Sequence record: OR498728.1 | From: Escherichia phage ZX4221 | DNA: 64,000 nucleotides | Reading direction: 5' to 3' (one strand) | Shown here: positions 1-64,000 of the stretch, piece after piece | How the letters are laid out: each line of letters opens with the position of its first letter | How positions within the stretch are numbered: position 1 is the first letter of the stretch | The notes under the pieces: model-generated | Seen by the model: only the letters and a program-made list of their open reading frames with translations | Told to the model about the DNA's origin: nothing | The model's database searches: none | Program-made: the position numbers and the translations under genes

Positions 1-85
1 AAGGCTTTAATGCACCTCTTGTTGAGACAGGTGACTTAAGGGAGAACCTTGCTTATAAAATTTCTACTAAGAAGGGTATTAAAAA

Positions 86-487
86 ATGAGGCTCTTAAAC
101 AGACACAGCTTTGTAGTAAAGCGTAAAGTCTCTGAAGATGGTTATTATAATGATGATGGTGATTGGGTAGCTTCACAAGATATTGTAGAGGTTAACTGTA
201 AAGGTAATATCCAGCCGTATATCAAAGGTTCTGTAAAGAATGGTACACAGATTGCTTTACCGGAAGGTATTAGGCTTACCGATACAAGAATCCTGTATAC
301 CACATATAAACTTAGAACTTCAGATGATGTAGAGTGGAATGAGTCTGACATTGTTATGATTGATGGTCATGAGTATGAAGTATTTATGACTATGGATTGG
401 TCACAGCAATTAGCCCATACGTCCCATTATGAATATATCATTATTAGAAGGGATAAAATGAATGCAGTTAGAAACAGCAGAACTTGA
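86..487 (+). CDS. hypothetical virion/tail-associated protein
   Basis: ORF with AAGGG RBS; first gene of tightly packed structural operon upstream of sheath gene; no motif recognised. Confidence 0.3.
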   Translation: MRLLNRHSFVVKRKVSEDGYYNDDGDWVASQDIVEVNCKGNIQPYIKGSVKNGTQIALPEGIRLTDTRILYTTYKLRTSDDVEWNESDIVMIDGHEYEVFMTMDWSQQLAHTSHYEYIIIRRDKMNAVRNSRT

Positions 488-1061
488 AAAAGGTCTAGTT
501 AGAACCTTAGTGGATGTTATTGGTCACAGACTAGCTCGTGATAAAAATAATAGACCAAATGTAATTAGAGCTTACCCTTCTGATAACTCAAATGACAAAG
601 GTTTAAAACCTGACCAACCATTTATTACCGTATATTGTCAAGATGCTGCAACACCTTATGGTTGGGTTCTTGATAAGTTTGTTGAGGATGATGTAGTTTG
701 CTACAGAATTGCTTTTCAGATTCCAGTATTAATTACGGTGAATGGTAAAGGTGCTCACAGTATTATGCTTGAGCTTAAACAACGATTAGAGATGAGTTCA
801 GTCAGGGATTTAATTCTTGAAGAGACAGGAGCTACAGTTTTAGACACTGGAGCTATCCCAAATGACTACACTTATCTTAATACAGATTTCGAAAATTCTG
901 CACCTCTTGTTGTAACTCTTGTAAAAAATTCAGTCCTGAAAGATGAACGTGGAGGTATTATTGAACGTGTCATTGTTGATGGTGAATTAGTTTACGAAGA
1001 AGGACAAGAGCCACCAGAATATACTATCCATCTAGATGTAGACTCCAAAGGGGTAAAATAA
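462..1061 (+). CDS. hypothetical structural protein (possible tail completion/sheath stabiliser)
   Basis: ORF overlapping previous gene by 26 nt, ends ATGTGG-coupled to sheath gene; position only. Confidence 0.3.
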   Translation: MQLETAELEKGLVRTLVDVIGHRLARDKNNRPNVIRAYPSDNSNDKGLKPDQPFITVYCQDAATPYGWVLDKFVEDDVVCYRIAFQIPVLITVNGKGAHSIMLELKQRLEMSSVRDLILEETGATVLDTGAIPNDYTYLNTDFENSAPLVVTLVKNSVLKDERGGIIERVIVDGELVYEEGQEPPEYTIHLDVDSKGVK

Positions 1062-2414
1062 ATGTGGAATCCAATTGTTAATGTAGATATTACATTGAAC
1101 ACCGCAGGAACTACAAGAGAAGGTTTTGGGCTACCACTATTTTTAGCTTCAACAGATAACTTTGAAGAAAGAGTCCGTGGTTACACTTCCTTAACTGAAG
1201 TTGCTGAAGATTTCGATGAAAACTCTGCTGCATATAAGGCTGCTAAACAACTTTGGAGTCAGACTCCTAAAGTAACCCAGCTTTATATTGGTAGACGTGC
1301 TATGCAGTACACTGTATCAATTCCTGACTCTGTTACTGAAAGTACCGATTATTCTTTAACTGTAGCTGTTAGAGGTGGAGTTTCTCAACCATTCCAGTAC
1401 ACTTCACAGTCAGAAGATACTGCTGAGAAGGTGTTACAGCAGCTTAAAACACAGATTGAAGCAGAACCTTCTGTAAAAGACCTTGTTACTGTCAATGTAA
1501 CTGGTACTGGTGGTTCAGCAACAATGGTAATCACCAAAGCTGGTGACAACGACTTCGTGAAGGTTACTACTACAGCACAAACAGTGTCAATTGCAAGCAC
1601 AACTGCTGACACAGCATCGACTGCTCTGGCAGCTATTGAAGCTTATTCGACTGACTGGTATTTCATTGCAGCAGAAGACAGAACTCAACAGTTTGTCTTA
1701 GCAATGGCTTCTGAGATTCAAGCTCGTAAGAAGATTTTCTTTACAGCTAACTCTGATGTAGCAGCACTGCAAGGTACAGAATTAGCCAGTGCAAATGACG
1801 TTCCAGCACAACTTGCTAAGAATAAGTACACTCGTACAGTTTGCTTGTGGCATCACACAGCAGCAGAAGATTATCCAGAAATGGCATACATTGCTTATGG
1901 TGCTCCATATGATGCAGGTTCAATTGCTTGGGGTAACGCACAGTTAACTGGTGTAGCTGCTTCTCTACAGCCATCTAATCAAAGACCTCTGACAAGTATT
2001 CAGAAGTCAGCTTTAGATGCACGTCACTGTAACTTTATTGACCTTGATGGTGGTGTTCCAGTGGTTCGTAGAGGGATTACTTCTGGTGGGGAATGGATTG
2101 ATATCATCCGTGGTGTTGACTGGTTAGAATCAGACCTGAAAACTTCTCTGAGAGACTTGCTAATTAACCAGAAGGGTGGTAAGATTACTTATGATGATAC
2201 TGGTATTACCCGTATTCGTCAAGTCATTGAAACCTCTCTGCAAAGAGCAGTCAACAGAAACTTCCTGTCATCTTACACAGTTAATGTTCCTAAAGCCTCT
2301 CAAGTTGCTTTAGCAGACAAGAAAGCTCGTATCCTGAAAGATGTTACCTTCGCAGGTATCTTAGCAGGGGCTATCTTGGATGTTGACTTGAAAGGTACAG
2401 TGGCTTACGAATAA
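1062..2414 (+). CDS. tail sheath protein (putative)
   Basis: 450 aa, immediately upstream of 148 aa tube-sized ORF, chaperone pair and tape measure; canonical contractile-tail gene order; RBS AAGGGG. Confidence 0.55.
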   Translation: MWNPIVNVDITLNTAGTTREGFGLPLFLASTDNFEERVRGYTSLTEVAEDFDENSAAYKAAKQLWSQTPKVTQLYIGRRAMQYTVSIPDSVTESTDYSLTVAVRGGVSQPFQYTSQSEDTAEKVLQQLKTQIEAEPSVKDLVTVNVTGTGGSATMVITKAGDNDFVKVTTTAQTVSIASTTADTASTALAAIEAYSTDWYFIAAEDRTQQFVLAMASEIQARKKIFFTANSDVAALQGTELASANDVPAQLAKNKYTRTVCLWHHTAAEDYPEMAYIAYGAPYDAGSIAWGNAQLTGVAASLQPSNQRPLTSIQKSALDARHCNFIDLDGGVPVVRRGITSGGEWIDIIRGVDWLESDLKTSLRDLLINQKGGKITYDDTGITRIRQVIETSLQRAVNRNFLSSYTVNVPKASQVALADKKARILKDVTFAGILAGAILDVDLKGTVAYE

Positions 2415-2429
2415 TAGAGGTAAATTGGA

Positions 2430-2876
2430 ATGGCTATGTATCAGCAATATTCCCCTAAAGACGTTGTGTGTAGCTGGAATGGTATTGCCATTGAAGGCTT
2501 TGCCCCAGACTCATTCTTACGTCTACAGAGAACATCACCACTTGTGACACCAGTTGTAGGTGCAGGTGGTCAAGTTGCTCTGACAAGAAATGCAGACAAG
2601 ACAGGTACTATTGAGATTGAGCTAATGCAGACTTCTCTCTCTAATCAGATGCTTTCTGCAATTCAAGCTAAACAAGACAATATGGAACTTGAAGAAGATA
2701 TCTCTTCTAACTTCGTAATCTACGACCCATCAGGCTCTGTTCTGGCAACTGGTATTAATGCTTGGTTGCAGGAACTACCACAGATTGAACTTGGTCGTGA
2801 CCAGAACTCTAAAACTTGGATTTTTGGTTGTGAGAAGCTAGACTACACTTCTACAATTCCAGCGTCAAGTGTTTAA
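2430..2876 (+). CDS. tail tube protein (putative)
   Basis: 148 aa ORF between sheath-sized gene and chaperone/tape-measure genes; followed by strong terminator. Confidence 0.5.
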   Translation: MAMYQQYSPKDVVCSWNGIAIEGFAPDSFLRLQRTSPLVTPVVGAGGQVALTRNADKTGTIEIELMQTSLSNQMLSAIQAKQDNMELEEDISSNFVIYDPSGSVLATGINAWLQELPQIELGRDQNSKTWIFGCEKLDYTSTIPASSV

Positions 2877-2888
2877 TAAATCCTATAA

Positions 2889-2920
2889 GGGGGAGACTTT
2901 AAAAGGTCTTCCCCTTTTTT
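2889..2920 (+). terminator. rho-independent terminator-like hairpin
   Basis: GGGGGAGAC / GTCTTCCCC stem followed by TTTTTT. Confidence 0.6.
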
Positions 2921-2949
2921 GTTTCTTTTAAAAGTATTAAGGAATCACA

Positions 2950-3348
2950 ATGAAAACAGAAGCTAGAGTAATTAATGGTAAGAAAGTAAATATCGTTCTG
3001 CTTGGGGCAAGAGATGGTATTAAGATGTCTATGAAGTTGGGTAAAATTGTTGTTCCAACCTTTGCACAGATGCTGTCAAGCCTGACTGATAAAGATAAGA
3101 AAGAAGCTCCAATGGTTCCATTTAAAGAACTTGTTGAGGCTTGTTTTGACAGAATTGAAGAAATTAACCTTGAAGAAATGGCTACCCTGCTATTTCAAGG
3201 GGCAACTGTTGATGACTTCCCACTTAATATTGATACATACTTCCAAGCAAACTATGGCGAATTTATTGATTACTTAGCATTTGCGCTGGAGGCAAACTTC
3301 GGAAGTTTTTTCGAAGCAAGCATTTTCAAAAGCCTAACTTCTCAGTAA
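2950..3348 (+). CDS. tail assembly chaperone (putative, G-like)
   Basis: 132 aa ORF between tube and tape measure; contains slippery TTTTTTC near 3' end. Confidence 0.45.
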   Translation: MKTEARVINGKKVNIVLLGARDGIKMSMKLGKIVVPTFAQMLSSLTDKDKKEAPMVPFKELVEACFDRIEEINLEEMATLLFQGATVDDFPLNIDTYFQANYGEFIDYLAFALEANFGSFFEASIFKSLTSQ

Positions 3349-3350
3349 AC

Positions 3351-3589
3351 ATGGGTAACACTCTACAGACACCACTAACTGATGCTGCTGTAGAGGCAAC
3401 CTATGAAGAAGCAGACGAGATGAAATTTGTGCTTGCTATTTATGGTATGGAAGGGTGTAAAGAAACACTTGACCAACTCTTTGCTATGACATTCTCTGAT
3501 TTATTATCATTGAGACAATTTCTTGAAATTCAGAGGTCGTATAAAGAGGAAATTGCTTACAACGAACTTAGAAGAGCAGGAAAAATGTA

Positions 3590-3590
<1 letters not shown>
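3351..3590 (+). CDS. tail assembly chaperone frameshift extension (putative GT-like C-terminal part)
   Basis: 79 aa ORF in -1 frame relative to upstream ORF; -1 frame is open from 3270 through 3351; weak own RBS. Confidence 0.4.
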
Positions 3591-8977
<5,387 letters not shown>

Positions 8978-8978
<1 letters not shown>

Positions 8979-10447
8979 TGGCAGGATTAACTACAACAGG
9001 ATTACAAACTCTAAGATATCAGGAGATTTTTGATAATATCAAATCAAGACTTCTTAGAGATATTTCACCCAACCTTGACGTTTCTGAAGATAGCCAATTA
9101 GGACTCTTCCTAGCTTCAATTGCAAGGTCTTTAGCAGATACTCATGAGATTCTATCAGAAATCTACGATGGGGGTACAATTGATAAGGCTGAAGGCTTTA
9201 ACCTTGATGATATTACAGCTTTAAATGCGGTATACAGATATGTTGCTCAGGCAACAAGAGGTCAAGTTGAGTTTACTGGAACGACTGGTGCTACCATTCC
9301 TTCAACAACAAGATTAAGAAGTACTGCCGGAAACATCTTTTATCCAGTTAATAATATTACCCTTACTCCATCATATTGTGTTGAAGCTATCCTTGAAGTT
9401 AACTCTTTACGAACTGATGCAGATTATGTTATTATTATTGATAACGTCATTTTCTCATATAAACCAACCTCATCAGACACAATCACCACGCTTCTAACAA
9501 AATTAGCAGAAGCTATTAATGGTGGTATTGTAGCAAAAGCAGAAGTCATTAATGATGGAGCCTCACTAAGAGTCTATAAAGAAGAGGGTGATATCATTGC
9601 AAGAACAAACCCTATGGTTGTCACTGCAACAACATTTCTGACCTTTACAAAAATTACAACTATTTCAGATGTAGTAGCTGAAGAGGTTGGTGCTACCCCT
9701 GCTTTGGCTGGTACGCTTATTGAGATTGAGACAACTGTTGATGGTCTTGACAGTATTTATAACAGGTATGACTTAACAACTGGTAGAAACGAAGAAACTG
9801 ACACAGAACTTAGACAGAGATATTTAGAATCTTTAGCAGTTACTGGTGTAGGGACTTTGGATGCAATTGTAGCTGCTGTTAAAAGAGTTCAAGGTGTCTC
9901 AGATGCTTCAGGTGTTGAGAATGATACTGAAGAGACAAGCTCAGAAGGTCTTCCACCAAAATCTTTTAAGATTGTTGTAGTTGGTGGTCAAAATGATAAT
10001 GTTGCTCAAGCAATCTGGGATACAAAACCTGCTGGTATTAGGGCTTATGGCTCAATTTTTGGTACAGCCCATGATTTAGGTGGTTTGGCACATAATATTT
10101 ATTTTAGCAGACCAACACCAAAATACGCATTTGTTAAAGTCTCTTACTCTTTATATGATGAAGAAAGCTTGACAATCCCTGAAGAGGATATCAGAGACAG
10201 CATTGTACAAGGTATTAATGCTTATGGGAGAACTCTTAAGGTTGGTAATGATGTTATCCCTAACAGAATCTATGGATATATCTATGACGTAATTAAAGGT
10301 ATTGAGATTAATGAGGTTAAAGTAGCCTTATCAAACAGTCAATCAGTCCCACCTAGTGACGGGCAGTATACTACAGCAAGAATTACTGTTGACGGTGACC
10401 AATATACTGTTTGGGAAAGCAGCCAGTATACCATCACTAAGGAGTAA
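8978..10447 (+). CDS. baseplate J-like protein (putative)
   Basis: 489 aa following gp25-sized ORF; synteny. Confidence 0.45.
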
Positions 10448-10449
10448 TA

Positions 10450-11304
10450 ATGTTTGAAAAGATTGATAGTGTTTATTACAAAACACTTGATGAAAGGACT
10501 GTAACACAGTTTAAAGATAAATTTATCTATACAAGTATCTTGAAAGCAATCACTGATGAATTACAAACTCTAGAGGATGTTTGCTGGCAGATGCACACAG
10601 AGAGAAATATCAGGACGTCAGTAGGCCAACAACTTGATAACATTGGCTCACTGATTAAAGTTCCTAGACCTTTAGGTGCAGATGATGAAACATATAGGGC
10701 TATGCTTTATATCCAAATCTTCCTAAGACGCTCTGACACCACCCCAACATTCTTGCAAAAAGCAATTATGACGCTATATGGTGCAACTTTCTCTCAGATT
10801 TTTGAGCATATTACTCCTAAGACTGGTGGTATCGTTATCCGTATCAACACTAGAAAAAGCGTTCTAGATGCTGCATATACATTGTCAAAGATTTCTGCAA
10901 CAACTACTGGCTCCGCTGTCATCTTAAGAGATGTTACTTTAAATGGAACTGCTTGGACTCCTGTAGAGGTTGCTGATTCATCACTTGCTATTGTTGATGA
11001 TAAAGAGAACTGGTTTGTAACTGATGCTAACAGAGGTCTTGTCACAAATAACACTGGTGGCTCTCTGGAATCCAACTTAGTAGGTAGTCTTGCAGATGCT
11101 GGTGTTATTGATGGTTACTTTAGGGTTGACAGAACAGCAAACTCACAGAGTGATGATTATATGACTGTAGATAGGTCCAATAATAGTGGCTATTTCATCG
11201 TTGGTAAAGAAGCTATCGCAGGTGGTGCATATGGAATCATGGCTGAGGTTGCACAAATTGTCAAAGGCAGAAAAGATAAATCACAACAAGAAGGAAATTC
11301 TTAA
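10450..11304 (+). CDS. baseplate/tail fibre attachment protein (hypothetical)
   Basis: 284 aa between J-like and fibre genes. Confidence 0.35.
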
Positions 11305-11606
11305 TGGCAGTTTTAAATTGGTCTACAAATGAAGTAGATACTGATGGTAACCAGTTAAAAGTTTTACCACCACCGGAAGTTCAAGAGACAGGTCTTTTAA
11401 AGGGTGAACCTATGGGTAGGCAGTGGTTCAACTATATTATCAACTACCTGCTTAATAAAGTAAACGGCACTGTTGGTGAAGTTCGCTCATATGCAACTGA
11501 GCAACCAGATTTAGTGGCTAATGGCTGGAATCTGATTAAATCTGAGACAGGGACTGCATCAACAAGTACAGGAAACCTTTACACATATGAATATGTAGGA
11601 GCTTAA
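11304..11606 (+). CDS. hypothetical tail protein
   Basis: 100 aa coupled ORF. Confidence 0.3.
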
Positions 11607-11608
11607 TA

Positions 11609-12784
11609 ATGGCAGTAGGTGAAATTCAAATTAGTGCCTTGCCACAAGCGGCCTTACCAGTTGATTTAAGTGATATCTTCCACCTTAAGCAAGGTGTTGA
11701 GGATAAAAGATGTACGCTTGAACAGTTGTTAGCACCTCACGCATCTCTGAGGAATAATCCTCATGGTGTAACTAAATCACAAGTGGGTCTTGATAATGTT
11801 ATTAACTCTCTCCAATTAGTTGCAGCCAATAACTTGTCAGACATTGTGAATGTTGCTGAGGCAAGAGCAAATCTACAAATTATGTCGTCAGAAGAAGTGA
11901 ATAACTCAATTCAGCAACATATTGACGACAAAAGTAACCCACACAATACAACGAAAGCACAGGTAGGTTTAAGTAATGTTCAGAACTGGACAACATCTAA
12001 TCTGTACAATGAAGATGCTGATAAGTACGCTACCGCGAGAGCAGTGAATAATTTATACAAAGCTATTCAAGCATCATATCCAGTAGGGACTATTCACCTA
12101 TCTGTTAACTCTGCCAACCCATCCACTTACTTGCTTTGTGGAGGTACTTGGGAGTTAGTTTCTAAAGGTAGAGCACTGGTTGGTTATGATACAGATTCTA
12201 GACCTGTTGGTTCAACTTTTGGTTCTCAGACTGTAGTATTGACAAATAACAATTTACCAGCACATACTCACTCTATCTATCTAACAGGGGGTGGTCATAC
12301 ACACTCTGCAAGTGTATCTATCTCTAGTTTTGATTATGGTTCAAAGAGTACATCAACTTTTGACTACGGTACGAAGGCAACTAACAGTGCTGGTGCTCAC
12401 ACCCACACATTTAGTGGAACGACAAGTAATGCTGGTAACCACAACCATAGAGTACCTCTGAGGGGTAATGATAGAAGTGGGTCAAATGCTATTACCGCAT
12501 CTGCTGATGCTGGGGTTGGTAATGCTTCATATACTGACTTAGCTGGTGCTCACACCCATAGCTTCTCAGGTACAACTGCATCATCTGGTGCTCATAGTCA
12601 TACTGTTGCAATTGGTGCTCACAGCCACACTGTCAATATTGGTTCACACAGTCATACGGGCACTGTTACTGTTTCTAGCTCTGAGCATACACACTCAGGG
12701 ACATCTGGTTCTGTTGGTGGTGGTCAAGCTTTCAGTGTTGAGCAGCCATCTTTTGTAGTATATGTGTGGCAGAGAACAGCTTAA
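11609..12784 (+). CDS. tail fibre protein with His-x-His repeat tip
   Basis: N-terminal repeats NPHGVTKSQVGLDNV / NPHNTTKAQVGLSNV; C-terminal GAHTHTFSG, GAHSHTV repeats; C-terminus shared with next gene. Confidence 0.65.
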   Translation: MAVGEIQISALPQAALPVDLSDIFHLKQGVEDKRCTLEQLLAPHASLRNNPHGVTKSQVGLDNVINSLQLVAANNLSDIVNVAEARANLQIMSSEEVNNSIQQHIDDKSNPHNTTKAQVGLSNVQNWTTSNLYNEDADKYATARAVNNLYKAIQASYPVGTIHLSVNSANPSTYLLCGGTWELVSKGRALVGYDTDSRPVGSTFGSQTVVLTNNNLPAHTHSIYLTGGGHTHSASVSISSFDYGSKSTSTFDYGTKATNSAGAHTHTFSGTTSNAGNHNHRVPLRGNDRSGSNAITASADAGVGNASYTDLAGAHTHSFSGTTASSGAHSHTVAIGAHSHTVNIGSHSHTGTVTVSSSEHTHSGTSGSVGGGQAFSVEQPSFVVYVWQRTA

Positions 12785-12792
12785 TTTCTTTA

Positions 12793-12814
12793 CAGGGGCT
12801 TTGTAGCCCCTTTT
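12793..12814 (+). terminator. terminator-like hairpin
   Basis: GGGGCT-TTGT-AGCCCC then TTTT. Confidence 0.5.
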
Positions 12815-12830
12815 AAGAGGAAAATTTATA

Positions 12831-15380
12831 ATGGCAGATTACAAATTGAGTCAATTAAACTCAATCGACACAATTCGTTCAGAAGACCTATTGCACATCA
12901 GAGTTAAGAAAAGACCTGAAATGTTGGGTGACGAAGACCGTAGAATGACCTATCAAGACTTCTTAGCTTCCTTCAAACTAGAAAGGTTTGTTCAGATTGC
13001 TGGGAGTACTATGGTTGGGGATTTAGGTATTGTCAAGTTACTTTACGGTGGTAAGGCAGTATTTGACCCAACAGGCTCTTCTGAGATTACTATTGGGGAT
13101 ATTTTAAAGACTTTTAAAATTAACTCAAATGGGCTTAAACTCACTATTGCAGATGCCACAAGGTCGGCAACTGTTTATCATACTTTGAATAAACCAAGCC
13201 CTAATGAACTTGGTATGAGAACTAATGAAGAGAATGATGCAAGATATGCAAGGCTTGCTGTTACAAACACATTCTCTGGGACTCAGAACATTCAAGGTGA
13301 TGCTAACTTACTTCGCCTTAGAAACCGAAATGCAAACAATGCACAATACATTGAAGGTGTAAACCCAGATGGTTCAGCTAGATGGTGGGTTGGTATTGGT
13401 AGCAATGGTTCTGACGAAGTAAAACTGTACAATAACAAATACAACTCAGTCTTGACTGTTGCAAGTAATATCTCTGTTAATAAGTCTTTAGCAATCACTG
13501 GACAAGTCCAACCTTCAGATTTCTCTAACTTAGATGCTAGATACTTTACTCAGACAGTTGCTAATCAGAGATTTGCACAGTTAGCTGGCAATAATACTTT
13601 TACAGGTGCTAACACATTTAGGACTATGAGTGTTATTTCAAATGCTGCTGCTATCACACTGCAATGTGCATCAGCAAACGAATCACTGTATCTACTTGCA
13701 AAAGATTATGAAGGTGGAAACTTATGGTATCTTGGTAAAGGTAGTTCAGGTGCTGGTGTAACTATCTACAACTATACCACTAACACCTCTTTGGTCTTAG
13801 ATGCTGCTGGAGTATCAGCAAATAAAAATGTCAGAATCACTGGACAAGTTCAACCTTCAGATTGGGCTAACATTGACTCTAGATATATTCCGGCAGCAAC
13901 ATTAAGTACAATTGCAAGAACTAATGCAAGGAATACTTTTAATGGTGTACAGACAGTTGTTACGGATAATGAAGGTCTGATTGTTAAAAACTCTACTCAG
14001 AATAGACCATTATATATTCGTGGTGTGGACACTGCTAATGTATCAAGATGGTGGATTGGTGTTGGTGGTGCTGATACGAATGATGTTACCCTAAATAACA
14101 GTTATTCTGGAACCCAATTGGTTCTCGGGAATACAACATCATACATTAACAAAACATTGACTATTGCTGGACAAGTTCAACCTTCAGATTTTTCTAACTT
14201 AGATGCTAGATACTTTACGCAAAGTGCTAGTGATAGCAGATACCTAAGAATCAGAAGCACTAGCTTCAATGTGGGAAACACTGAGAAGTGGGCTAAAATT
14301 GCCACTGTTGTGATGCCACAATCAGCATCAACTGCTGTTATTGAGGTATTTGGTGGGTCAGGTTTTAATATTAATACACCACAACAAGCAGGTAAATGTG
14401 AAATTGTTCTGCGAACTTCAAATAACAATCCAAAGGGCTTAAATGTTGTTGCTTGGAGAACATCAGATAACACCATCGTCAGGGATATTGGTTATGTGAA
14501 TACTTCTGGAGACACCTATGATATTTACTATCTTGCTGGTACGTATCAAAACAGCACAACGACAAGGGTTCAGTCTTCTAGGAATGCAAGTGTACAGTTG
14601 TTTGAAGTCCCACAGACATTTGATGATGCTCCACAAGGTATTGTGAAGGGTACAATTGCAAAATACTACACAAGTTTGCAAAAACCAACCCCTTCAGATA
14701 TTGGTGCATACACTAAAGCAGAGACTGACCAGAAGATTGCAGATGCAATTAGTGACTCTACAGACCTGAATAAAATCTATCCAGTAGGTATTGTGACGTG
14801 GTTTAACAGCAATGTTAACCCTAATACAGCACTTCCTGGGTTAACTTGGACGTACCTGAACAATGGTGTTGGTAGAACTATTAGGATTGCAGCAGCAAAT
14901 GGTTCAGATGTTGCTACAACTGGTGGTTCAGATTCTGTAACGTTATCTGTTGGTAACTTACCTTCACACACGCATAGTTTCTATGCTACCACTTCATCAT
15001 TTGATTATGGTACTAAGACGACAAATACGACTGGCAACCATGCTCATGATAGAGGTAACATGGAAATTTCTGGTGTGTTTGGTTGGTTCAGAAGTGATAA
15101 CGGTGCATTCTACACTGCTAGTGGTGCATTTGTGATGGGTGGTAGTCAGGCTTCGCATGGCTTCACAGGCTCTAACTTCACTTATGGTGCGCCTGTTGAT
15201 TTCCACGCGTCAAGAACTTGGACAGGTGTAACCAACACGACTGGTAACCACGCCCACAGTGTAGGTATTGGCGCTCACAGCCACACAGTTAGTGGTAACA
15301 CAGGTGGTACTGGTTCTGGTTCAGCATTTAGTGTTACTAACCAGTTCTATAAGCTAATGGCTTGGGTAAGAACTGCTTAA
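12831..15380 (+). CDS. long tail fibre protein
   Basis: 849 aa; three internal repeats of ITGQVQPSDFSNLDARYFTQ; C-terminal HxH motifs and terminal AFSV...W.RTA shared with 11609..12784. Confidence 0.7.
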   Translation: MADYKLSQLNSIDTIRSEDLLHIRVKKRPEMLGDEDRRMTYQDFLASFKLERFVQIAGSTMVGDLGIVKLLYGGKAVFDPTGSSEITIGDILKTFKINSNGLKLTIADATRSATVYHTLNKPSPNELGMRTNEENDARYARLAVTNTFSGTQNIQGDANLLRLRNRNANNAQYIEGVNPDGSARWWVGIGSNGSDEVKLYNNKYNSVLTVASNISVNKSLAITGQVQPSDFSNLDARYFTQTVANQRFAQLAGNNTFTGANTFRTMSVISNAAAITLQCASANESLYLLAKDYEGGNLWYLGKGSSGAGVTIYNYTTNTSLVLDAAGVSANKNVRITGQVQPSDWANIDSRYIPAATLSTIARTNARNTFNGVQTVVTDNEGLIVKNSTQNRPLYIRGVDTANVSRWWIGVGGADTNDVTLNNSYSGTQLVLGNTTSYINKTLTIAGQVQPSDFSNLDARYFTQSASDSRYLRIRSTSFNVGNTEKWAKIATVVMPQSASTAVIEVFGGSGFNINTPQQAGKCEIVLRTSNNNPKGLNVVAWRTSDNTIVRDIGYVNTSGDTYDIYYLAGTYQNSTTTRVQSSRNASVQLFEVPQTFDDAPQGIVKGTIAKYYTSLQKPTPSDIGAYTKAETDQKIADAISDSTDLNKIYPVGIVTWFNSNVNPNTALPGLTWTYLNNGVGRTIRIAAANGSDVATTGGSDSVTLSVGNLPSHTHSFYATTSSFDYGTKTTNTTGNHAHDRGNMEISGVFGWFRSDNGAFYTASGAFVMGGSQASHGFTGSNFTYGAPVDFHASRTWTGVTNTTGNHAHSVGIGAHSHTVSGNTGGTGSGSAFSVTNQFYKLMAWVRTA

Positions 15381-15387
15381 TCCCTTG

Positions 15388-15416
15388 TTGACTGATTGTT
15401 AAGATGGTGTTAATAT
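15388..15416 (+). promoter_or_regulatory. sigma70-like promoter candidate (TTGACT-17-TAATAT)
   Basis: TTGACT at 15388-15393, 17 nt spacer, TAATAT at 15411-15416; overlaps 9 bp inverted repeat AAGATGGTG/CACCATCTT. Confidence 0.45.
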
Positions 15417-15459
15417 TCTTTATGGGTATTCTCACCATCTTGGCTGATGAGGTGATTAA

Positions 15460-15657
15460 ATGCCTACAATCCTAGCAATTCTTCTAAAAAATCTAGGTAG
15501 CTTCTTCTGGAAACTCATTTTATCCCTTCTAAGTGAATACATGATTGAGAAAGTGTTCTTTAAGCTTGCAAGATATCTTGCGAGTAAAACAGACACACCT
15601 ATTGATGATGAGTTCGTAGATAACTTAGAAAAAGCTTTTAAGGGGGAGAATAAATGA
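15460..15657 (+). CDS. small hydrophobic protein (hypothetical)
   Basis: 65 aa, hydrophobic N-terminus, RBS GAGGTG. Confidence 0.3.
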   Translation: MPTILAILLKNLGSFFWKLILSLLSEYMIEKVFFKLARYLASKTDTPIDDEFVDNLEKAFKGENK

Positions 15658-16025
15658 AGTGGCTAGAGGAAGCTTTTAAAAATAATATTGGTGCAATTGT
15701 AGTTGGTATTTTTAGTGTTATTGGGATGTATACCACCATGCAAGTCTCGGATGGTAAGCAAGAAGTGTCTGTCACAACAAAGTTACAGCAGCTAGATAAT
15801 TATAGCAAATCTAATTACTCAGCTATTCGTGATTTACAGTCTGACATGAGACTGATTCAGCTAGGGATGGAGAACCAGAAAGTTCAGTTAGAGAATGTTA
15901 AGGGTGAGAATGCAAAACTTACTAAGACTCTTGATAAATTCTCTGACAGTGTGAACAATCTGGCTCAATCAGTATCAGCCTTGCAAGCTATTACTGAAAA
16001 GAACACAAAGAATACTGAAAAATAA
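15654..16025 (+). CDS. membrane-anchored coiled-coil protein (hypothetical)
   Basis: 123 aa, single hydrophobic segment IGAIVVGIFSVIGMY then heptad-like region; ATGA overlap with previous ORF. Confidence 0.3.
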   Translation: MKWLEEAFKNNIGAIVVGIFSVIGMYTTMQVSDGKQEVSVTTKLQQLDNYSKSNYSAIRDLQSDMRLIQLGMENQKVQLENVKGENAKLTKTLDKFSDSVNNLAQSVSALQAITEKNTKNTEK

Positions 16026-16030
16026 AATTT

Positions 16031-16060
16031 AAGGCTCCTTTTTACGGGAGCCTTTTTGTT
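16031..16060. terminator. bidirectional terminator hairpin between convergent genes
   Basis: GGCTCC-TTTTTAC-GGGAGCC flanked by T-runs on both strands. Confidence 0.6.
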
Positions 16061-16960
16061 TTACTTGCCTACTGACAGAGGTGCTTCAATCTTACCTGCA
16101 TGTTGGTAGTTATTAATCCCACCAATAAAATCACTTGCTGTAAGATGTTTTAAGTCACTTAAAGTGTTAAGTGAGATACCAATCTCAAAAGTTGGTGCAT
16201 GGAACTCTTCATTGTTCATCAGTTCATAAACCTGTTTCATATGGTTCTGATAAATCTGAGTATCTCCAAAGACACCTATCAAGTACCGTGGAGTGTATCC
16301 AGTCATCTTACAAAGAACTTCCAGAATAAAACCGTAAGATGCAATATTAAACGGAAGTCCTAAAAAGGTGTCTACTGAACGTTGATACCATTGTAAGTCA
16401 ACTTCACCCTCGTTAGTGATATAAATCTGAAACAGAACATGACAAGGTGCTAAAGCCATTGAGTTTGCTGCAATATCTGCTGCATTCCAAGCATTAACAA
16501 GCATGTAACGGTCTGTGATATCACCCTTCATCTTCGCTACTAAGGTCTCTAGTTGGTCTACAACACAACCATTATGACCTTCAAAGTTTCTCCACTGAAC
16601 TCCGTAGATTCTTCCACCTGCATCTTCTAACCAATCTTGTTCAGAGGAATAATTAGAGCTTAACCAGCGTTTAAAATCGTCTGACCAGATTGTCCAGCGT
16701 TCTCCATCATTTTCACCCCAAGTACGGTAACGGAGTTCACCCAGCTTATTCTCACCGTTCAGAAACCATAAAGCTTCACCGATAACTTGTCGTGTAAACA
16801 CCTGTTTAGATGTTAAGAGTGGGAAACCAGTTCGCATATCAAAACGAAACTGAGGTGGAGCAAATGCAGAGATAACATCTCCAGTTCGTGTAGTACGCAG
16901 TTCACCAACTGATAAAACATGGTTCAGAATATTTTTGTAACTTGTATCTGCTTGTGACAT
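16061..16960 (-). CDS. thyA: thymidylate synthase
   Basis: 299 aa; active-site context LAPCHVLFQ and overall ThyA-like sequence. Confidence 0.8.
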   Translation of the reverse strand: MSQADTSYKNILNHVLSVGELRTTRTGDVISAFAPPQFRFDMRTGFPLLTSKQVFTRQVIGEALWFLNGENKLGELRYRTWGENDGERWTIWSDDFKRWLSSNYSSEQDWLEDAGGRIYGVQWRNFEGHNGCVVDQLETLVAKMKGDITDRYMLVNAWNAADIAANSMALAPCHVLFQIYITNEGEVDLQWYQRSVDTFLGLPFNIASYGFILEVLCKMTGYTPRYLIGVFGDTQIYQNHMKQVYELMNNEEFHAPTFEIGISLNTLSDLKHLTASDFIGGINNYQHAGKIEAPLSVGK

Positions 16961-16961
16961 A

Positions 16962-17507
16962 TCAAAAGTGTCCTTTTACTTGTGGTGTATAGATATCAAA
17001 AGTTGCTTTTCCATCTGCTGATGGTCTTGACTGAATCTTAGCGAAAATTTTACGGTCATGCAACTTGTCAAAGAAGTTCTCAAAAGGTAGATACACAGTT
17101 GCCTCTTCAGTAACTTCATGGAAAACTGTATGGAACACTACATCAGCATATGGTAAAGCACTGACAAGGATACCTGCACCACCAATTACGAAAACATCCT
17201 CTTCAATATTACTATCAAGATACTTTAAAAATGCTCCAAAAGAGTCTTTATGAGCTTTAGCAAACATAACATCATCTTTACTAAAATCTATACCGTAATA
17301 AGGCACAGAGTTTGTCAAGATAAGATTTTCACGTTCAGGTAAAGGTTTACTTCCCAGAGTCTTGAAAGTCTCGTTACCCATTACTACTAAATTGTCTTTA
17401 GTGAGTCTCTTAAACTCTTGCATATCCTCTTTATGTCGAGGCCACGGCATACCAGTTGGAGTACCAAACTCACCATTTTCACCACTTGCAAAGATTAATT
17501 TAATCAT
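16962..17507 (-). CDS. dihydrofolate reductase
   Basis: 181 aa; N-terminal MIKLIF..G.PW motif resembling phage/bacterial DHFR; adjacent to thymidylate synthase. Confidence 0.7.
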   Translation of the reverse strand: MIKLIFASGENGEFGTPTGMPWPRHKEDMQEFKRLTKDNLVVMGNETFKTLGSKPLPERENLILTNSVPYYGIDFSKDDVMFAKAHKDSFGAFLKYLDSNIEEDVFVIGGAGILVSALPYADVVFHTVFHEVTEEATVYLPFENFFDKLHDRKIFAKIQSRPSADGKATFDIYTPQVKGHF

Positions 17508-17764
17508 TTTGTAAACCCTTTCTTAATGAACCAGTTGATAACATTCTTCACAGCTTTATTGCTATGGTAGATTAAGTGTGGCGTAGGCTGGTATGAACCA
17601 TAAGCCCAGAAAGCAATAACTTCACTACACCCTGTACACCTTGTACTCTCTTCAGCAATATGACCGTTGACTATTTCACTTACCTCACCTTGTAAGTCTG
17701 TGCATCCACAATGTGGACAACGGATAGGTGCTCCGTCAGACTCATAGCAGTGTTCAATTTTCAT
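17504..17764 (-). CDS. small Zn-ribbon protein (hypothetical)
   Basis: 86 aa with CPHCGC...CTGC. Confidence 0.35.
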   Translation of the reverse strand: MKIEHCYESDGAPIRCPHCGCTDLQGEVSEIVNGHIAEESTRCTGCSEVIAFWAYGSYQPTPHLIYHSNKAVKNVINWFIKKGFTK

Positions 17765-18280
17765 TTATTTAACCTCAAAAACTGGTTCAAGAACCAATAT
17801 AAAATCTACACAGTCATCTTCTTCATCCAGAATACCATCAAAGTTCTTAGGAACGAAGTCGAAGAGGCTCATAACAAAACAGTCAGAAGTAACCCTGATA
17901 GTTCCTCCCATGTTCTCTACAGTCAACACTGTACGACTTTCTTTTACCTCTCTCAGAAGATTACTCACAAAGTCATCTAAGAAGTACTTCATCAGTGACT
18001 TAAAACCTTTAGGGTAATCTGTACCAGAGTATGTTTCAATCTGGGGTACAAGCTTAACATTTATACTAGTCTTTGTTAAGAATGTGCTAGAGAACATGCT
18101 ATCAGGTAACTTACAAACAGTCTTTCCAGTACCTTCATGCTCAATCTCAACAAAACCAGCTTCGTCGCCACATGTAACTATTTTAAAAGATGCTTCATTC
18201 TCATACTGTGAAGCCATAAACTTTTTAAGCATCACTTTAAGGAAATCTGCATGAGCATCTTGTAAGTATATATCAATCAT
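17765..18280 (-). CDS. hypothetical protein
   Basis: 171 aa ORF in compact minus-strand operon. Confidence 0.35.
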   Translation of the reverse strand: MIDIYLQDAHADFLKVMLKKFMASQYENEASFKIVTCGDEAGFVEIEHEGTGKTVCKLPDSMFSSTFLTKTSINVKLVPQIETYSGTDYPKGFKSLMKYFLDDFVSNLLREVKESRTVLTVENMGGTIRVTSDCFVMSLFDFVPKNFDGILDEEDDCVDFILVLEPVFEVK

Positions 18281-18293
18281 AGTTAATCACCTA

Positions 18294-18653
18294 TTATGGG
18301 AACAGACACTTGATGTCATCGTTTTTAAAAACAAAACTTGTGTAGTTGTGACCGTCAACATCCAGCCAAACCGCCTGAACATCTACACCATCAAGATTGT
18401 GGTGAAGCTCTTTGATGAAGTGGTCTTTCACAATCTGACTGCTGGTTGTTTCCAGCTTAATGTTTGAGATTGCTGAACCTACAGCCATATAACCCATGAC
18501 GCGTTTCTTCTCAGTATGCTTAATCTTACCATCTTTGTAGGCCATAATGAGATTGGAAAGAATCTTCACACCATAATATTTTTCAAGGTGAGTCGGTACA
18601 CCATAAAAACCTAATGCGAAGTTTTCAGAGTGGATAATGTTTTCACGTTTCAT
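18294..18653 (-). CDS. hypothetical protein
   Basis: 119 aa ORF. Confidence 0.35.
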   Translation of the reverse strand: MKRENIIHSENFALGFYGVPTHLEKYYGVKILSNLIMAYKDGKIKHTEKKRVMGYMAVGSAISNIKLETTSSQIVKDHFIKELHHNLDGVDVQAVWLDVDGHNYTSFVFKNDDIKCLFP

Positions 18654-18654
18654 A

Positions 18655-18954
18655 TTAATCTGCCAGCCTTAAATTAAAATTAACACCAAATTTTTCGCAT
18701 ACTTCCAACATATACTCAAGGGAGACATTACCAGTGAGGTGGATTATGTTGGATACACGAGCCTGAGAGATACCACAAATTTTAGCAACTTGCTCTTGGG
18801 AAAGACCTCTGGATTTAATCTCTCTCTTAAAACGATGTGCAACGAAATCTCTCATTTCGTCTACATCCATTGGACAAACATAACTCTCCATTTCAGCCTC
18901 TCTGTCAGCCTCCCAATCATCTTGTGGAGCATAAGGGTCAAAAACCTCATTCAT
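18655..18954 (-). CDS. helix-turn-helix DNA-binding protein (putative)
   Basis: HTH-like segment LSQEQVAKICGISQARVSNI; start moved to in-frame ATG at 18954 with GGAAG RBS. Confidence 0.45.
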   Translation of the reverse strand: MNEVFDPYAPQDDWEADREAEMESYVCPMDVDEMRDFVAHRFKREIKSRGLSQEQVAKICGISQARVSNIIHLTGNVSLEYMLEVCEKFGVNFNLRLAD

Positions 18955-19159
18955 CTTTCTTCTTCCGTTTGCGTGAAGTATCAATCAATGAATCTATGTT
19001 TGTAGCCCTAACCTTTTCACGTTCATCGTTAAGATAATCATCAAGAGCCTTTTCAATCTGTGAATCATCTTGACAGATAACTGTAAAGACTGTAAAGCCA
19101 TCTGTATCGTCAATTATCTTACCATAACCGCTTCTGGGATGTAACTTTTTAAGAGCCAT
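18947..19159 (-). CDS. hypothetical protein
   Basis: 70 aa, acidic with basic C-terminal tail. Confidence 0.3.
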   Translation of the reverse strand: MALKKLHPRSGYGKIIDDTDGFTVFTVICQDDSQIEKALDDYLNDEREKVRATNIDSLIDTSRKRKKKDE

Positions 19160-19160
19160 A

Positions 19161-19544
19161 TTAGATACCTGTGCAGCTTCTGTTTTCTAAGAAATATTCA
19201 ACACCGTACATAGATTTTTGCATCAAATCTTCTTTAAACTGGATACGATGGTTGAGCATAGCCTGTACATCAATATCGTCATGGTGCTTCTCTTTAATAT
19301 TTGCAGATTGCAGGAAATACTCTGCAAGAACACGATACTGATAGTCAGTCACCTTATCTGTCATCTCTGTCAAAGACTCTTCAGAGATTGGTTTAAGTAG
19401 CTCACCATTAGCTAGGGCAACACCTTTTACAATCTGGCAAGTGTCTTCTGGAACACCTGATAAGTCCACATTTGGAAGTTCTGTTGCATTGACTGGTAAA
19501 TTCATTGCCATAACCATTGCAGCAGCTAATAAAATCTTTTTCAT
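19161..19544 (-). CDS. secreted/periplasmic protein (hypothetical)
   Basis: N-terminal signal-peptide-like MKKILLAAAMVMAMNLPVNA. Confidence 0.4.
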   Translation of the reverse strand: MKKILLAAAMVMAMNLPVNATELPNVDLSGVPEDTCQIVKGVALANGELLKPISEESLTEMTDKVTDYQYRVLAEYFLQSANIKEKHHDDIDVQAMLNHRIQFKEDLMQKSMYGVEYFLENRSCTGI

Positions 19545-19593
19545 AATGACCTCAAAGTTATATTAAATTTTGTATTACATTGAGTATAAAAAT

Positions 19594-19632
19594 AAGCTAT
19601 AACACCTGACTTGTCAACAGACTTTATAGCTT
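19594..19632. promoter_or_regulatory. palindromic element in upstream region of minus-strand gene
   Basis: AAGCTATAA ... TTATAGCTT inverted repeat enclosing TTGACA (minus strand). Confidence 0.35.
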
Positions 19633-19661
19633 ATTTGGCAGATTTTTTATAAGGTTACTGC

Positions 19662-19727
19662 CATCCTTCCATACCAAACCTCACCTGACCTCGCCTAACC
19701 CTACCTTACCCCACCATACAGCACCTT
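19662..19727. repeat. pentamer-periodic C/A-rich array (ACCNN-like)
   Basis: ACC recurring at about 5 nt spacing; G-poor on plus strand. Confidence 0.6.
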
Positions 19728-19764
19728 ATTAAAACACCCTGTTTAAAGACCTTTTAAAAAGGTA

Positions 19765-19790
19765 AGTCTCATTTTAATGTAGCTGAGACT
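19765..19790. repeat. conserved hairpin copy 1 (AGTCTCA-loop-TGAGACT)
   Basis: 7 bp stem, loop TTTTAATGTAGC, followed by AACTACCCATAC; recurs at 19896 and 21279. Confidence 0.6.
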
Positions 19791-19801
19791 AACTACCCAT
19801 A

Positions 19802-19856
19802 CCTCACCCTACCAGACCCTACCAGACCAGACCTTACCCTACCAGACCCTACCGAA
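19802..19856. repeat. tandem pentamer array (11 x ACCNN)
   Basis: ACCCT ACCAG ACCCT ACCAG ACCAG ACCTT ACCCT ACCAG ACCCT ACCGA read directly. Confidence 0.7.
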
Positions 19857-19895
19857 CATCACTTAAAAACCCTCTTAGAAGACTCTTAAGTGATG
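19857..19895. repeat. inverted repeat ATCACTTAA...TTAAGTGAT copy 1
   Basis: 9 bp arms, about 19 nt loop; second copy at 21386-21424. Confidence 0.55.
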
Positions 19896-19923
19896 TAATC
19901 GAATTTTAATGTAGCTCCGATTA
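19896..19923. repeat. conserved hairpin copy 2 with compensatory stem (TAATCGa / TCCGATTA)
   Basis: same loop ATTTTAATGTAGC and same AACTACCCATAC tail as copy 1 but a different base-paired stem. Confidence 0.55.
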
Positions 19924-19932
19924 ACTACCCAT

Positions 19933-19981
19933 ACCTCACCTCACCCAACCATACCATGCCTTGCCAGACCGCACCTTACCT
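19933..19981. repeat. C/A-rich pentamer-periodic array
   Basis: CTCACCTCACCCAACCATACCATGCCTTGCCAGACCGCACCTTACC. Confidence 0.5.
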
Positions 19982-20011
19982 CATTAAAAGACCCTCTTAA
20001 AAGACCTTTTA

Positions 20012-20040
20012 AAAAGGAGCCTCCGAAGAGGCTACCTAGT
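20012..20040 (-). terminator. terminator-like hairpin for minus-strand gene 20045..20485
   Basis: AGCCTC-CGAA-GAGGCT; on minus strand followed by CCTTTTT. Confidence 0.5.
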
Positions 20041-20044
20041 CAAC

Positions 20045-20485
20045 TTAGAAAGGTTTTCTACGTTGCTTGTTAATGTTAGCTTTCATAGCAGCTAAATGGT
20101 TTTGCTGTTCAATCAGTCGTGAACGTTCTTGATGACTAAGCGCCATAGTGTTCACATTCTCAATTGCTTGAGTGGCTTGCTTTAAAGCTCGACCAATCTT
20201 ACCAGACATTTTGCGTTTTGCAATAGTTGCTTGATGCTTAGGTTCAACCACACGATAACCAACACCCATTGAAGCAACCAGGTAAATCTTCTCTTCTTTA
20301 AGAAGCTTTTCAATAAACTTCTCAAGTCGGTTTAGACGTGTAAGTGCATAAGCCTTCATTTCATCTTCGTACTTAACAATGTCACCTTGATAAGTTGGCT
20401 TCACAATACCTAAGAAGGTGTCCATCTCGGAATGTGATACAGTGTCGCCGTAACTAAACTTTGCTGCTAATGCTTTTGTATTCAT
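20045..20485 (-). CDS. hypothetical protein (repeat-flanked cassette gene 2)
   Basis: 146 aa, basic C-terminus; no motif recognised. Confidence 0.4.
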   Translation of the reverse strand: MNTKALAAKFSYGDTVSHSEMDTFLGIVKPTYQGDIVKYEDEMKAYALTRLNRLEKFIEKLLKEEKIYLVASMGVGYRVVEPKHQATIAKRKMSGKIGRALKQATQAIENVNTMALSHQERSRLIEQQNHLAAMKANINKQRRKPF

Positions 20486-20487
20486 AA

Positions 20488-21093
<606 letters not shown>

Positions 21094-21176
21094 TTAGTTG
21101 ATTGTTAAGTTGTTTGTAAAGAACCCTCAACAGAAGACTCTTTAGAAACTTGGTAGATTTTTAACGTGGCTACTAC

Positions 21177-21238
21177 CATCCACCCACACCGTGCCACACC
21201 ACACCACACCATACCCAACTCCACCTAATCCTACCACA
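21177..21238. repeat. C/A-rich pentamer-periodic array
   Basis: CCATCCACCCACACCGTGCCACACCACACCACACCATACCC... Confidence 0.6.
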
Positions 21239-21278
21239 CCTTATTAAAAGACCCTCTTAAAGACCTTTTAAAAAGATA

Positions 21279-21304
21279 AGTCTCATTTTAATGTAGCTGA
21301 GACT
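21279..21304. repeat. conserved hairpin copy 3 (AGTCTCA-loop-TGAGACT)
   Basis: identical to copy 1, with the same upstream AAGACCTTTTAAAAAG and downstream AACTACCCATAC. Confidence 0.6.
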
Positions 21305-21316
21305 AACTACCCATAC

Positions 21317-21385
21317 CGAACCTCACCGCACCATACTACACCTGACACCACCTTACACCACCGCACCATACCTGACCGAGCTACA
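21317..21385. repeat. C/A-rich pentamer-periodic array
   Basis: CTCACCGCACCATACTACACCTGACACCACCTTACACCACCGCACCATACC. Confidence 0.55.
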
Positions 21386-21424
21386 CATCACTTAAAAACC
21401 CTTTTCAAAGACTCTTAAGTGATG
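21386..21424. repeat. inverted repeat ATCACTTAA...TTAAGTGATG copy 2
   Basis: matches 19857-19895. Confidence 0.55.
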
Positions 21425-21478
21425 CTGGTGAGTACCCGTTGGTTTATGCTGCTCAGTATACTCACCAAATTTTCTATG

Positions 21479-21667
21479 TCAACAAATTTCTAATAAAGTT
21501 TTATGAAGATTTTGCTTAACAACCCGCCTCACATGCCTGTGCTCTTTCTTAATAAAGAGTGACCTCTTCTTGATAGAGCGCCTATTCTTGTAAGTGTTGC
21601 TAGGGTACTTATCATGAACCGGACAACAACTACCCGTATTTGTAAACTTGATAATCTCTCTTTTCAC
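21479..21667 (-). CDS. small basic protein (doubtful ORF)
   Basis: 62 aa, Lys/Arg-rich; weak support. Confidence 0.2.
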   Translation of the reverse strand: MKREIIKFTNTGSCCPVHDKYPSNTYKNRRSIKKRSLFIKKEHRHVRRVVKQNLHKTLLEIC

Positions 21668-22767
21668 TATTCATAATCCCTAATAACTAGCCCGACAGGG
21701 AACTGTAAAGAACCCTTACGAGTCATCTTCTGGAACTGTACTGTTAAAGGCTTCCCGATAAACTCATCAGGATGCTCAGCAAGATACTGTTTCTTCTCAT
21801 GAGTAGTCTTCCATGAGACATCTACAAAGACGTTAGGAAGAGTCTCTACAACGAACTTACCGTGGCCACGCTTATCAGTCTTTACACCAGTCACTTTAAA
21901 CTCTTCAGTGTGCATCTTCTTATGCTTAATCAAGAAGTATGAACGGTGACCACACTCGTAGAAAGATTCTTCAGAGATTGAGCGGTACATTGCACCTTCA
22001 AACTTAGCTTCAACCCACTTATCATGAGCTTCATCAAACTCTTCCCAAGAGTTAACACGGATAGTCTGTACAGGAACAACTCTACAGGTATCACCAAACT
22101 CAACAATGGGTGAGTTATCAATAACTTCACGACGCTCAGGCCAAGTTTTTGAATTGTCGCAGATATCATACCAGTAGAACTTAAGAAGGTGACGGTCTGG
22201 ATTGTCAGCATTCTTAATCATAGACACAATATCTTCTAAGTCCCAACCATGAGCATAAATCTCACCATCAAAGTCTTCTACTTGTGGATGCAATTTAAGC
22301 AACAAAAGCAAATCTGGGATTAGTTCTTCTGGGACGTTGTAAATAGTATTCTCACGAGAATAAGCCGTGAAGCTAACTAAATCAGCATCTCTTGAAATTC
22401 TACAACGTACACCATCAAGTTTTGGTTGAGCATCAGCAGGGAATATTAAATACTTTGCATGACTCACCTTTGCAGCATCATGAGCAAGCTGCACACCTAC
22501 CTTCTCAGTATTCTGTGCAGACTCTTTTGTGTAAGCATAACCTTTACGGTCAACTTGCTTTTTATACTTAGCAGCAACTTCAAAGAGAGCTTGCTGTTCA
22601 GCGTTACGCTCATTCTTTTTACCGATGTTTTTAGGTTCTGCTGTATACTCTTCAAACATCATCTTGCCATTTTCTTTACCGTAGGTTGTAATAACTTTGT
22701 CACCTACAGCAACACATGACCAGACATTGAAAGAGCCATCTTTATTTTGTTTGTACAGTATTGTCAT
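21667..22767 (-). CDS. ATP-dependent DNA ligase
   Basis: adenylation motif I KLDGVRC (KxDG); start placed at in-frame ATG 22767 preceded by GAGG RBS (ORF track start 22803). Confidence 0.7.
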   Translation of the reverse strand: MTILYKQNKDGSFNVWSCVAVGDKVITTYGKENGKMMFEEYTAEPKNIGKKNERNAEQQALFEVAAKYKKQVDRKGYAYTKESAQNTEKVGVQLAHDAAKVSHAKYLIFPADAQPKLDGVRCRISRDADLVSFTAYSRENTIYNVPEELIPDLLLLLKLHPQVEDFDGEIYAHGWDLEDIVSMIKNADNPDRHLLKFYWYDICDNSKTWPERREVIDNSPIVEFGDTCRVVPVQTIRVNSWEEFDEAHDKWVEAKFEGAMYRSISEESFYECGHRSYFLIKHKKMHTEEFKVTGVKTDKRGHGKFVVETLPNVFVDVSWKTTHEKKQYLAEHPDEFIGKPLTVQFQKMTRKGSLQFPVGLVIRDYE

Positions 22768-22960
22768 TTTTAACCTCTGAGTGATACCAAGTGTAACAAG
22801 CATTACATGCGTAAAGCTCTAAGTCATTTTTATCTGGTTTATGGAAACAGTTTGACCCACAACGACACCGGAATAGTTTACCATCAACACGAAGAATGAA
22901 TGTTTCAAGCTCACCATCTTCTGTAAGAACTGCGTTCTTAAATTTATCTTCTACAGTCAT
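22742..22960 (-). CDS. small Cys-rich Zn-finger protein (hypothetical)
   Basis: 72 aa with CRCGSNC...CNAC. Confidence 0.35.
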   Translation of the reverse strand: MTVEDKFKNAVLTEDGELETFILRVDGKLFRCRCGSNCFHKPDKNDLELYACNACYTWYHSEVKNDNTVQTK

Positions 22961-23163
22961 TTTCTCTTACCACCAATCTCTACGTCGATAACTTGAACAT
23001 CGCCAGCAACATCAAACTTATGAATGATGCTTTCCACAGTGTAAGTCCAACCCCCAATGCGAACCAACTCACCTTCTCGTGGGACGATTGGATTACGTTG
23101 AGCTACGGTTGTAGTGGAGTGAACAACATCATAACAGTAGATATAGTTTACTAGGACTTCCAT
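22957..23163 (-). CDS. hypothetical protein
   Basis: start trimmed to ATG at 23163 with GAGG RBS to avoid long overlap with lipoprotein gene. Confidence 0.3.
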   Translation of the reverse strand: MEVLVNYIYCYDVVHSTTTVAQRNPIVPREGELVRIGGWTYTVESIIHKFDVAGDVQVIDVEIGGKRK

Positions 23164-23173
23164 CGTAAAAACC

Positions 23174-23410
23174 TCACTCAATAACCGTAGTATGTGATTG
23201 ACTATTTTTATCATATCTATAAGATGTTGTTGTTTGAGAGTTTGGACATCTGACAACAACAATATCTGTGCTTATTGCATCACCATTTAACTTATAGACT
23301 TTGCAATCTTGCATCTCTGGTGGGAGGCTATAAGAAGCGTTTTTGTCCTCGTAAGAGGGATTACAGCCAGATAGAAAAATAACACCAAGCGCAATTACTA
23401 CTTTCCACAT
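23174..23410 (-). CDS. small lipoprotein (putative)
   Basis: signal peptide with lipobox-like LSGC (MWKVVIALGVIFLSGC). Confidence 0.45.
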   Translation of the reverse strand: MWKVVIALGVIFLSGCNPSYEDKNASYSLPPEMQDCKVYKLNGDAISTDIVVVRCPNSQTTTSYRYDKNSQSHTTVIE

Positions 23411-23426
23411 AATACTTCTCCTATTT

Positions 23427-23582
23427 ACTGTTCACGATGTTCTACTTCTCTGTACGTTCGTCGATAGTTTATAATAAGCTGTGCTAATTCGTTGCTTTTA
23501 ACATCTGAACGTAGCAGTTGCCAATCAAAACCTTTACCGACTCTTCCATATAAACTAAAGAATTTTACTTTGCGTTTCATTT
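23427..23582 (-). CDS. small basic ORF (51 aa, not in ORF track)
   Basis: MKRKVKFFSLYGRVGKGF... read from reverse complement; fills gap between neighbours. Confidence 0.2.
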
Positions 23583-23597
23583 TGGTGTTCCCAATAC

Positions 23598-23825
23598 TCA
23601 GAGGTCAACGCTAATACGTTCACCCTTAAGGACTCCTGTACGGTCTCTTGCAATCTTACCGTCAACAATAAGGATATGCGCAGACTTTAAAGATTCACTA
23701 TTAAAACCTTTTACGAACTTACTAGGCATCACCACAATAAGCATCTCTTGAATCAACTCTGGAGTGTAGCAATTATCGTGAAGTTGCTGAATAACGTCTG
23801 CAAGTGTCATTTTTGATGTCTCCAA
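23598..23825 (-). CDS. small protein, paralog A
   Basis: 75 aa; C-terminal GKIARDRTGVLKGERISV matches 24013..24231 product GKIAKDKTGYLKGERVNI. Confidence 0.4.
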   Translation of the reverse strand: METSKMTLADVIQQLHDNCYTPELIQEMLIVVMPSKFVKGFNSESLKSAHILIVDGKIARDRTGVLKGERISVDL

Positions 23826-24016
23826 TATTCAATATCAATAAGTTCTTGTGCAATGCTTTTCAGATTACCTTTCAAGAAAACCTTCTCAGAACCTGAAAGA
23901 GATGAATTGTCAATTAACCTGTTCATTCTCTCAAACAACTTCTGCTTACGGTTCTTGATAGTTTCCTTTGAAGCACCTTTCATCATCGCTGCATGGGTTC
24001 TTCCACGGTGGCTCAT
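23807..24016 (-). CDS. hypothetical basic protein
   Basis: 69 aa between the two paralogs. Confidence 0.3.
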   Translation of the reverse strand: MSHRGRTHAAMMKGASKETIKNRKQKLFERMNRLIDNSSLSGSEKVFLKGNLKSIAQELIDIEYWRHQK

Positions 24017-24231
24017 AGTAAACTCTCAATATTTACACGCTCACCTTTTAAGTAGCCTGTCTTATCTTTTGCGATTTTACCTCCAGCAATAAAGATATCT
24101 ACTCTACGTAGAACTTCAGGGTTTACCTTCAAATTCCTACAGCTACTGCAAAGAACAATAAACATCCCTTCAATCTCTTTTTGAGAATAACCTGCACATT
24201 GCAACTGAACTTCAATCTCTGAAAGTGTCAT
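24013..24231 (-). CDS. small protein, paralog B
   Basis: 72 aa; shares C-terminal motif with 23598..23825. Confidence 0.4.
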   Translation of the reverse strand: MTLSEIEVQLQCAGYSQKEIEGMFIVLCSSCRNLKVNPEVLRRVDIFIAGGKIAKDKTGYLKGERVNIESLL

Positions 24232-24292
24232 GTGACCTCCTATACAAGATATAGTATAAGGTACTCTTCCATGAGCACCTTGTCAATACTAA

Positions 24293-26992
24293 TTAGTGTA
24301 CTTCAAGCCAGCTTTTGCCAACCTTACCAGTACCTGTAACAAGCGTTTCTTTCTTAAGACCTAAGTTTTTAGAAGCTTGTCCATAATACCAGTCAGTAAC
24401 TGCTTTCACATCTGCCGTCATACTCTCTGGACATTCCCAACTCGTCTCGTCGTGATATGCGCAGAGCAAACGAGCACCAATAGCTGGTTGACGACCATTC
24501 AACTTCATCAAACCTTCGTCAATCATACGACGACAAGCAAGGTTAATCGCCTCATTTTGAATCTGAGCCTCTGAACCCATTAGCAAATAATTCAATAACT
24601 TATGTGGAGATTTACACCACAACCAAGCTCCAGCAACCCTTACAAAACCCCCTTTAGAGATTGCAGCAGTTTTACCAAACACCTCTTCAAGTGCCTTTTT
24701 AGTTGCTTTGTAGTCAGCTTCCAAGTCATCTAGCAACTTCTTAATTTTAGGCAAACGAATAAAGTAAGTCTGTTTAGTCAGTGCACCTTCCTGAGTAGTT
24801 GCAGCTTTAATCGTCTTAGCAAACTTCTCATCACCTGCACCGAACAGTAGTGCATAGATACCATTCTTAGCTTTCTTACGGCCCTTGCTAATCTCATGGA
24901 GAAGGTTCTCATCCTGAGTAGCTCGACAAGTCAAGATATCCTGCTCATCATTCAAGCTAAAGTAAATACTGTTCAGTGTGTGTGCATCAGTCCCTGAATA
25001 GACAACGTAAAGGTCGTTCTCAGAGTCATAGCGAAGGTACTTATCAATCTCTGGGTTGAGGTACTCATCAAAGTGTTTGCAGTAATAGCGTCCATCTTCT
25101 TGACGAATAAACTCAATCTCTTCTTTACCTTGCGTTACCGCTTTGGTGAAGTCTTTGTCACCCATAAAGTTACAAAGAAGAACTAGCTGGGCTGAGTTCA
25201 TGTCTACAGAGACAACGTTAGTACCTTCCTCACAAATCCATACTGCCCTCATTGGTTCCCCATAGACAGCAGCACCAGACGGTACGTTTACAATACCATA
25301 CTGTGTCATACGTCCAGTTGAAGTACCAAATACCATTGCACCAGCACTAAGGCGACCATCTGGACGAATCTGGTTCAACCAACCTTTTTCATCATCCTTT
25401 GAGTTCTCAATAGTTCTGCGTCGGTGCATCAAGGTATAGTACTTAGCAATCTTCTGTCCAAGCTCACCTTCAATCGTATCATAAGATGATTCAGTAAGTT
25501 TTGGTGAAGTACGGATTAAGCAAGGCTCAAGCAAATCTGTGTACTTCTTCACAGACCAGTTATGCTCAATGTATTGGACACCTTCATGTTCAACATAACT
25601 CAAACCACACCGTTCAACCATCTCCTGCCACTTAGGATGCTTGGTAATCATCTTTTTGTTGTCTTTGAAACGACAAACCTTAACAGGACGACCATCTGAG
25701 TCTTTCTTGTAGTTCCAGTCATCTGGAATCCAACCAACTGATTTCAAGTAGTCTTTAACAACTGCTACCTGAGTCATACGAGAAACTTCGAACTCAATTG
25801 GTGTATATGGTGCATCAATCAAACCTGTGTAGCGACTTGACTCAAGTTCAAAGTGGTTAACAACATGACTGTTATAGTACTTCACAGTCTTAACTGTTTT
25901 TACTGGCTTCCAGTCTTTGCACTTCTTACCAATCTTTGCATTCAACTCATTGCAAATTGCACGAGCATCCTTCATTGCTACAAAACCTTCCTTGTACTCT
26001 TCACCAGTTACAGAGTTGGTTGGGGTATAGCAATTCCGCTTTTCAATGTTAAAAATCTTGGTAGTTGGTTTACCAAATGGCTTGATTTCATATGTCTGCA
26101 TCTCACCGTTACGTACCTGTTGACGATACTTTGTCTTAGGGTACTTGGTAATTCTTTTCAGTCCATCTGCATGACCAAACGCTTCAACATACTCATTCCA
26201 AGCTTTTGCAAACTCTTCTCCAGTAACTTTACCTTTGGTTTTAATAGTTGGAGGAAGATGTGGTTCAACTTCTGAAGCAAGCTCATTAGTCAACTTGTCA
26301 AGTTCCTTTACATGGAACTCCATAAGCTCTTTATCAGCTTTCCAACCATTGATAGCCTGTTGACTCATCCAGAAAGATGTTTCTTTAGCTCGCATGTAGG
26401 TTTCATAAGTATCTACGCCACACTTCTTCAGCTTGAGATATTCATTATCCAGTGCACGTTTAGTTTTGGCGTTAATACGAATATCCTCTACGACACGAGT
26501 GAAGATTTCTGCATTCCACACACCCCAATGTTCAATCTCTGGTTTACGTACACCAACACGAGCACCCCATGCTGCCAAGCCATGAGCACCTTTATAGCCC
26601 TTTGGAGTTGGTCTATCCATCCACTGAACACGAGACTGGATAAGAGAATCCTGAAAGAAATTACTCCACGGCTTACACTTTGGATTATCAAAGTTCCATA
26701 AATCAGGTGCAATGTGATTGAAAACCCACCAGTCATAACCCAGACCATTATGGATGCAAAGTCGTTTTGCCTTTAACGCAAACTCAATACCTTCACGCAA
26801 ACCACCCTTGATGTACTTGGTGTATTTGTGACCGAGGATAGGCTCATCTGTAAAGACCCATACAGGTGGCTCTTCATCGTCAGATTTATAGTCTGCGAAA
26901 GCCATTACGTGCACTTTAGTGAACTCAAGGAGTAAACCATCAGTTTCTGTATCACCAACTAAATGTAAGTTTTTAAAATCTACGTTTTCCAT
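24293..26992 (-). CDS. DNA polymerase, family A, with 3'-5' exonuclease domain
   Basis: Exo I-like DTETDGL; motif A-like VDMNSAQLVLL; motif B-like RKKAKNGIYALLFGAG; motif C-like YHDE; start placed at ATG 26992 with GAGGGAG RBS. Confidence 0.8.
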   Translation of the reverse strand: MENVDFKNLHLVGDTETDGLLLEFTKVHVMAFADYKSDDEEPPVWVFTDEPILGHKYTKYIKGGLREGIEFALKAKRLCIHNGLGYDWWVFNHIAPDLWNFDNPKCKPWSNFFQDSLIQSRVQWMDRPTPKGYKGAHGLAAWGARVGVRKPEIEHWGVWNAEIFTRVVEDIRINAKTKRALDNEYLKLKKCGVDTYETYMRAKETSFWMSQQAINGWKADKELMEFHVKELDKLTNELASEVEPHLPPTIKTKGKVTGEEFAKAWNEYVEAFGHADGLKRITKYPKTKYRQQVRNGEMQTYEIKPFGKPTTKIFNIEKRNCYTPTNSVTGEEYKEGFVAMKDARAICNELNAKIGKKCKDWKPVKTVKTVKYYNSHVVNHFELESSRYTGLIDAPYTPIEFEVSRMTQVAVVKDYLKSVGWIPDDWNYKKDSDGRPVKVCRFKDNKKMITKHPKWQEMVERCGLSYVEHEGVQYIEHNWSVKKYTDLLEPCLIRTSPKLTESSYDTIEGELGQKIAKYYTLMHRRRTIENSKDDEKGWLNQIRPDGRLSAGAMVFGTSTGRMTQYGIVNVPSGAAVYGEPMRAVWICEEGTNVVSVDMNSAQLVLLCNFMGDKDFTKAVTQGKEEIEFIRQEDGRYYCKHFDEYLNPEIDKYLRYDSENDLYVVYSGTDAHTLNSIYFSLNDEQDILTCRATQDENLLHEISKGRKKAKNGIYALLFGAGDEKFAKTIKAATTQEGALTKQTYFIRLPKIKKLLDDLEADYKATKKALEEVFGKTAAISKGGFVRVAGAWLWCKSPHKLLNYLLMGSEAQIQNEAINLACRRMIDEGLMKLNGRQPAIGARLLCAYHDETSWECPESMTADVKAVTDWYYGQASKNLGLKKETLVTGTGKVGKSWLEVH

Positions 26993-27187
26993 TTTTACTC
27001 CCTCTAAAATCATTAACCTCATACATTACTGCAAAAAATTATAAAAAGCAAGTTGACAATGTACTTGACAAGGTGTTAATCTTTGCGAAGTGGGTTTTTA
27101 CTTAAAAGGTTACTTAACAGTTTAACTATACAGATACTTTAAAACTCTTAAAAGATTATTTAATAGCTTTTAAAAAGCTTTAAAGTA

Positions 27188-27206
27188 TAACGTATAGAAT
27201 ACGTTA
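27188..27206. promoter_or_regulatory. perfect 8 bp inverted repeat (operator-like) in divergent intergenic region
   Basis: TAACGTAT-AGA-ATACGTTA; neighbouring near-palindrome AGCTTTTAAAAAGCT; AT-rich region with TTGACA boxes at 27053 and 27065. Confidence 0.4.
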
Positions 27207-27249
27207 AGATAAAAGATTAAAACTTAATAGTTACTTAAAAGAGGCTTAC

Positions 27250-27672
27250 ATGCAGAAAATGTTTGTTCACCCAGACATAGCTGACTTTGTTAGAGCTTTG
27301 CAGAAGTTGGAAGAACTTGACATTGCTGCTCAACGGGAATATGCTCACCATCACAGGAGAATGGTTGATATACAACATGAAATAGAGTTGTCTGAAAACT
27401 ATGAAGATGACTTAAAATGCTCTGTATTTGAGCATATGAAAGATGTTGCTACAGCGAGACGTAAAGCTAAAGACACAGTTGCTTTACTAGATTCTCTTAA
27501 AAAGAGGTTGCAAAGTGGTACAGACCTGTGTAATCTAGCGTCACTGATTAATGATGTTGAAACTTCTTGGGATAGACATTACTATCCACGTTCTGAAAAG
27601 ACACTTGACTTTTCTTCATCCGAAAACTTAAAATGTTCTAGAAAGAAACTTAACCAACTGAGAGAGAAATAA
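27250..27672 (+). CDS. hypothetical protein
   Basis: 140 aa, first gene of plus-strand block. Confidence 0.35.
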   Translation: MQKMFVHPDIADFVRALQKLEELDIAAQREYAHHHRRMVDIQHEIELSENYEDDLKCSVFEHMKDVATARRKAKDTVALLDSLKKRLQSGTDLCNLASLINDVETSWDRHYYPRSEKTLDFSSSENLKCSRKKLNQLREK

Positions 27673-27673
27673 T

Positions 27674-28486
27674 ATGAACACTACTGTAGACCAAATGCTT
27701 AAAGAAAAAGGTATTGACGAAGCATTCTTAATCAATGCCGTAGAAAGCATGGCTATGATTCTTCGTGGAAACAACTACACAGAACGGTTTATGCCTGCAA
27801 GCTATAACTTGCCTAAAGACAAGTCTGATAACGGTGCTTTTGCAGAACAGGTTAACATGATGTTGACAGACACTTCACTAGCTCTGGCATCTATCGCTGT
27901 TGGTGTTGACGCACTTGCTGAGTTCATTTTTTATGAAATGCAAAAGAATGACTATATCAGGATGTCAGACGAAAATAAAGAGCTGTTGCTGACTCAGGAT
28001 AATGATTCCCTTATTGATACAATCATTGCATCAACAAGTGCTGTTATGGCTGCTCTTGAGAAGCGCATGGAAGAGAAGCTTTCACGATATGAAAAGTTTG
28101 ATTGGGGTGTAGAAGAGTTAACCCCACGAATCAGAGAGATTATCCAGCAAACTAAAGAGTCTTTAGCAGAAGCTGTGAAAGATGATTCTGTAGCTGATGT
28201 AGAACCACTACAGGTGAAGGTCGCTCTGATGATTCCAGCTATTTCTACAATGATGAATATCGTTGCACTAATCCAACTTGCTCAGATGTTGGGTGTAACC
28301 ATTGAGTTCGTTGAGGAGATGACTGGTGGTGTCAGTATGCAAGCAATCAATGATGTTTTGGTAAACATTGGTGCTTCAATCATTGAAGAGAAGCTTCGCA
28401 TTCACTTTGGTGACGATTTTGTGAAGCAAGTCTCAGCTATGGCTGAAAAAGAGCACTCACAAATTACTAGTGAACAACTTCACTAA
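27674..28486 (+). CDS. hypothetical protein
   Basis: 270 aa. Confidence 0.35.
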   Translation: MNTTVDQMLKEKGIDEAFLINAVESMAMILRGNNYTERFMPASYNLPKDKSDNGAFAEQVNMMLTDTSLALASIAVGVDALAEFIFYEMQKNDYIRMSDENKELLLTQDNDSLIDTIIASTSAVMAALEKRMEEKLSRYEKFDWGVEELTPRIREIIQQTKESLAEAVKDDSVADVEPLQVKVALMIPAISTMMNIVALIQLAQMLGVTIEFVEEMTGGVSMQAINDVLVNIGASIIEEKLRIHFGDDFVKQVSAMAEKEHSQITSEQLH

Positions 28487-28503
28487 GCATTTATAAATCT
28501 TAC

Positions 28504-28528
28504 AAGCCTCCTTAATTGGGGGCTTTTT
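28504..28528 (+). terminator. terminator-like hairpin
   Basis: AAGCCTCC-TTAATT-GGGGGCTT then TTTT (one mismatch). Confidence 0.4.
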
Positions 28529-28546
28529 AGTAATTAAGGGGATAAA

Positions 28547-29290
28547 ATGAGTAATATTATTGCGTTTACTGGGAAGGCACGTTCTGGAAAAGATACCTCA
28601 TGTTCTATTGTTAAGAATATCTTAGAAGATGAGTATGGCTACAATGTTGCAGTAATGGCCTATGCAGACAATCTTAAGCTGTCTGCATCAAAGATATTTG
28701 ACTTGACATGGAATGACCTGTACGGTGAAACTAAAGAGACTCCACAGGTTTTTGATTTATCATACTCTGAACTGATGTTCAAAGTTACAGAAGCTATGGA
28801 GTTCACCTTCAGAGATGAACGTTACCATATGGACTTTAAGCTTATGTCGGAGTTAACCGGACGATTAATCATGGAACTTAAGAAGGTTGCTAAGCCAACT
28901 CTATTGACACGTCTGGGATTTAGCAAGAAGTATAAATTCTCATCAAGACAAATTCAACAGATTTGGGGCACTGAAGTAATACGTAAAGTTATGGGTGACA
29001 AATTCTGGGCTAAAGACCTTGAAAAAAGAATGGTAAACTTCTTTGACGTTTGCTCACTTAGGAATCAAGAAGGTGTTGTTTTAATCAGTGACTTAAGGTT
29101 TGACTCTGAAGCTGAGTGGCTGAGTAGATTTGCACACCAGATTATTGAAGTAAAAAGAGACAATGTGGACAAGGTTTCATCACATGTTTCAGAAAATGGA
29201 ATTTCTACTAAATATGCGCGTGACATTATCCATAATAATGGTACTCTTGCAGACCTTGAAAGTAAGCTGAGAGCTATCCTGAAAATTTAA
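28547..29290 (+). CDS. deoxynucleoside monophosphate kinase (T4 gp1-like)
   Basis: P-loop FTGKARSGKDT at N-terminus and C-terminal resemblance to T4 dNMP kinase as recalled. Confidence 0.65.
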   Translation: MSNIIAFTGKARSGKDTSCSIVKNILEDEYGYNVAVMAYADNLKLSASKIFDLTWNDLYGETKETPQVFDLSYSELMFKVTEAMEFTFRDERYHMDFKLMSELTGRLIMELKKVAKPTLLTRLGFSKKYKFSSRQIQQIWGTEVIRKVMGDKFWAKDLEKRMVNFFDVCSLRNQEGVVLISDLRFDSEAEWLSRFAHQIIEVKRDNVDKVSSHVSENGISTKYARDIIHNNGTLADLESKLRAILKI

Positions 29291-29298
29291 AAGAGAGA

Positions 29299-29499
29299 AT
29301 GAAGATGAGAGTAAAAGATAATTTTAAGGTTATTGACCATCGTTTAGTGGAACTCTCATCTCTTTCCAATGAGGTAATGATTGAACGTCTTAAGAGAGTT
29401 GAATCACGAAGGAAAGAGATTGCAGATGAGATTCATGAACTGGACAAGATTGAAAATGGATTGAAGGCAGAACTACAACGAAGAGGTGCTAATGTCTAA
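29299..29499 (+). CDS. small coiled-coil protein (hypothetical)
   Basis: 66 aa. Confidence 0.3.
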   Translation: MKMRVKDNFKVIDHRLVELSSLSNEVMIERLKRVESRRKEIADEIHELDKIENGLKAELQRRGANV

Positions 29500-31477
29500 A
29501 GGTCGTAAATTGAAAGAGGCTGGTCAGTTTATTGGTCATTGTGCATGTCCACGTTGTGGTTCATCAGATGCTGGTTCAATCTACCATCATGACGATGATT
29601 CTTATTCAATGACTTGCTTTAGCTGTAACAAAGGTTTCCCAGAGTGGGATTTTGATAAAGGACAAATCGTGAGCACTTATTCTACTGGTTCAGATAATAA
29701 AAACCGTACTTTCCGTGGAATGGATTTAGACGATGTAAAAGAAAACCTAGAAGCAATGGACTTGAAAGATAGGAAGATTCCTGCAAAAGTCCTTGAACGT
29801 TTAGGTATCAAGGTTGACATTGATAGTGACGGTGAAATTGATGCACATTTCTATCCAACTTACAAACGTAATGAAGATGGCAAACTAGAACATGTTGGTT
29901 ATCGTGTTCGTCACCGTTACCCAGAAGACCATCCAAAAGAACACCTACGTGGTAAGTTAAAAGACTTTTCAGGTGGTGTTGGAGATATTAAAGGTGAACT
30001 GGCAATGTTCGGTTCATGGATTGCTCCAGAAGGTGGGAACCGACTGTTCATCTGGGAAGGTGAGATGGAATGTGCGACAGCTATCTACATGACTTCTTTG
30101 GCGATTAAAGATAAGTCTCGTCGTAAGAATTACTGTCACGTATCTGTTCCATCAGGTGCAAACATTAAGTCTATCAAAGACAACTATCAGTACATCACAT
30201 CATTTGATGAGATTTACTTGTGCTTTGATAACGATGAAGCAGGTGCTAAAGCTACCAAAGAGGCGGCTGGTATCCTACCTATTGAGAAGGTTCGTTTGTT
30301 CCAGTATCCAGAAGGTGTAAAAGACCTTAACGAATGGTGGACAAAGTTCTATAAAGAGAAAGACACAGTTCTGGAAGGATTTAAACAGCGTATCTACAAC
30401 GCACCTCGTTACTGCCCTGCTGGTATCAAGAACTTTGCAGATGGTTTTGAGGCAATGAAGAATCGTGGTCAGATTCCATTGATTCCTTTCCCAGAATCTT
30501 TCGGGGATTTGAACAGGTTGACTTATGGTGGTTATGGTTTAGGTGAGATTACAACTCTGGCAGCACCATCTTCAGTAGGTAAATCAGCATACACCCGTGA
30601 AATGATTTACACTGCTTGGAAGGAAACCGATTACAATATTGGTGTAATTCCAGTTGAAGATACCTATGAAGAGTTGATGGAGATGCTCTGTGCAATCCAC
30701 CTGAGCAAGCAGATTTCTGAGATTCCTTATGACGAACGTGATTGGGATGAATTAAAGGAAGCACACGCAGAACTATCTAAAGGTCGTCGTATCCACATCG
30801 TAGACCATCAAGGGGCAATTGACCAAGATAACCTGCTGGAATTTGTTGACTATCTTGTTAACAGTTTAGACTGTAAGATTATTATTCTTGACCCTATTAC
30901 GTTGGCTCTGTCACGTTCAGATACGGATGAAGAGGAAGTTTTGTCTGAACTATTGCGTCGTTGCAAACGCTACCAGTATGCACAGGTTAACGTCTGTCAC
31001 GTTCGTAAGAGTGCAGGTGGTCAGAAAGCTAACTCTGAAGGTGGGGATATTTCTGAAGAGGATATCAAGGGTTCTGGTGCATACTTCCAGATTTCCATGA
31101 ACAACATTCTGTTAATGCGTAACAAGGTTGACCCAGACCCTGTTAAGAAAAACTTGACAAAAATCAAGTTAACTAAGTGTCGTCGTCATGGTAAGTCAAC
31201 AGGTATTGCTGGACACACTTGGTACAATCCAGATACAGGCCGCCTTATCAAAGCTTCTGGATGTGGTGTTGACATTGATGGTGCAGCAGAAAATATCCGT
31301 CAACAGTTTGGCATTGGTGAAGCTGAAGACCATTACGATGACTCTTTACCTCATTATGAGGATGAAGTGTTTGACCGTGAGACTGGTGAAGTCTATACTG
31401 AAGAACAGCGTCAAAGCTCAACGATTCCACCTGTATTAAGTGAGGATGCAGATGACTGCCCGTTCGAAACTGAGTGA
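29486..31477 (+). CDS. DNA primase-helicase (T7 gp4-like)
   Basis: N-terminal Zn-binding CACPRCG...CFSCNKG; TOPRIM-like LCFDNDEAG; Walker A AAPSSVGKSAY. Confidence 0.8.
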   Translation: MLMSKGRKLKEAGQFIGHCACPRCGSSDAGSIYHHDDDSYSMTCFSCNKGFPEWDFDKGQIVSTYSTGSDNKNRTFRGMDLDDVKENLEAMDLKDRKIPAKVLERLGIKVDIDSDGEIDAHFYPTYKRNEDGKLEHVGYRVRHRYPEDHPKEHLRGKLKDFSGGVGDIKGELAMFGSWIAPEGGNRLFIWEGEMECATAIYMTSLAIKDKSRRKNYCHVSVPSGANIKSIKDNYQYITSFDEIYLCFDNDEAGAKATKEAAGILPIEKVRLFQYPEGVKDLNEWWTKFYKEKDTVLEGFKQRIYNAPRYCPAGIKNFADGFEAMKNRGQIPLIPFPESFGDLNRLTYGGYGLGEITTLAAPSSVGKSAYTREMIYTAWKETDYNIGVIPVEDTYEELMEMLCAIHLSKQISEIPYDERDWDELKEAHAELSKGRRIHIVDHQGAIDQDNLLEFVDYLVNSLDCKIIILDPITLALSRSDTDEEEVLSELLRRCKRYQYAQVNVCHVRKSAGGQKANSEGGDISEEDIKGSGAYFQISMNNILLMRNKVDPDPVKKNLTKIKLTKCRRHGKSTGIAGHTWYNPDTGRLIKASGCGVDIDGAAENIRQQFGIGEAEDHYDDSLPHYEDEVFDRETGEVYTEEQRQSSTIPPVLSEDADDCPFETE

Positions 31478-31547
31478 TAGTTATAAAAGAGAGGGGTTCA
31501 TACCCTTCTTTGAAGAAAAAAGTTTAAATAAATTTCAGGAAGAGTGT

Positions 31548-31576
31548 TTGACAAAGATTGATAGGTTCTATAGAAT
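31548..31576 (+). promoter_or_regulatory. sigma70-like promoter (TTGACA-17-TAGAAT)
   Basis: TTGACA 31548-31553, 17 nt spacer, TAGAAT 31571-31576. Confidence 0.5.
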
Positions 31577-31729
31577 GCTCCTCATGAAATGCGATGGGGA
31601 GGTTGCTATAAAAGAAGACTCCTACCAAAGCACGATTACAGTCATCATTACACTGCCTCAGCATAATATTAGTTGGCTGTTTATAATTAAAGAAAATGTG
31701 TTTGAATATCAAGTATATCGGAGAATATC

Positions 31730-31879
31730 ATGAAACACTCTAAAGCATTTGAAAAAGTTTTTGGGGATTCCTTAAAAGCCACTGCTGGCAAACCAGCAAA
31801 ATACTATGAAGAGAAGCGTGTAAGAACTGGAAAAACTGCACGCAAAGCAGCTTCTAAAGATAAGCACAACTTCCAGTAA
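31730..31879 (+). CDS. small basic ORF (49 aa, not in ORF track)
   Basis: MKHSKAFEKVFGDSLK...; GGAG RBS 7 nt upstream. Confidence 0.3.
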   Translation: MKHSKAFEKVFGDSLKATAGKPAKYYEEKRVRTGKTARKAASKDKHNFQ

Positions 31880-31886
31880 TTAATGT

Positions 31887-31915
31887 TTGACAATAGAGTA
31901 TCAACAAATTAGAAT
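31887..31915 (+). promoter_or_regulatory. sigma70-like promoter (TTGACA-17-TAGAAT) upstream of SSB-like gene
   Basis: GTTTGACAA...17 nt...TAGAAT, near-identical to promoter at 31548. Confidence 0.5.
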
Positions 31916-31951
31916 TGGTACTCTTCATAAATTGAGATAGAGGTTTAAATA

Positions 31952-32809
31952 ATGTCTAAAGTTGTTAAAATGAAAGCTCCGGTAGAGAAGTACAATGGTA
32001 CTGAACGTCAAACTCTGCGTTACCTGCTGAAAGATGTTTGGTTTTATTACCTGAACACTTCCCCACGTCCGGGAAAAGGTAAATCCATTGATAAGAAATT
32101 CCCAGGAAAAGACTGCAACTACAGTGTTTCAATTCTGGCAGAAGATGGTAACAAGCTGTTTAAAGAGTTCACTAAGTCTAAGAAAAACCCAGAAGGTTGG
32201 GATAAGGTTACTACTGAAGCAGTTGATGCAGATGACTTCGAAGAGAAGTTTGGTTGCAAACCACCTTTTGAAGCAGACACTTACTACATCTTGAAAGTAA
32301 GTCGTGCAGCAGCTTATAAAGATGGTGCTGTGTGGACAGCTAAACAGTCATTCCCTGTAATGCTGATTGAAGAAGTAAATGGTAAGCGTGTAGCTGTTAA
32401 ACAGCCGATGAAGAAAATCAAAGCTCAAGCATCTGATAAGCATGAAGATGACAAGAACTATGATGTAATTCATCCAGATATTGCAGTTGGTAACGGTTCT
32501 TTTGGTAGTGTGATTCTTTCTACTCACTTCTACACCTTTGAGAACAATGTTCTGACAAAACCTATTCAGGAACAGTTTATCATTGATACACTTGTACCTT
32601 ACACTGGTGGTAATGGTGCTAATGGCGAACCTGAACTGGATGAAGACGAACTGGCTATGCTTGGCCTTGATGGTGTTGAAGATAACGGTGAAATCACTGA
32701 AGAAGATGCAACAGACCACAAACCTTCGAATGATTCTGATGATGGTGACGATGAAGACTTACCAGACCCAGATGACGAAGAAGATGAAGACTTCGATACA
32801 GAAGACTAA
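31952..32809 (+). CDS. single-stranded DNA-binding protein (putative)
   Basis: 285 aa with extremely acidic C-terminal tail DDGDDEDLPDPDDEEDEDFDTED; between helicase and nuclease genes. Confidence 0.5.
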   Translation: MSKVVKMKAPVEKYNGTERQTLRYLLKDVWFYYLNTSPRPGKGKSIDKKFPGKDCNYSVSILAEDGNKLFKEFTKSKKNPEGWDKVTTEAVDADDFEEKFGCKPPFEADTYYILKVSRAAAYKDGAVWTAKQSFPVMLIEEVNGKRVAVKQPMKKIKAQASDKHEDDKNYDVIHPDIAVGNGSFGSVILSTHFYTFENNVLTKPIQEQFIIDTLVPYTGGNGANGEPELDEDELAMLGLDGVEDNGEITEEDATDHKPSNDSDDGDDEDLPDPDDEEDEDFDTED

Positions 32810-32826
32810 TCTCTAAAAGTTACTTT

Positions 32827-32856
32827 AAAGCCCTGTACTTAGTATGGGGCTTTTTC
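32827..32856 (+). terminator. terminator-like hairpin
   Basis: AGCCC...GGGGCT then TTTTT. Confidence 0.45.
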
Positions 32857-32871
32857 ATATGGAGAGTCACA

Positions 32872-33912
32872 ATGGAGAAGTATACGCTAACAAAACTTCC
32901 CGATTCAGTTACACATGTCTTTATTGACTCTGATAGTATTGCCTATAAGGGTGCTTGTGTAGTTGAGAAAGCAAAATATAAATACGTCAATAAACTCACA
33001 GCAGAAGAATCTGAACCATTTGATAATGCAAAAGATGCTGCAAGATGGTTAGCAGACCAGAGAATCCTTGTAGAAGAGCTTGGCCTAACATTTGATGAAG
33101 ATGAATGGGAAAGACAGACTTGGAAAGAAGCTAAGAGTGAAAAAGAAGCTATAATGGCGACTCAGCAGGTTCTTCAGGAATGGCTTAAGGTTGTTGGTAA
33201 AGAAAGAACTTGGGTAGGTTACTTAACAGAGAAGGGTGTACATAAACATAAAGACGTTAAAGGTCTTGAGCACCAATATCAAGGTAACCGTAAAGATGCC
33301 GTCACACCAACACACTTAGTCGCTTGTCGTGAATATCTTTTATCCAGACCAGAGTTCAAACTCTTAAAGGGAGGCTTCGAAGCCGATTCCATCGTAATTG
33401 CTAAAGCTGAAAAGATGGGTAAGAAGGCTGCTCTTATGAGTATTGACAAAGACCTTCGACAAGCTGAAGGTACTTATTGCATTGATATGACTTATGAAAA
33501 GTCACCACTAATTTTTATTGCTGATAATAATGTTGGTGATATCTGGGATTGTCCTATCAAATCAAAACCAAAAGCTGCAAAAACAGTTGGTGTAGGTTTT
33601 AAATTTTTGTGTTATCAGGCTGTTGCTGGAGATAATGCAGATAACTACTTTGGCCTTAAAGGTGCTGGAAAAGTAGCTGTGATGAATGCTTTAGATGGTA
33701 AAGAGACTTATAAAGAGTGTCTTGATGCTATCTATGAACTCTATGCTAAAAAAGAGTCTTATACCTATGTATCGTGGGATGGACAGACTGTTACCAAAAC
33801 ACCATTAGAGTTAATGGAACAGCATTTCTGGATAGCATATCAAGAGAGAAATCCAAAAGATAATTTCTCTTTTAAGAAATATAATTGGGAGCCGTGTATG
33901 AATGAAGATTAA
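32872..33912 (+). CDS. 5'-3' exonuclease / RNase H (FEN-family, T4 RNase H-like)
   Basis: N-terminal VFIDSDSIAYKGA, central acidic cluster ADSIVIAKAEKMG...SIDKD, and GDNADNYFGLKGAGK helix-hairpin-helix-like segment. Confidence 0.6.
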   Translation: MEKYTLTKLPDSVTHVFIDSDSIAYKGACVVEKAKYKYVNKLTAEESEPFDNAKDAARWLADQRILVEELGLTFDEDEWERQTWKEAKSEKEAIMATQQVLQEWLKVVGKERTWVGYLTEKGVHKHKDVKGLEHQYQGNRKDAVTPTHLVACREYLLSRPEFKLLKGGFEADSIVIAKAEKMGKKAALMSIDKDLRQAEGTYCIDMTYEKSPLIFIADNNVGDIWDCPIKSKPKAAKTVGVGFKFLCYQAVAGDNADNYFGLKGAGKVAVMNALDGKETYKECLDAIYELYAKKESYTYVSWDGQTVTKTPLELMEQHFWIAYQERNPKDNFSFKKYNWEPCMNED

Positions 33913-34399
33913 AGGATTTGGCAATTGTCCTACCTATGGTCATTGGGTATCTTTATGTGGGGAAGTTGACCCCACTAAACATTTTGGTTTTGTCTATTTA
34001 GTACACTGTAAGAAAACCGGACAATATTATATTGGAAAGAAACAGCTTAATAGCGTGACCAAAAGAAAAGTTGCTGGCAAGACTCGGAAGAAAGTAGTCA
34101 CTAAGGAGAGTGATTGGATGACTTATGAGACTTCTTCTGAGTATATTAAAAAAGATATTGAGAACTTTGGAAAAGAATTTTTTGACTTTTACATTATCCA
34201 AACCTACTACACGAAAGGTGGTCTAGTTTATGGTGAAGCAAACCTCCAACATAAATTCGATGTAATGACAAAAAGGATTGACTCTAAGCTCAGACTCTTC
34301 TACAATGCCAATATTGCAGCAATTAAGTTTATCACTAAAGAAACTTATGAAGATGCTGAAAAAAGAATCCATAAGGTAATGAAAGCAAATTGTGCTTGA
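33902..34399 (+). CDS. GIY-YIG nuclease-like protein (tentative)
   Basis: GFVYLVHCKKTGQYYIGKK resembles a GIY...YIG module. Confidence 0.35.
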   Translation: MKIKGFGNCPTYGHWVSLCGEVDPTKHFGFVYLVHCKKTGQYYIGKKQLNSVTKRKVAGKTRKKVVTKESDWMTYETSSEYIKKDIENFGKEFFDFYIIQTYYTKGGLVYGEANLQHKFDVMTKRIDSKLRLFYNANIAAIKFITKETYEDAEKRIHKVMKANCA

Positions 34400-34405
34400 T
34401 AACTA

Positions 34406-34651
34406 TTGAGAGAGAATAAAATGTTTAACAAAAGTAAAGCTGTGAGTCATGTAGCAAAGGTTGACAGCAAGATTGAAGAACTTGAGCGCATTCTTGCAAA
34501 TGCCAGAGAGTCAATAATTAAAGAGGTTGAAGCTGTTGAATCTCAAATGCAGCACCTAATGCTTAAACGTCAAGAGTTACGTGAGCATCTGGAATATATT
34601 GAAACACGAGAGCTAAAAGTTAACAGATTTTTAAGGAGTCCGAATGTTTAA
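34406..34651 (+). CDS. small coiled-coil protein (hypothetical)
   Basis: 81 aa. Confidence 0.3.
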   Translation: MRENKMFNKSKAVSHVAKVDSKIEELERILANARESIIKEVEAVESQMQHLMLKRQELREHLEYIETRELKVNRFLRSPNV

Positions 34652-35399
34652 CTCAAGAGAATCAGTAAAAAACTGGAATCTTCGTTGCGGAAACACCCAA
34701 AAGCAACCTTACAGTGATGAGTATTGGGAATCTTTGAAATCCCAATCTCTGTGTATGCTTGAAGAAGCAAAAGAGCTTGTAAAAGCAATTGAAGAGAAAG
34801 ACCCCATTGAGACACTGGATGCTCAGGCAGATTTGCAATACGTTCTTGACGGTCTGATTTATCTGTCACAACATGACCACAATGGCGCTATGGAAGCTGT
34901 TTGTCATAATAATGACCTGAAGTATACAGACAACTATGAAGAAGCTTTAAAGCGTCTTGCAGATGTTGAGAAGCGTACTGGTCAAGAGTGTATCATCAGA
35001 ATGTCAGTGGTTGATGGTAAAGAATGGTATGCGATTGTCCGTGCAGCCGATGGGAAGATTATGAAGCAATCAAATCTCCCTAAAGTACAGCTTGGTGAAT
35101 ACATTGTAGAGCTTGAAAGCCAAGAACTTTTTGTGGTAGTATCTGAGACATGCGTTATCTGCAAAGGTATTGTAGGTAGCTTAAAGGATTTGGGTGTAGA
35201 TGGTTTTGTAGAAGTTAATCCAATTACCTCTAAAGCAGATAAAGATTTCTGTAAAGAGAATGGACTATGGATTGCAGATATTGTCTACTACGATGGTGAG
35301 CAGTTCCATGTAACCTCATACCCGAAACTGAATTATGATGCTAATAACCTGAAGTGCTGGTTAAAAGGGGTTGGTTATAATGGATTCACAGAACATTAA
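34644..35399 (+). CDS. hypothetical protein
   Basis: 251 aa; no motif recognised. Confidence 0.3.
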   Translation: MFNSRESVKNWNLRCGNTQKQPYSDEYWESLKSQSLCMLEEAKELVKAIEEKDPIETLDAQADLQYVLDGLIYLSQHDHNGAMEAVCHNNDLKYTDNYEEALKRLADVEKRTGQECIIRMSVVDGKEWYAIVRAADGKIMKQSNLPKVQLGEYIVELESQELFVVVSETCVICKGIVGSLKDLGVDGFVEVNPITSKADKDFCKENGLWIADIVYYDGEQFHVTSYPKLNYDANNLKCWLKGVGYNGFTEH

Positions 35400-35703
35400 T
35401 AAAGAAGGTGTGGCTCAGAAGAGCCACTTCTCAAACTACAATATTTCTATGACGGTGTTTATGAATGACCCGTTACTTGAGAAGTATGGTGAGACTCCAG
35501 ATACACTTCTGGATAATGAACAAGTTTTAAAAGCAGTCCTGTACAAATATGGGATTGATATTGAGAAAGAGTATTCCTTTGAAATCTGCCAACACAGAAA
35601 TACTTTTGGTAAAGTTGTGATGGCTCCACTCTTCATGGGTGTAGAAAGAACTGACTATGGTTGGTTATATCTAAAAAGAAACTTGGAGAAATACCGTGTC
35701 TAA
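35371..35703 (+). CDS. hypothetical protein
   Basis: 110 aa. Confidence 0.3.
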   Translation: MVIMDSQNINKEGVAQKSHFSNYNISMTVFMNDPLLEKYGETPDTLLDNEQVLKAVLYKYGIDIEKEYSFEICQHRNTFGKVVMAPLFMGVERTDYGWLYLKRNLEKYRV

Positions 35704-36037
35704 AGCAAAAAAGTTATCTTATGATGACATTATCTCAGGTGCTAAGTTAGGTGTTGACAGTATCGGACAAGACGTTAAGCACGGAGACACAGTTATGTAC
35801 TGTGATGACCGAAGAGGGAGAAGTGCAATCTTGTTTGGAAGGATTGTTTGCAAGATGCGAGGTAATTACGTTGTTGCAGACATGGATGTGAACGTTACAC
35901 AAAAACTTGAAACACTTATGGATGATAATACATCATCATCATGGTTCTTCCTGAATTGTATGCACACTTCTTCAGTCACAAAAGTAAGTGATAAGTTTTA
36001 CGATATGTGGCAGAATGAGCAAATTTTCAAGATTTAA
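35696..36037 (+). CDS. hypothetical protein
   Basis: 113 aa. Confidence 0.3.
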   Translation: MSKAKKLSYDDIISGAKLGVDSIGQDVKHGDTVMYCDDRRGRSAILFGRIVCKMRGNYVVADMDVNVTQKLETLMDDNTSSSWFFLNCMHTSSVTKVSDKFYDMWQNEQIFKI

Positions 36038-36040
36038 ACT

Positions 36041-36066
36041 AGGGAGCCTCTTTGGAGGCTCTTTTC
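36041..36066 (+). terminator. rho-independent terminator-like hairpin
   Basis: GAGCCTC-TTTG-GAGGCTC then TTTT. Confidence 0.6.
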
Positions 36067-36083
36067 ATCTGTAGGATTTAAAA

Positions 36084-38318
36084 ATGATTAAGACAATTAA
36101 AAAATCAAACGGTACAGTAGTAAACTTTGACCCAGAAAGACTGAATAAGTGGGCATCATGGGCAGATAAGCGTGGTATTATCTGGTCAGAAGTCACTATG
36201 GAAGCTATGAAACGTGTCTATGAAGGTTGCACTACAAAAGAGATGCACCAAGCCATGATTGATGTTTGTGTTGATAAACAAACTCAAGAGTACTCAGATA
36301 TGGCTGGACGGCTACTGCTGGGAATTATCTACAAAGAAGCCTTTGGAGGCTTTACTAAGGTTCCTACGTTGGTTACCTTCGTTAAAAATATGGAGAGAGC
36401 AGGACTTTGGGAGAAGATGGACTATTCTCAGGAAGAGCTTGAATATCTGCAAGGGTACATTGTACACTCAAAAGATATCTCTTACGGTTATGCAGTCCTG
36501 AAACAGTTCAGAGACAAGTATGGTATCCGTGATATTAAAACGGGAAGACTTTTTGAGTCACCACAATTTATGTTTATGGGTATGGCTATGAAAGCCTTTG
36601 AGAAGCAACCAAAGCACCGTAGACTGCAAGATGTTATCAAGCTGTACACTTACCTATCTGACCTGAAGATTAACGCTCCTACGCCTTATCTGAATGGTTT
36701 AAGAGCTACTAAATCAGGTTATGCGTCATGCTGTTTGATTAAGGCGAATGATACCGCTGAATCACTTGGTATTGCTGCAAAGGTTGCTTATGATATGACT
36801 ACAAAGCAAGCTGGTATTGGGATGCTGATGGAGACTCGTACTATTGGTGATGGTATCCGTCAAAATACTATTGAGCACATGGGTAAACTACCTTATTACA
36901 AGCTTGTACGTTCATCTGTAGAGGCAAACAAACAAAAGAGCCGTGGTGGTTCAGCTAACAACTTCTACACCGCTCTAGACCCGCAGATTGAAGATTTACT
37001 GCGTTTGAAGCACCCTACAACGGTTCCTTCGAAACGTATTAACGAGATGGACTACTCATTTGGTACAAATGATTATTTCTGGCAGTGTGTTCAATATGAT
37101 ACAGACTGGTTGCTATTCTCTTACAAGGATGCACCAAAGCTCTATGACATGTTCTACACAGCATCTGCTGATGAGTTTGCTATGGCAGTTGGTCACGCAG
37201 TACATTCAGGTGTTAAGCACAGACGGGTGAAGGCTCGTGAAATTGCTAAACTGTTTATCCAGCAGCGTTATGCAACAGGCCGTGTGTACCCATTCTTCAC
37301 GAATAATGCAAACACACATACACCATTTAAAGAGCCTTTGAAGATGTCAAACCTTTGTATGGAAATTGTGTTGCCAGTGTACGGCTTTGAGAAAGAGACA
37401 GACCTTTACAGAGATGATGCTGTGAAAGAGGATGGTGAGGTAGCTCTTTGCTTCCTAGCTAGTTTGGTTGCAGGGAGAATTTCAGAAGATGAATACGCTG
37501 ACGTTGCTTATTATGCTCTTGCAATGGTTGACTCCGTTATTGACCTTATGGATTATCCGTATCCGTCGATGCGTAACCATGTTCAGAAGCGTCGTTCTGT
37601 TGGTATTGGCCTTACAAATGTGGCTCATTACCTTGCAAAAAACTACGTGAACTACTCTTCAAGAGCAGGTAAGACGAAGCTTCATGAGCTTGCTGAAATG
37701 CACTCTTACTACTTACACGAAGCTTCTTTAAGACTTGCTAAAGAACGTGGTGTACCTGAGTATATGCAGTTCACTAAGTATCCTGAAGGTTGGGTTCCTC
37801 CGAAGACAGCTAACAGGAAGATTGATGAGAAGCATGATGCAAAACTTCGTTATGATTGGGATGACTTAGCACAACGTATTAAAGAAAATGGTGGAATCCG
37901 TAACTCTGTATTAGAAGCTTACATGCCTAATGAGAGTTCTTCACTGGCAACTAATACGACAAACGGCTTGTACCCAATTCGTGACTTTATTTTAACTAAA
38001 AAGTCTGCAACTGGTAACGTACTGTTTATTGTTCCAGATTACGAAGAGTTGAAGTATGTCTATGAAATTGCTTGGGATATTGACACCTTTGACCTGATTG
38101 ATTGTTATGCAATTGTTCAAAAGTTCACTGGTCAAGCTATCTCTTCAGATTTCTATGTTGACTACGCAAAAGCTAAGAAGGTATCATTGGCTCAAGCTTT
38201 GAAGTATATGATTTATGCCAACTCAGTAGGTATGAAAACCATGTACTACCTTAACAGTCGCATTGGTGTAGGTAAATCTGCACTACAAGATGCTTATTGC
38301 GAGGGTTGTGGTGTTTAG
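36084..38318 (+). CDS. nrdA: ribonucleotide reductase class Ia large subunit
   Basis: 744 aa; ATP-cone-like N-terminus IKKSNGTVVNFDPERL; C-terminal Cys pair CEGCGV; followed by nrdB-like gene. Confidence 0.8.
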   Translation: MIKTIKKSNGTVVNFDPERLNKWASWADKRGIIWSEVTMEAMKRVYEGCTTKEMHQAMIDVCVDKQTQEYSDMAGRLLLGIIYKEAFGGFTKVPTLVTFVKNMERAGLWEKMDYSQEELEYLQGYIVHSKDISYGYAVLKQFRDKYGIRDIKTGRLFESPQFMFMGMAMKAFEKQPKHRRLQDVIKLYTYLSDLKINAPTPYLNGLRATKSGYASCCLIKANDTAESLGIAAKVAYDMTTKQAGIGMLMETRTIGDGIRQNTIEHMGKLPYYKLVRSSVEANKQKSRGGSANNFYTALDPQIEDLLRLKHPTTVPSKRINEMDYSFGTNDYFWQCVQYDTDWLLFSYKDAPKLYDMFYTASADEFAMAVGHAVHSGVKHRRVKAREIAKLFIQQRYATGRVYPFFTNNANTHTPFKEPLKMSNLCMEIVLPVYGFEKETDLYRDDAVKEDGEVALCFLASLVAGRISEDEYADVAYYALAMVDSVIDLMDYPYPSMRNHVQKRRSVGIGLTNVAHYLAKNYVNYSSRAGKTKLHELAEMHSYYLHEASLRLAKERGVPEYMQFTKYPEGWVPPKTANRKIDEKHDAKLRYDWDDLAQRIKENGGIRNSVLEAYMPNESSSLATNTTNGLYPIRDFILTKKSATGNVLFIVPDYEELKYVYEIAWDIDTFDLIDCYAIVQKFTGQAISSDFYVDYAKAKKVSLAQALKYMIYANSVGMKTMYYLNSRIGVGKSALQDAYCEGCGV

Positions 38319-38370
38319 TTTTAATAACTATGAGGGTCGTAAAAGACCCTCTAAAATTAACTTTGGAGAA

Positions 38371-38631
38371 ACTATGAAAGACCTAATAGAAAAACATGAG
38401 AGACCAATATACCTGTTCTACAAACCCCGCAAAACATTATACTACGTGAGCAGCACAGGCATCATGATAAAGCAGAATGATGACTTATGGGTAACTGGAG
38501 CCTCTTACATCTCTACAGCAGATGGTAAAATCTACGCAAGACCTTACGAGATGTTCAATGAAGAAAATTGGGAAGTTTTAGACAGAAAACAAGCCTTAGA
38601 GATGATAAAGAAAGGAGAAATCACACTATGA
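38371..38631 (+). CDS. hypothetical protein between nrdA and nrdB
   Basis: start at internal ATG with GGAG RBS; ATGA overlap with nrdB start. Confidence 0.3.
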   Translation, partial: TMKDLIEKHERPIYLFYKPRKTLYYVSSTGIMIKQNDDLWVTGASYISTADGKIYARPYEMFNEENWEVLDRKQALEMIKKGEITL

Positions 38632-39701
38632 TTAACCAACACCCAATCTTTTTAGGTGGTGAAAGAAAAACATTTGACTCCCTTAATAAACACTACCCAA
38701 AAATCTTTGAGCTATACAAACAACAAAAAGCGCAAGACTGGTCAGAAGATGAGTTCCCTTTTGAACAATCACGTCTTGATTTTGAGAGTGTGCCAGCATC
38801 AATGTCAGGTGTAATGCTTGAGATTCTTAAGTGGCAGTGGGAAGCAGATACCCAAGTTGCTAAGAGTTTAGCGTTTGCCTTTGCACCATTTATCTCTGAT
38901 GACATTTATGCAACTGCAATTATGAAGCAGTCTGAGATTGAAAACCTACATGCTCTCACTTACTCGGAGATTGTAAGGCAATGTATTAAAAACCCTGAAA
39001 CAATCTTAGATGAGATTAACCAGAATATTGCTGTGCAAGACCGATTAAAAACTGTGAATCGTGTTCTTGAAGAATTGCTGGACGAAGGTATAAACTATCG
39101 GCTGAGTTATGTCCGTGACTCACTTCTGGACAAAGACCCTTTACACTTCCATAAAGTGATTTTAAAAGGTCTATTTGCAGTGACTGCACTTGAAGGTATA
39201 TCTTTTATGGCATCCTTTGCGTGTACTTTTGCACTTGATGCTCAAGATAAATTTCAAGGTATTGCTCAAGCTGTCCAGAAGATTATGCTTGATGAAATCC
39301 TTCACACTAAAATTGATATTGAAGTTTTAAAAGAAACTTTAAGAGATGATGAGTGGCAAAAAGCTTTCCAACAAATTCTTCCAGAGATTAAAGTAATCTT
39401 AGATGAAGTAGTTGAAAGTGAAGAGAAATGGTCGTATTATATCTTCTCCGAAGGACGTGCTGTAGTTGGGTTAAATACAAAGCTTCTTCATGAGTGGGTT
39501 TACTATAATGCTGCCCCACTGTATGATATGTTTGGCATTCCCAGAGATTTTGTAGCTCCTAAAGAACCACCTTTGAAGTATATGATTAAGAAGATGGAAA
39601 TTGATAAAGAGCAGAATGCTAATCAGGAGCAACAGAACGGTGCGTATTTATTGAATACTGTTGTAGATGATTTGAATAGTGGATTTTTAGAGGTTCCTTA
39701 A
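38628..39701 (+). CDS. nrdB: ribonucleotide reductase class Ia small subunit
   Basis: 357 aa; start placed at ATG 38628 (ATGA coupling); size and synteny with nrdA. Confidence 0.75.
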   Translation: MINQHPIFLGGERKTFDSLNKHYPKIFELYKQQKAQDWSEDEFPFEQSRLDFESVPASMSGVMLEILKWQWEADTQVAKSLAFAFAPFISDDIYATAIMKQSEIENLHALTYSEIVRQCIKNPETILDEINQNIAVQDRLKTVNRVLEELLDEGINYRLSYVRDSLLDKDPLHFHKVILKGLFAVTALEGISFMASFACTFALDAQDKFQGIAQAVQKIMLDEILHTKIDIEVLKETLRDDEWQKAFQQILPEIKVILDEVVESEEKWSYYIFSEGRAVVGLNTKLLHEWVYYNAAPLYDMFGIPRDFVAPKEPPLKYMIKKMEIDKEQNANQEQQNGAYLLNTVVDDLNSGFLEVP

Positions 39702-39943
39702 TGACTTATGTAATTTACTCCAAAACTGGATGCCCTCAGTGTGAGACTGCAAAGAATTTTGCAAAAGCTCGTGGTATTGACCATGTTGTAAGAATGTTGG
39801 GGCAGGATTATGAACTGTCAGACCTGATTGATATTGCACAGATGCCAGTTCGTCAGATGCCATTCATCATGAAAACTGATGGTCAAAATCTAAAACCTGT
39901 TGGAACGCTACAGAATTTCATGGCAGAGGTGAATAATGCTTAA
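39701..39943 (+). CDS. nrdH: glutaredoxin-like protein (NrdH-like)
   Basis: 80 aa with CPQC redox motif directly after nrdB. Confidence 0.6.
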   Translation: MTYVIYSKTGCPQCETAKNFAKARGIDHVVRMLGQDYELSDLIDIAQMPVRQMPFIMKTDGQNLKPVGTLQNFMAEVNNA

Positions 39944-40142
39944 ACGCCTTTGGGAAGGCTTGGTTGTTGATGCACCAGCCATTGTGATTGGTATGCTTGT
40001 TGTTAACCTATTTACTGATTTTGAACAAGGTTCATTGTTTGGAGCCATGTTACTATGGGTTATCTTTGAAATATTAGAGATACAGCTAGGCATTACTGAA
40101 AAACTAAGAAAACTTGTTTCGAAGTTTTCTAAAAAGATTTAA
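39936..40142 (+). CDS. small membrane protein (hypothetical)
   Basis: 68 aa, two hydrophobic segments. Confidence 0.25.
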   Translation: MLKRLWEGLVVDAPAIVIGMLVVNLFTDFEQGSLFGAMLLWVIFEILEIQLGITEKLRKLVSKFSKKI

Positions 40143-40148
40143 AATGAA

Positions 40149-40171
40149 AGGGTCTCTTCGGAGACCTTTTT
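40149..40171 (+). terminator. rho-independent terminator-like hairpin
   Basis: GGTCTC-TTCG-GAGACC then TTTTT. Confidence 0.6.
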
Positions 40172-40190
40172 AGCATGTAAAGGGGCAATA

Positions 40191-42335
40191 ATGAACAAAG
40201 TACAGATTATTAAAAAGAACGGCTCACTTGAAGAACCTGATATCAAAAAAGTTTTAGCAGCAGTAACTAAGTCAGCTAACAGAGTTGGGTATAAAGAACT
40301 CCCACCAGATGTTACCCAAGCTCTTGAGTCAGCATTTATGAGGATTCTGGTAAAGTCCACTAAGCAGAATAATTTGCTCATCTCGGTAAACGATATTCAC
40401 AGTATTGTTGAAGGTGCTTTGGCAGAAGTCAATCACGAGATTTATGAGTCTTACTCAACATACAGAAATTACCGTAAAGAGGTTGCTCAAAATTGGGATG
40501 AGCTTTACCAAAAGACTAAAGACACACTCTTCTTAGGTGACCGTGAAAACGCTAACTTTGACAGTAGTTTAATTTCTACAAAAGGCTCAATTATTCGTGG
40601 TTACCTGACTAAAGAAATCTTTAAACAGTACCATTTAACACCAGAGGAACTTGAAGCCATTGAAAAAGGGTTTATCTACATCCATGACTTAAGAGACCTA
40701 ATTTTTGGTGGGATTAACTGTTGCCTGTTTGACATTGGTAGAGTACTGAAAGGTGGCTTTGAAATGTCTGGCATCGAATACTGTGAACCGAAGTCTGTAC
40801 TGTCAGCCTTACAGGTTATCGGTGATGTAGTTCTTTCAGCAACTGCACAGCAATTTGGTGGCTTTACTTTAGCAGAGATTGACAAGGTGCTTGTACCGTA
40901 TGCTAAGAAGTCTCTACGCTATCATGCTGAGAAAGCAGCATCTTACGGTATTCCTAAAGAACATTACCATAATTATGTCATGGAGCAGCTACAGATTGAA
41001 TTAACTCAAGGTTTCCAGTCACTAGAGATGAAGCTAAATACTGTACCTTGTAGCCGTGGTGATTTCGCATTCACAACTTTAACATTTGGTTTACTTGACT
41101 CAGACATGTCTAATGAAGACAACCGACTACAATACATGATTGCAAACACCATTCTTGATGTTCGCATGAATGGACAAGGTAAGAGCAAGAAGCCTGTTGT
41201 ATTCCCTAAACTGGTTTATATTCATGACCAGAAGAGACACGATGAGAATATCTGTCAAGGTCAACTGTACAGTAAAGCTATTGAGTGTTGCTCTAAAGCT
41301 ATGTATCCAGATTTCTTAAGTGTATCTGGTCATGGTGCTGTAGCAGAGGCTTTTGAGCGTTCTGGCAAGGTAATTTCACCGATGGGTTGCAGAGCTTTCT
41401 TATCCCCATATCTTAACGAGAATGGAGAAGAGTTCTACGTTGGTCGTGCTAATATTGGTGCTGTATCTTTGAACTTACCTATGATTTACCAGTATTCTAA
41501 AGAGAATGGTTTAGATTTCTGGAAAGAACTTGATAAGTACCTAGAGATGATTCGCAGCTTCCACAAGAAACGCTACGAAATGATTGCTAATATGTCAGCA
41601 AGTTCTAACCCTCTTGCATTCACACAAGGTGGTTTGTACAAAGGAACTAAAAAACCTACCGACAAGGTTGGTTGGGATATCGTGAAGTCCTTCACAGCTT
41701 CTTTTGGGGTTACTGCGCTTGATGAGTTGTCTGTTCTTGCTGAAGGTAAACGACTCCATGAAGTTGGAAGTTCTAGTTTTGCATACGATGTTCTGGCATA
41801 CATTAACATGAAAACTGAAGAGTTTAAGAATGAAGATGGCTTCCTGTATGCAGTATATGGCACTCCAGCAGAGTCATTGTGTGGAACTCAGCTAAAACAG
41901 TTCAGAGATATGTTTGGTGTTATCAAAGGCGTTTCTGACAAGGAATACTTTACAAACAGTTTCCATATGAATGTTGCAGCAAACATTTCACCATTTGAGA
42001 AGCAGGACTTAGAAGAGCCATTCTTCCACATCTGTAGAGGTGGCAGAATCCAGTATGTAAGGGTAGCTAACCCAGAAAACTTAACAGCACTTAAAAGTTG
42101 TATTACCAGAGGGATGTTGAAAGGTTTTTATCAGGGGCTTAACTTTGACTTAGCAATCTGTGAGCATTGTGGTAACAGACCAAAGGCTGATGTTGAAGAA
42201 TGTGAGGTTTGCCATTCACATGATATCTCTGTGATTAACAGGGTGTGTGGTTATCTTGGATGGACTAAGATTAAAGGTGAATCCCGAATGAATGATGCAA
42301 AAATTGCTGAGATTCGTGACAGAGTTTCTATGTAA
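40191..42335 (+). CDS. nrdD: anaerobic ribonucleoside-triphosphate reductase
   Basis: 714 aa; ATP-cone N-terminus; C-terminal Zn site CEHCG...CEVCH and glycyl-radical motif RVCGY. Confidence 0.85.
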   Translation: MNKVQIIKKNGSLEEPDIKKVLAAVTKSANRVGYKELPPDVTQALESAFMRILVKSTKQNNLLISVNDIHSIVEGALAEVNHEIYESYSTYRNYRKEVAQNWDELYQKTKDTLFLGDRENANFDSSLISTKGSIIRGYLTKEIFKQYHLTPEELEAIEKGFIYIHDLRDLIFGGINCCLFDIGRVLKGGFEMSGIEYCEPKSVLSALQVIGDVVLSATAQQFGGFTLAEIDKVLVPYAKKSLRYHAEKAASYGIPKEHYHNYVMEQLQIELTQGFQSLEMKLNTVPCSRGDFAFTTLTFGLLDSDMSNEDNRLQYMIANTILDVRMNGQGKSKKPVVFPKLVYIHDQKRHDENICQGQLYSKAIECCSKAMYPDFLSVSGHGAVAEAFERSGKVISPMGCRAFLSPYLNENGEEFYVGRANIGAVSLNLPMIYQYSKENGLDFWKELDKYLEMIRSFHKKRYEMIANMSASSNPLAFTQGGLYKGTKKPTDKVGWDIVKSFTASFGVTALDELSVLAEGKRLHEVGSSSFAYDVLAYINMKTEEFKNEDGFLYAVYGTPAESLCGTQLKQFRDMFGVIKGVSDKEYFTNSFHMNVAANISPFEKQDLEEPFFHICRGGRIQYVRVANPENLTALKSCITRGMLKGFYQGLNFDLAICEHCGNRPKADVEECEVCHSHDISVINRVCGYLGWTKIKGESRMNDAKIAEIRDRVSM

Positions 42336-42489
42336 AACTTGACAAGGTGGTGTGAGTCTTGATAGGCTTACATCACCTTTTTTATTGGATGTTAGATATG
42401 GCAGAGAGTATTATTGGGTTGTTCATAGGTTCTGTCTTACTAGGGTTCTTTTTAGGACTCTCTTATTGTGAATTGAGAGATAAGTTAAA

Positions 42490-42690
42490 ATGTTTAAAAT
42501 ATCAAAAACGTTGATATACATACTCCACATTCTAATCTTCTTCTTTGGGGTTAGTGTTATGGTATGGGGTTTTTCAGACCCACAATGGAGTTTATCATAT
42601 CATGGACAAATGGATTTATGGTCATGCTTCAAACCATTTTTAGGGTTAGCTATAGCATTCAGTGCATTACCAACTAGGGTGAAATTATGA
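42490..42690 (+). CDS. small membrane protein (hypothetical)
   Basis: 66 aa, hydrophobic. Confidence 0.25.
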   Translation: MFKISKTLIYILHILIFFFGVSVMVWGFSDPQWSLSYHGQMDLWSCFKPFLGLAIAFSALPTRVKL

Positions 42691-43082
42691 TTAAGTTGAA
42701 CCAAAAACAGTTAGAGTGGATTAAAGACTACGCCTCAGAGTGTGGCTCTTGCGAAAAGAATCACGTAAAATACTCAACATTCCATACAGTCTTCACATTG
42801 TACATCAGCGACAATGTTCTAAGTGATTCCGTGGAAGACGGTGTAGCGTTACCTAATGAGTTACTTGATAAACTAGCTGTAGTCACTGGAACTTGGTCTG
42901 AAGAAGACGGTCATGAATTATCTGATGATGTTGTCTTCTACACTCTTGAAAACATCATGAATCCAGAGTACATTATGCTAATGACTTGTGCACAAGACTG
43001 TGTGCCATTACAAAACTTCATTAAAGAACACTGTGAAGAATTTATTACTAAACAGGTTCCTTGTCAGGTAGTGTTTGAATAA
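42687..43082 (+). CDS. hypothetical protein
   Basis: 131 aa, Cys-containing. Confidence 0.3.
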   Translation: MIKLNQKQLEWIKDYASECGSCEKNHVKYSTFHTVFTLYISDNVLSDSVEDGVALPNELLDKLAVVTGTWSEEDGHELSDDVVFYTLENIMNPEYIMLMTCAQDCVPLQNFIKEHCEEFITKQVPCQVVFE

Positions 43083-43117
43083 GTAAAACAATTAAATAAT
43101 ATTGGTGAGGTAACTAG

Positions 43118-43603
43118 ATGAATTACATGGAGATTCGACCATTTGACACAGCTAATGGTGAAGGGGTTCGTGTAAGCCTCTTCGTAGCTGGCTGTAAACA
43201 TCACTGTGAAGGCTGCTTTAACAGGGAGTCTTGGAAGTTTAATGCTGGTAAAGAGTTTACTTATGCAAACCTCTACGGCATCATTAAGTTAATGGATGAT
43301 AATGCTATCAGTGGGCTGTCAATACTTGGTGGGGAACCTCTGGATGACAGAAACATTCAAGAGGTCACCAACATATGCAAGCGTATTAAAACTGTTTATC
43401 CAGAAAAGTCTATATGGCTTTGGACAGGTTTTCAACTACACGAAAAAATTCATCTAGATGTGATGAAATATGTTGACGTGGTAATTGATGGTAAGTATGA
43501 TTCTTCTAAACCAACAGTTAAACCATACCGTGGCTCTGATAACCAAAACCTCTGGAGAAAAGAATATGGGTGGCAAGGCGATTGTCAATGGCGAGCAGAA
43601 TGA
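43118..43603 (+). CDS. nrdG: anaerobic RNR activating enzyme (radical SAM)
   Basis: 161 aa with CKHHCEGC (CxxxCxxC) near N-terminus; downstream of nrdD. Confidence 0.75.
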   Translation: MNYMEIRPFDTANGEGVRVSLFVAGCKHHCEGCFNRESWKFNAGKEFTYANLYGIIKLMDDNAISGLSILGGEPLDDRNIQEVTNICKRIKTVYPEKSIWLWTGFQLHEKIHLDVMKYVDVVIDGKYDSSKPTVKPYRGSDNQNLWRKEYGWQGDCQWRAE

Positions 43604-43841
43604 TTATTCTGGCAAGTGGACTTATGACATCAACAAGTTAGATGCCTGGATTATTTATACAAGAGAAAAATTTGGTGCACATTCATTATGTGCTCTTGCA
43701 ACGATTGTAAAGAATGTCACCTTTGTCATACACGAGTCAGATAAATTTGGAGACTTCTACAGGATTCAAAACATGAGAGAGGGTATCACTCCAATAGGAA
43801 TCACTGAAGAAGAACTTCATAAGTTCTGCATTAAACTTTAA
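43566..43841 (+). CDS. hypothetical protein
   Basis: start placed at internal ATG 43566; upstream part of track ORF overlaps nrdG. Confidence 0.3.
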   Translation: MGGKAIVNGEQNDYSGKWTYDINKLDAWIIYTREKFGAHSLCALATIVKNVTFVIHESDKFGDFYRIQNMREGITPIGITEEELHKFCIKL

Positions 43842-43856
43842 TGAGAGAGACTAAAA

Positions 43857-44123
43857 ATGGGAATTTTAGGTAATATGAAGGCTGGCTTCTTGAAGGCACT
43901 GGCAAAAGCAGCAGCAATCATTTCTATGACTGGAAAGCAGGTTGGTGTAGATGCTTCAGCAGTTGCACAAGTTCTTGCAAGCCAAATTGAACAGCAGCCT
44001 TACATCCACGTAGGACGTGGGAAAGGTGGTAAAAAACAAGCACATCGACCAACTGGTGCAGCAGCTATTAAACGGGCAGCTAAGAAAGCTCGTAACCGTA
44101 AACGTAATAAGAAGGCTAAATAA
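43857..44123 (+). CDS. small protein with highly basic C-terminus (hypothetical)
   Basis: 88 aa ending KRAAKKARNRKRNKKAK. Confidence 0.3.
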   Translation: MGILGNMKAGFLKALAKAAAIISMTGKQVGVDASAVAQVLASQIEQQPYIHVGRGKGGKKQAHRPTGAAAIKRAAKKARNRKRNKKAK

Positions 44124-44125
44124 TC

Positions 44126-44446
44126 ATGAGCAAAGTTTATAACACTCGTAAATTACAGATTTTCGTACTGTGCCAGTTTATGGCTAAAGAGCATAACTAC
44201 TACTATTGTGGTACAGGGTTCATTAGTGATGATGACGGCTCATATCTACCGTTCAAAGAGGCTGTAAAGCTCTTCAATGAAGAGGAAAGCTCTAAGAAAG
44301 ATATTGAAAAGGTTAAGCTAACCTACAGCAAGAAAGATAAGAAGATTATCTGCCTAGATAACTTTGTAAAAGTTACTGGAGAAGCAAAAGAGTTTATGGA
44401 TGAGAGTGAAATCTCGTTCACAAGCATCTTGAAAGTAGCTCAGTAA
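44126..44446 (+). CDS. hypothetical protein
   Basis: 106 aa. Confidence 0.3.
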   Translation: MSKVYNTRKLQIFVLCQFMAKEHNYYYCGTGFISDDDGSYLPFKEAVKLFNEEESSKKDIEKVKLTYSKKDKKIICLDNFVKVTGEAKEFMDESEISFTSILKVAQ

Positions 44447-44467
44447 ACAGATACTATAAGGGGACTG

Positions 44468-44496
44468 TAAAGGTTCCCTTTTTTATTTTGGAGATA
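44468..44496 (+). terminator. terminator-like hairpin
   Basis: AAGGGGA...TTCCCTT then TTTTTT. Confidence 0.45.
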
Positions 44497-44498
44497 AT

Positions 44499-45014
44499 AT
44501 GTATCTGTCAAATTTGAAACGTTCTGCTGCAATGTCTGTCCTAAGACTGAGCTTTGAGGAACGTCAAGAGTTCATTGACTCCCACCAATACGACCCTTCT
44601 AACTCAAATCACATGATTCTCTGGAATCGTGACAGTACTCGTGAAAGAGCACTATTCCGCTATTACCCACATTACACCATAGATAATCTGTATGAATGTT
44701 TTGTTGTGAAGAACACCATTGCAGTGCTCAATAAGCTTTGTAGATACACAGGTAATCAAACCTTCACATTAGGTCACCACAAGCCTGTTACAAAAGGTGG
44801 TGAGCATCACTGTACAAACTGGTTTATCCAAACTAAAGCTGATAACCAGAGGCAAGGCGATAGCCTTCTAAGTGCTCCTAAGATGACCTATGAAGAGCAA
44901 GAGAAATATATCAAAAATAATATGCCAGATGTGCTTGACAACAACTATACAGATTTGGCAATATCTCTCCTGTTGAAGTTCGAGACAGTTTATAGGGCAA
45001 CTTACAATGGCTAA
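44499..45014 (+). CDS. HNH nuclease-like protein (tentative)
   Basis: GHHKPVTKGGEHHCTNW resembles an HNH core. Confidence 0.35.
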   Translation: MYLSNLKRSAAMSVLRLSFEERQEFIDSHQYDPSNSNHMILWNRDSTRERALFRYYPHYTIDNLYECFVVKNTIAVLNKLCRYTGNQTFTLGHHKPVTKGGEHHCTNWFIQTKADNQRQGDSLLSAPKMTYEEQEKYIKNNMPDVLDNNYTDLAISLLLKFETVYRATYNG

Positions 45015-45285
45015 AGAGAAGTGGGAGATTTTACCATTAGTGAGTGAAGGTGGTAACGGTTGTGAGATGTACATGATACGAGGTCATGTTCCAGAACCAA
45101 TTGCACTTGAGATGGTAAACAATTTTACAGATGGTTCTTACAAAGACTTAGGAGAACCAACTGTCAAGCAACAATGGGTTAAACCTGTACCAGACAGCAC
45201 AGGTAACTGTAGTGTACTTTATCACGTTGTAGACCCTGCAAAATGCAAATCTGCAATGGCAGTAACAAACATAACCTTTGATTGA
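45007..45285 (+). CDS. hypothetical protein
   Basis: 92 aa. Confidence 0.3.
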   Translation: MAKEKWEILPLVSEGGNGCEMYMIRGHVPEPIALEMVNNFTDGSYKDLGEPTVKQQWVKPVPDSTGNCSVLYHVVDPAKCKSAMAVTNITFD

Positions 45286-46180
45286 GAGAGAGAAAACTAT
45301 GAAAACTGTTATTGAAGTAGTTGTCACCGCACAAGAGAAATTCTTCCACACAGAAAAATTTAATATCATCCAATTCCCATCTGGAGAAATTGGTGGAAAC
45401 TTCTCTGAAGATTTTGTTAAGTTTACTGAGCGTAATGCTGGTAACATTGACAATGTTATACTCACTGTGCAGGGATATGATAAAGATACACTGTTTGCAT
45501 TAGCTTTGGCTAAGGATGCCGTTGACAGTCTTGTTCCATACAAATCAGCGATGAAAACCGTTGTTTTCGGGTTCTTACCGAATGCTAGATATGACCGCCA
45601 TATGTTCAAAGGTGATTCAGCAGCACTGAAAGCTTTTGCCAACCTCGTTAATGCAATGGGTTTTGATGCAGTATGTGCTCTTGACCCTCACAGTAATGTT
45701 GCAGAAAACTTATTTAAGTGCTTTCAGAGCATGAAGCAAAAAGATGTAGCAGCACACTTTGCAAGTGACCCACGCATTGACTTCTTGGTAGCCCCAGATG
45801 CAGGTGCAGCTAAGAAGACTGAAGAGACTGCTAAAGAGGTGGATAAACCATACGTCACAATGTCTAAAGTACGCAACCTTAAGACTGGTGAAATTACTGG
45901 TATGCGAATCCTTGATGCTGTTGATTTGACCGATAAAACTGTCATGATTCTTGATGATATTTGTGATGGAGGCCGAACCTTCATAGAAGCAGCTAAACAT
46001 CTTCGTGAAGCAGGTGCAAAACGTGTGGAACTCTATGTAACTCATGGCATTTTCTCTAAAGGTGTTGAAAACTTACTTGACAATGGTATTGACCATATCT
46101 ACACTACAAACTCTTTAGGGGAAGCTAAAGACCGTGGCTTAACACCTTATGCCCAAGTTACTGTAGTAACCATTGATTGA
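45278..46180 (+). CDS. ribose-phosphate pyrophosphokinase family protein (Prs-like)
   Basis: C-terminal half aligns by eye with Prs PRPP-binding region: VMILDDICDGGRTFIEAAKHLREAGAKRV. Confidence 0.75.
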   Translation: MIEREKTMKTVIEVVVTAQEKFFHTEKFNIIQFPSGEIGGNFSEDFVKFTERNAGNIDNVILTVQGYDKDTLFALALAKDAVDSLVPYKSAMKTVVFGFLPNARYDRHMFKGDSAALKAFANLVNAMGFDAVCALDPHSNVAENLFKCFQSMKQKDVAAHFASDPRIDFLVAPDAGAAKKTEETAKEVDKPYVTMSKVRNLKTGEITGMRILDAVDLTDKTVMILDDICDGGRTFIEAAKHLREAGAKRVELYVTHGIFSKGVENLLDNGIDHIYTTNSLGEAKDRGLTPYAQVTVVTID

Positions 46181-46188
46181 AACTTTAT

Positions 46189-46214
46189 AGGGGGCTTCAA
46201 AGCCCCATTTTGAG
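46189..46214 (+). terminator. terminator-like hairpin
   Basis: GGGGCTT-CAA-AGCCCC then ATTTT. Confidence 0.45.
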
Positions 46215-46226
46215 AGAGATTAAAAG

Positions 46227-48008
46227 ATGACTAAATCACTTTATGCAGTACCAGCAGGTTTAAACGCAGATGCTTACAAATCTGGTCACATTTACCAGTA
46301 TCCTAGTGCAACAGAATACTTGATGTTCAACCTTACACCACGTAGTGATAAATGGTTTAACAGTCCTTTAGCAATTGACGGTGTAGTGGCTTTTGGTATT
46401 CAACGTTTTGTTAAAGATTACTTGATAGACCACTGGAACGCCACCTTCTTTGAACGTGACAAAAAAGAAGCAATTGACGAAATCTTAGAAGTCATGAACG
46501 GTGTTCTGGGTAAAGATGCTATTGGTCGTGAACATTGGGAAGCACTTCACGACTTAGGTTATCTACCAGTTGAAGTATACGCTGTAGAAGAAGGCACAGT
46601 TGTTCCTATGCGTGTACCAATGATTGTCTTCCAGAACACTGTTTCAGGTTTCCATTGGGTAGCTGGGTATCTGGAAGATGCTTTCTCTGCTGAGATTTGG
46701 AAGGCTTGTACTATTGCAACTATTGCATTGCACTACAAACGTATCTGTAAGAAGTGGTCTGACCTTACTTGTGATAACGACTTACATTTGCCTTATCAGT
46801 GCCATGACTTTGCTATGCGTGGTATGTCCGGCTTTACTGATGACGCATTTAACGCTGTAGGACACTTAACCAGCTTTAAAGGTACTGATAGCTTCCCTGC
46901 TGTATATACAGCTAAACGCATCTATGGACAGTCCTACCCAATCTCTGATATTGGTAGCTCTGTACCAGCTACTGAACACTCTGTAATGTGTGCAAACATT
47001 GCTTGGGAAGGTGGTAATGAGTTGATTGAAGAAGAAAGACGCTTTAAAGGTGAGTTACAAACCTTCCGTCGTTTCTTAACAGAAACTTACCCAACTGGTA
47101 TTGCAAGTGTTGTTTCAGACACTTATAACTTCTGGAGAACTGTATCAGAAATCTTACCAGCACTTCGTAAAGAGATTATGGAACGTGACGGCAAACTGGT
47201 AATTCGTCCTGACTCTGGTGACCCTGTACATATTGTCACAGGTTATAAAGCAATCCACTTAGAGTGTGCTAAAAAGGCTTACTATGAACACCTAAGCAAG
47301 CTGGAAGCCAGCGACACAATGCTGAATGCTGTTCTGAACATGAAGCTTGAAAACATCAACTATGGTATTGCTGGATGGCTACTGTCAGAAGGCTACGAGA
47401 TGGTTGTTGACAGAGAAGACTTTGAAGTTGCTGATACAGTGTTGTTGAAAAATGCTTATATGGTTGGCTCTGCAAACGTTGTAACACGTCCTGTAGCAGA
47501 GATTGATGGGGCTATTAAGACCTTGTATAACATCTTTGGAGGGACTATCAACTCTAAAGGCTTTAAGGTACTGGATGAGCACATTGGCCTCATCTATGGC
47601 GACTCTATCACGTTGGAACGTGCAAACGAAATCCTTAAGCGTTTGTATGAAATGGGTTTTGCAAGCTCTAACGTAGTGTTTGGTGTAGGTTCTTACACTT
47701 ACCAGTACATGACTCGTGACACCTTTGCATTTGCTGTCAAAGCAACTCTTGCAAGCATTGGTGGTAAAGAGATTATGCTTGCAAAAGACCCTAAAACAGA
47801 TAGTGGTGTTAAGAAGTCTGCTTTTGGTGGTGTAGCACCTATGTGGGATGGTGATAAGCTGAAAGCTGTAGATGGCTATGGATTCCAGAGCTTTGAAGAT
47901 GTACTTGAGCATCCAGCTTGTGCTTTACGTTTAGTCTTTAGCGAATCTGAGCAGTTTGGCTACACAACTCTTGGTGATATTCGAAATAATATTGACAAGC
48001 AACTCTAA
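46227..48008 (+). CDS. nicotinamide phosphoribosyltransferase family protein (NAMPT/NadV-like)
   Basis: several blocks match NAMPT as recalled: DAYKSGH, HDFAMRGMS...FKGTDS, SVPATEHSVM, SVVSDTYNFW, IRPDSGDP. Confidence 0.8.
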   Translation: MTKSLYAVPAGLNADAYKSGHIYQYPSATEYLMFNLTPRSDKWFNSPLAIDGVVAFGIQRFVKDYLIDHWNATFFERDKKEAIDEILEVMNGVLGKDAIGREHWEALHDLGYLPVEVYAVEEGTVVPMRVPMIVFQNTVSGFHWVAGYLEDAFSAEIWKACTIATIALHYKRICKKWSDLTCDNDLHLPYQCHDFAMRGMSGFTDDAFNAVGHLTSFKGTDSFPAVYTAKRIYGQSYPISDIGSSVPATEHSVMCANIAWEGGNELIEEERRFKGELQTFRRFLTETYPTGIASVVSDTYNFWRTVSEILPALRKEIMERDGKLVIRPDSGDPVHIVTGYKAIHLECAKKAYYEHLSKLEASDTMLNAVLNMKLENINYGIAGWLLSEGYEMVVDREDFEVADTVLLKNAYMVGSANVVTRPVAEIDGAIKTLYNIFGGTINSKGFKVLDEHIGLIYGDSITLERANEILKRLYEMGFASSNVVFGVGSYTYQYMTRDTFAFAVKATLASIGGKEIMLAKDPKTDSGVKKSAFGGVAPMWDGDKLKAVDGYGFQSFEDVLEHPACALRLVFSESEQFGYTTLGDIRNNIDKQL

Positions 48009-48022
48009 AAGTATATGATAAG

Positions 48023-48045
48023 AGGCTCCTACGGGAGCCTTTTTA
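48023..48045 (+). terminator. rho-independent terminator-like hairpin
   Basis: GGCTCC-TAC-GGGAGCC then TTTTT. Confidence 0.6.
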
Positions 48046-48061
48046 ATTTCTGGAGAAGATT

Positions 48062-48397
48062 ATGAAAATCAAAGAAATGAATATCAATATTGTCTTAGAA
48101 GAACGTTGGGAGAACATCAAGACGCCTGAAAATGGTCATAAGTTCCTCAACAAAATCTTAGTAGCAGCCAAAGAAGAACTGACTGGTAAGGTTGCAGCAG
48201 CAATCACAATAAAGGTGTGTGTAAAGGGTCTTCCAGACAATCACCAATTTGCACTTGACGAGTTTAAAGAAAGCTTCTACAATCCAAACAAACAGATGCT
48301 TGAAAGTAACTTTGCAGTATCTACAAGTATCGTCCATGACAGAAGCTTTATCCTTTACAAGAATATGAGAGGTGAGTCATGCAAGCATATTGGATAG
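48062..48397 (+). CDS. hypothetical protein
   Basis: 111 aa. Confidence 0.3.
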   Translation: MKIKEMNINIVLEERWENIKTPENGHKFLNKILVAAKEELTGKVAAAITIKVCVKGLPDNHQFALDEFKESFYNPNKQMLESNFAVSTSIVHDRSFILYKNMRGESCKHIG

Positions 48398-48555
48398 AAA
48401 TTTTACTGTCACTTGGTAGCGTAGCAGTATTTGTTTACCTTCTTTGCAAGTACTATGCAGAGCACAAAAAATGTGACTTCTGTGATGGAGAAGGTTATAC
48501 AAGAGCAGGTTGTTGCCCTATGTGTGGTGGTTCTGGTAAAATGTTTAATAAGTAA
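48379..48555 (+). CDS. small membrane Zn-finger protein (58 aa, not in ORF track)
   Basis: hydrophobic N-terminus then CDFCDGEG...CCPMCGGSG. Confidence 0.3.
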   Translation: MQAYWIEILLSLGSVAVFVYLLCKYYAEHKKCDFCDGEGYTRAGCCPMCGGSGKMFNK

Positions 48556-48583
48556 TTTAACAGTAAACTAAGAGGAAAGTATT

Positions 48584-50950
48584 ATGCGCATGGTAAATGA
48601 CCACGCAGAAGTGATTAAGAGTTCAACTTCTTTAGAGACGTCTCAAGCACAGATTACAATGACACCTGAAATGTTCAGCCTTTTGAGTTCTGGTGTATAT
48701 ACCTTTAAAGAAAGGGCAGTTATTCGTGAACTGTCATGTAACGCAGTAGATGCTCAGAAAGAAGCTGGAAAAGAGAACATCCCGTTCCATGTGCATTTAC
48801 CTACTCGTTTTGAGCCTTACTTTGAAGTTCGTGATTTTGGAACTGGATTGACTCATGATAAAGTTATGAGTTTGTATCTAAATTACGGGGCTTCTACGAA
48901 GAATGACTCTAATGACTACATTGGTGCAATGGGTATCGGCTCAAAATCCCCATTTGCAATTGCTCAGTCATTCACAGTATCTAGCTATGTTGATGGTGTT
49001 GTCAATAAGTACTCTGTTTACCTTGAGAATGGTATCCCTCAAGTAACTAAGCTGACCACTAACCCAACAAAAGAACCTAATGGTTTAGCTGTACGTGTAG
49101 CAGTTGCTGACCACCGTATTTCAAAGTTCTTTGAAGAAGCTGGTCACGTATACTCATACTTTGCTGTAAAACCAGAAAGTAATATCGAGTACGACGATGT
49201 ATTAGCAGACATGAATGTCATTGCCCGTGAAGAAGGTGTTTATGATGCCATGATTCATAAGCAAAGCTGGCGCTCTAGTGGTAACAGGACAGAGTTTAAT
49301 GTGGTGATGGGTAACATCGCCTACCCTGTTAACATGGAAGCACTACTTGGTGATGATTTCTTCAAAGTCTTGCCAGAGTTTTTCCGTAGGAGCGTAGACC
49401 TTGTAAACATCTATATGCCTATTGGTTCAGTTGCTATTGCAGCTTCTCGTGAAGCATTGCAGATGAATGATACAACAAAAAATGTTATCATTGAGGCTAC
49501 TAAAAAGATAACTGAAGCAATTACAAAGGATGTTATCAAGAAAGTTAATAGCCAACCTACACTCATGGATGCTGCACAGGCTTATGCTGAGTTACGTTTA
49601 AACTCACGAGAGATGTTTAATGCTGTGTGTCCAAAACTAGAGTGGGGAGGCGTTAAGCTTGATTCTTTGGAAGAAGAATTGCTAAACATTCGTCGTGGAA
49701 TTATCTACGCAGAAGACGGCTCAGTTATCTATGAACGTGATGGTAAAGGTAATATTAAGGTTGATAGGAACGGAAACAATATCCCTAAAGTAGATTATCT
49801 TTATAATCCAGTTGCTTATGTTAAGTTCAACTCTTTAGAAAGTAAGATTCGTGCAACAGCACTTTCCTACACTCAAGAGGCAAGTATGTTCAATATCTTT
49901 GGCGCAATGCGCAAAAGCCAAATTGAACAGTTTTTGTTTGTTATCAATGACCGTCGCAATAAAAATGGTACTGAGAAGACTGTAGGACGCAACCAAATCT
50001 TGCGTGGTGCATGTCGAGACTATGCCAGTGAGTCAAGTCTGTTTCACAGATATAATGGTATTGTCTTTGTATTCTCTAATGAGGAAGAGCTAGATGATTT
50101 AATCAATCTGCACAAACTTGATAAAAGCTTGTTAAAGATTGTGAAGATGTCTGATAAGGAACACCATTACCAGCGTAAAGAAGCTGTAAGAGGTGTTGTA
50201 AAACTCTGGAAAGCTGTTCCAGCAGAAGGTGTAGCTTCATACAAAGAGGTGTCAGAAGACTTAGATACGATTGAAGAGCCTCAGCTTTATATTAAGGCAG
50301 TAGGCGACACAGTTGATGGCGAATGTTTTTGCTCATCTCCAGAAGATGTAGCTAAGTCAGTTGCCAATGTCATTGAAAAGACAGTCTATGTTTTCCGAAA
50401 AGCAAATTGGAAAAAGATACCAGAAGACTGGATTGAAGTAGATGAGAAGCTCTTGAACGACAGCTTAACTGGTATTCACTGGATTAATCATAACAGGTAC
50501 ATGACACGTATCTATATGAATGGTGTCCTAGACCTTACAAGCAGTTGGATTATTGCCAGAAACTTTACGTTCAATAACAGGAAGATTTCTCGTGGCTATT
50601 GCTATTCACGAGACACAAACAAAACTATCTTCTTAGAAGGTAATGAAGATGCTGTTGAGGCAATGTTTGGTAAAATCCAATACGTTGCTGCACCGTTTGC
50701 ATACACTTACACTATTAGTGTGTTGCAAGATTTGAAAAGGTGTCTTGACAATGATACAAAGCTGTACAAGAAAATTAAGAAAGCTGGTGACCGTATGGTT
50801 ATTAAGGTGACAAACTATCTTTTAAAAAGAAAACAAGAAAACTTCTTGCTTTCTCATTTAGATTGGAATAAAGTGTCACCCATCGAAGTGAGTAAGTTCT
50901 TAGGCTTTGATGTGAAGTGTGTTCCAGAAGGGACTACAATTTACGATTAA
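48584..50950 (+). CDS. rIIA: rIIA-like protein (GHKL ATPase-like N-terminal domain)
   Basis: 788 aa; N-terminal RELSCNAVDA resembles GHKL N-box; followed by rIIB-sized gene. Confidence 0.6.
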   Translation: MRMVNDHAEVIKSSTSLETSQAQITMTPEMFSLLSSGVYTFKERAVIRELSCNAVDAQKEAGKENIPFHVHLPTRFEPYFEVRDFGTGLTHDKVMSLYLNYGASTKNDSNDYIGAMGIGSKSPFAIAQSFTVSSYVDGVVNKYSVYLENGIPQVTKLTTNPTKEPNGLAVRVAVADHRISKFFEEAGHVYSYFAVKPESNIEYDDVLADMNVIAREEGVYDAMIHKQSWRSSGNRTEFNVVMGNIAYPVNMEALLGDDFFKVLPEFFRRSVDLVNIYMPIGSVAIAASREALQMNDTTKNVIIEATKKITEAITKDVIKKVNSQPTLMDAAQAYAELRLNSREMFNAVCPKLEWGGVKLDSLEEELLNIRRGIIYAEDGSVIYERDGKGNIKVDRNGNNIPKVDYLYNPVAYVKFNSLESKIRATALSYTQEASMFNIFGAMRKSQIEQFLFVINDRRNKNGTEKTVGRNQILRGACRDYASESSLFHRYNGIVFVFSNEEELDDLINLHKLDKSLLKIVKMSDKEHHYQRKEAVRGVVKLWKAVPAEGVASYKEVSEDLDTIEEPQLYIKAVGDTVDGECFCSSPEDVAKSVANVIEKTVYVFRKANWKKIPEDWIEVDEKLLNDSLTGIHWINHNRYMTRIYMNGVLDLTSSWIIARNFTFNNRKISRGYCYSRDTNKTIFLEGNEDAVEAMFGKIQYVAAPFAYTYTISVLQDLKRCLDNDTKLYKKIKKAGDRMVIKVTNYLLKRKQENFLLSHLDWNKVSPIEVSKFLGFDVKCVPEGTTIYD

Positions 50951-50955
50951 AGTGT

Positions 50956-50985
50956 TTGACAAGGGGCTTTGAAGCCCCTTAGAAT
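50956..50985 (+). promoter_or_regulatory. promoter candidate TTGACA-18-TAGAAT with terminator hairpin in spacer
   Basis: TTGACA 50956-50961; GGGGCTTTGAAGCCCC palindrome; TAGAAT 50980-50985. Confidence 0.4.
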
Positions 50986-51029
50986 ATCCTTACAAAATGA
51001 TTTATTAACTGACAAGAGAGAGTAATAAG

Positions 51030-52139
51030 ATGACTACTAAAACTAAAGCACAGATTGACGCAGAAATTTACAAACTGGTTAAAGAAGGTAAGCTGACTAA
51101 AACAGCTATTGCACAGAAGTTCAATACTTCAACCCGTTCAGTTGGTCGTGCTGTAGAGCGTCATGAAGCAACCTTAAAAGGTAAGAAAAAGGTAGCTTCG
51201 ACACCAGCTAAGAAGACTTTGAAGCAAGTTGCTAAGTCAGTTAAAAAGAAAGCTGGAAAACCAGTTGAAAAGGTTGTTAAAGACACTGTACAGAAAGTTC
51301 CAGTAAATAAACTGCACGAAGCTATGCAGAAAGATGACAAGATTGAGTACATGATTACTGGCGACTCTGTAATTATGACTTACGGTTCAGAATCTGAAAT
51401 TGTTGAGTCTACTCATCCGAACTATCAAGAGATTGTAGTTCACGTTGTGAAAGGTGAGTTCAAGAAAGCATTTGAACTGATGAACATTCGTAAGTCTATC
51501 GAAAACTTCACTCAGGGTGCTATCACAATCAAAGGTGACAAGCTATTCTACGGTGCTGTTGAGATGCGTTCTACTCTGGTTGACCGTATCCTTCACATGA
51601 TGAAGACTGGTGATAAAGGTTTTGAACGCCTTGTAATGTTCTTCGAAAAACTGATGGAAAACCCATCTAAAGATTCTGTAGAACAACTTTGGGGATTCGT
51701 ATCTCACCTTGATGTTGAAATTGATGAAGAAGGCTACATCATTGGTTGGAAGAAAGTCTCTACTCGTGAAGGCAAGCTGGTTGACTCTCACACCTACAAA
51801 GTACCTAATGATTTGGGTAACATTGTAGAAATGCCACGTTGGATGGTTGATAACAACCGTAACGTAACTTGCTCTCAGGGTCTTCATGTTGGTGCTTGGG
51901 ATTATGTTCGTTGCTTCTCAGGCGATACAATCCTGAAGGTTCGTGTCCATCCACGAGATGTTGTATCTGTTCCGACTGATTACAACGATATGAAGATGCG
52001 TTCATCCCGTTATGAAGTTGCAGCAATCGTTGATAATCAACGTAAAGTGCTGAAAGCATGGGACGGTAAGACTGAAGCTTTGCATGTCATCGTTGGCACT
52101 GCTGGTGAACTCATCTCCCAACGCAAACGTGAAATCTAA
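51030..52139 (+). CDS. rIIB: rIIB-like protein (putative)
   Basis: 369 aa directly downstream of rIIA-like gene; synteny and size only. Confidence 0.45.
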   Translation: MTTKTKAQIDAEIYKLVKEGKLTKTAIAQKFNTSTRSVGRAVERHEATLKGKKKVASTPAKKTLKQVAKSVKKKAGKPVEKVVKDTVQKVPVNKLHEAMQKDDKIEYMITGDSVIMTYGSESEIVESTHPNYQEIVVHVVKGEFKKAFELMNIRKSIENFTQGAITIKGDKLFYGAVEMRSTLVDRILHMMKTGDKGFERLVMFFEKLMENPSKDSVEQLWGFVSHLDVEIDEEGYIIGWKKVSTREGKLVDSHTYKVPNDLGNIVEMPRWMVDNNRNVTCSQGLHVGAWDYVRCFSGDTILKVRVHPRDVVSVPTDYNDMKMRSSRYEVAAIVDNQRKVLKAWDGKTEALHVIVGTAGELISQRKREI

Positions 52140-52155
52140 TAAGTAATTTCTTAAA

Positions 52156-52179
52156 AGGCTGCTTCGGCGGCCTTTTTTA
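52156..52179 (+). terminator. terminator-like hairpin
   Basis: GGCTGC-TTCG-GCGGCC then TTTTTT. Confidence 0.5.
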
Positions 52180-52202
52180 TTTGTATTTTGTGCAGAGTGC
52201 TG

Positions 52203-52208
52203 TATAAT
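52203..52208 (+). promoter_or_regulatory. consensus -10 hexamer TATAAT (TG-prefixed) upstream of transglycosylase gene
   Basis: GCTGTATAATTG with weak TTGTAT -35-like box upstream. Confidence 0.35.
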
Positions 52209-52239
52209 TGTTGTCACGATAAACTAAACAGGAGAACCA

Positions 52240-52788
52240 ATGAAGAAATTGATTCTAGGCTTGTGCTTAATGTTTACAGCACACTTATCTTATGCAGTTG
52301 ACTGCCCAGAGCTATCAATTAGCCAAAAAGTTAACATGTTAAAAGCTTACCAATATGGTGAGAATAATATGGGTAAAGGTTGGGGTATCACTCTAGCTGC
52401 TATAGCCTTACAAGAGTCAGAGTTAGGTCTGAAGGTAGAGAATAAAAAGACCCATGACTATGGTATCTTCCAGAATCACTTGAAGACTGTTGTAAAGCGT
52501 AACAAAATTAGTCCTAATGTGGCTAAAAAGAAACTCTTAAAAGATTTTGACTATGCTGCAAAGGAAACACACAAAGAGCTTGAGTTTTGGACGAAGGTAC
52601 ATGGTCAACCAAAGTCAAAGAAGACTTTACAAAAAGTTTTAGCATCATATAATGCTGGGTATTCGTACAAAATCCCTAAAGCTAAGAAATACTCTCAAGA
52701 TGTCTACAACAATATGAAAGTCATCGCTCAATGTGAATTTGCAACAAACATTTCTAAGGTAAATCATGAAAAAATTAAGAAAGTCTGA
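52240..52788 (+). CDS. lytic transglycosylase (SLT-domain) with N-terminal signal peptide; candidate endolysin
   Basis: signal-like MKKLILGLCLMFTAHLSYA; catalytic-like ESELG, YGIFQ and SYNAGYS motifs. Confidence 0.55.
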   Translation: MKKLILGLCLMFTAHLSYAVDCPELSISQKVNMLKAYQYGENNMGKGWGITLAAIALQESELGLKVENKKTHDYGIFQNHLKTVVKRNKISPNVAKKKLLKDFDYAAKETHKELEFWTKVHGQPKSKKTLQKVLASYNAGYSYKIPKAKKYSQDVYNNMKVIAQCEFATNISKVNHEKIKKV

Positions 52789-53461
52789 TGAAGTACTGTG
52801 CCATGCTTACGACTTGCATCCTCATGAGTTAGGTCTTGATTCCTGTGTATGGACTCCAGAACAGTGCAGAGATTTTGAAGATACTGCAAGAGAAGTTGTA
52901 TGTTCACTTGAAGAGTTCCACACATCAGAACCAATTGTGAACGTTGTGGACAAAGAGACTGGACAATCTATAGGTGTAAGACGTGACAGTTTAGTCATAG
53001 TCAATAAAGACCTTGTAGAAAAAGGTAACCTCATCTTAGCAGATATTGATGGTGTTCTTACAAATTTTAATCACGAAGATTGCTCAACGGAATTGACTGA
53101 TGGGTCATTCTCACAGTACACTAATCTTCTTGACTCTGTAAGAGCAAAACCAACGTATGTTTTCAGTATCATTGATGCAATTGCTAATCATGCTGCCATT
53201 GGACTCTTGACAGCTAGAGGTGAATCCCAGAGAATACCTACTGAGATGTTTTTAAGGCATAACATAGAGCATGATTACATGCTTTTTATGCGTGGTTTTG
53301 GAACTAACTCTATAGATGCAGAAAGTTTGAAAGTGAGGATGATTCAGTCTTGCATTCTTCCTTACTTTAATATAGTATGTTTTATAGAAGATACAGAGAA
53401 GAATGTTCAGAAGGTAAACAGAATCCTTCCGCACATTAAAACTATGTTAGTAAAACATTGA
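52766..53461 (+). CDS. HAD-superfamily phosphatase-like protein (tentative)
   Basis: LADIDGVLT resembles HAD motif I (DxDG). Confidence 0.35.
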   Translation: MKKLRKSDEVLCHAYDLHPHELGLDSCVWTPEQCRDFEDTAREVVCSLEEFHTSEPIVNVVDKETGQSIGVRRDSLVIVNKDLVEKGNLILADIDGVLTNFNHEDCSTELTDGSFSQYTNLLDSVRAKPTYVFSIIDAIANHAAIGLLTARGESQRIPTEMFLRHNIEHDYMLFMRGFGTNSIDAESLKVRMIQSCILPYFNIVCFIEDTEKNVQKVNRILPHIKTMLVKH

Positions 53462-53471
53462 GAGAAAACTT

Positions 53472-53936
53472 ATGAACAATATCATTACGGTAGCACTGGA
53501 CGTTACGGCAAACAAATCTGAAGTAGTTCGTAACATTATCAAAAGCAACTTTGAGGGTAAAATCTTCCGTGCTGTCAATGTAAAAGCAGACGGTAACATC
53601 CGAGAGTATCGTGCTCTTCTGAATGTTAAGAAACACGTCAAAGGTGCTGGTTCAACGACTGCACACAAAGAAAACCTGATGACTATCTATGATATGGGTA
53701 TGGCTTCAGAGTTAGGTGCTGAAGGTATCGTTAAAGAAGGTGCTCCGTATCGCTCTTTCAATCTGGAAACTGCTCTTATGCTTTCCTTTACAAGTGGTTC
53801 TAAAACAACTACTTATCTCTTTACTGATGCTGCAACGGTATCTGCTATTAAGGATAGCACTGTCAAAGCTGGGGTAGCTGCTGCTGCAAAAGCTTCTTCG
53901 ATGGCTGCAAATGTCCTTGCTAAAGTCCTCGGTTAA
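53472..53936 (+). CDS. hypothetical protein
   Basis: 154 aa. Confidence 0.3.
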   Translation: MNNIITVALDVTANKSEVVRNIIKSNFEGKIFRAVNVKADGNIREYRALLNVKKHVKGAGSTTAHKENLMTIYDMGMASELGAEGIVKEGAPYRSFNLETALMLSFTSGSKTTTYLFTDAATVSAIKDSTVKAGVAAAAKASSMAANVLAKVLG

Positions 53937-53946
53937 GGTTAAGATA

Positions 53947-53970
53947 CAGGCTCCTTCGGGAGCCTTTTTC
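53947..53970 (+). terminator. rho-independent terminator-like hairpin
   Basis: GGCTCC-TTCG-GGAGCC then TTTTT. Confidence 0.6.
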
Positions 53971-53988
53971 ATTTCAGGAGATTGTTAA

Positions 53989-54336
53989 ATGACATTTAAA
54001 GAGTTCTGTCAAGCTACTTTCATAATTGTTTTCTTAGTTGGGGCAGGTGTCTGGGGAGGATACTCTTACAGAGACTACCAAGTTGCTGAAGCTGAGTTAA
54101 GCAATGAGAAACTAATAAGTGTTGCTAAAGACGCTTATCAGGAAGGTTTAGCCACACTGAGCACCAATTACAAAAATGATTTGAAAGATGTGCTTGCTAA
54201 GAATAAGCATACAAAAGAGGTACTAACATATGAAAAAACTAAGCCAGAGTTTTATAATGTTTGTGTTACTGATAATTATGTCAGGGTGTTCAACGAACAA
54301 AGTGAACAGTACATTCAAAAACTCCCAAGTAAGTGA
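53989..54336 (+). CDS. i-spanin-like protein (putative)
   Basis: 115 aa with N-terminal transmembrane segment FIIVFLVGAGVWGGYSY; overlaps following lipoprotein gene in another frame. Confidence 0.4.
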   Translation: MTFKEFCQATFIIVFLVGAGVWGGYSYRDYQVAEAELSNEKLISVAKDAYQEGLATLSTNYKNDLKDVLAKNKHTKEVLTYEKTKPEFYNVCVTDNYVRVFNEQSEQYIQKLPSK

Positions 54337-54499
54337 GAGTGACAAGTACACTCAAGAGGAGTCAAGATTCACTGTCAAAGGTAATACTGGTAGTGATGTG
54401 GCAGCAGCCCTTGAGTTTTATCGTGATGGTTTTTACCAGTGCACAATCAAAGCTAATAACCTGATTGATATGATTTTATTAGGAAATAAACAGCAATGA
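54230..54499 (+). CDS. o-spanin-like outer-membrane lipoprotein (putative)
   Basis: 89 aa, lipobox-like IIMSGC after signal peptide; start embedded in previous gene. Confidence 0.45.
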   Translation: MKKLSQSFIMFVLLIIMSGCSTNKVNSTFKNSQVSESDKYTQEESRFTVKGNTGSDVAAALEFYRDGFYQCTIKANNLIDMILLGNKQQ

Positions 54500-54765
54500 C
54501 AGAGAATGAAGATACTTTCTATGTAGAAGGGTACTTACTACTACCACGACCAAAAGAAACTTATATGCGGGTTGATTTCTCACCAACCATTATGGATAAC
54601 GTGATGTGCCATATCTTTATGCAAGGTGTCACAGCACAGCTTAAGCATGTTGGTAAAGAGTGCAAAATAAAGGTTGACACTCATCCAGAAATCAAAGAGA
54701 ATCACTACACATGGTTCTTACCAGACTCTAAAGAAATCTTAGCAGTTCTTAAAACGAGGAAGTGA
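54496..54765 (+). CDS. hypothetical protein
   Basis: 89 aa, ATGA coupling. Confidence 0.3.
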   Translation: MTENEDTFYVEGYLLLPRPKETYMRVDFSPTIMDNVMCHIFMQGVTAQLKHVGKECKIKVDTHPEIKENHYTWFLPDSKEILAVLKTRK

Positions 54766-55094
54766 CTATGCAGATTAATGGAAGAGACTTTGTAGCTGTT
54801 TACTACGAGAAAGATAAAGAAGTTGGCGTAGCACAAGTATCTTATGGTAATGGTAAGTGGTTGTATGGAACAATCGCAGTAGTCGGAACAAGGAGTGATA
54901 CAAAAACTTTTAAAGATTGTGTTGACCTTCTTGAAGAATCCATCCACAATCATTGGTGTCTGATATGGATGACTGACAACGAAGTGATAGAACGCTTCAA
55001 AAAGATTGGTATCAACATTGATAGCATTGAGCATGTTGACTTGTATGAGCTAACTGAGAAGGTAAACTATGAAAGTAATACTAGCCAGAGATAA
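54762..55094 (+). CDS. hypothetical protein
   Basis: 110 aa, coupled. Confidence 0.3.
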   Translation: MTMQINGRDFVAVYYEKDKEVGVAQVSYGNGKWLYGTIAVVGTRSDTKTFKDCVDLLEESIHNHWCLIWMTDNEVIERFKKIGINIDSIEHVDLYELTEKVNYESNTSQR

Positions 55095-55302
55095 AAAGAC
55101 CCGCAAGATTGTACGTTCAGCAGTATTCATAGGGAGAGATGAAGTCGTCCCGTTTGCAGGGGAAGATGTGCTAACTTATAAGAAGGTTTTAAAACGTAAA
55201 TTCAGTGACCGTTTACGTGGCTTCATCTCTGAACCATTAGAAGATTTCAAAAGTCGCTGTGGCGAAGGCATCATCATTCAAGAGGCAATTATTCATGGCT
55301 GA
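55069..55302 (+). CDS. hypothetical protein
   Basis: 77 aa. Confidence 0.3.
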   Translation: MKVILARDKKTRKIVRSAVFIGRDEVVPFAGEDVLTYKKVLKRKFSDRLRGFISEPLEDFKSRCGEGIIIQEAIIHG

Positions 55303-55495
55303 TTTCTGCAAAGATTGTGCTATCGAAATGTTTGGACGTGATACAGGTGACTTAAAAGGTCTTATCACTGAAGATGACTTTAAAGCTGGTTATGCAATGC
55401 CAGTAATCTGTGAAGGTTGTGGGTGCATCTGGGTAGACCACGAAGGACAGCGTGTAAAACCTTCAGAAGATAAAGAATCTTGGGAGAGATGTTAA
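55295..55495 (+). CDS. small Cys-rich protein (hypothetical)
   Basis: CKDC ... CEGCGC; start placed at ATG 55295. Confidence 0.3.
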   Translation: MADFCKDCAIEMFGRDTGDLKGLITEDDFKAGYAMPVICEGCGCIWVDHEGQRVKPSEDKESWERC

Positions 55496-56281
55496 ATGGG
55501 TATTGTAAAAATCATCAAAGGTGATATCTTTGACGCATTTGATAAAGGTAAATTTGATATCATTGGTCATGGTTGCAACTGTATGAATTTCATGGGTGCA
55601 GGTATTGCAGCAACTATTTCTAAGCGTTATCCAAAAGTGTATGATACTGACACAGAAGTTTACCTGTTTGCAGGTGGCATTCGCCACAAACCTTGTGAAA
55701 ATTTACTCGGTAATTTCTCTGTAGCACGTTTAAAACAAGGTCGTATAGCTAACCTTTACACCCAACTCCATACTGGTAAAGATGCCCGATACAGTGCTTT
55801 AGAGTCATCTTTGAAGCAGCTTAACAGATACTGTGAAGTCAATCAGTTGAAGAAAGTCGGGTTACCTATGATTGGTGCAGGTATCGGTGGGCTAGACCCT
55901 CAAGCCGTCACAGTCATCATCAATCAGGTGATGAAGAGTGTAGATGTTTATCTGTATGTCTATGAAGGAGAGATGTACCACAAGTTACGCTCAGGTTGGA
56001 AGAACTACTGTGAACCAGAGTACTTTGCAGGTGTAGTTGTCTTCACAGATAACGCAGTTACCCTCTTCAGACGAAGAAAAGGTAAGATACATCAAAGTAA
56101 CCCTCCGGTTGAAAAGATGTCTCTAAGTAACGCTCTAGTTACCCACCTGTCGAAGAGCAACCACAGGATTGCTGTAACATTTGGTAGTGATGCAGAAACT
56201 TATATCTATGCAAGAACTGATGAGGATATCGAGACAGTTTTTTCTTCACCAGAAGTTACCTTCTTAGACGCAAAGAACTAA
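55496..56281 (+). CDS. macrodomain protein (ADP-ribose binding/hydrolase-like)
   Basis: IKGDIF, FDIIGHGCNCMNFMGAGIAATI and VGLPMIGAGIGGLD match macro-domain signature blocks as recalled. Confidence 0.55.
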   Translation: MGIVKIIKGDIFDAFDKGKFDIIGHGCNCMNFMGAGIAATISKRYPKVYDTDTEVYLFAGGIRHKPCENLLGNFSVARLKQGRIANLYTQLHTGKDARYSALESSLKQLNRYCEVNQLKKVGLPMIGAGIGGLDPQAVTVIINQVMKSVDVYLYVYEGEMYHKLRSGWKNYCEPEYFAGVVVFTDNAVTLFRRRKGKIHQSNPPVEKMSLSNALVTHLSKSNHRIAVTFGSDAETYIYARTDEDIETVFSSPEVTFLDAKN

Positions 56282-56337
56282 GAAACTCTGTAGAATATTC
56301 ACAATAGACTAAGCCTTTCTTATCTGGTAGATTTTTC

Positions 56338-56550
56338 AGGTAAGGAGGGCTTTTTCATTTCAGGATTGTGCAGGTAGAGTTCTGTAGAGAAGTCTGTAGA
56401 GAGAATTTTGAACTCCAAAGAGAAAATTCATTTTCAAACTGTGCAGGTAATCTCCAAAGAGCTTTTTCATTTTCAAAACGTGCAGAGAAAAATCAGGTCG
56501 GGCAAGAAAAATCATTTTAGAATTGTGCAGGTAGGTGGGTGCAGGTGGGG
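56338..56550. repeat. iteron-like degenerate direct repeats (TTCATTTTCA..TGTGCAGGTA)
   Basis: GTGCAG motif at about 56370, 56442, 56472, 56527 and 56539, each preceded by TTCATTTT-like sequence; CTGTAGAG repeated three times. Confidence 0.55.
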
Positions 56551-56719
56551 ATGTCGCCATTTCTCACAAGGCTACCACATCTGGAAATAAAAGTCAACAG
56601 AAAAATTTGTAGCGGATTGAAAAATAATTCTTGATTGTAGTTCTGTTTTGTGGTAGTCGCGCGCACCCGTTTCATTACAATTTTTGCAAAAAAAAAAAAA
56701 AATATTTTTAAAATTCCTA

Positions 56720-56798
56720 TTGACTCTTTGAGTATGGTTATCTAATATTTGCATCAGACGGGCAAGCAAGCCCACTTCCTAAACTGGAGAATCTAAAA
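56720..56798 (+). promoter_or_regulatory. strong sigma70-like promoter (TTGACT-17-TAATAT) with A15 tract upstream and leader hairpin
   Basis: TTGACT 56720-56725, TAATAT 56743-56748, hairpin GGGCAAGCAAGCCC, conserved RBS region CCTAAACTGGAGAATCTAAAAATG. Confidence 0.55.
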
Positions 56799-57005
56799 AT
56801 GCTTTACAGTCGTGAATTGATGGTTACAACTAACGTTAACACAAAGGTAAAACGTTTTTACATGCAAATTTGTGACGTATGGTCTAGAATATCAGAGGCT
56901 GACTATTGCAACTATGTAGAAACGGCTATTAATTCTAATTGCTACCTTACAAGAAACACTAAGAAATTTACAAGGCAGACAGCGATTTACTACTACGACA
57001 AATAA
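56799..57005 (+). CDS. small early protein (hypothetical)
   Basis: 68 aa; conserved leader/RBS cassette. Confidence 0.4.
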   Translation: MLYSRELMVTTNVNTKVKRFYMQICDVWSRISEADYCNYVETAINSNCYLTRNTKKFTRQTAIYYYDK

Positions 57006-57093
57006 AGTACTTTACAGGGGGCTTAAAAGTTGATATCTTAAGCCCCAGATAAAGAGCTTTACTAAATTAACCCTTAAACTAGGAGATTCAAAA
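57003..57093 (+). repeat. intergenic cassette type A (hairpin GGGGCTTAA..TTAAGCCCC + conserved RBS)
   Basis: AAGTACTTTACAGGGGGCTT...AGCCCCAGATAAAGAGCTTTAC...TAAACTAGGAGATTCAAAAATG. Confidence 0.6.
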
Positions 57094-57474
57094 ATGGCTT
57101 ATCGTGCACCGAAATTCATCAACAAAGACAACTTCCGCAACGCACTGGAGAAGTCACTTGATGAAAAATTTAACGGCAAATTGATTGTTGTCCACGCATT
57201 CAATTTTAAGTATGATATTAACGGGAATAAAATCAACCATTACACGGCAACCATGTTAGATGGCACGCTATCAAGTGAAAAAGCCGTACTGAATGCACTT
57301 GCAGGACGTGGTAAAAACCTGATAAGATGCGATAAGAGACGTTATCAGGGTGGCGCATATGGTTATGATGATGCTGTTTATCATCTTGAAAATATGGGCT
57401 ATTCAGTGGAAAAAGCTGGAGTGTCTCAAATAATCGGCAGTGACGGCTATGTGACAATTTTCAAAATTAACTGA
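57094..57474 (+). CDS. small early protein (hypothetical)
   Basis: 126 aa. Confidence 0.45.
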   Translation: MAYRAPKFINKDNFRNALEKSLDEKFNGKLIVVHAFNFKYDINGNKINHYTATMLDGTLSSEKAVLNALAGRGKNLIRCDKRRYQGGAYGYDDAVYHLENMGYSVEKAGVSQIIGSDGYVTIFKIN

Positions 57475-57562
57475 TAAAGTACTTTACAAGGGGCTTATAG
57501 TTCGATAAAGTAAGCCCCAGATAAAGAGCTTTACCACTCAATCCTAAATTGGAGATTCTAAA
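57475..57562 (+). repeat. intergenic cassette type A
   Basis: CTGATAAAGTACTTTACAAGGGGCTTATAGTTCGATAAAGTAAGCCCCAGATAAAGAGCTTTACCACT...GGAGATTCTAAAATG. Confidence 0.65.
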
Positions 57563-57820
57563 ATGGCTATTATCAAAAACGTTGTAATTGCTGCAAAAAC
57601 TCGTGATGACGCTCGCGTTATGGCTAAAAAGTTATGCGGAAAAGTTGTTGACAACGGGAAACAATCTGCTGTAAGGTGGAGCGTGAAGGCTGATAAACAA
57701 CTAACCTTAAAACGCAGTTCAAACAATCTTTTTAAAGGTGTAAAATCACTCGGTAAAGTGAACGTGTTTACCAAAAAAGGCTATAAAATGCACTTATCAT
57801 TAACTGGCAATTTAATCTGA
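57563..57820 (+). CDS. small early protein (hypothetical, basic)
   Basis: 85 aa. Confidence 0.45.
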   Translation: MAIIKNVVIAAKTRDDARVMAKKLCGKVVDNGKQSAVRWSVKADKQLTLKRSSNNLFKGVKSLGKVNVFTKKGYKMHLSLTGNLI

Positions 57821-57908
57821 TAAAGTACTTTACAGGGGGCTTAAAAGCTGATATCTTAAGCCCCAGATAAAGAGCTTTACCACTAAATCCTAAACTGGAG
57901 ATTCAAAA
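57821..57908 (+). repeat. intergenic cassette type A
   Basis: same cassette with variant hairpin loop. Confidence 0.65.
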
Positions 57909-58421
57909 ATGAAAACTGTAGACGCTACCTTTGAAGTTGTAAAAGAAAAATTCACCATTATTTATGAAGCTGTCAATTGCTTTGAAGCAAGCCATAATCT
58001 CGATAATTGGGAGTTTACAAACGACCATCAAGGCGGTGTGACTGTTAAAAATCCTAACTGTCAGCATAATGATTTTAAATATGCAATCCCTTTGCATTAC
58101 AGCCTTAAACAGCTTTCAAGTGACTATGCAAAACAAGGCCGCGATAATCCATCGAAAGAGGCTTACACGAGCTTACAGAAAGAACTAGAAAGAGATTTAG
58201 AGGCTTCAGAGTATAACCTTGCCGCGAAAGTTGTGGATGCAAACGGTAGCACGGTTTTAGAAAGTTTTTATCTTGGTTATGCTTTCGATTGGTGCTATCG
58301 TGACGGTGATGATTTAGAGGATAGACTAAAAGAAGAGGTGAACAACGCAGACGCAGAATCTGAAGTATTAGAACGTTTGGAATCGTTGAAAGACTCAGTG
58401 ATGAATATCTTTAAGAACTAA
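57909..58421 (+). CDS. small early protein (hypothetical)
   Basis: 170 aa. Confidence 0.45.
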   Translation: MKTVDATFEVVKEKFTIIYEAVNCFEASHNLDNWEFTNDHQGGVTVKNPNCQHNDFKYAIPLHYSLKQLSSDYAKQGRDNPSKEAYTSLQKELERDLEASEYNLAAKVVDANGSTVLESFYLGYAFDWCYRDGDDLEDRLKEEVNNADAESEVLERLESLKDSVMNIFKN

Positions 58422-58511
58422 ATAGATTTCTTTACACGGGGTTATCAAGCTGGTAGGATAGCCCCAGATAAAGAGATTTATCACTAAATCCTTAAACTAG
58501 GAGATTCAAAA
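58422..58511 (+). repeat. intergenic cassette type A (divergent copy)
   Basis: TTTCTTTACACGGGGTTATC...GATAGCCCCAGATAAAGAGATTTATCACTAAATCC...GGAGATTCAAAAATG. Confidence 0.55.
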
Positions 58512-58808
58512 ATGAAACTATCAAATAAAGTCCGTGAAAATCTAAGCAAGTTGCTTAATAAAATTGATTTCATTGAAACATCAAGGAATAGTCATGATGT
58601 TATGGAATGGTTACACGGAAAAATCAAAGGTCGTCGTGTAGTGATTTGCTTATGGAATAGTTGCAGGGAATATAAAAAACCTGTATTACAAGTCAATATC
58701 TATGATGATACTTTTAAAAGCCCTGTAAAGTCTAAAAGCGATTTATTAGAATCTTATGAGATAACTGTAAATGGCAAGGTATCACGTAAAGAGGAAGCAC
58801 CATGTTAA
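58512..58808 (+). CDS. small early protein (hypothetical)
   Basis: 98 aa. Confidence 0.45.
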   Translation: MKLSNKVRENLSKLLNKIDFIETSRNSHDVMEWLHGKIKGRRVVICLWNSCREYKKPVLQVNIYDDTFKSPVKSKSDLLESYEITVNGKVSRKEEAPC

Positions 58809-59134
58809 TGATGGGTATCACTGCAATCATTGCCATTATAGCACTTTACAAGGCTTATAGCGCATATAATTTGGCAAGTAAGGCAATCACGCAGCAGGTC
58901 AATAATAACCTTGTAATGAGCTTTCTGGAGCGTTTAAGCGATGAACAAATAAAACGGTTAGAAATGAGCTTCAGATTTCAATCAAAAACTTATCAAATCA
59001 GCGACATTTTCAAAGATGATTTTCAGCTTGTCGATGATTATAACTCTCTGATAAATGCTTTAAATATCAGTGATTTAAAAGATTATCATGCTGTAATAGT
59101 TCAAGAATTGAGCAAACGAAAAAATTCCTCTTGA
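58802..59134 (+). CDS. small membrane-anchored protein (hypothetical)
   Basis: 110 aa, N-terminal hydrophobic segment; overlaps previous gene by 7 nt with no cassette between. Confidence 0.4.
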   Translation: MLMMGITAIIAIIALYKAYSAYNLASKAITQQVNNNLVMSFLERLSDEQIKRLEMSFRFQSKTYQISDIFKDDFQLVDDYNSLINALNISDLKDYHAVIVQELSKRKNSS

Positions 59135-59140
59135 TTTTGG

Positions 59141-59224
59141 TTTTTAAAACAAGTAAATTACTAATCAACGGGGAGGTAATGACCTTCCCCACTAAGTAAA
59201 GTCCTTAAACTAGGAGATTCAAGA
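59141..59224 (+). promoter_or_regulatory. intergenic cassette type B: promoter TTGATT-17-TAAATT + leader hairpin + conserved RBS
   Basis: -35 59141-59146, -10 59164-59169, hairpin GGGGAGGTAATGACCTTCCCC. Confidence 0.55.
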
Positions 59225-59383
59225 ATGTTTTGTGCAGGTGATAAAGTTGTCTGGAATGATATAGATGACGGTTTATGTACGAAAGTTGTTGTTATCTTAG
59301 AAATTGATTATATCACTGGTGTTGCAACTGTAGCAGATAATGATATAATCTTTGATGTCTTAATTAGTGAACTGTCAAAATAA
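59225..59383 (+). CDS. small early protein (52 aa, not in ORF track)
   Basis: MFCAGDKVVWNDIDDG...; preceded by type B cassette. Confidence 0.4.
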   Translation: MFCAGDKVVWNDIDDGLCTKVVVILEIDYITGVATVADNDIIFDVLISELSK

Positions 59384-59407
59384 AACCTTAAACTAGGAGC
59401 TTTTAAA

Positions 59408-59680
59408 ATGTACACTACTAACAACGGTCGCACTTTAAACATAACCCTACGCCACTATGTGAACGGTGTAATGCACTTCGAGGATTTACAAGCTGAACAA
59501 CATATATTGGATTGGCAAGTAGCAGGACTCCAAAAAACTGCTACCGGATACGGGAAAAAGATTCCAACTAGTTGGAAAGTTCACTATGAAGGACGTTTGC
59601 GCAGAATTTATCAAGATGTTTACAGCAATAGCGCAGCAAGTTACATCATGGTAAAAGGTAAAAAGCTGCATTTAGTGTAA
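59408..59680 (+). CDS. small early protein (hypothetical)
   Basis: 90 aa; partial cassette AAACCTTAAACTAGGAGCTTTTAAAATG upstream. Confidence 0.4.
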   Translation: MYTTNNGRTLNITLRHYVNGVMHFEDLQAEQHILDWQVAGLQKTATGYGKKIPTSWKVHYEGRLRRIYQDVYSNSAASYIMVKGKKLHLV

Positions 59681-59765
59681 AGTACTTTACAAGGGGCTTA
59701 TAGTTCGATAAAGTAAGCCCCAGATAAAGAGCTTTACCACTCAATCCTAAATTGGAGATTCTAAA
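59681..59765 (+). repeat. intergenic cassette type A
   Basis: near-identical to 57475-57562. Confidence 0.65.
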
Positions 59766-60170
59766 ATGGCTATTAATAACCGTGAGTTATCAATCTTAAA
59801 AGCACGTTTGACCGTTAACCGGATTAATGTTATTACATCATCAGCACCGGATGAAACATTGCACAACATTATCGGGAAGATTCAAAGTGTTATCTTAGAC
59901 GTTGAAAACGTAAAAAACTCATTGTCTGACGTTGCAGCAGGTATCACGCTAGACGGTGCACAATATGAAATGGCTGACATGTTAGGCAAATCAAAGGTAA
60001 TGAATAAAGAGCTTGATTTAAAAATGTTTCGTTTTGCTGTTAAAGTGTGGCTATCTGTTGAGTATGACGCAAATTTTGCAATCGCTGACTTTTTCGCAAC
60101 ATGGTTGCAACGTAATTTAACAAATCATGATTTTCGTGATGTCTGTGATGCAATTTATGCAGAACTCTAA
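59766..60170 (+). CDS. small early protein (hypothetical)
   Basis: 134 aa. Confidence 0.45.
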   Translation: MAINNRELSILKARLTVNRINVITSSAPDETLHNIIGKIQSVILDVENVKNSLSDVAAGITLDGAQYEMADMLGKSKVMNKELDLKMFRFAVKVWLSVEYDANFAIADFFATWLQRNLTNHDFRDVCDAIYAEL

Positions 60171-60180
60171 AAAAATTTTG

Positions 60181-60274
60181 TTGACACTGGTTTTTAAAAC
60201 AAGTAAATTACCAATCAACGGGGAGGGAATGAACTTCCCCACTAAATAAAGTCCTTAAACTAGGAGATTCAAAA
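60181..60274 (+). promoter_or_regulatory. intergenic cassette type B: promoter TTGACA-17-TAAATT + leader hairpin + RBS
   Basis: -35 60181-60186, -10 60204-60209, hairpin GGGGAGGGAATGAACTTCCCC. Confidence 0.6.
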
Positions 60275-60472
60275 ATGGCTATTATTAATGGTTTAAACAT
60301 TGAAACTACTCATATCAAAGATATCAAAGTTGGCGATATAGTCCTTTTTCACGGCGTAGAAAAAACCGTCACTGAAAAGGATATCAAGGAGGATTCATTC
60401 ATGGGTCGGACGCTTTTCGGTGATTCTTATTGCTTAGGTTACCTTGCAGTTTTAAAAGTTGTAAAAAATTAA
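60275..60472 (+). CDS. small early protein (hypothetical)
   Basis: 65 aa. Confidence 0.4.
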   Translation: MAIINGLNIETTHIKDIKVGDIVLFHGVEKTVTEKDIKEDSFMGRTLFGDSYCLGYLAVLKVVKN

Positions 60473-60564
60473 CTGATAAAGTACTTTACAAGGGGCTTAT
60501 AGTTCGATAAAGTAAGCCCCAGATAAAGAGCTTTACCACTAAATCCTAAACTGGAGATTCTAAA
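60473..60564 (+). repeat. intergenic cassette type A
   Basis: near-identical to 57475-57562. Confidence 0.65.
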
Positions 60565-61107
60565 ATGAAATGCTTTCACGGTACTACTCAAGAAAACTTT
60601 ACCAACCTGCTTAATAACGGTGATAAACCATCAGGCGCATGGAATTGTTCGGATATGGACGGCAATTTTTACGTGTATCCAGAAAATAAAATCTATGGCG
60701 ACGATGAGGAAGAAATAATCTCTGAAGGTATCCAGCAGGCTCTAGGTAATGCAGCTATCACCGCAGCTTTCCAGATGAAAACCCAAAATATTGTTATCTT
60801 AGAACTTGATATCCCAGAGGATGACCTAAATGATGATTATTCTTGTGATAATATGTCGAGCGTGGCAAGTTTTACAGAGTATTTTGATATAAGCTGGATT
60901 AAAAAGGTTTACATCACTGAATTTAATGCTATGTTTTCACCTTTTTGTCTTCCTTCACTGGATAACCCAAATTTAAACTATCTTGATGAGTCTCTGGAAC
61001 TTCTCGCTAAAAGTGTTCAACAATCAGACAGTATTCAGGTTTTTTGTGACATCATGGATACACTAACAGGAAACATTGCAGAAGAGGATTTAAAGAGCTT
61101 TTTCTAA
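60565..61107 (+). CDS. small early protein (hypothetical, acidic)
   Basis: 180 aa. Confidence 0.45.
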   Translation: MKCFHGTTQENFTNLLNNGDKPSGAWNCSDMDGNFYVYPENKIYGDDEEEIISEGIQQALGNAAITAAFQMKTQNIVILELDIPEDDLNDDYSCDNMSSVASFTEYFDISWIKKVYITEFNAMFSPFCLPSLDNPNLNYLDESLELLAKSVQQSDSIQVFCDIMDTLTGNIAEEDLKSFF

Positions 61108-61173
61108 AAACCTATGCAATCACCTTATAAACACTATTCAGCCCCTACAAGGGGCTTCTAGGAGGCTTTAATC

Positions 61174-61407
61174 ATGCTTACAACCGTTTACCTCATCCTT
61201 TCTATTTGTAATGGTCATTCGTGCGATTTTAAAGGGCTTGAGGAGTTTACAGGAAGTAAAGAAAATGCTATTCAAGTTTGCCAGATAGCAAGGCAAGACT
61301 ATCCCGCCAGTGATGATATTCAATGCTACTTTAAGACAGAAGATGACGATGGAATCTATTTCGACAGTGTTGATGGTCAATATGAAATTATCATTGAAAA
61401 AGACTAG
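61174..61407 (+). CDS. small early protein (hypothetical)
   Basis: 77 aa; hairpin GCCCCTACAAGGGGC and AGGAGG RBS upstream. Confidence 0.4.
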   Translation: MLTTVYLILSICNGHSCDFKGLEEFTGSKENAIQVCQIARQDYPASDDIQCYFKTEDDDGIYFDSVDGQYEIIIEKD

Positions 61408-61498
61408 ACAAGCCTGATAAAAGTCTGTAAATTACACATCAACGGGGAGGGAATGACCTTCCCCACTAAATAAAGTCCTTAAACTAGGAGATTCAAAA
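61405..61498 (+). promoter_or_regulatory. intergenic cassette type B: promoter TAGACA-17-TAAATT + leader hairpin + RBS
   Basis: -35 61405-61410, -10 61428-61433; -35 overlaps the stop of the upstream gene. Confidence 0.55.
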
Positions 61499-61840
61499 AT
61501 GGCTTATGTAACCGTAATTACCGATAAAGAGGATTCATCTTGGTCAACTCAAGTAAGTGACAAGATGTCACCTATGCAGTGCCTAAAATACTTTGAGCAG
61601 TGGAATAAAGGAGAGGATATCAGCCCCTTTCAAGTGATGCAGATTATCCATACAGACAACGAAGGGATTAAAACGGTTTTAAATAGTGAGCACTACGCAA
61701 CCCGATTTGAAACGAGATGTAAAACGATGAAGTTATTACGTGAATCCGGTTATGCCCATATCGCCGCGTTAATCTGGGATGACCTGCTAAAAAGTCAGCG
61801 TATCAGCTATGTAAAACCTGAAAAAATATTCATCAGTTAA
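61499..61840 (+). CDS. small early protein (hypothetical)
   Basis: 113 aa. Confidence 0.45.
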   Translation: MAYVTVITDKEDSSWSTQVSDKMSPMQCLKYFEQWNKGEDISPFQVMQIIHTDNEGIKTVLNSEHYATRFETRCKTMKLLRESGYAHIAALIWDDLLKSQRISYVKPEKIFIS

Positions 61841-61969
61841 TCAACAACTTACAAAAAACTTTTAAAAAAGTATTGACAATACCCCTTGACATTGGTAACT
61901 TTGTTCGAGGGGGTTTATCTAAAAGGGATTAACTTAAAAGATTCTTTATAGATAAACTTAAAAAATTAC

Positions 61970-62060
61970 TTGCAATCAGATATCAAAACAAGTAAATTAC
62001 TAATCAACGGGAGGGAATGACCTTCCCCACTAAGTAAAGTCCTAAACTGGAGAATCTAAA
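61970..62060 (+). promoter_or_regulatory. intergenic cassette type B: promoter TTGCAA-17-TAAATT + leader hairpin + RBS
   Basis: -35 61970-61975, -10 61993-61998; extra TTGACA boxes and a CCCC/GGGG hairpin at 61873-61900. Confidence 0.55.
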
Positions 62061-62591
62061 ATGAATAAGTTCAAAGCTATCAACTTCATTCGTTCAAATG
62101 CTGTAATGTCTAAACCTGTTAAAGATACCTATGAATTTCGCTGCAATGGTGTGCACTTTGCAACCATCACCAAATCAGAAAACGGGGCTTATTACGTTCA
62201 TCGTCGTAATGCTGCAACCGTTGTAGTCTCACATTTTATGCAAGCTGTAGCGGAATTATTACCGCTATTCTTAGAGATTTATCTAGATGATTGCAAAAAC
62301 GTTCACAGCCACGTTAAAAACCTTTTAAACGGTTATAAAATGGCTTATGAGCGTTCTATCAAGTCCTTAAACAAGTTCTATAAAGCCCCTGTAAATACCG
62401 TTTCAATGGCCTACGGCGTAGGTGGCTGGACTGTTAACCTTTCTCTAGTGGAAGAAATCGAGCTTTACGACCATCGACCTAGCGGTTACTCTAAGACACT
62501 TGGTGAAGGTTTAACGTTCAATATCAAGAACTTAGAAAAAACTTTAAAAGATATTGAAAAAGATATTGACGAGACAATCAAAAGTCTGTAA
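62061..62591 (+). CDS. small early protein (hypothetical)
   Basis: 176 aa. Confidence 0.45.
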   Translation: MNKFKAINFIRSNAVMSKPVKDTYEFRCNGVHFATITKSENGAYYVHRRNAATVVVSHFMQAVAELLPLFLEIYLDDCKNVHSHVKNLLNGYKMAYERSIKSLNKFYKAPVNTVSMAYGVGGWTVNLSLVEEIELYDHRPSGYSKTLGEGLTFNIKNLEKTLKDIEKDIDETIKSL

Positions 62592-62657
62592 ATTGTCAAT
62601 CAACGGGGAGGGAATGACCTTCCCCACTAAGTAAAGTCCTAAACTGGAGATTCAAAA
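62566..62657 (+). promoter_or_regulatory. intergenic cassette type B: promoter TTGACG-17-TAAATT + leader hairpin + RBS
   Basis: -35 62566-62571 (inside 3' end of upstream gene), -10 62589-62594, hairpin 62605-62625. Confidence 0.6.
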
Positions 62658-62906
62658 ATGGCAACTATCCGCGCAATTGTAAATTCTTATGGCTGCTACA
62701 CTCTGGACGTTAAATTTGATATAGGTGGGACTGATGAGTGTTTCGAACTGGTGAAGACAGTCATTAAACAAGTTATCCCAGACTATAACCCTACTGATGA
62801 CTTCTGGAAAGATGCAGTAAAAGAGGCGCTGAACGATGAATATCATTACCATTATTGGGGTGATTTGATTGTCTCCCTGTACTACAATAAACAAGGTTGC
62901 AACTAA
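62658..62906 (+). CDS. small early protein (hypothetical)
   Basis: 82 aa. Confidence 0.45.
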   Translation: MATIRAIVNSYGCYTLDVKFDIGGTDECFELVKTVIKQVIPDYNPTDDFWKDAVKEALNDEYHYHYWGDLIVSLYYNKQGCN

Positions 62907-62915
62907 TCGACGCAA

Positions 62916-62995
62916 CGGGGCTAAATAGCCCCAGATACCTTTACAGCCCCTTTATATAGATTCGATAGAGTCTATCTCATAGGGGCTTTTTTACG
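62916..62995 (+). terminator. compound hairpin/terminator at end of small-gene cluster
   Basis: GGGGCTAAATAGCCCC, then CCCCTTTATATAG...CTCATAGGGGC followed by TTTTTT. Confidence 0.45.
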
Positions 62996-63399
62996 TCCTA
63001 TCAAATCCCTTATACAACCCTTTCCCTTTCCTTTCCAGAATCTTACTAGACCTTAAAAAGCAATAACTCTATAGCTTACTCTATAGCCTTTTATTAAATC
63101 AACTTAAATATAAGCCCATAACCCGAAAGGGAAGGGCAACCATTAATTGGTATTGTTACCAATCCCTTAAACGCTCTATAAAGCCCTATAACGGCCTTAT
63201 TAACCTAACTTAAGGGATTGCATTACCTCACTCTAAAAAGCCCTTTATAGAGCTTTCTAGAGCCTTAAAAGAATCTTATAAGGGTGTGAGCTTTATCATC
63301 TCGTTAGAATTCTTGTGAATAACTAAACAACCCCTTGATAGTCACTAAAAAGTGTGTTATAGGGGCTTTAAAGTTACTTTGAAGTAGCTTAAAAGTTAC

Positions 63400-63990
63400 G
63401 TAAATGCTAGCCCCCTTAACATTTTCTTAACAATTTCTTAACAACCCCTACATAGTTATGCTTTTAAGGCACTTGTTAGCAACTTGTTAGCCCCTTGTTA
63501 AATATCTGTTAAGACCACGTAAAAGCCTTGTAAGAGTCTTTAGCATAGCCTTTAAAGCCTCTGTAAAGCCCTATAAAGAGGTGTTTGTATAGTTGGGGTG
63601 TAATTACTAGGAAGAGACTTAAAAGAGCTTACAAAGAGCTATAGAGAGCTTTTAAGAGGGCTATTTAGAGAATCACTAAGAGGGAAAGGGAACGATAAGA
63701 AAAGAGATAGTGACCATGTTAATAGCTTGTTAAAAAGATTAAACACTTGTTAGGAACTTGTTAATTATCTTAACAAAATAACTCTTAAAAATTAACTTGT
63801 TAGCTCTTGTTAGTCATCTGTTAAGACTCTGTAAAGTCTATGTATCAACTGTTAAGAACTTGTTACACCCTTGTTAGTTCTGTTAAGAATCTGTTAAGAC
63901 CTCTGAAGAGATGTTAAGAGGATGTAGTAGCTGTTAAGAGATTGTTAAGGATATTTTAAAATTCTGCAAAGTACTTGTAAGGGAGCTGTT
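63400..63990. repeat. dense array of degenerate heptamer repeats (CTTGTTAG / CTGTTAAG / TTGTAAG)
   Basis: about 20 copies in about 590 bp; no ORF of 60 aa or more on either strand from 62916 to 64000. Confidence 0.6.
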
Positions 63991-64000
63991 AAGGGCTACC

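Follow-up and report, generated by a model that had tools for sequence, protein, structure and literature searches.

Mobile regulatory cassettes are known from T4-like phages, where they have been named PeSL, for promoter-early stem-loop (Arbiol et al. 2010, PMC2839356; Comeau et al. 2014, PMC4122927). Recombination between neighbouring units excises mini-circles that consist of a gene plus its cassette (PMC2839356, PMC4122927). Phages grouped with Felix O1 have been reported to carry conserved promoter units, TTGACA-N17 followed by a -10 box, in 5–6 copies per genome within a variable early region (2015, PMC4309531). The genome paper of Felix O1 itself (Whichard et al. 2010, PMC3185647) declares the initiation and timing of transcription in this phage to be unknown. 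It does list, as direct repeats, the same elements that we describe here; the repeats are absent from its promoter list, and their hairpin, their RBS module and their link to gene gain and loss go unremarked (PMC3185647). In a literature search, we found no paper that interprets these Felix O1-like repeats.

Felix O1-like phages are widely used in the typing of Salmonella and E. coli, in biocontrol and in therapy. We analysed a window of 64,000 nucleotides from Escherichia phage ZX4221 (OR498728.1), a Felixounavirus, i.e. a Felix O1-like myovirus. It contains five near-identical units on the + strand, referred to as type B in this text, each with the order A-tract, -35 box, 17-nt spacer, -10 box TAAATT, GC-rich hairpin, A-rich spacer, GGAG and ATG. 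With a probability of roughly 0.7, we regard them as portable expression cassettes for accessory early genes of Felix O1-like phages (Ounavirinae), in which a sigma-70 promoter, a leader hairpin and an RBS would be combined with a point of gene exchange.

A first-pass annotation of the window had reported the five copies. All of them were recovered, with the first beginning at 59131 and not at 59141, a coordinate that was 10 nt too high. Two elements had been missed: a sixth, diverged copy (B0), and the RBS module as a feature in its own right, which precedes 13 genes, all within 56778–62660. The elements of the region are as follows, in coordinates of the window.

56778..62660, + strand: array of 13 genes with the common RBS module CCT(T)AAAYT(A)GGAG-N8-ATG
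56720..56801, + strand: B0, head of the array; -35 TTGACT 56720–56725, 17-nt spacer, -10 TAATAT 56743–56748, leader hairpin GGGCAAGCAAGCCC 56760–56773, then RBS module, ATG 56799
57011..60567, + strand: sister family (type A), interleaved, repeat families D1 and D6, TTTACA-17-TAAAGT/TATCTT; copies start at 57011, 57483, 57829, 59686 and 60485; a variant copy lies at 58431
59131..59227, + strand: B1; -35 TTGATT 59131–59136 (the upstream gene's TGA stop lies within it), -10 TAAATT 59154–59159, hairpin 59170–59190, GGAG 59213–59216, ATG 59225 (52-aa gene)
60181..60277, + strand: B2; -35 TTGACA 60181–60186, -10 TAAATT 60204–60209, hairpin 60220–60240, ATG 60275 (65-aa gene)
61405..61501, + strand: B3; -35 TAGACA 61405–61410 (the upstream gene's TAG stop lies within it), -10 TAAATT 61428–61433, hairpin 61444–61464, ATG 61499 (113-aa gene)
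61970..62063, + strand: B4; -35 TTGCAA 61970–61975, -10 TAAATT 61993–61998, hairpin 62009–62028 (5' arm one G shorter), ATG 62061 (176-aa gene)
62566..62660, + strand: B5; -35 TTGACG 62566–62571 (in the upstream coding end), -10 TAAATT 62589–62594 (holds the TAA stop), hairpin 62605–62625, ATG 62658 (82-aa gene)

After the type-B hairpin, the RBS module reads CCT(T)AAACT(A)GGAGATTCAAAAATG, and in every copy GGAG is followed after 8 nt by ATG. The type-A hairpin GGGGCTTA..TAAGCCCC spans the spacer and the -10 box and is succeeded by the same RBS module as in type B. A Pfam search gave no match for any of the 15 ORFs of the array region (0/15).

The 17-nt spacer and the TAAATT box, described as fixed in the first-pass annotation, are indeed present in 5/5 copies, while the -35 boxes vary as it had stated. 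Its observation that promoters overlap the coding ends of upstream genes was likewise borne out for copies 1, 3 and 5, because the upstream stop codons sit inside their -35 (copies 1 and 3) or -10 (copy 5) boxes. For comparison, copies in relatives were collected with nhmmer, giving a set of 141 copies from 13 genomes and IMG/VR contigs that fall into 19 upstream subtypes; in IMG/VR, scanning with a gapped pattern gave largely chance matches outside the contigs of about 85–90 kb. The best -35 match lay at exactly 17 nt in 17 of the 19 subtypes, a count that includes one Mooglevirus subtype in which a one-base misregistration was corrected by hand. The two exceptions are a Tribble copy, where a TA expansion lengthens the spacer to 19, and an SP116 cassette whose -35 box is deleted. 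The -10 box occurs as TAAATT, TAAAGT, TAATAT, TAGTAT, TATAGT and TAAGTT, with T1, A2 and T6 in all of these variants. Across the subtypes, the TTG of the -35 box is retained as well, the spacers and flanks vary, and a conserved A-tract lies 5–10 nt 5' of the -35 box in the relatives' copies. The promoter is also retained inside the coding ends of upstream genes across genera. Since TTG, the 17-nt spacing and the -10 positions are kept while the spacers differ, the comparison supports a host sigma-70 promoter, and on this basis we consider the promoter prediction of the first-pass annotation well supported. Common descent of the module could explain part of the constant spacing between copies. 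A simple promoter scan gave 45 sites against 29 expected, i.e. a high background in this AT-rich DNA.

Expression data on these genes come from semi-quantitative RT-PCR in Felix O1, in which ORFs 21 and 22 peaked at 5 min and ORFs 19 and 23 at 25 min, with none late (PMC3185647). Early timing of the type-B genes is consistent with these published data. Half of the four type-B genes of Felix O1 reach their maximum at 25 min instead of 5 min, an observation that counts against the cassette reading. In the literature searched, neither mapped transcription starts nor RNA half-lives turned up for Felix O1-like phages.

The type-B hairpin has the form GGGGAGGG-AATGA-CCTTCCCC; copies 1 and 2 depart from it by one substitution and copy 4 by the loss of 1 nt. 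With up to 3 mismatches allowed, the 30-nt hairpin motif occurs 4 times versus 0.00 expected (100 shuffles), and the fifth copy differs by an indel. B0 is the diverged member, and the orthologous cassettes in relatives (subtype TTGACT...TAATAT) have the canonical hairpin. The distance from the -10 box to the hairpin is 10 nt in essentially all canonical copies (11 nt in B0 and its closest relatives); if transcription starts at the predicted site, 8 nt past the -10 box, the stem is preceded by 3 unpaired nucleotides (AAC) in B1–B5 and by 4 in B0. The leaders of the window copies have predicted folding energies of -14 to -19 kcal/mol, and nearly all of the 45 hairpin sequence variants found among relatives have values between -9 and -15 kcal/mol. 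Native pairs of arms gave more stable folds than swapped ones (-11.26 vs -10.07 +/- 0.22 kcal/mol; 0/2000 shuffles were as good). Covariation of the stem columns in a covariance-model alignment was not significant, with 92% of cells pairing and the score being reached in 33/500 shuffles; a MAFFT alignment of the variants contained too many indels for direct use. The stem pairs a G-run with a C-run, and what is conserved may be the sequence and not the structure.

A function of the 5'-leader hairpin as mRNA stabiliser is plausible, and its position fits the predicted start; at the same place, before the orthologous gene, an Erwinia relative (phiEa21-4) has a hairpin of unrelated sequence. With 5' ends that are predicted and a covariation not above shuffles, the role stays an inference. 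Two other functions of the leader were rejected. RNase III needs a stem longer than 7–8 bp, and an RNase III site was ruled out since the 7–8 bp stem is too short. A leader peptide could be read from the loop and the 3' flank (ATG ACC TTC CCC ACT AA(A/G) TAA), with its ATG inside the loop, 2 nt after GGAGG; this ATG is missing from many variants (GATAA, GAGA and GAAA loops). The minimum-energy fold also contains an SD-masking mini-hairpin (UCCU/AGGA), of which the short form loses T and A together and phiEa21-4 retains CCUU/AAGG. It was not counted as covariation because it has only 3–4 bp and its two forms are tightly linked alleles.

The hairpin might also act as a terminator or attenuator, either insulating the genes from read-through, as proposed for PeSL, or stopping antisense transcription of the minus strand. 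The GenBank record of XTG1 (KT184316) annotates precisely these hairpins, for the minus strand, as 'Rho-independent terminator', and the hairpins lie 10–40 nt beyond the stop codon of the upstream gene. In addition, reporter assays showed termination by PeSL stem-loops whose arms are GGGG...CCCC (PMC2839356), and the type-A hairpin would form only in read-through RNA because its stem spans the -10 box. However, the U-tract is absent after the stem on either strand (no T-run within 2 nt): the + strand continues with ACUAAAUAAAG, the minus strand with GUUGAUUAGUAAUUUAC. A terminator scan that detected the genuine terminator at 56311–56352 returned 4 terminator-like sites, and no type-B copy was among them. 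Moreover, a terminator 10 nt past its own promoter would silence its gene, and the array region contains no minus-strand genes. An intrinsic terminator on either strand was therefore rejected despite the XTG1 annotation, and we consider a terminator or attenuator role unlikely.

The flanks ATCAAC and ACTAA vary less than the stem interior, and a role as pure stabiliser leaves these invariant flanks unexplained. It is conceivable, though distinctly unlikely, that hairpin and flanks (ATCAAC-GGGG...CCCC-ACTAA, with arms that mimic the SD sequence and its complement) form a specific recognition element, used either by a phage-encoded factor that shuts down the accessory early messages jointly or for the targeted recombination of single genes. 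If such an element recruited a recombination function, the array would represent integron-like gene capture in a virulent phage and not a by-product of homologous recombination. We see a slim chance that the invariant flanks and the stem (ATCAAC-stem-ACTAA) are recognised by a protein of the phage or the host; candidate binders would be a translational repressor, an endoribonuclease that shuts off early messages jointly, or a nascent-RNA factor like lambda N acting at boxB. Such a site would agree with the stronger conservation, in three genera, of the flanks and outer GGGG/CCCC pairs relative to the stem interior or the loop, with the resemblance of the arms to Shine-Dalgarno (GGAGG) and its complement (CCUCC or CCUUCC), and with the Mooglevirus and Suspvirus copies that have 4-nt GAGA or GAAA loops. 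GGAG is common to all genes of the array, and T4 RegB cleaves a GGAG motif. On the other hand, we found no candidate binding protein, the neighbouring ORFs all being without known domains, and an Rfam search of 54000–64000 gave no relevant family, only a chance-level match to mir-22 (E = 0.44). Recombination that homogenises the copies could also account for sequence conservation, and Erwinia phage phiEa21-4 carries an unrelated hairpin (GGTTCA-GCAC-TGAACC) at the equivalent position, 9 nt after the -10 box and before the orthologous 176-aa gene.

Comparison with relatives further shows gain and loss of single ORFan genes, located exactly at the type-B units, a pattern absent from the first-pass annotation. 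The array genes are patchily distributed among phages, and in a gene-order table of relatives, families 33, 20, 29, 21, 41, 35, 16, 14, 12, 5 and 6 occur in some genomes and not in others, each as a single unit lying between cassettes. Junction alignments place three of the gain/loss junctions inside the conserved segment. Relative to genomes with an extra 87-aa gene at this position, B5 is chimeric, combining two cassettes that are found in Ro111lw; phage SP116 has an empty tandem cassette. The 52-aa gene after B1 is found in 25 phage records only, 22 of which are at least 99% identical, and the gene adjoining it is mostly 80–95% identical among records. Cassette copies within one genome evolve in concert: paralogous copies differ by a mean of 7.42 edits in the same genome versus 9.69 in different genomes (0/1000 permutations as extreme), and within Felixounavirus alone by 6.89 versus 7.31 (14/1000 permutations). 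This concerted evolution, together with the empty SP116 cassette and the high promoter-scan background, would also fit selfish or passively copied linker DNA or recombination scars, spread through the phage's recombination system, with incidental promoter-like boxes, a reading without regulatory role that is hardly credible given that all copies are oriented with the genes and run up to an ATG that has GGAG 8 nt before it, that non-homologous upstream halves keep TTG, 17 nt and T1-A2-T6 even in coding sequence, and that 62/62 covariance-model hits fall on the + strand.

Portable expression cassettes could operate as follows. Host sigma-70 RNA polymerase would use the UP-like A-tract, the -35 box, the 17-nt spacer and the -10 box TAAATT, and would start at the A located 8 nt after the -10 box. 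The predicted transcript begins with about 3 nt, followed by the GC-rich hairpin, the A-rich spacer and a strong GGAG RBS 8 nt before the ATG. Each small gene would thus have a transcript of its own. In E. coli, decay that depends on the 5' end proceeds through RppH and RNase E, from which we infer the shielding step: the 5'-proximal hairpin would most likely protect the transcript against this decay. The ~70 nt from the -10 box to the ATG are nearly identical between copies and, we propose, therefore also serve as recombination homology. One gene with one cassette could thus be inserted, deleted or swapped at the units, and the copies in a genome would be homogenised.

Within a 6-kb array, the cassettes offer about twelve candidate early promoters, together with a map of exchange points for accessory genes. 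If confirmed, they would mean that a plug-and-play design of promoter, hairpin and RBS arose in another large virulent group independently of the T4-like phages and in a different order. For the engineering of Felix O1-like phages, they would also provide natural sites for insertion and compact parts for expression.

Among known leaders, the ompA 5' UTR, reportedly a 5'-terminal stabilising stem-loop of an E. coli mRNA (Emory, Bouvet and Belasco 1992), resembles type B in its stable hairpin a few nt from the 5' end, its unstructured A-rich leader and its strong RBS, although the type-B 5' end is only a predicted one. Stabilising stem-loops of this class stand at most about 2–4 unpaired nt from the mRNA 5' end, and the half-life shortens when they are removed. 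The promoter units of phages grouped with Felix O1 are likewise repeated and highly conserved in a variable early region, but no leader hairpin or shared RBS module has been described for them, their sequences are unrelated and the host is another (PMC4309531). In Felix O1, the 39-bp repeat TTGACACTGGTTTTTAGATAGATTAAATTACACATCAAC between genes 18/19 and 20/21 corresponds to the type-B promoter, and the 57-bp repeat to type A (PMC3185647). To this listing, the present comparison adds single-gene gain and loss at the units, chimeric junction cassettes and concerted evolution.

The closest known system is that of the PeSL cassettes of T4-like phages. Both combine an AT-rich tract, an early promoter of sigma-70 type, a 17-nt spacer, a GGGG...CCCC stem-loop, and an SD sequence with start codon. 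Both are repeated intergenic units among small ORFans in a hyperplastic region, and in both the endpoints of indels and replacements between close relatives fall in the units. The PeSL stem-loop, however, lies directly upstream of the promoter and is a terminator, whereas the type-B hairpin follows the -10 box at a distance of 10 nt, is part of the predicted transcript and lacks a U-tract. Type A, with a stem spanning the spacer and the -10 box, is nearer to the PeSL order than type B. The two systems belong to different lineages, Ounavirinae and T4-like phages, and share no sequence similarity; gene gain and loss and homogenisation at the type-B units match the behaviour described for PeSL.

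The type-B units, cassettes that combine a promoter, a leader hairpin and a ribosome-binding site (RBS), are confirmed as repeats. Five of them (B1-B5) lie on the plus strand and were recovered by reading the sequence, by the repeat finder (families D2, D5 and D10) and by a 5-way alignment. As the first-pass annotation had described, they have a 17-nt spacer, a TAAATT -10 box and a hairpin. The hairpin starts 10 nt past that box and is followed by one common RBS module. The positions it gave are the -35 starts of four units, but the first unit starts at 59131 and not at 59141. It did not list a diverged sixth copy, B0, which heads the array. With up to 3 mismatches allowed, the hairpin motif occurs 4 times in the window against 0.00 expected; the fifth copy carries a 1-nt deletion. 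Type-B units alternate with a sister family, type A.

Type-B and type-A cassettes of the array (for B1-B5, the position is the start of the -35 box)
56720-56801, B0, diverged type-B copy, TTGACT-17-TAATAT, leader hairpin GGGCAAGCAAGCCC
57011-57096, type A (all type-A cassettes: TTTACA-17-TAAAGT/TATCTT)
57483-57565, type A
57829-57911, type A
58431-58514, type A
59131, plus strand, B1, before a 52-aa gene
59686-59768, type A
60181, plus strand, B2, before a 65-aa gene
60485-60567, type A
61405, plus strand, B3, before a 113-aa gene
61970, plus strand, B4, before a 176-aa gene
62566, plus strand, B5, before an 82-aa gene

The array forms the end of a rightward block equivalent to Felix O1 genes 15-23. 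B0 is the first promoter past a terminator at 56311-56352 and has a 15-nt A run upstream, and directly after the array come more than 1 kb of non-coding sequence. The RBS module alone is found upstream of 13 genes, all within 56778-62660. The type-A hairpin (GGGGCTTA..TAAGCCCC) overlaps the spacer and the -10 box; it could form only in read-through RNA, because transcripts that begin at the predicted start would lack its 5' arm.

Other repeats are present in the window. The 400-bp non-coding stretch from a macro-domain gene to the first cassette holds, at 56346-56549, a ~34-nt repeat that ends in TTCATTTTCAAAcTGTGCAG and is present three to four times, as well as GTGCAGGT(A/G)G repeats. More than 1 kb at 62907-64000, where the genomes of relatives physically end or carry a terminal repeat, has no ORFs and is dense in short repeats in both orientations (CTTGTTA, CTGTTAAG, AAAGCCC, AAAGAGC). 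An 89-nt repeat occurs five times at 19674-21424; its ACC-periodic tract (CCAAACCTCACCTGACC...) leads into TTAAAAnACCCT..AAAGAC.

The segment 59000-63000 matches 254 phage records at ~90% identity (megablast), nearly all of them Felix O1-like myoviruses infecting E. coli, Salmonella, Shigella and Citrobacter. A single type-B cassette used as blastn query gave 1430 hits spread over 245 records, with 4-8 in a typical genome. Apart from one record labelled Staphylococcus phage, all belong to Felixounavirus, Mooglevirus or Suspvirus. With an nhmmer profile of the five copies, 142 instances (118 unique) were retrieved from 13 genomes and IMG/VR contigs. A covariance model gave 62 matches in 15 loci, all on the plus strand; the rest of the 64-kb window and Erwinia phage phiEa21-4 gave none.

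To compare promoters, 141 copies were sorted by their 35 upstream nucleotides into 19 subtypes, between which spacers and flanks are not alignable. The best TTGACA match nevertheless lies at exactly 17 nt in 17 of the 19, counting one Mooglevirus subtype read by hand as TTGCAA-17-TAATAT. The two others are a copy from Tribble, in which a TA expansion brings the spacer to 19, and an SP116 cassette whose -35 box is deleted. Changes in the -10 box (TAAATT, TAAAGT, TAATAT, TAGTAT, TATAGT, TAAGTT) are confined to positions 3-5, and an A-tract is conserved 5-10 nt upstream of the -35 box. Some promoters overlap upstream coding ends, as had been noted earlier: the upstream stop codon lies inside the -35 box in B1 (TGA) and B3 (TAG) and inside the -10 box in B5 (TAA). 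Promoters embedded in an upstream gene's C-terminal codons retain both TTGAC and the TAA from genus to genus, while about half of their spacer differs. Such conservation is what a host sigma-70 promoter under selection should show, and the earlier proposal of selection for promoter function is strongly supported by the 17-nt spacing and the conserved boxes across subtypes. Felix O1 encodes no RNA polymerase, and its genes behind type-B units peak in published RT-PCR at 5 min (ORFs 21 and 22) or 25 min (ORFs 19 and 23), none being late (PMC3185647). No start-site data for Felix O1-like phages turned up in the literature searched. Ahead of B4, the 130-nt spacer 61841-61969, annotated with a tiny ORF in some relatives, contains two overlapping TTGACA boxes and an inverted repeat CCCCT...AGGGGG (61873-61915).

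In essentially all canonical copies the stem starts 10 nt past the -10 box, so that transcription from the predicted start, the A in position 8, would leave three unpaired nucleotides before it. The hairpin exists in 45 sequence variants (for example GGGGGATGACCCCC, GGGGAGGCGATAACCTCCCC, GGGGAGGGAGACTTCCCC and GGGGCAAGCAAGCCCC); folding energies lie between -9 and -15 kcal/mol for nearly all of them, compared with -3.3 for mononucleotide shuffles. Swapping 3' arms between variants weakened folding (native -11.26, swapped -10.07 +/- 0.22; 0 of 2000 shuffles as good), also among the diverged variants alone (-10.39 versus -8.73). Covariation in the stem was no better than in shuffles (33/500) despite 92% pairing, by a column-wise count on a model-fitted alignment; since the stem pairs a run of G with a run of C, conservation of structure and of sequence are not cleanly separable. 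In phiEa21-4, the orthologue of the 176-aa gene is preceded by TTTACA-18-TATACT, 9 nt and an unrelated hairpin, GGTTCA-GCAC-TGAACC. This phage provides the best independent support for the hairpin. The same phage keeps the type-A architecture with arms changed to GGTGTTTATAC..GTATAAGCACC.

On established E. coli knowledge, it is plausible, though unproven, that the type-B hairpin stabilises the mRNA by keeping RppH and RNase E away from its 5' end. The flanks ATCAAC and ACTAA vary less than the stem interior, which leaves room for a protein-binding role. An intrinsic terminator was rejected, as the hairpin has no U-tract on either strand and was not flagged as terminator-like in a scan. In XTG1 (KT184316), four type-B hairpins (4631-4651, 5496-5516, 7050-7070 and 8211-8231) are annotated as minus-strand Rho-independent terminators, a label without U-tract support.

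The type-B units are also recombination joints of a modular accessory-gene array. In a gene-order table of 13 genomes, small genes are present or absent as single units with cassettes at their borders, and three junctions were read. An 87-aa gene of Ro111lw, XTG1 and skuden is absent from the window, where B5 is chimeric: its promoter comes from that gene's cassette, its hairpin type and start codon from the next one, the crossover falling in ATCAACGGGG. Both the 65-aa gene and a type-A unit are missing from Ro111lw (crossover between GGAGATTC and AAAATG), and behind B1 the 52-aa gene forms an insertion with RBS modules on both borders. SP116 carries an empty tandem at 5733-5870, in which two type-B cassettes lie 90 nt from each other and enclose no gene. 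Directly after the ATG of the first cassette comes the second one's spacer, an arrangement that resembles a deletion scar.

Cassette copies within one genome evolve in concert. Over the segment from start site to RBS, paralogous copies within a genome differ by 7.42 edits, and are thus as alike as orthologous copies in different genomes (7.76); paralogous copies across genomes differ by 9.69 (0 of 1000 permutations as extreme). For Felixounavirus alone, the values are 6.89 within and 7.31 across genomes (14/1000). Only 25 phage records contain the 52-aa gene (59225-59383), 22 with an identity of 99% or higher, compared with mostly 80-95% for the neighbouring 176-aa gene. The 65-aa gene (60275-60472) has homologues in 418 records, some of them from outside the subfamily; Klebsiella, Enterobacter, Cronobacter and Ruegeria are among the hosts. 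None of the 15 array ORFs matched Pfam.

The Felix O1 genome paper lists 39-bp and 57-bp repeats, uninterpreted and outside its promoter list (PMC3185647); these repeats go unmentioned in the other papers on Felixounavirus genomes that were checked. PAK_P1-like Pseudomonas phages also have repeated early promoters, but these lack hairpins (PMC4309531). The nearest described system is the promoter-early stem-loop (PeSL) cassette of T4-like phages, which consists of an AT-rich tract, a sigma-70 early promoter, a GGGG...CCCC stem-loop and a Shine-Dalgarno sequence with ATG, sits in hyperplastic regions and mediates indels and mini-circle formation (PMC2839356, PMC4122927). Type B shares the parts, the hyperplastic setting and the indels, may share mini-circle formation, and differs in the order of the parts. 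The PeSL stem-loop stands ahead of the promoter and terminates transcription, whereas that of type B follows the -10 box and has no terminator features, and for this reason we do not class type B as a PeSL. By this comparison, type B would be a variant that works similarly in an unrelated phage lineage.

Follow-up and report, generated by a model that had tools for sequence, protein, structure and literature searches.

The DNA analyzed here is a stretch of 64,000 nucleotides from Escherichia phage ZX4221 (OR498728.1), called the window below, and the region of interest is its terminal 1.1 kb (positions 62916 to 64000). A preliminary description had noted the lack of long open reading frames (ORFs) in this region, and this was borne out, the sole ORF of at least 30 amino acids within 62916 to 64000 being 35 amino acids long (63639 to 63746, minus strand). 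The last gene ends with its stop codon at 62906 and is followed by a rho-independent terminator, whose RNA fold has a calculated energy of −36 kcal/mol (z = −5.97 versus shuffles) and whose equivalent site carries a terminator annotation in the phages Maleficent and wV8. Judged by its sequence, the region is composed of three parts, namely, this terminator, a unique subterminal array of short boxes (approximately 415 bp), and the right copy of a noncoding direct terminal repeat (DTR) of 591 bp. The boxes share the skeleton CT-N4-AG, and the individual features are as follows.

62917-62993, plus strand: rho-independent terminator of the last plus-strand operon, two hairpins and a U run
62917-62932, plus strand: terminator hairpin 1, GGGGCU-AAAU-AGCCCC
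62945-62987, plus strand: terminator hairpin 2, long, AGCCCCU...AGGGGCU, then the U run
62994-63409: right subterminal segment, unique, containing 16 CT-N4-AG boxes (CTATAAAG / CTTTATAG / CTTAAAAG type)
63018-63036: CCCTTT tract in the right subterminal segment
63122-63137: conserved CCCGAAAGGGAAGGGC hairpin in the right subterminal segment
63395-63409: invariant GTTACGTAAATGCTA at the end of the subterminal segment, adjoining the repeat boundary
63410-64000: predicted right DTR copy, 591 bp, with 29 CT-N4-AG boxes, mostly CTTGTTAG / CTGTTAAG
63410-63443, minus strand: left DTR boundary GCCCCCTTAACA, then three tandem TGTTAAG boxes at 11-bp spacing (63415, 63426, 63437)
63472-63513, plus strand: first plus-strand run, four YTGTTAR boxes at 11-bp spacing
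63755-63802: AT-richest part of the repeat (A+T of at least 85% over 40 bp; one of five such places in the window)
63796-63949, plus strand: main array, 10 TGTTAA/G boxes plus CTGTAAAG, CTCTGAAG, and ATGTAGTA variants in steps of 9 to 12 bp
63987-64000, plus strand: right terminus TGTTAAGGGCTACC, ending in the predicted last base of the genome

Two tracts had been located in the preliminary description; the position of CCCTTTCCCTTTCC at 63018 is correct, whereas the GGGAAAGGGAA tract lies at 63682 to 63692 rather than at 63672 to 63682. No role was assigned to a pairing between the CCCTTT and GGGAAAGGGAA tracts, as several relatives have an altered CCCTTT tract or lack it altogether and no covariation was found. 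The last 40 bp had also been likened to the start of a so-called type A cassette. This likeness proved superficial: the 19-mer concerned has no other match at up to two mismatches, and relatives do not conserve the stretch, with Shy, D4, and others having GGGGATGTTAC at this site. The resemblance comes from the common AAAGTACTT and box-type motifs.

Correspondence to mapped terminal repeats

The last 591 bp of the window (63410 to 64000) align end to end with DTRs of close relatives that were mapped by PhageTerm and annotated in GenBank. Specifically, positions 1 to 591 of this segment align to positions 1 to 581 of Pr103Blw (88% identity) and of D4 (92%), and identity to the repeats of many other relatives reaches 92 to 95%. 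The DTR of Pr103Blw is annotated at 1 to 581 and 87841 to 88421 (GenBank MW481326), its two copies being 100% identical, and the first 581 bp of the D4 record are likewise 100% identical to the last 581 bp. The window includes one genome end only, and two-copy identity is that seen in these two relatives. Both of their repeats begin with GCCCCCTTAACA and end with GTTAAGGGCTACC, the first and last bases match positions 63410 and 64000, and the final base of the window is exactly the final base of the repeat. A packaging or terminal region had been among the roles considered in the preliminary description, and it is this role that the end-to-end homology supports.

PhageTerm analyses have assigned DTRs to Pr103Blw (581 bp; PMC8303462), Ro111lw (613 bp; PMC6454146), and a set of phages including D4, I14.1, E9, and H12 (PMC11737134). 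For the relative SEP1, pac-type headful packaging with heterogeneous ends has been reported (PMC13431587), which conflicts with a reading of fixed ends. Compared with Felixounavirus DTRs of the Pr103Blw type, the copy described here is homologous over the full length and agrees in its first and last bases and in its unique flanks; it comprises 591 bp, versus 569 to 638 bp in the others, with length differences occurring in units of approximately 11 bp.

Searches of sequence collections with the region returned Ounavirinae-type records only, plus one mislabelled Staphylococcus record. Matches were obtained in 256 Felixounavirus-type records (86 to 92% identity), and at least 80% of the 591-bp repeat was covered in 243 of 251 phage records. 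The best match in the phage collection to the phage described here was 98.6% identical over 4 kb. The 251 matching records held 278 matching places, i.e., 27 more than one per record. Among the matches listed, records with a single place hold the repeat internally between the same unique flanks, and the two-place rows that were checked have the repeat at the record ends. Furthermore, the records of ECP2307, CRP22, E9, H12, and pEP20 start or stop at the repeat boundaries, and that of GE_vB_7A does so within 6 and 2 nt. The region from 62916 to 64000 very probably constitutes the physical right end of the genome of a Felixounavirus, a Felix O1-like myophage, and thus a packaging region of a known kind.

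A phased array of CT-N4-AG boxes

The dense short repeats noted in the preliminary description were confirmed and turned out to be more pronounced than stated. All motif families named there are variants of one 8-bp skeleton, CT-N4-AG, which occurs 47 times in the 1,085 bp, versus 8.2 ± 2.6 copies (maximum, 16) in 1,000 dinucleotide shuffles. The related skeletons CT-N3-AG and CT-N5-AG are present in 2 copies each in 62916 to 64000, versus approximately 8 expected. The box interiors are degenerate, with A/T-rich cores. The more specific motifs are also concentrated at the terminus: a search across the entire window located 13 of 42 TGTTAAG matches inside 63415 to 63993, and 10 of 21 matches of CTTGTTA and 6 of 15 matches of CTATARAG fall inside 63472 to 63876 and 63067 to 63646, respectively.

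The spacing, which had been regarded as irregular, in fact clusters at multiples of approximately 11 bp. Box-to-box distances peak at 10 to 12, 21 to 23, 31 to 34, and 42 to 45 bp, corresponding to a period of about 10.8 to 11.2 bp. Phased box pairs, i.e., boxes 9 to 13 bp apart, number 25 in the terminal 1.1 kb versus 67 in the remaining 62.9 kb, an approximately 20-fold concentration. A similar short cluster of boxes, including GTTACTTAAAAG, is located at 27097 to 27241 in a promoter-leader region between divergent operons. The periodicity of A/T versus G/C at the terminus ranks in the top 1% of the window; as an independent signal it carries little weight, since several coding windows at 60 to 62 kb score similarly.

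Conservation of the junction in relatives

In circularly assembled relatives, the DTR together with both flanks constitutes a gene-free junction of 1.6 to 1.7 kb between convergent, terminated operons. Its two boundaries, ATGCTA^GCCCCCTTAACA and GGGCTACC^AAGCAGATATACA (^ marking the boundary), hold in 19 loci, with the invariant AAGCAGATATACA following directly after the right terminus in concatemer-form relatives. The left boundary is nearly invariant across the genus and still recognizable in Suspvirus and Mooglevirus. In Shy, the right-unique part, the DTR, and the left-unique part contain 17, 28, and 19 boxes, respectively, and the junctions of Felix O1, SUSP1, and Maleficent show densities of 34 to 39 boxes per kb versus 8 to 10 per kb in their flanks. 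The layout is kept in Suspvirus and Mooglevirus and, more loosely, in the Erwinia phage phiEa104, where the gap contains 18 copies of TGTTAA and the flanks contain none, TTAACA stands beside a site resembling the left boundary, and AAGCAGATATACA follows the array.

A protein-coding gene at this place in relatives, or a lack of repeat conservation, would have spoken against the preliminary description; we found the repeats to be conserved and the gap of relatives to be without a conserved ORF. Specifically, no small ORF in the gap is common to Shy, Felix O1, and Maleficent, the three phages compared, and hidden small genes were rejected on these grounds.

It might be argued that the array is a neutral by-product, i.e., filler that arose when an 11-bp unit slipped during replication, and that function is confined to the two cut sites. 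Such an origin would suit the degenerate box interiors and the pattern of indels, those of more than 7 bp clustering at 10 to 12 and 21 to 25 bp and thus corresponding to whole units, a pattern that we also count as a sign of functional constraint. However, column conservation across the noncoding junction is approximately 0.9 (20 junctions), which equals or exceeds that of the flanking genes, and the conservation is structured: box positions score 0.87 to 0.93, whereas the 3-nt spacers score 0.77 to 0.83. In comparison with Suspvirus and Mooglevirus, box positions T2 and A7 score 0.85 and 0.79, respectively, and spacers 0.53 to 0.74. As the architecture is moreover kept in four genera at 72 to 77% nucleotide identity or less, we consider neutral filler very unlikely.

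Replication and transcription as alternative functions

An origin of replication had also been proposed, in which the boxes would act as iterons for a phage or host initiator and the AT-rich stretch as an unwinding element, possibly besides the role as terminal repeat. Several properties are in line with this proposal, i.e., the dense direct repeats, the AT-rich stretches at 63755 to 63802 and, in relatives, in the left-unique part, the G+C content of 0.347, which is the lowest of the window, and a consensus DnaA box that is conserved in the left-unique segment of relatives. Clustered direct repeats and a nearby AT-rich stretch are indeed shared with iteron-type origins of phages and plasmids; the repeat unit, however, is 8 bp at an 11-bp period rather than an iteron of 17 to 22 bp, transcription is convergent, no adjacent gene is annotated as an initiator, and the flanking genes encode small hypothetical proteins, none with a replication-type annotation. 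The single consensus DnaA box of the window (63314) is not conserved. The region is located at the maximum of the cumulative GC skew, where genes converge, whereas the skew minimum lies around 27 kb, together with an AT-rich stretch and the genes for DNA polymerase and primase-helicase; since skew depends on the direction of transcription, this argument carries little weight. We rate an origin at this site as quite unlikely.

The third role suggested earlier, a multi-promoter control region, appears highly improbable, whether the polymerase is taken to be that of the phage or of the host. Some boxes resemble A/T-rich −10 hexamers, and a few weak σ70-like matches are present, but the latter are not enriched and occur at chance level (6 versus 4.6 expected and 8 versus 6.5 expected). 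The genes on either side read inward and end in terminators before the region, leaving no downstream gene to be driven, and the promoter reading was rejected for these reasons. The junction also lacks a match to an Rfam RNA family, and a noncoding RNA was likewise rejected: the sole Rfam match, to Phe_leader, reached 26 bits (gathering score, 55; E = 0.69) and falls on the terminator of the neighboring gene.

Orientation of the boxes and possible function in packaging

The boxes nearest to the boundaries are oriented. The minus-strand TGTTAAG triplet at 63410 to 63443 points outward to the left cut, whereas the main plus-strand array at 63796 to 63949 points to the right cut, and the distal part of the latter (63922 to 63959) is an inverted partner of 63416 to 63453 (38 nt, 82% complementary). 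In addition, TGTTAAGGG occurs four times in the window, and two of these copies lie in inverted orientation just within the DTR boundaries, at distances of 3 nt and 5 nt, so that oriented repeats adjoin both presumed cleavage positions. A cleavage motif common to both boundaries was considered and discarded, as apart from TGTTAAGGG..CTA and a loose C^WAGCA the two sites resemble each other over too short a stretch; this resemblance is absent from Suspvirus, Mooglevirus, and Erwinia phages.

These features can be combined in a packaging model. Replicating genomes would join head to tail with one repeat copy common to neighbors, whereby right subterminal DNA, repeat, and left subterminal DNA would form the junction of 1.6 to 1.7 kb. 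A packaging enzyme would have to recognize this junction and cut it at ...ATGCTA^GCCCCC and ...GGGCTACC^AAGCAG, and, as in T7-type packaging, the repeat would have to be duplicated such that each virion DNA carries a copy at either end. Spaced at one per helical turn, the CT-N4-AG boxes could serve as phased sites for a phage protein that builds a packaging nucleoprotein complex, a tentative proposal to which we give a little less than an even chance; the putative binder might be the terminase small subunit or a partner. No terminase gene is found among the ten largest ORFs of the window. Since TGTTAAG boxes face outward at both boundaries, a strand-specific nickase could cut opposite strands there, and opposite-strand cuts at the two boundaries would be what a staggered-nick model of repeat duplication requires. 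Taken together, a packaging and terminus region whose boxes are phased protein-binding sites appears moderately probable to us.

The phasing and the A/T-rich box cores would also suit an array that is not specific to packaging, i.e., bent or wrappable DNA for a nucleoid protein of the host or for a histone-like or regulatory protein of the phage. Such an array could contribute to end protection or condensation, aid ejection, or silence the junction, and the same factor could act at the 27.1-kb promoter-leader region, where a further, small group of boxes of these types lies between divergent operons; indeed, owing to these similar boxes, the binding factor may not be packaging-specific. The terminators that close both junction flanks to transcription fit this alternative as well. 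It accounts less readily for the outward TGTTAAG arrays and the TGTTAAGGG sites right at both cut sites and for the higher box concentration at the terminus than elsewhere in the window. Furthermore, no known host-factor consensus was matched, IHF-like sites showing no enrichment (1 of the 10 in the window), and we regard such an array without packaging specificity as unlikely. GATC and Chi are absent from the entire window.

Comparison with other packaging systems

Among known systems, the closest layout, as far as can be read from the DNA, is the concatemer junction of phage T7, in which a 160-bp repeat has CCTAAAG/CCTAAGG boxes inside and on both sides. Specifically, T7 features 11 CCTAAAG boxes at 13-bp spacing in the first 340 bp and four CCTAA(A/G)G boxes directly adjoining the right repeat on its left side. 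Shared properties are a noncoding short terminal repeat, arrays of 7- to 8-bp boxes both within the repeat and in the adjoining unique DNA to its left and right, and, for Felixounavirus relatives analyzed by PhageTerm, the packaging class. There is no sequence homology, however, and the resemblance is one of layout, not of ancestry. In the first 400 bp of T7, CT-N2-AG, the skeleton that its boxes follow, occurs 13 times and CT-N4-AG not at all. Both the skeleton (CT-N4-AG versus CCTAAAG) and the spacing (approximately 11 bp versus 13 bp) differ. The array described here, with about 65 boxes over 1.7 kb, greatly exceeds that of T7 in size and belongs to a myovirus, and its genes converge on the ends, whereas the left end of T7 carries early promoters. 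To our knowledge, the purpose of the analogous short-repeat arrays of T7 has never been settled.

Felix O1 encodes no RNA polymerase of its own (PMC3185647), and the RNA polymerase pause site of T7 therefore has no counterpart enzyme here. The sequence ATCTGTT nevertheless occurs three times in the 591-bp repeat. In T7, insertions were tolerated at most loci near the genome ends (bioRxiv 10.1101/2024.10.10.617714), and terminal box arrays consequently need not be essential for packaging.

The R sites of lambda cosB and the pac sites of SPP1 and SF6 are recognition arrays for terminase small subunits and consist of few (three to seven), longer sites. In these arrays, several oriented, helically phased repeats stand beside the cleavage site, which fits DNA wrapped on an oligomeric DNA-binding ring. 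Several oriented and helically phased repeats next to a cleavage site are likewise found in the junction described here, but it differs in having dozens of 8-bp boxes, two predicted cut sites, and apparently exact, nonpermuted ends.

Significance

Felix O1-like phages are widely used for typing, biocontrol, and therapy of Salmonella and E. coli and are now engineering targets (Bas63), and we found no description of their packaging signals in the open-access literature. Published reports give the length of the repeat alone; box arrays, phasing, invariant boundaries, and conservation across the subfamily were not described in the open-access literature found, and literature searches with motif strings returned nothing relevant. 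The Bas63 section of the PhageMaP study gives no result for the junction.

As most of the approximately 250 matching records were opened elsewhere, exact ends would allow genome orientation and annotation to be corrected. They would also define the minimal DNA for packaging engineered genomes or transducing plasmids, and the 1.7-kb stretch calls for testing before it is used as a "neutral" insertion site. Through the phased box array, terminase recognition becomes experimentally accessible in a myovirus whose ends are of the T7 type. In a broader and rather doubtful version of the packaging model, the whole junction of 1.6 to 1.7 kb would be a platform common to the subfamily, in which about 65 phased CT-N4-AG boxes are coated by a putative Ounavirinae protein and the outward TGTTAAG arrays position strand-specific nicks at both boundaries. 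The same factor might also act at the cluster at approximately 27.1 kb before the replication operon, coupling replication or early transcription to packaging. If true, this platform would provide a sequence-defined model of short-terminal-repeat duplication in a myovirus.

A direct terminal repeat at the end of the window

Region 62916-64000 is matched at 86 to 92% identity by 256 records of the phage collection, nearly all of them from Felixounavirus, which comprises the Felix O1-like myophages of Escherichia, Salmonella, and Shigella; the nearest record in the collection is 98.6% identical over 4 kb. In the Felix O1 genome paper, a difference in size was the only basis for deducing "short terminal repeats" (PMC3185647). 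PhageTerm gave direct terminal repeats (DTRs) of 581 bp for Pr103Blw (PMC8303462) and 613 bp for Ro111lw (PMC6454146), as well as DTRs for the phages of PMC11737134, D4, I14.1, E9, and H12 among them. The first 581 bp of the D4 record are identical to its last 581 bp, and the Pr103Blw record contains two identical copies annotated as "short direct terminal repeat region"; the repeats of both phages start with GCCCCCTTAACATTTTC and end with GTTAAGGGCTACC. In the window, GCCCCCTTAACA begins at 63410 and GGGCTACC finishes at 64000, the last base, and this stretch of 591 bp (63410-64000) aligns end to end with the D4 and Pr103Blw repeats. The independently deposited records of ECP2307, CRP22, and pEP20 start or end at the DTR boundaries, and that of GE_vB_7A starts and ends within 6 and 2 nt of them. 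Homologues of the DTR were located at 278 places in 251 matching records; among the records listed, six have two such places and all others a single copy.

Judged by this homology, the last 591 bp of the window very probably constitute a DTR; by inference, the deposited record keeps its physical ends, and the window represents its right-hand 64 kb. Headful packaging has been claimed instead for a relative, SEP1 (PMC13431587), a claim that is outweighed but not explained. Among the roles considered in the preliminary description, that of a packaging or terminal region is borne out by the homology to mapped DTRs and by the window stopping at the last base of the repeat. GenBank GU169904, labelled as the 147-kb Staphylococcus phage SA1, also contains Felix O1-like DNA, the last gene and a DTR homologue included; its assembly is probably chimeric or contaminated.

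Phased 8-bp boxes fill the region

The last plus-strand gene ends at 62906, and the sole open reading frame (ORF) of at least 30 residues between this position and the end of the window comprises 35, in agreement with the earlier statement that the region holds no ORF of 60 residues or more. The repeats are as dense as had been described: 13 of the 42 matches to TGTTAAG in the window fall within 63415-63993, 10 of the 21 to CTTGTTA within 63472-63876, and 6 of the 15 to CTATARAG within 63067-63646. Listing of the units revealed that these motif families share an 8-bp skeleton, CT-N4-AG (referred to as the box), with the variants CTTGTTAG, CTGTTAAG, CTGTAAAG, CTATAAAG, CTTTAAAG, CTTAAAAG, CTATAGAG, and others. 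The box occurs 47 times in 1,085 bp, compared to 8.2 ± 2.6 (maximum, 16) in 1,000 dinucleotide-preserving shuffles, whereas CT-N3-AG and CT-N5-AG are present in 2 copies each against approximately 8 expected. The spacing, previously called irregular, proved to be regular, with box distances grouping at 10 to 12, 21 to 23, 31 to 34, and 42 to 45 bp. Box pairs 9 to 13 bp apart number 25 in the region and 67 in the remaining 62.9 kb (about 20-fold enrichment), and its A/T versus G/C periodicity (close to 11.2 bp) ranks within the highest 1% of the window, with some coding windows being comparable. Two details required correction: the tract GGGAAAGGGAA, placed at 63672-63682, lies at 63682-63692, and the likeness of the last 40 bp to a type A cassette is superficial.

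Features of the region and second box cluster
62917-62993: terminator; two hairpins (62917-62987), then a U run
62994-63409: unique right subterminal segment; 16 boxes, chiefly CTATAAAG, CTTTATAG, and CTTAAAAG
63410-64000: DTR; 29 boxes, chiefly CTTGTTAG and CTGTTAAG
63415-63443, minus strand: three tandem TGTTA-type boxes directly inside the left DTR boundary
27097-27241: second CT-N4-AG cluster; boxes CTTAAAAG, CTTAACAG, CTATACAG, CTTTAAAG, and CTTAATAG, including GTTACTTAAAAG, in steps of 11 to 13 bp

The hairpins with the U run fold at -36 kcal/mol (z = -5.97 against shuffles), and the unique segment has the invariant GTTACGTAAATGCTA as its 3' end. Nearly all other TGTTA-type boxes in the DTR (19 of 23) have plus-strand orientation, heading to the right boundary; with the minus-strand boxes at the left, the TGTTA-type boxes thus face outward at both DTR ends. 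The window has four copies of TGTTAAGGG, two of which stand in inverted orientation near the two DTR boundaries, one 3 nt and the other 5 nt inward, and 63416-63453 and 63922-63959 form a 38-nt inverted repeat with 82% complementarity. The complete junction of phage Shy (locus L001) contains 17 boxes in the right unique segment, 28 in the DTR, and 19 in the unique DNA to its left in the genome (left-unique DNA). Compared with most relatives, Shy carries approximately 52 additional bp (~4775-4826) directly past the CCCTTT tract. Part of this insertion is present in two other loci (L016 and L017); its repetition of ATTCGATAG and TAGAATCTATCTCATA from the upstream terminator hairpin suggests a local duplication.

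Intergenic cassettes of two families, in near-identical copies (57006-57065 and 57826-57885; 62001-62055 and 62597-62650), sit among small genes upstream of the region. In each, a conserved leader and a ribosome-binding site come after a G+C-rich hairpin (GGGGGCTTAAAAG...CTTAAGCCCC, or GGGGAGGGAATGACCTTCCCC); these elements are probably both the cassettes of the preliminary description and the 57-bp direct repeats of Felix O1 (PMC3185647).

The junction lies between convergent operons

In circularly assembled relatives, the region extends into a gap of 1.6 to 1.7 kb without genes. Plus-strand genes end on one side and minus-strand genes on the other (checked in Shy, mio, momo, Felix O1, SUSP1, and Maleficent); since the 3' ends point inward, the gap separates convergent operons. 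A minus-strand terminator is located on the far side of the gap in Shy, and terminators are annotated on both sides in Maleficent. A coding gene in relatives would have spoken against the region being non-coding, and a comparison of the gaps of Shy, Felix O1, and Maleficent found no conserved ORF; the gap likewise matched no Rfam RNA family. The multi-promoter control region proposed earlier was rejected, as promoter-like sites occur at chance level, the genes converge, and terminators end both flanks. In the left-unique DNA of felixounaviruses, a near-invariant block, TTTTATTCACATATGATGGTGACCCAGAGGTTGGGACAAC (Shy 6259-6300), includes TTATTCACA, which is a consensus DnaA box; the first leftward gene has its terminator roughly 60 nt away.

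Conservation of boxes and boundaries

Twenty junctions were aligned (the window, 3 GenBank felixounaviruses, 13 IMG/VR contigs, Felix O1, SUSP1, and Maleficent). Across the non-coding junction, column conservation is approximately 0.9, a value that equals or exceeds that of the flanking genes (0.65 to 0.9). Box positions score 0.87 to 0.93 and the 3-nt spacers 0.77 to 0.83, so that the repeats, whose lack of conservation would have refuted the preliminary reading, outscore their spacers. Against two other genera, box positions T2 and A7 retain 0.85 and 0.79, compared to 0.53 to 0.74 for spacers. Box density in Felix O1, SUSP1, and Maleficent is 34 to 39 per kb versus 8 to 10 per kb in the flanks. 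Indels measure 1 to 3 bp, or 10 to 12 and 21 to 25 bp (pairwise counts, in which events are not independent); the latter sizes indicate that the array varies by whole units with its phase kept. The boundaries ATGCTA/GCCCCCTTAACA and GGGCTACC/AAGCAGATATACA show little or no variation across all 19 relatives. These patterns are evidence that the junction DNA itself is under selection, and they contradict the view of the array as a neutral product of slippage.

Erwinia phage phiEa104 (Kolesnikvirus) has a nucleotide match of only 117 bp, at the right boundary, yet its convergent gap of 1.43 kb (locus L023, 1610-3038) displays the same layout. TGTTAA and TTCTAA occur 18 and 12 times in the gap versus 0 and 3 times in 3.7 kb of flanks; TTAACA copies adjoin a site resembling the left boundary, and AAGCAGATATACA directly follows the TGTTAAG array. 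From these boundary-like sequences we predict a repeat of about 440 bp (~2166-2604). The 12 TTCTAA(G/A) copies, a second box family of its own with spacing partly of 10 to 12 bp, occupy the place of the felixounavirus CTATAAAG-type boxes.

A second box cluster and the replication origin

The cluster at 27097-27241 occupies a gap from which the DNA polymerase A gene (24293-27022, minus strand) and a plus-strand operon leading to the primase-helicase gene (29486-31477) diverge. Cumulative GC skew reaches its minimum at this gap, which is AT-rich at 27134-27190, and tandem TTGACA motifs are located directly upstream; the cluster could be an operator array or a replication origin. An origin at the terminal region itself, as proposed earlier, would fit its AT-rich stretches and the DnaA box that relatives conserve in their left-unique DNA, but is a weak alternative given the wrong unit size, the lack of conservation of the DnaA box at 63314, and the position at the GC-skew maximum. 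The gap at ~27.1 kb, with its skew minimum and small cluster of the same boxes, is the better origin candidate. That cluster is also the main argument for the reading, which we consider improbable, that the boxes are occupied by an architectural or regulatory protein without specificity for packaging.

GATC has no match on either strand of the 64-kb window (180 ± 12.6 expected from shuffles), which suggests that a host function directed at GATC, e.g., restriction or Dam-dependent processes, is strongly avoided.

Comparison with T7 and a model for the boxes

By full-length homology, the region belongs to the short-DTR family of Felixounavirus. By analogy, without relatedness, it would work like the concatemer junction of T7, which has CCTAAAG/CCTAAGG boxes within its 160-bp repeat and arrays on both sides. 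Insertions near the T7 ends are mostly tolerated (bioRxiv 10.1101/2024.10.10.617714). Unlike in T7, the boxes have another skeleton and an 11-bp instead of a 13-bp spacing, the array is much larger, the flanking genes converge, and there is no phage RNA polymerase. ATCTGTT, the core of the class II pause/termination signal of T7 RNA polymerase at the T7 junction, occurs three times in the DTR (63504-63510, 63816-63822, and 63889-63895) as the left part of ATCTGTTAAG boxes; since Felix O1-like phages reportedly have no RNA polymerase of their own (PMC3185647), this likeness is probably a coincidental by-product of the TGTTAAG boxes. Our search of the open-access literature found no description of box arrays, phasing, or conserved boundaries in Ounavirinae.

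The region is very probably a genome terminus with a DTR and, in the replicating form, a concatemer junction. In T7-type DTR packaging, concatemers hold one repeat copy per junction; terminase has to cut at both repeat boundaries, and the repeat has to be copied to give two per packaged genome. The phased, conserved boxes would be putative binding sites, one per helical turn, for a protein assembling on the junction, the most economical candidate being the small subunit of the terminase or one of its partners. The outward TGTTAAG arrays would offer the same recognition geometry, inverted, at both cuts; a nickase with strand specificity would thereby act on opposite strands at the two boundaries, which a staggered-nick model of duplication requires. 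This role of the boxes in a packaging complex, with its nicking geometry, is put forward tentatively, although it may well be correct. As an element, the region is of an ordinary kind, a phage genome end with a terminal repeat; its form is unusually elaborate and well conserved.
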